Below, piece after piece: positions 1 to 25,076 of a stretch of DNA of 25,076 bases. The notes beneath the pieces were generated by a model that was given only the letters and a program-made list of their open reading frames with translations, was not told where the DNA came from and ran no database searches. This stretch comes from a virus (taxonomy: Duplodnaviria; Caudoviricetes): positions 1 to 25,076 of IMG/VR virus record IMGVR_UViG_3300049629_000033, one strand, 5' to 3'. A program made the position numbers and the translations under genes. How positions within the stretch are numbered: the stretch's first letter is position 1; each line of letters opens with the position of its first letter.

Positions 1-552
1 ATCCCAAAGAGGAATGTCAACAATGTGGACTGCACATTGAGGATACTCTTTGTCAAACTCTGCCTTGCTTGCCTGCCAGTCACGGAGAATGGCGACGATC
101 TGACCTTTCTTTACTTCATATCCATAGCTTCTCCAGAGCATGGCGTTGAGGTTGATCTGCGCCTCCCATTCGGACTTGCCTCCGAGCAGGAAGGAGAAGA
201 CCGATGTTACCTTGAAGTCGGAGATAGTCTTGTTGCCAGTCTCGTAGAGGTCAGTCTGTCCGGTCAGCGTCCAGTCATTGATCTCCAAGTAGAGACGCTT
301 TTCAGTCAGCTCTTCCTCTCCTCCAGCTAATTCAAGAACCTTGTGAACTGACTGACCGAGCAATGCCCACACCATATCGGATGCGTCTTCCACGATCTCG
401 TCGGAGTAGCGTTTCTTGAGTTGGCTGATCTTCGGTGGCCCGATCAAGGTAGTCACCGAGATGTCTGCCTTCTTCGTTCCGGGTGTATACCCATCGTGCG
501 CCAACGCCCGATACATGGGGGCTGGCAGGTTGAAGTTATTTGTGATGGTCAT
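1..552 (-). CDS. PD-(D/E)xK (RecB/Cas4-like) phage exonuclease, 3'-truncated by the window edge
   Basis: Not in the ORF track; translated manually. ATG at 552 overlaps the upstream TGA (ATGA) and the frame stays open for 184 codons: MTITNNFNLP...ISVTTLIGPP...LLGQSVHKVLE...EKRL...LTGQTDLY...ISDFKVTS...EAQINLNAML. The G-x3-H, E, G-x-x-D, D-x-K and Q motifs are in the order typical of PDDEXK_1 nucleases. Confidence 0.85.
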   Translation of the reverse strand, partial: MTITNNFNLPAPMYRALAHDGYTPGTKKADISVTTLIGPPKISQLKKRYSDEIVEDASDMVWALLGQSVHKVLELAGGEEELTEKRLYLEINDWTLTGQTDLYETGNKTISDFKVTSVFSFLLGGKSEWEAQINLNAMLWRSYGYEVKKGQIVAILRDWQASKAEFDKEYPQCAVHIVDIPLWD

Positions 553-797
553 TTCTCGAAGCAGTTAGCAAGCAGTTCAGATACTCCGCGAAGATGGTCG
601 CCTTGTTTGACCACTGCTTGTGCGTTGGGAAGATTGCCTAGAAGGAATCGTCCGTCTGCTGCCGCCGATGAGACCAAGCGGAGAAAAATCTCACGCTGAA
701 GATCGATGTTCTGAACTGCTGTTTTTTCTACTGCTTCTACTTTTACTTTTGGTGTTTCTTTCATTGGTTTTATATGGACAGGGTTGTTGTTGTCCAC
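549..797 (-). CDS. hypothetical protein, probable first gene of an early operon
   Basis: 82-aa ORF with GTG start 7 nt after a -10 box; its stop overlaps the nuclease ATG. An internal ATG (MKETPK) is an alternative start. Confidence 0.65.
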   Translation of the reverse strand: MDNNNPVHIKPMKETPKVKVEAVEKTAVQNIDLQREIFLRLVSSAAADGRFLLGNLPNAQAVVKQGDHLRGVSELLANCFEK

Positions 798-804
798 TTC
801 GCAA

Positions 805-832
805 AGCCTATCATTCTACCGATAATCGTCAA
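805..832 (-). promoter_or_regulatory. sigma70-type promoter for the early operon
   Basis: Minus strand: TTGACG (832-827), 16-nt spacer, TAGGCT (810-805) with an extended TGn, and an AT-rich upstream tract at 833-861. Confidence 0.7.
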
Positions 833-861
833 TAGGTTTTTGTAATATTTCTAAAAATATT

Positions 862-877
862 TTATCGTTTCCGATAA
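862..877. promoter_or_regulatory. 16-bp palindrome TTATCG-TTTC-CGATAA (copy 1 of 10)
   Basis: Perfect 6-bp arms; lies between the terminator and the early promoter. Confidence 0.8.
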
Positions 878-912
878 TAAGAAAACGCACCCCAGATTTC
901 TCCGAGGTGCGT
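878..912 (-). terminator. intrinsic (Rho-independent) terminator
   Basis: Minus strand ACGCACCTCGGA-GAAA-TCTGGGGTGCGT followed by TTTCTT: 12-bp stem with two G-U pairs, a GNRA loop and a U-rich tail. Confidence 0.85.
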
Positions 913-955
913 CAACCTTATGAATAACACGAATAGCAATCAGAGACCCGACTGC
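878..955 (-). ncRNA. candidate small regulatory RNA (~75 nt)
   Basis: Has its own promoter (963-990), a 5' hairpin GCAGTCGG-GTCT-CTGATTGC (955-936), a 23-nt unpaired linker and a terminator hairpin. The G-U pairs are valid only on the minus strand. Confidence 0.6.
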
Positions 956-962
956 GAAGCAG

Positions 963-990
963 AGGTTACATCACATGGCTGAGAAGTCAA
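963..990 (-). promoter_or_regulatory. sigma70-type promoter overlapping the end of the giant gene
   Basis: TTGACT (990-985), 16-nt spacer, TAACCT (968-963). Same geometry as the 805-832 promoter, with a G located 7 nt downstream (955). Confidence 0.65.
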
Positions 991-3900
991 GTTCCATGTT
1001 TTGTTCCAAATCCTTCCTAGCTTCCGATCTAATCTTCCCTATCTCGTCGTTAAGCAACTCTTGACTTACCTCTTGAGGTGTCAGTCCCTTCTCTTCTTGC
1101 GCTTCAGTAGGCGTTGGATTCTTTAAGCTATCTTCGTTCTCTACAATCCAGTCGCGCATCCTCGGCCCTGCGGTTCGGATGAACTCAAGCTCTTGAGATT
1201 TTGTCATGCGCTTACCATCAGACCACTTGAGGCTATTGTCCCAAGAAGGAGGCGTAAGATTAAGATCATACATGATTTTAAATCCGGGGTCAGGAGTTTC
1301 GGACGATGCCAATCTTCCAATTATACTTGCAAGCCTGCGCCCAACCCCATTCTCTTCTACCAAGGATGGGTATCTAGCTGGATCGCCGAAGTAGTTCACA
1401 TCTTTATTCAAGAAGTTAATTGCCCCCGGCATTTCTTTAAGAAGGTTACTTGCCCATGTGCTTCCAACTGCTCGCTGATCAGTTGTTAGTTTTGTTATGT
1501 CACGAAGTTGACCGGGAACAAGCAATCGTCCAATGATCCCGCTCATAATTCCTTGGCCTTCTTTTACTGGGTCTTTGGCTTGTGTAAGTCCGAATATGTC
1601 TGCCAATCCAGTAAGGAATGACTGGTTCAATACAGATGTAAAAACAAGGGTTGGTGCGGCAACCGCTATGCTTGCCAACACCTCGCTCTTATCAATCTCG
1701 GTTAGAGATTTTTGTTTCTTCCTAACTGCTTGCACTTCTTCAGAAACTAACGCTGACATTGAAAGAGGAATAACCAGAGGAGTTCCTAGAAGTGAAATGT
1801 ATTTGTCTCCAATTCTGACAGAGTATTTGATTCCACCATTCTGCGCCCAGATGCGATTCTGCTTCGGATCACGCGGCCCTTCGGCATAGAATTGGATTGC
1901 TGGTCTTTTCTCTGGGTCTTCCTCGTCTCCACTTTGGAATGCTTGAGTTAATGCCGCAGCGGCAAAAGTAAGAAATCCAATACCGCCCTTGATTAGTAAT
2001 TCATATTCCTTCTCTGATCTTCCTCCGGTAAATGGATCGTTCACTCCGTTTCTTCTAGCTTGAACATATTTAATTTGAGAAAGGCCGGGAGTGTAATTGA
2101 TAAACTCATTAGTTACGTTCGCCACAACATTTGTAAATGGGATAAAAAACTTAATTCCTGCATAATCTGCAAGTAGACCATTAACAAAATTCGCAACTCT
2201 TCCAACTATACCTTGGGGAGCTTGGCCATATACTGTTTCCAAGGCATCTTGCTCGACTTGCTTGATATCAACCTTGGCCTTCGCTGCTCTTTGATCGCGG
2301 TAGATTTCATTGGCCCTAATTACAATCTCCTGCTCCTTCTGCTTTCCTGTAGTTTTTGATGATACAAGCTCTAACTCTGCTTGCCTTCTAGCTATTTCAT
2401 ATCCTTCTTTGGAATATGGAGATGCTCCCGCCTGCGCGAGCTTCGCTTCAAATGCAACCTCTTTTAGGAAAGCATCCGTAGCACGAAGCGATCTCATCAA
2501 TGATCTTGGACTAACAGCTTTCAGTCCTGCATTCACAAAGCTAGGAAGGAAGTTGATCCTTCCATCACCGAATGTTGTTAAGAAACTAACAATCTTTCCA
2601 GCGTTCTCTGGCTTTGCGTTCTCGATGACATTCATCTTCGGATACTTGCCTCTGCGCTCGTCATCCATTCCAGATGGATTTAATCCAAATCTCATCACAT
2701 ACAGGAATGAATTCACGGCTGGTGTATTCTTTCCCATCATCGCATTGAATAACCCTTGCAGCATTGGGATTGCGGTCTTTGGACTGTATGTTGACCATAC
2801 CGCAACGTTTGAGAGCAGGTTCATTGCCCCAGAAAATATGTTTAATGATGGGGTTGCAAGCTGTGATAGGAGGCTCCAATACCAGTAGCTGGATAGGATA
2901 TCCCCACTAGTAAACTTACTCTTCTCAAGTAAAGCTCTGCCCATCTTCTCTTCTTCGATGCTTCGGATCACACCCTCTGGGAGCAGGCTGATTCTGTCAC
3001 CCCATTGACGGATCGTGTTTACGAATTCAGCATCGTATGGCAGATAGTTCTTATCAAAGTCATGGGTCTGGCGGAATGCCTCGTAGACCATCTCGGAGTC
3101 TAGCATTCCCATGTTTGCCATCTGGATCAGACGCTGTAGCAATGTCCTCTGGTTAGTGTTCCTCTTGATCTTGTTGTTAGTTAAGACTTCTTCAGCCTTC
3201 TTCAAGGCGGTTGTCAGGTTCTCGCTCCGCTGGGCGATGAGTGCCTTATCCATCTCCGACGAGATCAAGTCTGCTAGTTCAGTCGCATTCTCCTTGGACA
3301 TTCCAATCTCTGTGATGATCCTGCTGATCAATCCTTCCTTGAAGTTACCTTCGTCGGTCAGGGATAGCTTGGTGATGTCCTTCAAATTCTTGATGTTCTT
3401 GAACTGCGCCTCGGCTTCCTCTTTAATCTTCTTACTCATCAGAGGCTTTGGAGTTACCTTGCCAGTCTCTTCGTTGACTGTGAATCCTAGCTTCTCTGTC
3501 AGAATCCTGTTGGTTTCTTGGTTGAGATAGGCATCTGCATCTGCAATAAACTTATCGATCAGTTCGTTTGATGCGCCAGTTCCGCGAAGCTCTGCGCGGA
3601 TATGCTCACGCACTCCAGCTTGGGCGGCGTTCCTCTTCTCTCCAAGGTATTGGAATAGATCAGCGAACTTGTAGTTGATAGCGTCAGTAGCGTCCTTGAT
3701 TGCTTGAGTTCTCAAGCTGTCCGACCATTCGTTTGAACGGAGGGATTTGAAGAGGTCGGCGAAGTCTTTATTGAATGCTTCCTTGCTCTGATACTTCTCT
3801 GCCATCCGGTTGGATAGGTCGGCCAAGAATGCCTTGTAAGCATTATCGTTTCCGATAACCGCCTTCACCATCTCCAAGTATTTCCCGCTCCGCTTTCCTG

Positions 3901-6900
3901 CCTTCTGCTTGGGAACTCCAGCCATCTGGACTCCCATCTGCTTCGCTGCGGCAGCGAAGGATTGATACATGAAGTTGCTGACATTCTCAATCGAGAAGCC
4001 CTTCCTGTTCATCCCAATCGCAAGGATGTTCTGAACAGTCTGGTCAACGATCATGTTGGCATACTTGTCTTCCTTGGTATCGAAGAGTCCCGCACTGAAA
4101 TCCAGTAGGATTTTGCGGGTGCTTTCATTCTTTCTCTTGCCAACCTCGGCGCGGATGGATTGGCGCACCTTCTCTGGATTCAGTTGGGATTGCTTAATGA
4201 GTGAGACTGCTTTGCGGAATACACTCTGTATGTTAGCTACTTTATCTACTGACTTCCTGCGGTCGCCTCGGATTGCATTTGCGATGTTTTCAAATGGAAC
4301 TTTAGTCAGGGCATAGATGTTGCCCATCGCATCAATGATGCTGGACTTGTAGCTGTCAATCGCAGTTCCTGCGCTGCCAATACCCCTCAATGTTCCAGCG
4401 TATCTTGTTATTCTTCCACCCGATGCATTCATCATTACAACCTTCCTAGCAAGGTCGGCTTGCACCTTTCTTGCTTGAAGTCTGAATGATTCCCGCGCCG
4501 AATTAGGCATAGATGATTCGTTTACTTGATCAATAAATACAGGCATCAAATCATACATGACTTTTGCCAGAACATATTGCTCCTCTAAATCTATGCTGTA
4601 TCTATTTTTAACTCTGCCATAATCAATATCTGAAACTCCCTCTGCAATACTAAAGAAGTCTGCATCTGGATTTCCTCTGGTGATTTTATTCAGAGCATTA
4701 ACTCCATCAGTAAACGCATCCGATGTGAAAAGATTCGCGGCAACAGAGTAAGGTGAGATCAAGGATTTCGGATAGGTCTTGCCCTTCTGGATCGTCCTCG
4801 ATTTGTATTCGGTCAATGCCTTGCTACGCTTCGGCTTCAGAGTTTCAACCAATGCATCAAGATCGGATATCATCTGATTGCTGATCCGCTTCATTGCAGA
4901 TTCAGACTTCTTGGACATTGGTTCACCTTCTGGAGTTACGCCTGCTCTTGCAATCAAGGGAGACTCTGGGCTAAAGCGTTCTGAAATAGGAATGACTTTT
5001 CCCCTGCTGGTGAAGGTAGCGAGGTCTGCTGACTTGGCTTGGTTTGGATTGAACACTACTGCAACGCTATCTGCCCCGTCCCATTGGTATACTCCATCGT
5101 AGCCAGCGTCTTGCATTGCTTTGACGAACTTCGCCCCATCATCAATCCCGCCAGTAGACATTACTGATCCCCAATCACCTTCATCTTCTATGAATTGTTC
5201 AGCGTATTGAGGAAATGCTTTAGACAAAACTCTGATTATATCAGGTGAGTTGGCGGGATTATCCATCTTGATGTAGGCGGTGAATATCTTCCCTCCTCTT
5301 TCAAGATAATCCATCGCGTGTTCTTTTGTTTCCGCAAAGAATGATCCAACATCACCGCCCGCTGATTTAAAATCTTTAGATGCCGCTTTAAACATTGGCG
5401 GCTTCCAACTTCCCTTCCATAAATGTCCAACCTGTCTTAATCTTTGAAAGATTAACGAGCGAATTTTGGATGCACTTTTGGGATTGTTATTTGCCCAAGT
5501 TTCTTGGTTTGTCTTTGGTGTGATCGTGTCGTTTCCCGTATCTCCCTTGATTGCTTGAGCGTATTCAACATCCATCTGTGGAGTTACACCAGCCTCTGCA
5601 ATGATTCCAGATTGGCCCGGAAGTCTTTTAACAGCAGGTTGCCCCATAGAAAACAAACGTATCTGTTTGTTTCTTTTTAGAGTTGCAAGTCTTCTGTATT
5701 TGTCAGTCTGACGTATTAGTTGAGCGGCTTGCTCTGGGTTGTCAGCAGTGGCTTGAATCATTTCTTCCCTACGATTTTCTCCATACTTGTTGAATATTTC
5801 AAATATCTCGTAGTATGGCTGGGCCTTCGCTTCGATTGCTGGAGTTATCGTTTCCGATACTTCTGGTTCAACTGTCAAGGATTCCTTAACAGTTGGGGTA
5901 GCTTCTTTTGTAGTATAAATGAATTTCCCATCTCCTGTTTCAATAAATCCATTTTTACGATAGAACTCATCAGGATTTTTTCCTATTCCATCAATGTCTT
6001 CAGATTTTAATACTATTGATTTGGAATATTTTGCCGCCAACGCTTTAACATCGTTTATTACTGATGAACCAGTTCCTTTTCCACGAACATTTTCTGGAAC
6101 TCTAATTATTGTTATTTCTATATTTTGTTCAGATGGGAATAATATTAATTCAACGCCAGATTTCTCCCACTTATTTTCAAGTTTATTAACATCTTCGCCA
6201 TATTCTCCAAACTTCAAATTTTCTTCTTGGCGTTTTTGTTTTGAAGCATTTTTTCTTTCTTCAATAAACCTTTCATCTTCAGTTGAAATAGGTTTCAGTT
6301 CACCTTTAGGTTGAGCGGCAGAGTAATCTTTAAACTCGTAGTTAGCCTCACCCTTCACGATGCCATACTCATCCAAGATGGTATTCATCGTGTTCAGCAT
6401 CTTCTCTACTTCCTTGGTCGAGGTTCCTTTTCCAAGGTAGCGAGCGATGGAAGTGCGGAGGAACTGGAGAGCATTGAGGAGTGAGTCCTTCCATGCTCTG
6501 ATTATTCCCTTGTCTTTATCAGAGAATGTTTCTCTCTCCGCTGCTCTGATAGCATTCAAGTCCTCGGTGATCTGCCCCGTCCTTACTCGCTGGGCAACCA
6601 TCCGCATGAACTCTTGGGAGAAAGTAAGATCATCAAGGAGTTTTGTTTTATCGTTCAAGTAGACTTCAGATACCCCCGGCAGTGCGTTAGGATTCGTGCG
6701 CTTTACTTCTTTTGCTATGTCAGAGATTCGCTTTACGATGTATTCCTGCTCTGTGAGTTTAGGTTTCTTGAGAGCCTTATACTCGTCTTGGATGCCTTGG
6801 AACATGGAGAGATGGATCATCTCCTCTTCTAGTTTCTTGGCTGCTGCCCGTGACTCTTGATCCAATGCAGCGTCTCTACTTGCAGCCCGTTGTTCACCTT

Positions 6901-9430
6901 GGGTCGCTACTTGCTGGAGGACGTTTACATCTGGGATAACCAGATACTTCTTACCTCCAAAGAAAACTGCCTTGTATGTTCCACTATCAGCGGAGAGTTT
7001 ATTCCCAGTCAGCTTATTGTATTCCTCGGAGGATATAACTTGAGTGCCTGTGCCTGCCAAGAATCCAGCATTATTAGATACTGCTGTTCGGATAGCGTTC
7101 TTCAGCTTCTGCGCCCGTTTCCCTGTAGCTTGAATCTTTCCAATCACCTTGTCTGTAGCAGACATGAAGGCTTGGAGGACTGGGCGGTCTGGATAGAAGG
7201 TTCCGAATGGTGATCTGCGTCCAGACTCTGGTAGTCCCGGCTGACGGGTAGGAGTTGTGCCTTGCGGATCGATTCCCTGTTCAATAGCTGTAAGTTCAGC
7301 GATCTTATTCTGCTCCGCGAAGATGGCTTGGTTTACCCTATCGATACCTGCTTGATCGTTCTCATCCAAAGCGTCGAACTCTTTGTTGAGTTCTTCGATC
7401 TTGGCTTGAGCTTCTTCTTTTGTAGCGGATGGCTTTACTTCTCCAGCCGCTGGTGCTTCCTTAACCTCTGCTGGGCCTGCGGAGAGCTTATCGAATTGGG
7501 TCTGTAATTGCGCGAGGTTGGCTTTCTTTTCGTTCAGTGCTAGTTCGGCGGCTTGGTATGCTGGCGCGGTCTTTTCAATCGCCTGTAGCCCCATCTCATC
7601 GTCAGCAATCTCTTGCTTCAGATTGTCAATCTCACCGCTAACAGCAGTCATCTGCTGGGCTAGGTCAGATACTGCATCTGGAGCTAACTGGTCAGCAACT
7701 GCATCAGCCTTGGATTCGATATCGGTTTCTTCCGATCCCTCTTCATCTCCCTTCAAGGCTTTGTTCTTTGCTTTCTTTCCAGAAATCATCTGGGTGAAGA
7801 TGGATGTAAGAATACCTGCCGCTCCACCTACCCCACCAGCGTATGCAGTCCCTTCAAAGATGTCTTGGTTGGGATCGTAGACATACTTCTTAACGAGGTT
7901 GCCTGCGATCTGCTGTGGCATTTCGTTGAACAATGCTTCTTCAGTTCCTTCGATTACAGCTTGAGCGGCCCTGTTCAGACCTCTGTAGATTGCCTCTTGT
8001 TGTTTGGGATCAAATCGACTGATCCACTTTTGCAGTGGTGATACAAGTTCCAATGGTGCTTGAGTTAGAGCAGAGAAGAGTGCCGCTTGATTCGCTTGCT
8101 CTTCAGTAGCTCCATCTGATTTCGCTTCAGAGTATCCTGCCCACGCAGAGTTAAGTCCACCAAATGTAAGTGTAGTTCCCTTCTGGAAAAGATTGATCGC
8201 CCTCGCAGAGTTCAATCCGAGCGATAAACGTGCGGCGTTTCCGAGCGCACCAACAGTAACTGCGGCTCCAGTGAAACCAATTCCGCCAGATACATCCCTT
8301 CCGAATTGCGCCAACGCACCAACCTTTCTTGGGTCTTGGCCTTTCAGTCTCATTTGGTCTGCATATTCAGCGGCATCGATTAGCGATTGCCCAGACTGCT
8401 CAAATCCAGCTTCCTTTAGAAGCATACCAATCGGGCCAATAGTTCCAGACCCAACTGCTCCAGCGTATCCATCCCATGCTCGCTTGAAGATATCCGTAGC
8501 GGTATCCATGAAGTCGGGCGAGGTCATTGCCCATTCCTCCGCGAGCTTCCTTACATCGACATTCCTCTTGAGTTCTTCGATTCTTGCTGGTGCTTCTTCT
8601 GCTCCAAGATACTGACCAGCCATCCGCGACATCATGCCCGGAGTGTCGATTCCCTTGGTCTTTAGGTAGTCCAAGAATTTATCGTTTCCGATAATGTTAT
8701 CTATGAACTCGCGCTGATCACCGATAACCTCTGCCGCCGCGAAAGTCCTTGTTCGGATTGGAACAGTTGTTATCTCTCCTTTTCCTCCACCTTCTCCAAG
8801 TCCAGTCTCTACATCTACAGAAACTCCCTTCTTTCCGGTAATCAATCTACTCAAGAAATCTAATTGATTAGCCTCATGTGCCTGTTGAGTTTCTTGCAGC
8901 TTGGATATTTCTGATCGCAATGGCAGAGCCTTATCACGATACTCGTATAATGGAAGTTTCGTTGCTTCAGATAGTTCTTTATATTTTTGCTTGATCAGGT
9001 TCCCACGGAAGTCCAGCGTCATCCCATCTGGGCTGATAGGTTCTTGGATTGTCTTTCCTAAGATATCAATCGCTTGAGCGCGGCGAACCTCTACAGGCTT
9101 ACCCTCCTCATCTTCCATGAAGGTTTTGGTTTGCCCCGGCTCCATATCCAATACATCTGGGCCACCGACCATAGGCTCTCCGCCTACAGGAAGACCTCCA
9201 GAGAGGTTGATCATCTCTGGGACTCGCTTAATTTTTTTGAAAACCTCTTGCTCGGAAATTACTGTAGCTTGTGGACTAGTTGTATAATATTCCGCGATCT
9301 GATCTAACTTATATCCAGATTTTAATGCTTCACCGATTTTTGGATTCTGCTCCGATAAAAGAGAAGATATTTGATCATCAGTATATCTAGCCTCTCTTGC
9401 TTTTTTGAGTGTATCAAGAGTTAATATCAT
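971..9430 (-). CDS. giant internal virion/ejection protein (polyvalent protein with metallopeptidase-like, GNAT and ART-like modules)
   Basis: 2819 aa and the last gene of the virion module. Features: N-terminal AREARYTDDQI...LKSGYKLDQI; a hydrophobic G/A-rich segment; a coiled coil; EEEMIH...QEF; GNAT motifs RGKGTGS and FYRKNGF; ART-PolyVal-like GSFFA..A..Y..YIKMDNP...GYDGV...VVFNPNQAKSA; and a C-terminal FIPFTN...YSVRIGDKYIS region resembling LPD38-type ejection protein tails. Confidence 0.85.
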   Translation of the reverse strand: MILTLDTLKKAREARYTDDQISSLLSEQNPKIGEALKSGYKLDQIAEYYTTSPQATVISEQEVFKKIKRVPEMINLSGGLPVGGEPMVGGPDVLDMEPGQTKTFMEDEEGKPVEVRRAQAIDILGKTIQEPISPDGMTLDFRGNLIKQKYKELSEATKLPLYEYRDKALPLRSEISKLQETQQAHEANQLDFLSRLITGKKGVSVDVETGLGEGGGKGEITTVPIRTRTFAAAEVIGDQREFIDNIIGNDKFLDYLKTKGIDTPGMMSRMAGQYLGAEEAPARIEELKRNVDVRKLAEEWAMTSPDFMDTATDIFKRAWDGYAGAVGSGTIGPIGMLLKEAGFEQSGQSLIDAAEYADQMRLKGQDPRKVGALAQFGRDVSGGIGFTGAAVTVGALGNAARLSLGLNSARAINLFQKGTTLTFGGLNSAWAGYSEAKSDGATEEQANQAALFSALTQAPLELVSPLQKWISRFDPKQQEAIYRGLNRAAQAVIEGTEEALFNEMPQQIAGNLVKKYVYDPNQDIFEGTAYAGGVGGAAGILTSIFTQMISGKKAKNKALKGDEEGSEETDIESKADAVADQLAPDAVSDLAQQMTAVSGEIDNLKQEIADDEMGLQAIEKTAPAYQAAELALNEKKANLAQLQTQFDKLSAGPAEVKEAPAAGEVKPSATKEEAQAKIEELNKEFDALDENDQAGIDRVNQAIFAEQNKIAELTAIEQGIDPQGTTPTRQPGLPESGRRSPFGTFYPDRPVLQAFMSATDKVIGKIQATGKRAQKLKNAIRTAVSNNAGFLAGTGTQVISSEEYNKLTGNKLSADSGTYKAVFFGGKKYLVIPDVNVLQQVATQGEQRAASRDAALDQESRAAAKKLEEEMIHLSMFQGIQDEYKALKKPKLTEQEYIVKRISDIAKEVKRTNPNALPGVSEVYLNDKTKLLDDLTFSQEFMRMVAQRVRTGQITEDLNAIRAAERETFSDKDKGIIRAWKDSLLNALQFLRTSIARYLGKGTSTKEVEKMLNTMNTILDEYGIVKGEANYEFKDYSAAQPKGELKPISTEDERFIEERKNASKQKRQEENLKFGEYGEDVNKLENKWEKSGVELILFPSEQNIEITIIRVPENVRGKGTGSSVINDVKALAAKYSKSIVLKSEDIDGIGKNPDEFYRKNGFIETGDGKFIYTTKEATPTVKESLTVEPEVSETITPAIEAKAQPYYEIFEIFNKYGENRREEMIQATADNPEQAAQLIRQTDKYRRLATLKRNKQIRLFSMGQPAVKRLPGQSGIIAEAGVTPQMDVEYAQAIKGDTGNDTITPKTNQETWANNNPKSASKIRSLIFQRLRQVGHLWKGSWKPPMFKAASKDFKSAGGDVGSFFAETKEHAMDYLERGGKIFTAYIKMDNPANSPDIIRVLSKAFPQYAEQFIEDEGDWGSVMSTGGIDDGAKFVKAMQDAGYDGVYQWDGADSVAVVFNPNQAKSADLATFTSRGKVIPISERFSPESPLIARAGVTPEGEPMSKKSESAMKRISNQMISDLDALVETLKPKRSKALTEYKSRTIQKGKTYPKSLISPYSVAANLFTSDAFTDGVNALNKITRGNPDADFFSIAEGVSDIDYGRVKNRYSIDLEEQYVLAKVMYDLMPVFIDQVNESSMPNSARESFRLQARKVQADLARKVVMMNASGGRITRYAGTLRGIGSAGTAIDSYKSSIIDAMGNIYALTKVPFENIANAIRGDRRKSVDKVANIQSVFRKAVSLIKQSQLNPEKVRQSIRAEVGKRKNESTRKILLDFSAGLFDTKEDKYANMIVDQTVQNILAIGMNRKGFSIENVSNFMYQSFAAAAKQMGVQMAGVPKQKAGKRSGKYLEMVKAVIGNDNAYKAFLADLSNRMAEKYQSKEAFNKDFADLFKSLRSNEWSDSLRTQAIKDATDAINYKFADLFQYLGEKRNAAQAGVREHIRAELRGTGASNELIDKFIADADAYLNQETNRILTEKLGFTVNEETGKVTPKPLMSKKIKEEAEAQFKNIKNLKDITKLSLTDEGNFKEGLISRIITEIGMSKENATELADLISSEMDKALIAQRSENLTTALKKAEEVLTNNKIKRNTNQRTLLQRLIQMANMGMLDSEMVYEAFRQTHDFDKNYLPYDAEFVNTIRQWGDRISLLPEGVIRSIEEEKMGRALLEKSKFTSGDILSSYWYWSLLSQLATPSLNIFSGAMNLLSNVAVWSTYSPKTAIPMLQGLFNAMMGKNTPAVNSFLYVMRFGLNPSGMDDERRGKYPKMNVIENAKPENAGKIVSFLTTFGDGRINFLPSFVNAGLKAVSPRSLMRSLRATDAFLKEVAFEAKLAQAGASPYSKEGYEIARRQAELELVSSKTTGKQKEQEIVIRANEIYRDQRAAKAKVDIKQVEQDALETVYGQAPQGIVGRVANFVNGLLADYAGIKFFIPFTNVVANVTNEFINYTPGLSQIKYVQARRNGVNDPFTGGRSEKEYELLIKGGIGFLTFAAAALTQAFQSGDEEDPEKRPAIQFYAEGPRDPKQNRIWAQNGGIKYSVRIGDKYISLLGTPLVIPLSMSALVSEEVQAVRKKQKSLTEIDKSEVLASIAVAAPTLVFTSVLNQSFLTGLADIFGLTQAKDPVKEGQGIMSGIIGRLLVPGQLRDITKLTTDQRAVGSTWASNLLKEMPGAINFLNKDVNYFGDPARYPSLVEENGVGRRLASIIGRLASSETPDPGFKIMYDLNLTPPSWDNSLKWSDGKRMTKSQELEFIRTAGPRMRDWIVENEDSLKNPTPTEAQEEKGLTPQEVSQELLNDEIGKIRSEARKDLEQNMELDFSAM
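3843..3858. repeat. palindrome copy, TTATCGTTTCCGATAA (intragenic)
   Basis: Identical to copy 1; encodes VIGNDN on the minus strand. Confidence 0.8.
5845..5860. repeat. palindrome copy, TTATCGTTTCCGATAC (intragenic)
   Basis: 15/16 match to copy 1; read in a different codon phase (VSETIT). Confidence 0.75.
5869..5895. repeat. 27-bp inverted repeat CAACTGTCAAGGA-T-TCCTTAACAGTTG
   Basis: 13-bp arms with 12/13 complementarity. Confidence 0.7.
8679..8694. repeat. palindrome copy, TTATCGTTTCCGATAA (intragenic)
   Basis: Identical to copy 1; encodes IIGNDK. Confidence 0.8.
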
Positions 9431-9439
9431 TTAATACTA

Positions 9440-10810
9440 TTATTGATTTTGAAGTATATTTCCAAGACCTTTTTTCCAGTCTTGTCCTGTGGCGGGCATT
9501 TGTCCAGATCGTGCTACAACAACGCCAATTGGCCTTCCCAATCCGGGCAGATTTTGCAACAATTCAAACGCATCTCCCAATCCCATGTTTTTAATTACTC
9601 CATCTTCGCTAACTCCTGTTATAGGCAAGCTAACCATCTTAACTTTGCCTTCTTTTTCTTTTCTTGGGAATTTAATTACTTTTGGATTCGACGCTGATGG
9701 AGGCGGGAAATTCTCTATTGATCCGTAGTCTTCAAATAAATCTTTCATTTCTTTGCTTTCCATCTTCGAAAGCGCCTTTGTTATATTTATCTTTAGCGCC
9801 CTTCTCTCTTTTTCCAATTCTGTGTTAACTTTATTTCTATCCATTGAGACATTAAAGATATCTCCTTTTGCTGTGATTTTTATTTCTTTATCGAGGTTTT
9901 GCTCTTTAGGAAAATAAATAGTTCCGACATTGTATTTGTCTGCGCCACTAAAGTCGAGCGGATCGTGTGTTTGTGACAGCTCTTTTAGTTTAGGTGATGC
10001 TGGATCGATTGCTTGGTTATACCATGCCTTTCCTGTTCCTTGCGTTTCTGCTACTTTTTTGTTTTCTTGGAAAAATGCCCTTGCCTCCTCTTGTGCTGGA
10101 GTTGGTTGCTGTTGAGCGTTACCTCTCGTTGGCGTCCACGGCGCAGGGTTATCAATAAGCCCTGTTCCTCCACCTACTGGAAGTTCATCCAGTCTAGGCT
10201 GGGCGTAGTATGTTTTATTATCTTTTCCTTGAACAGCAACGCTAAATTGCTTATTTCGGACAGCACTTATTCCTTTAGTTGTATCGACGTCTTCCATTCC
10301 GGGGGCGTTAATTATTTCTACGCCTGTAACGATTTGGGCTGGGACATTTGGAGTTCCTACATCTTGGCTTCCACCAGCACCTCCATCTCCTCCCGTTCCG
10401 CCGCCTCCTGTTCCATCTCCGCCAGTTGGCAATGGAAGTCCAAGCTCTTTTGCTATCAAGAAATCAACAAGGCTAGTTCCTCCTGTCCTTTTAGCATCTG
10501 TAGTTTGATTAATCGCATCGAATCCAAGTTTTACGAATCCTGCAAGCTGTGGATTTTTTAGCGTTTGAGTATCAAGTGATCCAAGTAATTTGGAGTATGC
10601 CTGACCGGGCTTTCCATTTTCAGCATCAGTCATTGCTGCTTGTAGGTTCTGTTTTAAGAATGGCAGCATCTCTTGCGCTTGCCTATTCTGTTCTCGTTCA
10701 CGAAGATTTTTACTTACACTATCTCCGATTTTAGCCAAAGAGTCCGCAACCCAGTCTGTTGACTTGGATGCTTCATCTGTTCCCTTCATTATGAGTTCCG
10801 CGATAGACAT
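9440..10810 (-). CDS. probable internal virion/ejection protein
   Basis: 456 aa with a helical N-terminus and a Gly-rich linker (GGDGTGGGGTGGDGGAGGS); lies between the pilot-like gene and the giant gene, as in podovirus ejectosome loci. Confidence 0.65.
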   Translation of the reverse strand: MSIAELIMKGTDEASKSTDWVADSLAKIGDSVSKNLREREQNRQAQEMLPFLKQNLQAAMTDAENGKPGQAYSKLLGSLDTQTLKNPQLAGFVKLGFDAINQTTDAKRTGGTSLVDFLIAKELGLPLPTGGDGTGGGGTGGDGGAGGSQDVGTPNVPAQIVTGVEIINAPGMEDVDTTKGISAVRNKQFSVAVQGKDNKTYYAQPRLDELPVGGGTGLIDNPAPWTPTRGNAQQQPTPAQEEARAFFQENKKVAETQGTGKAWYNQAIDPASPKLKELSQTHDPLDFSGADKYNVGTIYFPKEQNLDKEIKITAKGDIFNVSMDRNKVNTELEKERRALKINITKALSKMESKEMKDLFEDYGSIENFPPPSASNPKVIKFPRKEKEGKVKMVSLPITGVSEDGVIKNMGLGDAFELLQNLPGLGRPIGVVVARSGQMPATGQDWKKGLGNILQNQ

Positions 10811-10822
10811 GATATTTATTTT

Positions 10823-11857
10823 TTAAGATGTTTGCGATCTTCCATATGCAGCTAGTTGTGAATCAATTAAGCTACCTAATGAACCGGCTTGAGTTGATCC
10901 TCCGCCATAAGGATTTTGCGCTACGTTTAATCCCTGATTAGCTGCATTAATCTGATATCCAGTAAACAATGCACTAGAGGTAGCCTTACCAATGTCAGAG
11001 ACACCTCTTCCTACTGCTTGCTGTGCGGCATAGCTTGCGGCGATGTTTTCTTTATTCGCTCCGTAGATTTGATCTGCCAAACCGGATTGAGCCTTGTAGA
11101 TGTTAGTGAACATATCAGATGTCATCTTGGCTTTCTGCAAGCCGACTTCTGCTTGGGCTGTTTGGTATCCAAGTTGAACCCTACCCACATCAAGCGGGTC
11201 TGCTGTGAATGCTCGCGCTAATTGCTGCCAGTTCTGTGCTGTGCCTTGAACGGATGGCATTGCGGAAAGTCCCATGCCTTGAACCTGCAATGAAGTCAGT
11301 CCAAGGTTTCTTGCTAACTGACCTTGTGCCGCTTGGAACCCTCCAGTTCGCCCTGCTGTCGCTGGGCTGAATCCTGCGCCTGCACTCTCTGCGACATTGC
11401 GTGTGATCTGATCTTTAACATCTTGTGGGATATCACCGCGAAGATATTGTGAGATGACATCCATCGCTTGACCGATTTGAGTCTGCGCTTGCTGGCGTTG
11501 CTGTGCTGCTCCGGGTTGGAATGTTTCAAGTTGCTTCCTATAGTAATCTGAAATCTGACCAGCATCACCGATCATTGCTCCAAGGTTATACTCTGGAGCT
11601 TTAACTTCTTCGATCATTCCTTGGACTTGTTGCTGTCCTTTAAGAAGTCCTTTAGTAGCTTTTCTTTGTTGTTGCTGAAACTTCTTTGCTGCCGCGCCTT
11701 GAGCTTTACTTGCCCTTGATGCCGCCGACATTGAGATAGCCGATGACCCTGCTGCTGCTCCAACTGCAACCACACCAGCACCAATAGCGAATGCGCTAGT
11801 GTGAAACATCTGTGGATGTCTATTGTTGCCTAGCGGGTCTGGTAAAAGAAATCTCAT
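10823..11857 (-). CDS. probable ejection (pilot-like) protein
   Basis: 344 aa with an N-terminal hydrophobic G/A/S stretch (AFAIGAGVVAVGAAAGSSAISMSAAS), then basic and A/Q-rich helical sequence; ATGA-coupled to the upstream gene. Confidence 0.7.
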   Translation of the reverse strand: MRFLLPDPLGNNRHPQMFHTSAFAIGAGVVAVGAAAGSSAISMSAASRASKAQGAAAKKFQQQQRKATKGLLKGQQQVQGMIEEVKAPEYNLGAMIGDAGQISDYYRKQLETFQPGAAQQRQQAQTQIGQAMDVISQYLRGDIPQDVKDQITRNVAESAGAGFSPATAGRTGGFQAAQGQLARNLGLTSLQVQGMGLSAMPSVQGTAQNWQQLARAFTADPLDVGRVQLGYQTAQAEVGLQKAKMTSDMFTNIYKAQSGLADQIYGANKENIAASYAAQQAVGRGVSDIGKATSSALFTGYQINAANQGLNVAQNPYGGGSTQAGSLGSLIDSQLAAYGRSQTS

Positions 11858-12342
11858 TTGATTAAGTCCGTTCGGTTATGCCGCCACTTCTGCACCCTTG
11901 GGTCTTCCTTGGCGATATGAGGATTAAAGTCTCTAGAAGTGATCGTGTCAATAATTTCGTCTGGATCAGTTAAGTCTGTGACGTGGCAGGTAGTCCAGAT
12001 TGTGTCACGATGGGTGTAAAGCATTCGCCTTGTTCCTGCTTCTGTGATCCCGCTGTAGCCTGTTTTGTAGCGGTGGGCAGGGATACCATGATACCATACA
12101 GTTACATCGCCCTTCATTACGAAGAATGGATGCGTAGTAAGATGGAGCAAGGTTGTGAGAATCGTATCCTTCGGCATATAGATTTCTCGAATATACATCC
12201 CCGGAGTGAACTTGTGAACCAGCGGACATTCCCTTGGAGGAAGTTTTAGAATCTCTACATCCATCAAGTTGAGTTCGTAGTCTGGATCACCATATCCAAC
12301 GACGTTCCTTGCATCAATCTTGTCTGGAATTGTCAGCGTCAT
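11854..12342 (-). CDS. cupin-like phage protein
   Basis: Motif HKFTPGMYIREIYMP...HLTTHPFFVMKGDV...GTRR...DTIWTTCH, resembling the small beta-barrel protein often found upstream of podovirus internal-protein genes. Confidence 0.65.
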   Translation of the reverse strand: MTLTIPDKIDARNVVGYGDPDYELNLMDVEILKLPPRECPLVHKFTPGMYIREIYMPKDTILTTLLHLTTHPFFVMKGDVTVWYHGIPAHRYKTGYSGITEAGTRRMLYTHRDTIWTTCHVTDLTDPDEIIDTITSRDFNPHIAKEDPRVQKWRHNRTDLIK

Positions 12343-13301
12343 CGATATAAGAAGTAGTCGTTAGGTGATGGAGAGAGTAGATCAGACCCAACTAGGTTTT
12401 CTGCCCGACTATAGTTAGCAAAGCGAATTGGCCCTGCTGTTGGTATCTCCAAGTTCTCCATCTCCTTTTCTTGCTCCTGCACGGCAAGGGATAGATTGCT
12501 CAAGAACTCTTGCGCCTTACGATTCTCACGCGAGTTCAATGCCAGAACCGCATAGATCATCGCATCTGGGATGAACTCGACCAACTCCTTCGGATCGGTC
12601 AGATCAAAGTATTTCTTCGATGCGTAAAGCGTAATACACTCGCAGGTCTTCGGTGCTTTGAATCGTCGGAAGGTTGGGTTAGCATCGTTCGGTTGATAGA
12701 TTGCTATCAGCGTCTTTGCTTCCAATGCGGTATCGTAGGCATACACGCGAATCCTTCCTTTGGTAATTGGCTTACTGACTGCCCGAATTCCTTTCACAAG
12801 AAGATCAGACTTTGCCAGCGTTGGAGGATTAGCAGTAGTCACCTTAACCTTATGGTAGGTGTCATACTGGTCTTGTGCTTCAAACATCAACTCTACGCCG
12901 ATGTCTTCAGCTTCCTCGGCCATTACTCCGATTTGGTATGGATGCGTTGTGTAGTCGCGGAAGAGAACATGGAGTCCCCCTACCTCTACAATTCCCCTAT
13001 GGCATGAGTGATCCGCATGAAGAGCAAAAGCGTTGGTCGCATTGAACCATTCATCAGCGAGGCTCGCAGAGTTATCTCCGATCCAAGCAAGTTTGATTTG
13101 CTCGTATCGGGCTGGAAGCGTGAAGCAATCGTTCACACAGCAAATCTGGACATACTCTTCTTGCGAAGTCCATGCCCGTTTATTCCAAAGTAGTCTCCTT
13201 GCTTGGTTTACGGCTTTGACTCCGCGCTCGTATGAACAAGTGCCTGAATCTCCGACGAACCCCTTCACAAGCTCTACCATCTCTTCGAGGGTATCGGCCA
13301 T
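12339..13301 (-). CDS. probable head-tail adaptor / tail tubular protein A-like
   Basis: 320 aa. N-terminal TL.EM...VNQARRLL...W...FTLP and C-terminal IPDAMIYAVLA...KAQEFL helices are typical of adaptor proteins; position near the nozzle gene. Confidence 0.6.
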   Translation of the reverse strand: MADTLEEMVELVKGFVGDSGTCSYERGVKAVNQARRLLWNKRAWTSQEEYVQICCVNDCFTLPARYEQIKLAWIGDNSASLADEWFNATNAFALHADHSCHRGIVEVGGLHVLFRDYTTHPYQIGVMAEEAEDIGVELMFEAQDQYDTYHKVKVTTANPPTLAKSDLLVKGIRAVSKPITKGRIRVYAYDTALEAKTLIAIYQPNDANPTFRRFKAPKTCECITLYASKKYFDLTDPKELVEFIPDAMIYAVLALNSRENRKAQEFLSNLSLAVQEQEKEMENLEIPTAGPIRFANYSRAENLVGSDLLSPSPNDYFLYR

Positions 13302-13306
13302 AGGGA

Positions 13307-13322
13307 TTATCGTTTCCGATAA
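13307..13322. promoter_or_regulatory. palindrome copy, TTATCGTTTCCGATAA (gene junction)
   Basis: Abuts the upstream TAA (13325-13323) and lies 5 nt before the ATG at 13301. Confidence 0.8.
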
Positions 13323-13487
13323 TTATTTCGAGCCAACGGGCTTTCCAGACTTGGGAAGCGGTGCGCTGGAGTATGGGTTCTTCCCAGTGTTGGGAGGATT
13401 CATATTGCCCATGCCTTCACGGATCATGCCGCGAGTTGGTGCGCCGCCGCTGACGAGTTTAGGATCAGTTCCTTTTAGTGGTGTCAT
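13323..13487 (-). CDS. small basic Pro/Gly-rich hypothetical protein (54 aa)
   Basis: Not in the ORF track; manual translation MTPLKGTDPKLVSGGAPTRGMIREGMGNMNPPNTGKNPYSSAPLPKSGKPVGSK. It fills the gap, has an A-rich leader, and its stop abuts the palindrome. Confidence 0.7.
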   Translation of the reverse strand: MTPLKGTDPKLVSGGAPTRGMIREGMGNMNPPNTGKNPYSSAPLPKSGKPVGSK

Positions 13488-13514
13488 ATATTTAGTTTTC
13501 TTATGGCTTGTTTA

Positions 13515-14039
13515 TTACGAAGTATGAACTGCCATCCATTCAATACTCGTTATGTTTGAAATGTTGTTTTCGACACGAATTGAAAATCCAGTCGTTGTTT
13601 TGCTCCCGTCATTTAATGAAAATAAAGGAGTCGCAGAAGTTCCAATTGTTCCAGTGCAAACTGGAGTAATTGATACTGCATAGTTTACATTTGGAAGTGC
13701 GGCAAAAGAAACTGTTTGAATTGAGTCGGCTGGAACCGAAGGCACTCCTGTTACTACACCCCTTCTAACATTGACTACAGGAATAGCGTTAACCTGCGTA
13801 GTAAGATTGGCAATGTTTGTTGTGTTTGCCGAAATCTGATTCTGCTGGTCAGCAAGGTCTTCGTTGATTTGAGCAATCTGCGCTGGAGTTACATCGCCCA
13901 ATCCCGGAACATTGATGGTTCCGTTAGTAAGAACTTCATCAATGAATACTTGAAATACATTCTGCCAGTTACCAGTTGGACAAAAATCATCTGGAACATT
14001 TGGAAATGTAAGTGCTGGCGATGAAGACTGATTGTCCAT
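13515..14039 (-). CDS. probable tail structural protein
   Basis: 174 aa with a short coiled coil and a C-terminal beta domain (VSFAALPNVNYAVSIT...KTTTGFSI...IEWMAV) of the kind found at fibre tips. Confidence 0.6.
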   Translation of the reverse strand: MDNQSSSPALTFPNVPDDFCPTGNWQNVFQVFIDEVLTNGTINVPGLGDVTPAQIAQINEDLADQQNQISANTTNIANLTTQVNAIPVVNVRRGVVTGVPSVPADSIQTVSFAALPNVNYAVSITPVCTGTIGTSATPLFSLNDGSKTTTGFSIRVENNISNITSIEWMAVHTS

Positions 14040-14042
14040 AAA

Positions 14043-16049
14043 TTAGTTCACGATATTGTAGTTCCAATATTTCTCTTGGCAACACAAAAATGGTTCGCAC
14101 TCTTGATTTTCTTCTGGGCAGTCACCAACCGGAGAATCATCGTTGTTCTTGATGTTCGCCATCAACCTTACTCGGTCAACTGTAGCTGCTCCGGTTAGGT
14201 TGATTCTGATTTGGAATTCTGATCCTTCCACCGCTGGGATGCCTGCCAAGTCATTGCACTCGCTTGGGTCTGGCGTGTTAAACTTGTAGCGTTTGTAACG
14301 ATTACCTCCACGTTGTGGGAAGCATTCAGTTACTTTAGGCGAGCATGGATCGCACCCGAATGTCGTAGGAACTTTCAGTTCTGACCAACATGGATTACTA
14401 TCTGCGCGGAACTCGGCTGAACTATTTACTTCACCCTTAATCTCACTCATCCACATTTCGCCACCAGTAATCTTTTTGCGGAGGAACTTGTTGGTAGCCC
14501 CGCTTCGGTTGAAGTCATACCTTCCAGTTGTGAAGAAGGATTCAATCTGCCTGCTTCCATTTGGGCCGTAGTCATCGCCTTGGGCTATGGTGAATTCGTA
14601 TAGGCGGTTCTTGTTGTCTTTGTCAAACGAGAATCCAAATCCGCGTTTCTCGCCTTGGATCAATGCAGTTAGTAATTGAGTTGGTCTGATGCCTGTCCAT
14701 ACTCCATTCCAACGGAAATCAAGTTGTGCGTCAGGGGCTGGTCTTGAGGATTGGTCTAGGTCAAGAACTACCATGCCCCTATGATACCTGTTCAGTCCCT
14801 CTACTCCTTCTGCTCGGTAGGTCTGTGGAGAGACAGTATTGATGAGGTAGTTGTTGAAAAAGATAGTAGAAGCGAATTGCTTCATCCACGGAGTATCATT
14901 TGATACCCACTTGTTCACGTCCCTAGATAGTTTACGTAGGGAGAAGTATCTATTGAACTCGGACTGGGTATTGGAATAGAACGCCCAGCCATCGTGCGAG
15001 CGGAACCAAAGCTCACTATTAACTAGAGCTAGATACGGGCTAGTGCATCCGCGCCCAAGGAGTGAGATGCGCTGGATGTTTGATGTGTTCCATTGTGACC
15101 TTGGTAGAGAGACATCCATTGAGAATGCTCCGTTTCCTGTAAGGACTACTAGCTGACCTTGGCCGCGAAGGTTGTATCCCAACTCTGGCATCGCCTTCAT
15201 CCCTGTGATATTCCCCATCATGGCTGGAGTCGAGAACGCGCCGCCTTCTGCCCAGTATCCTATCTCCGTGAAGTTCTCTGTATTCTTGGTATCGGTGAAC
15301 CCGCCACCATAGATGATGTCAGAAGCGTAGATTTGATTGAACCTATCAGAAACAAAGACTCGACCGAAGGCATACTCCATGATCGTTCCAATCGGCATCT
15401 TTGCCAAGTATGGATTCAGTCGGTAGGCAGGTAGCTTGACTGTCCCTGTTCCGGTTCCCCTTTGGGTATCTGTGATGACTGCCGTAAACTTAACGCCAAT
15501 CGTATTGGATGGTGCGCCGATCAAAGTGAAGTTGGTAGTTCCAACTGATACAATCTCGCAGTAGTCTCCATTTTGGATTTCGCTTGCAGTCAACGTTCCT
15601 AATACTCCATCCCATGCGATTGCATTCTGGTAGCCGTTTTGGATATACGCTCGATCTTCAGCTTGCACGAACCATGTGTGCATCATGCCCGGATCGTTGC
15701 CCTCGATAATCTTGTAGGCAAACGCCCGATTGTTTACCATCTTCAGAAAGTAGATAATCCCAGATACCGATAGCAGGATGCCATCGTTTGTTCTCAAGTT
15801 GGTTGAACGATATGGATACGCACCTTGGAAGCTACCACCAAGAATATCGTTAACGATAGTCTCGGCTTCTCCGTCTCCAGCGATAATCGGGATGTTACGA
15901 ATGCTTGGTCTTGTCCGGTTAATGCCGCCTCGGAATGTCCTATTAACCGACTCTGATACTACAGACTCTGGTAAATACGATGGATGAGTATCTGCGTCTT
16001 GCGCGATGATACTTGTAAATCCATCAAAGACTGATCCTTCTGCTGGCAT
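14043..16049 (-). CDS. probable tail nozzle / DNA stabilization protein (beta-propeller type)
   Basis: 668 aa, beta-rich, with YAFGRVFVS...IYASD, ITGM and GRGCTSPY...ELWFRSHDG patterns resembling P22 gp10/T7 gp12-like nozzles; Cys-rich C-terminus. Confidence 0.65.
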   Translation of the reverse strand: MPAEGSVFDGFTSIIAQDADTHPSYLPESVVSESVNRTFRGGINRTRPSIRNIPIIAGDGEAETIVNDILGGSFQGAYPYRSTNLRTNDGILLSVSGIIYFLKMVNNRAFAYKIIEGNDPGMMHTWFVQAEDRAYIQNGYQNAIAWDGVLGTLTASEIQNGDYCEIVSVGTTNFTLIGAPSNTIGVKFTAVITDTQRGTGTGTVKLPAYRLNPYLAKMPIGTIMEYAFGRVFVSDRFNQIYASDIIYGGGFTDTKNTENFTEIGYWAEGGAFSTPAMMGNITGMKAMPELGYNLRGQGQLVVLTGNGAFSMDVSLPRSQWNTSNIQRISLLGRGCTSPYLALVNSELWFRSHDGWAFYSNTQSEFNRYFSLRKLSRDVNKWVSNDTPWMKQFASTIFFNNYLINTVSPQTYRAEGVEGLNRYHRGMVVLDLDQSSRPAPDAQLDFRWNGVWTGIRPTQLLTALIQGEKRGFGFSFDKDNKNRLYEFTIAQGDDYGPNGSRQIESFFTTGRYDFNRSGATNKFLRKKITGGEMWMSEIKGEVNSSAEFRADSNPCWSELKVPTTFGCDPCSPKVTECFPQRGGNRYKRYKFNTPDPSECNDLAGIPAVEGSEFQIRINLTGAATVDRVRLMANIKNNDDSPVGDCPEENQECEPFLCCQEKYWNYNIVN
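15844..15859. repeat. palindrome variant, ATATCGTTAACGATAG (intragenic)
   Basis: 14-bp perfect core TATCGTTAACGATA; encodes TIVNDI. Confidence 0.65.
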
Positions 16050-16864
16050 TAGGCGTTGACACTCTTGATTACGATAAAGCGCAATGTCAGTGCTTCAGAC
16101 AAACTTCCTCCCGTGATATTGCGGATTACGATGTTAGCATTGCCTGCCGCTGGAGCTACCGCAAAGTTGTATGCGCCAAGCGTTCCACCAGAGATGTGAC
16201 TTACCACAACGATGTCCGTAGCCTCAATAACCGAATTGCTCAAGTTAAAGGTAACGGCAGTAGCGGACGCGAGGGCGGCGTTATCGGTTACGATAATTCC
16301 AGTAGGACGATTCAGCGTAACAGAGTTTGTCTTTGCTCCTGCTCCTTGCGTGATCGTCCCACCTGCGCCAGTATTGTATCCAATCTTGGATGCGTTACCA
16401 TTAGCAAGAATCGTGCTGCTTGAAGTAATCGCAGCGGTAGATGTTGCTCCGCTCACACTCAATGATCCAGTAGATGTAGCACCAGAAACATTCAGCGACG
16501 ATGCTGTAATAGCAAGCGTTGGAGAAAGTGAACCTACAGTCAATGCTCCGGTAGTAGTCAATGGTTGGCTACCAAGATCAACTGGGCCTGCTTGCAGAAC
16601 GCTATTTAGCGTAGCAAACTCTACAAGACCCGTTGAATCTTTTCTCAATACAGTTCCGCTCGCTCCGTTTGTCCAAGTCAAATTACCAGCACCATCAGTC
16701 TTCAAGACTTGTTGGGCAACTGGAGTCTGAATTGTTTTCTGACAAGCAGCAGAGTCTTCTACTACCAATCGTTTCCCATTGGCAGTTGTTTCGAGTGGCT
16801 CACACAACAACGGATATTCCGTGTCGCATGGTGGGCAGGGTGTGCAAGGTGTGCAGAGGCTCAT
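16049..16864 (-). CDS. fibre-like structural protein with Cys-rich N-terminus
   Basis: 271 aa: starts MSLCTPCTPCPPC, has a tandem SLxVSGATST repeat, and ends in a GYxTGAGGTITQ...VTLN...FxLxNSxI domain common in phage structural proteins. Confidence 0.65.
   Translation of the reverse strand: MSLCTPCTPCPPCDTEYPLLCEPLETTANGKRLVVEDSAACQKTIQTPVAQQVLKTDGAGNLTWTNGASGTVLRKDSTGLVEFATLNSVLQAGPVDLGSQPLTTTGALTVGSLSPTLAITASSLNVSGATSTGSLSVSGATSTAAITSSSTILANGNASKIGYNTGAGGTITQGAGAKTNSVTLNRPTGIIVTDNAALASATAVTFNLSNSVIEATDIVVVSHISGGTLGAYNFAVAPAAGNANIVIRNITGGSLSEALTLRFIVIKSVNA
16281..16296. repeat. palindrome copy, TTATCGGTTACGATAA (intragenic)
   Basis: Perfect arms; identical to the copy at 24459. Confidence 0.75.
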
Positions 16865-16868
16865 AAGA

Positions 16869-17123
16869 TTAGCAGTCTACTGCGTCCGCGAACTCTGGCA
16901 AGGTTTTAAGGTGGAGATACGCTTGCTTGATTGGGTTTTCTCCGTTGATGTCGTAGTTGCAGATGTATTGTTGTGTTACAATAGGAACAAGATTAACATC
17001 AGCAAATGACGCAACATTAAAACCAATTTTGATTTTATCAATAATTGTTAATGTTGATACTTTGCAATATGCGTTTTTAACTTCTACACCATATTGCGTT
17101 TGGATTGTTTTTTTAAGTGCCAT
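16869..17123 (-). CDS. small phage protein following the tailspikes (possible assembly chaperone)
   Basis: 84 aa, MALKKTI...AYCKV...NPIKQAYLHLKTLPEFADAVDC, a pattern typically seen downstream of tail fibre genes. Confidence 0.7.
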   Translation of the reverse strand: MALKKTIQTQYGVEVKNAYCKVSTLTIIDKIKIGFNVASFADVNLVPIVTQQYICNYDINGENPIKQAYLHLKTLPEFADAVDC

Positions 17124-17135
17124 AATTTTTAGTGG

Positions 17136-18758
17136 TTAAAATAATACTTCTACTTCTATATTTCCATCAATAGTATCATCTGTTGGAGTAACATATACAC
17201 GAATAGAATTTGAACTTGATATTTGAACATTTGATATTACAGATTTTCCACTTGTTGCATTCCATGAATTTATAACAACATTGGAAATTTTTTGAATAGT
17301 AGATGGTAACGTTATAGTCCAACTCATATTTCCACCAGAAATTAAACCTCCAGAAACAGAAAATGGCATTACTAAACTATGTTTACCATTACTTTTAACA
17401 AACTGGTCAATGTATGTTGATATAACTCCAACTCCAGTATTTGTAACTACAGTAGGTGCGCCTAATGTTTCTATTTTAATTGAGTCTCTATTGCTTGGGG
17501 CAGTTATTACGCTATCTATTCCATTGTTAAATAATGTTTTGTATGCCAAGGAGATTGGAGTTTTGATAAATCCATCAGTAAATGAAAAAGATTTTACATT
17601 ATTTGAATCAATATACCCATCAATAAATCCACTTACATTAACAGTATCTATGCCATATTTTGATCCAACAAACGCATTAGCATACATCGTAAATCCTTTT
17701 GTTGATCCTGCATTGGTTCCTTTTTCAAAATAAACATCTTTGAGAAAAATATTTTCAGCAGGTATTTCAGCAACAGCATTTACAACTGGAGGAGCGTAGA
17801 TCATGCATTCCGTTGCGTTGTTTCTGCATATCATTCCATCTGCATAAAAGTTTTTGAAATAAGAATTTGGATTTCCTACATAACATTCCAAATCAATTCC
17901 AGAACCATAAGGAACTCCTAAATTTTTAAAAGCTGTATTTCCATTAGTATCTGGATAACCAGAAGCTATTGTTTGAGCATTATTGTTTGAAACAATATTT
18001 GTCATATAAACAGAATCAAAGGAATCGCAAAAAATTCCATGTTGTCTATTATATGTTGCAATAAAGTTTTCAATATAAATATTTTTTACAGGATATAATG
18101 CAGGCCCAGCAATTTCTGAATGAATAATAAGTCCAGCTGTCCCGCAATAATTTGCTTCACAGTTAATTATTTTAATATTATTAGAACCATCGGAAATATT
18201 AAATCCGTGCATTCCTCCATCTTCCCCACTTAATACATCAATAATTTGTAGATTTGACCTATTCCCGTCTATTTTTATATTTTCTAAAACAAGATTTGTT
18301 ACAGTCTGAACAACTCCTCCAATTATTCCACCAACCTTAATTACTGGTTTAAATGAAACTACAGAAACCGATCCTTTTTCTTTTAAATTTATATCTCTAA
18401 AAACTTGATTTGATTTTGGATATAATGTTGTAACAAGATATGTGCCTAATACACCAGTAATTATTTTTGCTCCGCTATTCAATGCAGCTTGAATAGCAGC
18501 AGTATCATCAACCACTCCGTCACCAACTGCTCCGAAATCTTTCACATTGACCACATCTGCAAATCGGTTTGCAAGCGAACGAGCAGTTGTGCTTCCAGTT
18601 GCAATCGCAGTTGAACTTGAGATGTTACCAGCGGAGATTGCCCCTACAAAGCTGTTTGCCGTCACTACGCCAGCGTTGCTCACAGTCATCTGGTCAACGC
18701 CACCTACGCCGATGATTGCCTGTGTTCCGTCTGTGGATGCTTTAATGTTTGCGCTCAT
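17136..18758 (-). CDS. tailspike / polysaccharide depolymerase (pectate-lyase-3-like beta-helix) 2
   Basis: VNVKDFGAVGDGVVDDTAAIQAAL motif followed by N/I/G-rich beta-helix repeats; AT-rich passenger region. Confidence 0.85.
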   Translation of the reverse strand: MSANIKASTDGTQAIIGVGGVDQMTVSNAGVVTANSFVGAISAGNISSSTAIATGSTTARSLANRFADVVNVKDFGAVGDGVVDDTAAIQAALNSGAKIITGVLGTYLVTTLYPKSNQVFRDINLKEKGSVSVVSFKPVIKVGGIIGGVVQTVTNLVLENIKIDGNRSNLQIIDVLSGEDGGMHGFNISDGSNNIKIINCEANYCGTAGLIIHSEIAGPALYPVKNIYIENFIATYNRQHGIFCDSFDSVYMTNIVSNNNAQTIASGYPDTNGNTAFKNLGVPYGSGIDLECYVGNPNSYFKNFYADGMICRNNATECMIYAPPVVNAVAEIPAENIFLKDVYFEKGTNAGSTKGFTMYANAFVGSKYGIDTVNVSGFIDGYIDSNNVKSFSFTDGFIKTPISLAYKTLFNNGIDSVITAPSNRDSIKIETLGAPTVVTNTGVGVISTYIDQFVKSNGKHSLVMPFSVSGGLISGGNMSWTITLPSTIQKISNVVINSWNATSGKSVISNVQISSSNSIRVYVTPTDDTIDGNIEVEVLF

Positions 18759-18761
18759 GTT

Positions 18762-20234
18762 TTAAATTGATGGGTATTGAATTGTTAATCGGATTATATC
18801 TCCAGCACCCCAAGTAAACGGAGTTGTTGGCGTAACATTGCCAGCAGAAGTTGTTATTAAACAATAATTGTTAGCATAATTTGTTGTTGCAGCACCAACA
18901 TAAGCTGTTCCACCCGGAAGGTCTGTGCTAACCGCTGAACCTTGATGTGATAATCCACTTGAAGTAGTCGGAAGTCCAAAAAACCAAAATCCACTACCCA
19001 ATGTTGTCGTGCTTCCAATTACAAGTTCAATCGTAGCAAATACAAATCTACCCAATCTTGAATAATTTCCTGTAATTGATCCATTCCCAATGCTTGGATT
19101 GGATGAGGAACCTGTCCATGCGGGAGTATATGTTTTATTCTCAAGAAAAATATTATTATCTATGTCATTTGCAGTGCCTGTAAGATTATCTATAATTGTT
19201 ATTCCGCTTGAACTATTTTGAGTTAAATTTATAGAACTTTCTCTAACATTTGCATTTAATGTTATAGTTGAACCAGATTGACAAAAAACATTTGATCCAA
19301 TTCCAATTCCAGAAATTGCATTTACCCCATCTCCAATTGTTACATCTCCTGCAATCGTGCAATTTTCAATTATAGAAAAACTTGATTTAATAATCAAATC
19401 TCCTGTAATTCGGCAATTTGATACATACATTGCACCTGTATTCATATCAAATTTTCCAATCTGGGATGATGTAACACTTCCGTTAGATCGTCTTAACAAA
19501 ATACCACCAGAAGATGTTGATGTTGTTATTCCTATGATTTGATGATAATTTGTTGCGTTAGATGTATTACCTAAACAAATTGCATATCCAGTCGCATCAT
19601 CTGAATAATAAATATCAGATGTTCCAATAATTCTTGTTCCACCTCCTTCAGCTAACAACCCAAATCCAAATTTAGTCCAAATCGAACAATTTGTGAATAC
19701 ACAATTATCACCAGTTGTTTTTACGCAATCACCTGTAAATGATACATTGCCATAAAATTTTATCCCTTCACACATTACACTTCTTCCAGAAGATGTAAAT
19801 AAAACACCATTAGCATTTTTTTGAATTACAACATTTCCAAGAGCATAAAATCTTTGCTCATTTGTTGATTGAGTTAAATTGTTTGCAAGATATGTTCCTT
19901 CTGGAAAAACAATAGATTTCCCAGTATTAATCGCAGATTGAATCGCAGCAGTGTCATTTGCAACACCATCACCGACTGCACCGAAGTCCTTCACATTCAC
20001 AACATCTGCAAACCTATTTGCCAACGAACGAGCGGTTGTGCTGCCTGTAGCTTTAACAAGACCATTGATATTCCCATTTGCATCTACACTCAACACATCC
20101 TGCGTAGTTGCGCCTGCATTGCCCCGTGCCAGCTTAATCGTGCCGTCTGGTGACGATGGCACTGCCAGAGTAAAGTTTTGCGTTGCTGTCGGTGATTGTC
20201 CTACTTGGACTGCGTTTGCTTTAATGAGACTCAT
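18762..20234 (-). CDS. tailspike / polysaccharide depolymerase (pectate-lyase-3-like beta-helix) 1
   Basis: VNVKDFGAVGDGVANDTAAIQSAI...VFPEGTYL, beta-helix repeats and a C-terminal YTPAWTG...GNYSRLG...FGLP domain. Confidence 0.85.
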   Translation of the reverse strand: MSLIKANAVQVGQSPTATQNFTLAVPSSPDGTIKLARGNAGATTQDVLSVDANGNINGLVKATGSTTARSLANRFADVVNVKDFGAVGDGVANDTAAIQSAINTGKSIVFPEGTYLANNLTQSTNEQRFYALGNVVIQKNANGVLFTSSGRSVMCEGIKFYGNVSFTGDCVKTTGDNCVFTNCSIWTKFGFGLLAEGGGTRIIGTSDIYYSDDATGYAICLGNTSNATNYHQIIGITTSTSSGGILLRRSNGSVTSSQIGKFDMNTGAMYVSNCRITGDLIIKSSFSIIENCTIAGDVTIGDGVNAISGIGIGSNVFCQSGSTITLNANVRESSINLTQNSSSGITIIDNLTGTANDIDNNIFLENKTYTPAWTGSSSNPSIGNGSITGNYSRLGRFVFATIELVIGSTTTLGSGFWFFGLPTTSSGLSHQGSAVSTDLPGGTAYVGAATTNYANNYCLITTSAGNVTPTTPFTWGAGDIIRLTIQYPSI

Positions 20235-20536
20235 ACGATTGTATAGGTGCTGCCTGATGGCACTGTTAAAGTGACTCCGGGGTTTACTGTGATTGGGCCT
20301 GCTGACATTGCGTTGCGTCCACTTGTGATTGTGTAATCAGTTACCATTACTTGGTCATTCTCGTAGAATACTCCAAAGGTATTTCCACCTACTGGAGCTT
20401 TGCCGCCCGTTGTGCCTCCAGCGGCCTCAACTGCGATACGAGCATAGTAAGCTGCACGATCTGCAATCGCATTCATTGCCGCCTCGCTTGGGCCGCATGG
20501 ATTGCATTTAGAACTTCTGGAATTTCCGCAACTCAT
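20231..20536 (-). CDS. short fibre adaptor protein
   Basis: 101 aa with a Cys-rich N-terminus and C-terminal VFYENDQ...DYTIT..NAMSAGPITV..GVTLTVPSGSTYTIV, a motif usually found just before modular fibre genes; ATGA-coupled to tailspike 1. Confidence 0.7.
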   Translation of the reverse strand: MSCGNSRSSKCNPCGPSEAAMNAIADRAAYYARIAVEAAGGTTGGKAPVGGNTFGVFYENDQVMVTDYTITSGRNAMSAGPITVNPGVTLTVPSGSTYTIV

Positions 20537-20541
20537 AGTTT

Positions 20542-20557
20542 TTATCGTTAACGATAG
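20542..20557. promoter_or_regulatory. palindrome variant, TTATCGTTAACGATAG (gene junction)
   Basis: 5 nt before the ATG at 20536; a TTGACA lies at 20573-20568 on the minus strand. Confidence 0.75.
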
Positions 20558-20569
20558 TTAAGGTTTCTG

Positions 20570-21115
20570 TCAAGATGTTTGTTCCACCAATAGATATGGA
20601 ATCGTCTTCTGGTTGTATCTACTCATCTCCGAGTAGACTAGATTTATGAACCCGTCCCATTGCGGCGGGTAGATCGTCTGACAGCCGAGACTGCTGGTAG
20701 TGTTATATCCTCCTTTATGGATGTTTATCGCAGTCCCCATCGAATCACCTTCACCATCTCGCGTAACAGGGAGTTGTTCTTTTGCGTTAGCAGGTCGTAA
20801 CGCTGGGTAGCCACCTCCGGGTTTAGAGATACCATGATTGCCTTTACGAAAGCGATGCACTCCCGTTTTAAGCACCGCAATGCCTTTCTTGTAAACTGAA
20901 GGATCAGTATTAGCGTTAAACGTAGCATGAACGCTTGGTGATAGAAGAATGATCGCATCGTCGTAGATACCCCTGTCGTTCTTTCCTTTTGCTCCCATCG
21001 AATCGAGGTAGTATCCACGAATCCCGACCAAACAAACCAAGTCTTCGATACCCGCTTTGATTACCATTGCGAGTGTCTTTTCCTTGGCTTGCTGTGGTCT
21101 GGAGTTGGGAATCAT
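20570..21115 (-). CDS. endolysin, L,D-transpeptidase (YkuD)-like catalytic domain
   Basis: INIHKGGYNTTSSLGCQTI carries the His...S-x-G-C signature; LVGIRG...YDD...NTDPS N-terminal motifs; coupled to a holin-like gene. Confidence 0.75.
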   Translation of the reverse strand: MIPNSRPQQAKEKTLAMVIKAGIEDLVCLVGIRGYYLDSMGAKGKNDRGIYDDAIILLSPSVHATFNANTDPSVYKKGIAVLKTGVHRFRKGNHGISKPGGGYPALRPANAKEQLPVTRDGEGDSMGTAINIHKGGYNTTSSLGCQTIYPPQWDGFINLVYSEMSRYNQKTIPYLLVEQTS

Positions 21116-21285
21116 TTTCCTTTGCGGATAACGTTGATTAAACCTACGAGTCCTAACCCTGCGACGATGATGGACTCTTGGAGTTCTGGTTCCAGCTTAA
21201 CTCCTACCGCCGTAGCGATTAGGATGATGCCGCGCCATGTGCTATTCTCTGATAGCCGTTCAAGTAGTATGTTTACGATTTTCAT
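21112..21285 (-). CDS. probable holin (57 aa)
   Basis: Not in the ORF track; MKIVNILLERLSENSTWRGIILIATAVGVKLEPELQESIIVAGLGLVGLINVIRKGK. RLxExSTWRG pattern, two hydrophobic segments, a basic tail, and ATGA overlaps at both ends. Confidence 0.75.
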   Translation of the reverse strand: MKIVNILLERLSENSTWRGIILIATAVGVKLEPELQESIIVAGLGLVGLINVIRKGK

Positions 21286-21440
21286 TTCTTTGTTCCTGTT
21301 GGTTGAGGTAGTTCGTAAGTGAACCTACCATATTGTGTTTCTAGGGAGATTCCGAGAGTTTCGCACCCAGTCAAGAATGCCATTGCAAGAAAGGCGAGTG
21401 ATATCAAGATCAGCCCAAGAGCCATTTGTTTTACTTTCAT
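21282..21440 (-). CDS. small lipoprotein (possible spanin component), 52 aa
   Basis: Start re-assigned to MKVKQ (ATGA overlap with the upstream stop); signal peptide with lipobox LTG-C. Confidence 0.65.
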   Translation of the reverse strand: MKVKQMALGLILISLAFLAMAFLTGCETLGISLETQYGRFTYELPQPTGTKK

Positions 21441-21613
21441 TTTTTGGAAATCTTTTGGATCATGTAGATGCAAGTAAGAATACCAGCAACCAACCCGACA
21501 ACAGCACCGCTAAATCGAACCCATGCCTCGACTTGAGGGAAAAGAGAAATAGCAACGCCACCTAATGAAGTGGATGTTCCTATGATTCCGTTAATGGCAG
21601 TATTGTCGTTCAT
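21437..21613 (-). CDS. small membrane protein (holin/antiholin-like), 58 aa
   Basis: Not in the ORF track; MNDNTAINGIIGTSTSLGGVAISLFPQVEAWVRFSGAVVGLVAGILTCIYMIQKISKK. Hydrophobic segments, a basic C-terminus, and ATGA overlaps at both ends. Confidence 0.7.
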   Translation of the reverse strand: MNDNTAINGIIGTSTSLGGVAISLFPQVEAWVRFSGAVVGLVAGILTCIYMIQKISKK

Positions 21614-21774
21614 TCTTCTGGCTTCTCGTTAATAGTTGAGTAATCTAAATCTTTTCGCTTAACTGCATATGTCCCTTCGGGCAATGGCCATGTTTCTGTA
21701 TTGCCATCCCAGCGGATGACCATTTCTACGAAATTGCCTTCTTTGTTAATTATTGCCCAGTCGTCGATTTCCAT
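21610..21774 (-). CDS. probable tail fibre assembly chaperone (54 aa)
   Basis: Start re-assigned to MEIDDWAIINKEGNFVEMVIRWDGNTETWPLPEG; this AI..G.V...I.WDG...W..PEG pattern typically follows Gly-rich fibres. Confidence 0.6.
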   Translation of the reverse strand: MEIDDWAIINKEGNFVEMVIRWDGNTETWPLPEGTYAVKRKDLDYSTINEKPEE

Positions 21775-21776
21775 TG

Positions 21777-24164
<2,388 letters not shown>

Positions 24165-24169
24165 GGCAT

Positions 24170-24185
24170 TTATCGTTTACGATAA
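24170..24185. promoter_or_regulatory. palindrome copy, TTATCGTTTACGATAA (gene junction)
   Basis: Abuts the upstream TAA (24188-24186); 5 nt before the ATG at 24164. Confidence 0.8.
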
Positions 24186-24452
24186 TTACGGGTAGTCGAT
24201 AGACTTGCTCGCTACGAGGGAGTTGTCCACAGTCGGAGGAGTAGTGAAGTATGTGAATGTAATAGTAGCTACAGGATTTCCATTGAGCAAGTATTGCTCT
24301 GTTTCCTTATTGTTGGTAGAACCGAAATAAGTGTAGTCGATCTGGTCGTGCAATGGAATTTCAAACTCACTGGCTTGAAGTGCCGCTTTGTAGATATTGT
24401 AAAGCTGCTGATCCAAAGCAAGATCAGTAAAGCATGATTGAGTGAGTGCCAT
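24186..24452 (-). CDS. small structural/hypothetical protein
   Basis: 88 aa; N-terminal CF..L..DQQLY unit plus an IP.HD.I.YTY...VATITFTY domain. Confidence 0.7.
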   Translation of the reverse strand: MALTQSCFTDLALDQQLYNIYKAALQASEFEIPLHDQIDYTYFGSTNNKETEQYLLNGNPVATITFTYFTTPPTVDNSLVASKSIDYP

Positions 24453-24458
24453 AATATT

Positions 24459-24474
24459 TTATCGGTTACGATAA
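24459..24474. promoter_or_regulatory. palindrome copy, TTATCGGTTACGATAA (gene junction)
   Basis: Abuts the upstream TAA (24477-24475); 6 nt before the ATG at 24452. Confidence 0.8.
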
Positions 24475-24741
24475 TTATGTAACAGGGTTAAGAGCAGCAG
24501 ACAGAGCCTCGTTAGTAAGGAAGAATTGCTGGTCTTCAGTTTTTTGCACAAAGCAATTTTGAGTAACTGGGGTGAGGCCACCAATGGTTGCGAATCCAAC
24601 ATAGAACTGATAGAGTTTGGCGGCATCGCTTGCCGAGTCGTAGCAACCAAAAGAGATTGGTTCAATGCCAGCGGCGGTAGCAATCGTCTGAACGAAAGGA
24701 TAGGTTTTATCGCGGTAGGGTAGAGAGGTAAAGCAAGCCAT
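24475..24741 (-). CDS. small hypothetical protein built from three Cys-initiated repeats
   Basis: 88 aa containing CFTSLPYRDKTY, CYDSASDAAKLY and CFVQKTEDQQFF units about 30 aa apart. Confidence 0.7.
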   Translation of the reverse strand: MACFTSLPYRDKTYPFVQTIATAAGIEPISFGCYDSASDAAKLYQFYVGFATIGGLTPVTQNCFVQKTEDQQFFLTNEALSAALNPVT

Positions 24742-24756
24742 AATAGAAAATGGTTA

Positions 24757-24785
24757 GGGTGAGGGAGAATGTAACTCCCCCACCC
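24757..24785 (-). terminator. GC-rich hairpin; weak terminator or mRNA-stabilising stem
   Basis: GGGTGGGGGAG-TTACATT-CTCCCTCACCC (11 bp, one G-U pair); the U-tract is displaced (TAACCATTTT). Confidence 0.55.
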
Positions 24786-24795
24786 AGATTAATGA

Positions 24796-25074
24796 TTAGT
24801 AGTAGATACCAACAACGTAGGCATTCACGTAGAGTGCGCCAACACGTCCAGCGGTATCCGCGCCCGAAGCGACATTAGCACCAGCGTTCGCATAGGTGAA
24901 CGTGGTGGAGTCAACAACAGTAACTTCCGCCTGCACATCGTTGAACGAGGTGTCGGTCATGCTGGCAATCGTGATGACATCGCCCGTGGAGAATCCATGA
25001 GCAGCGGCAGTAACGATGGTAGCAACGCCCGAAGTGCGGGAGCGAGTAGCGGTGGCTTGACCAGCACCCACAGT
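24796..25074 (-). CDS. C-terminal part of a structural protein (5'-truncated)
   Basis: Frame is open to the window edge; contains the ATIVTAAAHGFSTGDVITI...FN...VTVVDSTTFTY small beta-barrel module common in virion proteins. Confidence 0.7.
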   Translation of the reverse strand, partial: TVGAGQATATRSRTSGVATIVTAAAHGFSTGDVITIASMTDTSFNDVQAEVTVVDSTTFTYANAGANVASGADTAGRVGALYVNAYVVGIYY

Positions 25075-25076
25075 GC

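Follow-up and report, generated by a model that had tools for sequence, protein, structure and literature searches.

The gap downstream of the giant gene of this phage holds a unit running from promoter to terminator that represents a real, conserved and undescribed family of predicted small RNAs (sRNAs). We regard it as probable that the RNA, of about 75 nt, base-pairs across the start codon in many early and replication mRNAs of the phage itself, likely repressing their translation. Comparison of related phage sequences established that the predicted anatomy is conserved, which strand it belongs to, that the seed is exposed, and that this seed is complementary to early start codons and not to late ones.

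The window, i.e. the whole phage record of 25,076 bases that was analysed, carries all its large ORFs on the minus strand. Read along this strand, tail and structural genes lead to the giant gene, followed by a short gap, a small ORF and the exonuclease gene; the RNA unit sits in this gap. In relatives, the exonuclease gene is followed by the genes of an SSB-like protein and of a putative regulator of 320 aa, both of them predicted targets. Since the exonuclease operon has a separate promoter, the unit upstream of it is self-contained; its terminator would close the late operon too. The features are collected in Table 1.

Table 1. Features of the predicted sRNA unit and its surroundings, given as positions in the window.
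Feature	Positions	Strand	Remarks
-35 box (TTGACT), predicted promoter of the sRNA	985-990	-	within the last codons of the giant gene
-10 box TAACCT	963-968	-	16 nt from the -35 hexamer
5' hairpin P1	936-955	-	8 bp, 2 G-U; from folding
U/G-rich single-stranded linker (seed)	914-935	-	pairing core 930-917; CAU opposite AUG is 922-920
Intrinsic terminator	876-913	-	13-bp stem 913-884, GAAA loop, then U-rich tail
TATCG-N4-CGATA palindrome	863-876		directly past the terminator; probably not part of the RNA
Giant gene, 2819 aa	971-9430	-	ART-PolyVal domain; ends the structural block (context)
Early operon, first ORF (71 aa)	549-764	-	ATG 764; longest frame from GTG 797 (context)
Exonuclease gene	1-552	-	truncated by the contig end (context)
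Promoter of the downstream exonuclease operon	805-832	-	TTGACG 832-827, TAGGCT 810-805

Residues 1355-1470 of the giant gene (971-9430) encode an ART-PolyVal ADP-ribosyltransferase domain. Among relatives this gene differs strongly in length (about 1800-2800 aa) and in its C-terminus, and the adjoining RNA unit is retained. Four loci (L005, L016, L040 and L046) carry additional ORFs between RNA unit and exonuclease, with the RNA staying at the giant-gene end. Elsewhere in the window, the segment 17001-20000 has a low GC content (0.31-0.38 vs about 0.46) and spans two pectate-lyase-like tail-spike genes, which suggests a swapped receptor-binding module.

Folding confirmed the hairpin, the linker and the GNRA-capped terminator at the minus-strand positions where the original prediction had put them. 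The same prediction had the promoter lying within the final codons of the giant gene, which is true of the -35 box but not of the -10 box, as the latter lies 3' of the stop codon (973-971). Seven nucleotides separate the -10 box (968-963) from the hairpin at 955, and the predicted transcript would start at about 956-955. The non-Watson-Crick pairs, described as four G-U pairs on the minus strand, include no A-C pair, but number five if the basal pair G913-U884 is counted (four without it). The segment 878-960 folds with -35.3 kcal/mol on the minus strand (z -5.4; none of 200 shuffles as good) and with -16.3 kcal/mol on the plus strand (z -2.2; 8 of 200 shuffles as good). A generic sigma-70 scan misses the sRNA promoter, yet this promoter is conserved across relatives. 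Scanning the window with the Rfam covariance models, including C4, gave no match at the gathering threshold; the best sub-threshold score, 23.5 bits against a threshold of 114, fell on the terminator hairpin.

Conservation was evaluated on 54 sequences, consisting of 52 viral loci retrieved via the exonuclease, one MAG contig and the window. The full pattern of promoter, hairpin, linker and terminator was found in 52 of these 54 syntenic sequences, making up 35 distinct RNAs of 71-87 nt, i.e. with a predicted promoter and intrinsic terminator of its own in an intergenic position, as for a trans-encoded sRNA. The two sequences without the pattern are a contig beginning inside the exonuclease gene and an outsider of 41% identity. 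For all 35 distinct RNAs the sense strand folds better, and the seed has a mean unpaired probability of 0.81 (minimum 0.68).

In the 44 loci aligned by synteny, TTGAC of the -35 box and UUC-x-U of the linker are invariant, and each linker carries one to three UUC(A/G)U repeats. With the shortest-match pattern, every one of the 52 matching loci has a 16-nt promoter spacer. The -10 box fits the family pattern TAnnnT, most commonly as TAGATT, TAATCT or TAGTCT. Relative to the giant gene, the -35 box falls within the coding region in 15 of 51 loci, overlaps the stop codon in 16 and lies beyond it in 20. That this placement shifts with a fixed spacing to the -10 box and the hairpin argues for selection on the promoter and not on protein coding. 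The 5' hairpin begins 6-8 nt past the -10 box in every allele folded, its sequence being very different among alleles. Structural covariation, proposed as a check of the original prediction, was found in the terminator stem, where all 13 positions are paired in 21 of 21 distinct alleles, with changes on both sides, 50 G-U pairs and no A-C pair. These comparisons favour a self-contained, structured minus-strand RNA.

The early operons are headed by promoters of the same type as that of the unit. A pattern scan of metagenomes gave 41 matches, 38 of them with the promoter too; the pattern matches in L266 (a metagenome contig of 317 kb) and L255 came without promoter and were treated as chance. 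Contigs assembled from RNA runs at the locus represent relatives that are 80-97% alike, some spanning both unit ends, with transcript ends and strand not visible in them; the RNA runs X1-X4 contained 0.04 of the words. A blastn search for distant matches in GenBank phages returned none, tblastn in named phages returned no match for the capsid-like, terminase and 320-aa proteins, and the exonuclease matches there were of 28-43% only. The sole match in the genome collection is a 51.8-kb contig (L101) in a Woesearchaeota MAG, with 84% exonuclease identity and the full RNA unit. We took this contig to be, probably, a mis-binned phage, and did not count it as evidence of the host.

The linker was originally said to lack a perfect target elsewhere in the window, and this was confirmed: the best ungapped match is 15/23, and the longest AUG-anchored helix at the 22 sense-strand ATG starts has 8 bp. 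Because the window holds almost only late genes and no target, 14 related records were examined whole or nearly whole. They are made up of a structural block, the exonuclease operon, a replication operon and, on the opposite strand, an operon of small genes whose final gene encodes a helicase, the labels 'early' and 'late' being inferred from gene content and shared promoter type. A start was counted as matched when the phage's own RNA gave an unbroken helix of at least 9 bp over the AUG with at most one G-U pair.

By this rule 84 of 453 early and replication starts were matched in the 14 genomes, compared with 5 of 372 late starts and 69 of 3959 internal in-frame AUGs. The matches comprise 29/97 starts of the exonuclease operon, 24/112 of the small-gene operon and 31/244 of the remaining opposite-strand and replication genes. 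After shuffling with UC(A/G)U kept, the means were 3.5, 5.4 and 10.7 for these early classes and 7.7 for the late class; none of 200 shuffles reached the early counts, a statistic which, like the others here, overstates independence since the genomes are close kin with about 3-4 linker types. Seven held-out genomes were analysed afterwards under the same helix rule, with operon classes assigned in nearly the same way, and gave 29/216 early and replication starts (10/48, 8/55 and 11/113 for the three classes in the above order), 0/174 late starts and 30/1938 internal AUGs. No start was matched in the partial held-out genome G033.

Late genes have fewer Lys/Asn second codons anyway; the contrast persists within AUG-R-R starts alone, where 77/308 early, 5/146 late and 52/1333 internal AUGs were matched, or, counted by gene family, 29/81 early vs 4/45 late (p=0.001). 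Perfect runs of at least 9 nt occur at 50/453 early starts vs 1/372 late starts, and at 0-2% of starts in three unrelated phages. Few own matches were seen in G012, G030 and G036, with one perfect run each. Start regions make up about 2% of the sequence, yet 37 of the 150 best genome-wide linker sites fall on them, compared with 2-11 for shuffles. An in-register score of at least 20 was reached by 98 of 1011 starts vs 123 of 4269 in-frame internal AUGs, with CAT-keeping shuffles at a mean of 42 and a maximum of 66 starts. When mean scores were compared genome by genome with those of CAT-keeping shuffles, just 3 of 15 genomes were significant (p<0.05). Starts and internal AUGs could not be told apart by plain RNAduplex energies, a less strict test in which the starts were better in 4 of 15 genomes.

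The claim of a trans-acting antisense RNA directed at start codons thus holds for its complementarity, which to own early and replication starts is far above the shuffled, internal-AUG, late-gene and unrelated-phage controls. A single register, in which the whole linker mirrors CAACCTT-ATG-AATAAC, was too narrow a description. Instead, one or two UUC(A/G)U sites of the linker pair with many starts via wobble-tolerant helices of 9-14 bp. The conserved unpaired seed is complementary to initiation regions of distant genes, as expected of a trans-encoded sRNA. These helices are short, and about one fifth of the early genes are covered. A Shine-Dalgarno-like motif is present at only 6-14% of the starts per class.

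Separately, within the small-gene block on the opposite strand, 14 start regions contain the motif AACACGAA (14 relatives; e.g. G002, G007 and G036; boundaries loose), which is present in no late gene. It complements UUCGUGUU of the linker upstream of the AUG, and the two may form a possible second pairing register.

Some targets recur. The start of the SSB-like gene was matched in 11 of 14 genomes, that of the gene for the 320-aa putative regulator in 7 of 14, and those of DnaB and of the first gene of the replication operon in 8 of 13 each. With the first gene of the replication operon, the window's own linker forms a helix of 14 bp, including one G-U, over the AUG in 10 of 13 relatives; with the SSB-like start it reaches at least 9 bp in 11 of 13. 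Invariant U's of the linker can pair with either A or G, so one seed can serve Met-Asn-Asn, Met-Ser-Asn and Met-Asp-Asn starts; this service to A- and G-variant starts also explains why the invariant U's have not been 'improved' to C.

The SSB-like protein (270 aa, L063:76-897:+; A4) is unannotated. Its N-terminal OB fold is closest to archaeal SSB/RPA domains, with matches to bacterial SSB/RPA domains as well, followed by extra helical domains and an acidic C-terminal tip; the SSB assignment is based on these domain matches and the acidic tip. For the 320-aa protein there is a weak match to the LmbU regulator family below the cut-off and a ParB/DUF1016-like lead from the Atlas.

The 320-aa protein is also a candidate binder of the palindrome TATCG-N4-CGATA, which probably is a dispersed DNA site for a phage protein. 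Ten copies were found in the window (863-876, 3844-3857, 5846-5859, 8680-8693, 13308-13321, 15845-15858, 16282-16295, 20543-20556, 24171-24184 and 24460-24473), where 0.06 are expected, and 16, 24 and 31 copies in three relatives. Some sites immediately precede late genes (several cases), others are located within coding regions, and one adjoins the sRNA terminator, there in either orientation.

Covariation of seed and target was evaluated by comparing own with permuted RNA-target pairs. None of 5000 permutations was as good for the 320-aa gene (main clade p=0.010) or for the SSB-like gene (main clade p=0.0004); DnaB gave p=0.013 overall and p=0.36 in the main clade, and the first ORF gave no covariation (p=0.08; main clade 0.55). 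The covariation is thus significant for three of four gene families overall and for two of four within the main clade, with few independent lineages. In a second clade both the leaders and the linker have changed to an ACAC-AUG style, and the RNAs of this clade have a fit of 0.26 on their own clade's starts vs 0.07 on those of the main clade. A search for further members of the second clade found none beyond those known, and an exact search with the window's linker in viral contigs gave no match. In part, then, linker and start appear to vary together across lineages for three targets.

Two narrower proposals were dropped. A single-target model with the first replication-operon gene fits the main clade well, the seed match being absent in the second clade; we keep this gene as one predicted target, not as the sole one. 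Covariation of the G025 linker with the same gene was wrong, the linker fitting the SSB-like gene of G025 instead (12 bp).

The partial covariation bears on the reading in which the same antisense RNA has host mRNAs with A/C-rich, Shine-Dalgarno-less AUG-AA starts as its main targets, the phage genes copying the start style of the host. The degenerate seed and the early-type promoter, fitting host takeover, would agree with it, as would AUG-A being a general bacterial preference (PMC5850271, available portion) and phage sRNAs such as PreS/LPR1, which act on host mRNAs in the descriptions available. We consider it unlikely, since linker and phage-gene starts appear to vary together between phage lineages, late genes, necessarily highly translated, avoid the match, and an unintended early hit on the SSB and helicase genes of the phage itself would come at a cost.

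The protein encoded by the first replication-operon gene (L061:3351-3719:-; A2) is conserved at 122-131 aa with 237 homologues, and its model, a confident one (pLDDT 87), consists of a helix, six strands and a helix. Searches of Pfam, PHROG, NCBIfam, PDB and BFVD gave no match at E<=0.001, and the Atlas no informative one. Codons 5-10 of the gene are hypervariable, with 29 variants of the first 10 codons. The 5' hairpin of the RNA at times complements codons 4-9 of this gene, in several cases those of the phage's own allele (8-9 nt), and two hairpin alleles are perfect 12-nt complements of its 5' coding end in other phages, with none among 864 other starts. Own vs permuted pairing of the hairpin with the replication-operon allele gave p=0.078, and whole-duplex energy p=0.016. 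These A/C-rich genomes contain matches of 11-15 nt at numerous sites. We treat the hairpin pairing as a lead.

Upstream of this operon, in L061:3351-4114 (G011) and 12 other relatives, overlapping back-to-back -35 boxes serve a gene of an HTH_3 regulator and the divergent replication operon (initiator, DnaB). The -10 box lies 8 nt from the ATG of both the HTH_3 gene and the first replication-operon gene, so these mRNAs would be near-leaderless. The arrangement resembles a lambda-type switch; no integrase was seen among the 69 scanned proteins.

Such a divergent arrangement would suit an immunity or superinfection-exclusion RNA that is produced in quiescent or co-infected cells and silences early genes of incoming relatives as well as of the resident, the variable 5' hairpin adding allele-specific reach. 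The 12-nt complements of the two hairpin alleles and substantial cross-pairing within the clade (0.088 vs 0.135 own) would fit this, and P1 C4, STnc6030 and sas, as far as the consulted descriptions go, are precedents. Against it, own pairs still outscore cross pairs, 11-15-nt matches are common, and the 69 proteins scanned in two relatives include no integrase; we judge this role to be quite improbable.

CAU is the initiator anticodon, and the linker could in principle be a decoy or sponge, within a real RNA, for a protein or nuclease recognising the UUC(A/G)U repeats or an initiator-tRNA-like CAU. The one to three repeats per linker would agree with this, but CAU is not in a 7-nt loop closed by an anticodon-type stem (in 35 folds it lies in the open linker or in weak, non-conserved helices), the bases 3' of CAU vary among alleles, and both the early-vs-late contrast and the covariation with flanking target bases would be left unexplained, making a decoy very unlikely.

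The plus strand of the window has an ORF of 20 codons at 920, and the original prediction named this ORF, if it were the conserved and translated element, as the alternative to an RNA. Its length varies between 5 and 107 aa, with 5 aa in 11 of 52 loci, and none of 50 loci has an opposite-strand promoter of the family type within 300 nt. The alternative is therefore unsupported, and the unit also differs from cis-antisense or type I toxin-antitoxin loci, in which a conserved opposite ORF and its promoter are expected. That there is no separate RNA at all, and the locus is a late-operon 3' UTR and terminator with DNA-level motifs or a functional plus-strand mini-ORF, we hold to be highly improbable: it is true that the structural block ends at the terminator, with a DNA palindrome beside it, but the promoter boxes and their spacing are retained inside, over or past the stop codon, the hairpin always starts at the predicted +1, and the plus-strand ORF has the variable length and lack of promoter just described.

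Returning to an RNA that pairs with the phage's own early starts, we compared the unit with known systems. P22 sar is a phage small antisense RNA acting on the phage's own gene expression, and P1/P7 C4 sits in an immI-like operon upstream of icd and the antirepressor, its target. The neighbours of the present unit are the giant virion gene and the exonuclease operon, and no antirepressor was matched among the 69 proteins of two relatives. With C4 (P1/P7 immI), sar and lambda OOP the unit has in common that they are phage-encoded small antisense RNAs acting on the phage's own expression. However, these three act on one neighbouring or overlapping transcript, whereas here many predicted starts, 1-20 kb away and in three operons, would be reached by a short degenerate seed. 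In the available parts of the respective sources, C4 regulates ant (PMC8201110) and OOP acts on the cII-O mRNA (bioRxiv 2024.10.31.621285).

The predicted logic is that of T4 RegA, replication genes included; RegA is described, in the accessible part of PMC3014915, as binding over the AUG of about 30 mRNAs of the early and middle classes, whose starts are A/U-rich and unstructured. RegA is a protein of 122 aa, whereas the agent here would be a base-pairing RNA: the element is non-coding on the folding strand and has no conserved ORF on the other strand, making this a functional analogy and not family membership. PreS/LPR1 of lambda (bioRxiv 2024.10.31.621285), VpdS of VP882 (PMC12197685) and SviR of PLE (bioRxiv 2022.04.08.487710) are, in the available parts of these sources, likewise structured sRNAs; their seed is unpaired and they have several targets, but they act mainly on genes of the host or of another element. 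Mirroring the start-codon style of the phage's own early genes is not described for them in those parts, the comparison being by description and Rfam only. Our literature search found no paper on the RNA unit or on a multi-start-codon mode. The supplementary files searched from PMC10690425, the largest screen for structured phage RNAs, gave no match to the unit; alignments of that study may list the RNA without a function.

The proposed mechanism is as follows. Host polymerase would transcribe the RNA from the promoter type common to early operons, and the two end hairpins would stabilise it, allowing it to accumulate. The seed would then pair at AUG-R-R-U-AAC, CUA-AUG-AA, AAC-AUG-AAA or ACAC-AUG-AAA starts, and pairing over the AUG would block initiation on mRNAs that mostly lack a Shine-Dalgarno sequence. 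As a likely result, synthesis of SSB, the helicase, the regulator and small early proteins would be capped after a delay, with the structural genes spared. Since the promoter is of the early type, this timing is a tentative part of the prediction. Transcripts of the late operon that stop at this terminator would contain the seed as well, which could strengthen the change from early to late expression.

It is likely, going by the predicted pairing, that one small RNA damps the translation of early and replication genes together. More speculatively, the RNA might be an 'RNA RegA' that co-evolves with the whole start style of early and replication genes, is boosted late by transcripts ending in the same seed, silences co-infecting kin, which share the style, and has its allele specificity tuned by the hairpin, a broader picture that we put forward as tentative.

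What is known of how phages that lack a known repressor or nuclease shut down early translation comes mostly from proteins (T4 RegA and RegB) and from single-target antisense RNAs. If true, the present RNA would be a compact switch at the level of a regulon, suited to hosts with little use of Shine-Dalgarno sequences. With more than 40 natural alleles and their paired targets, reporter tests of the seed with compensatory changes can be designed directly.
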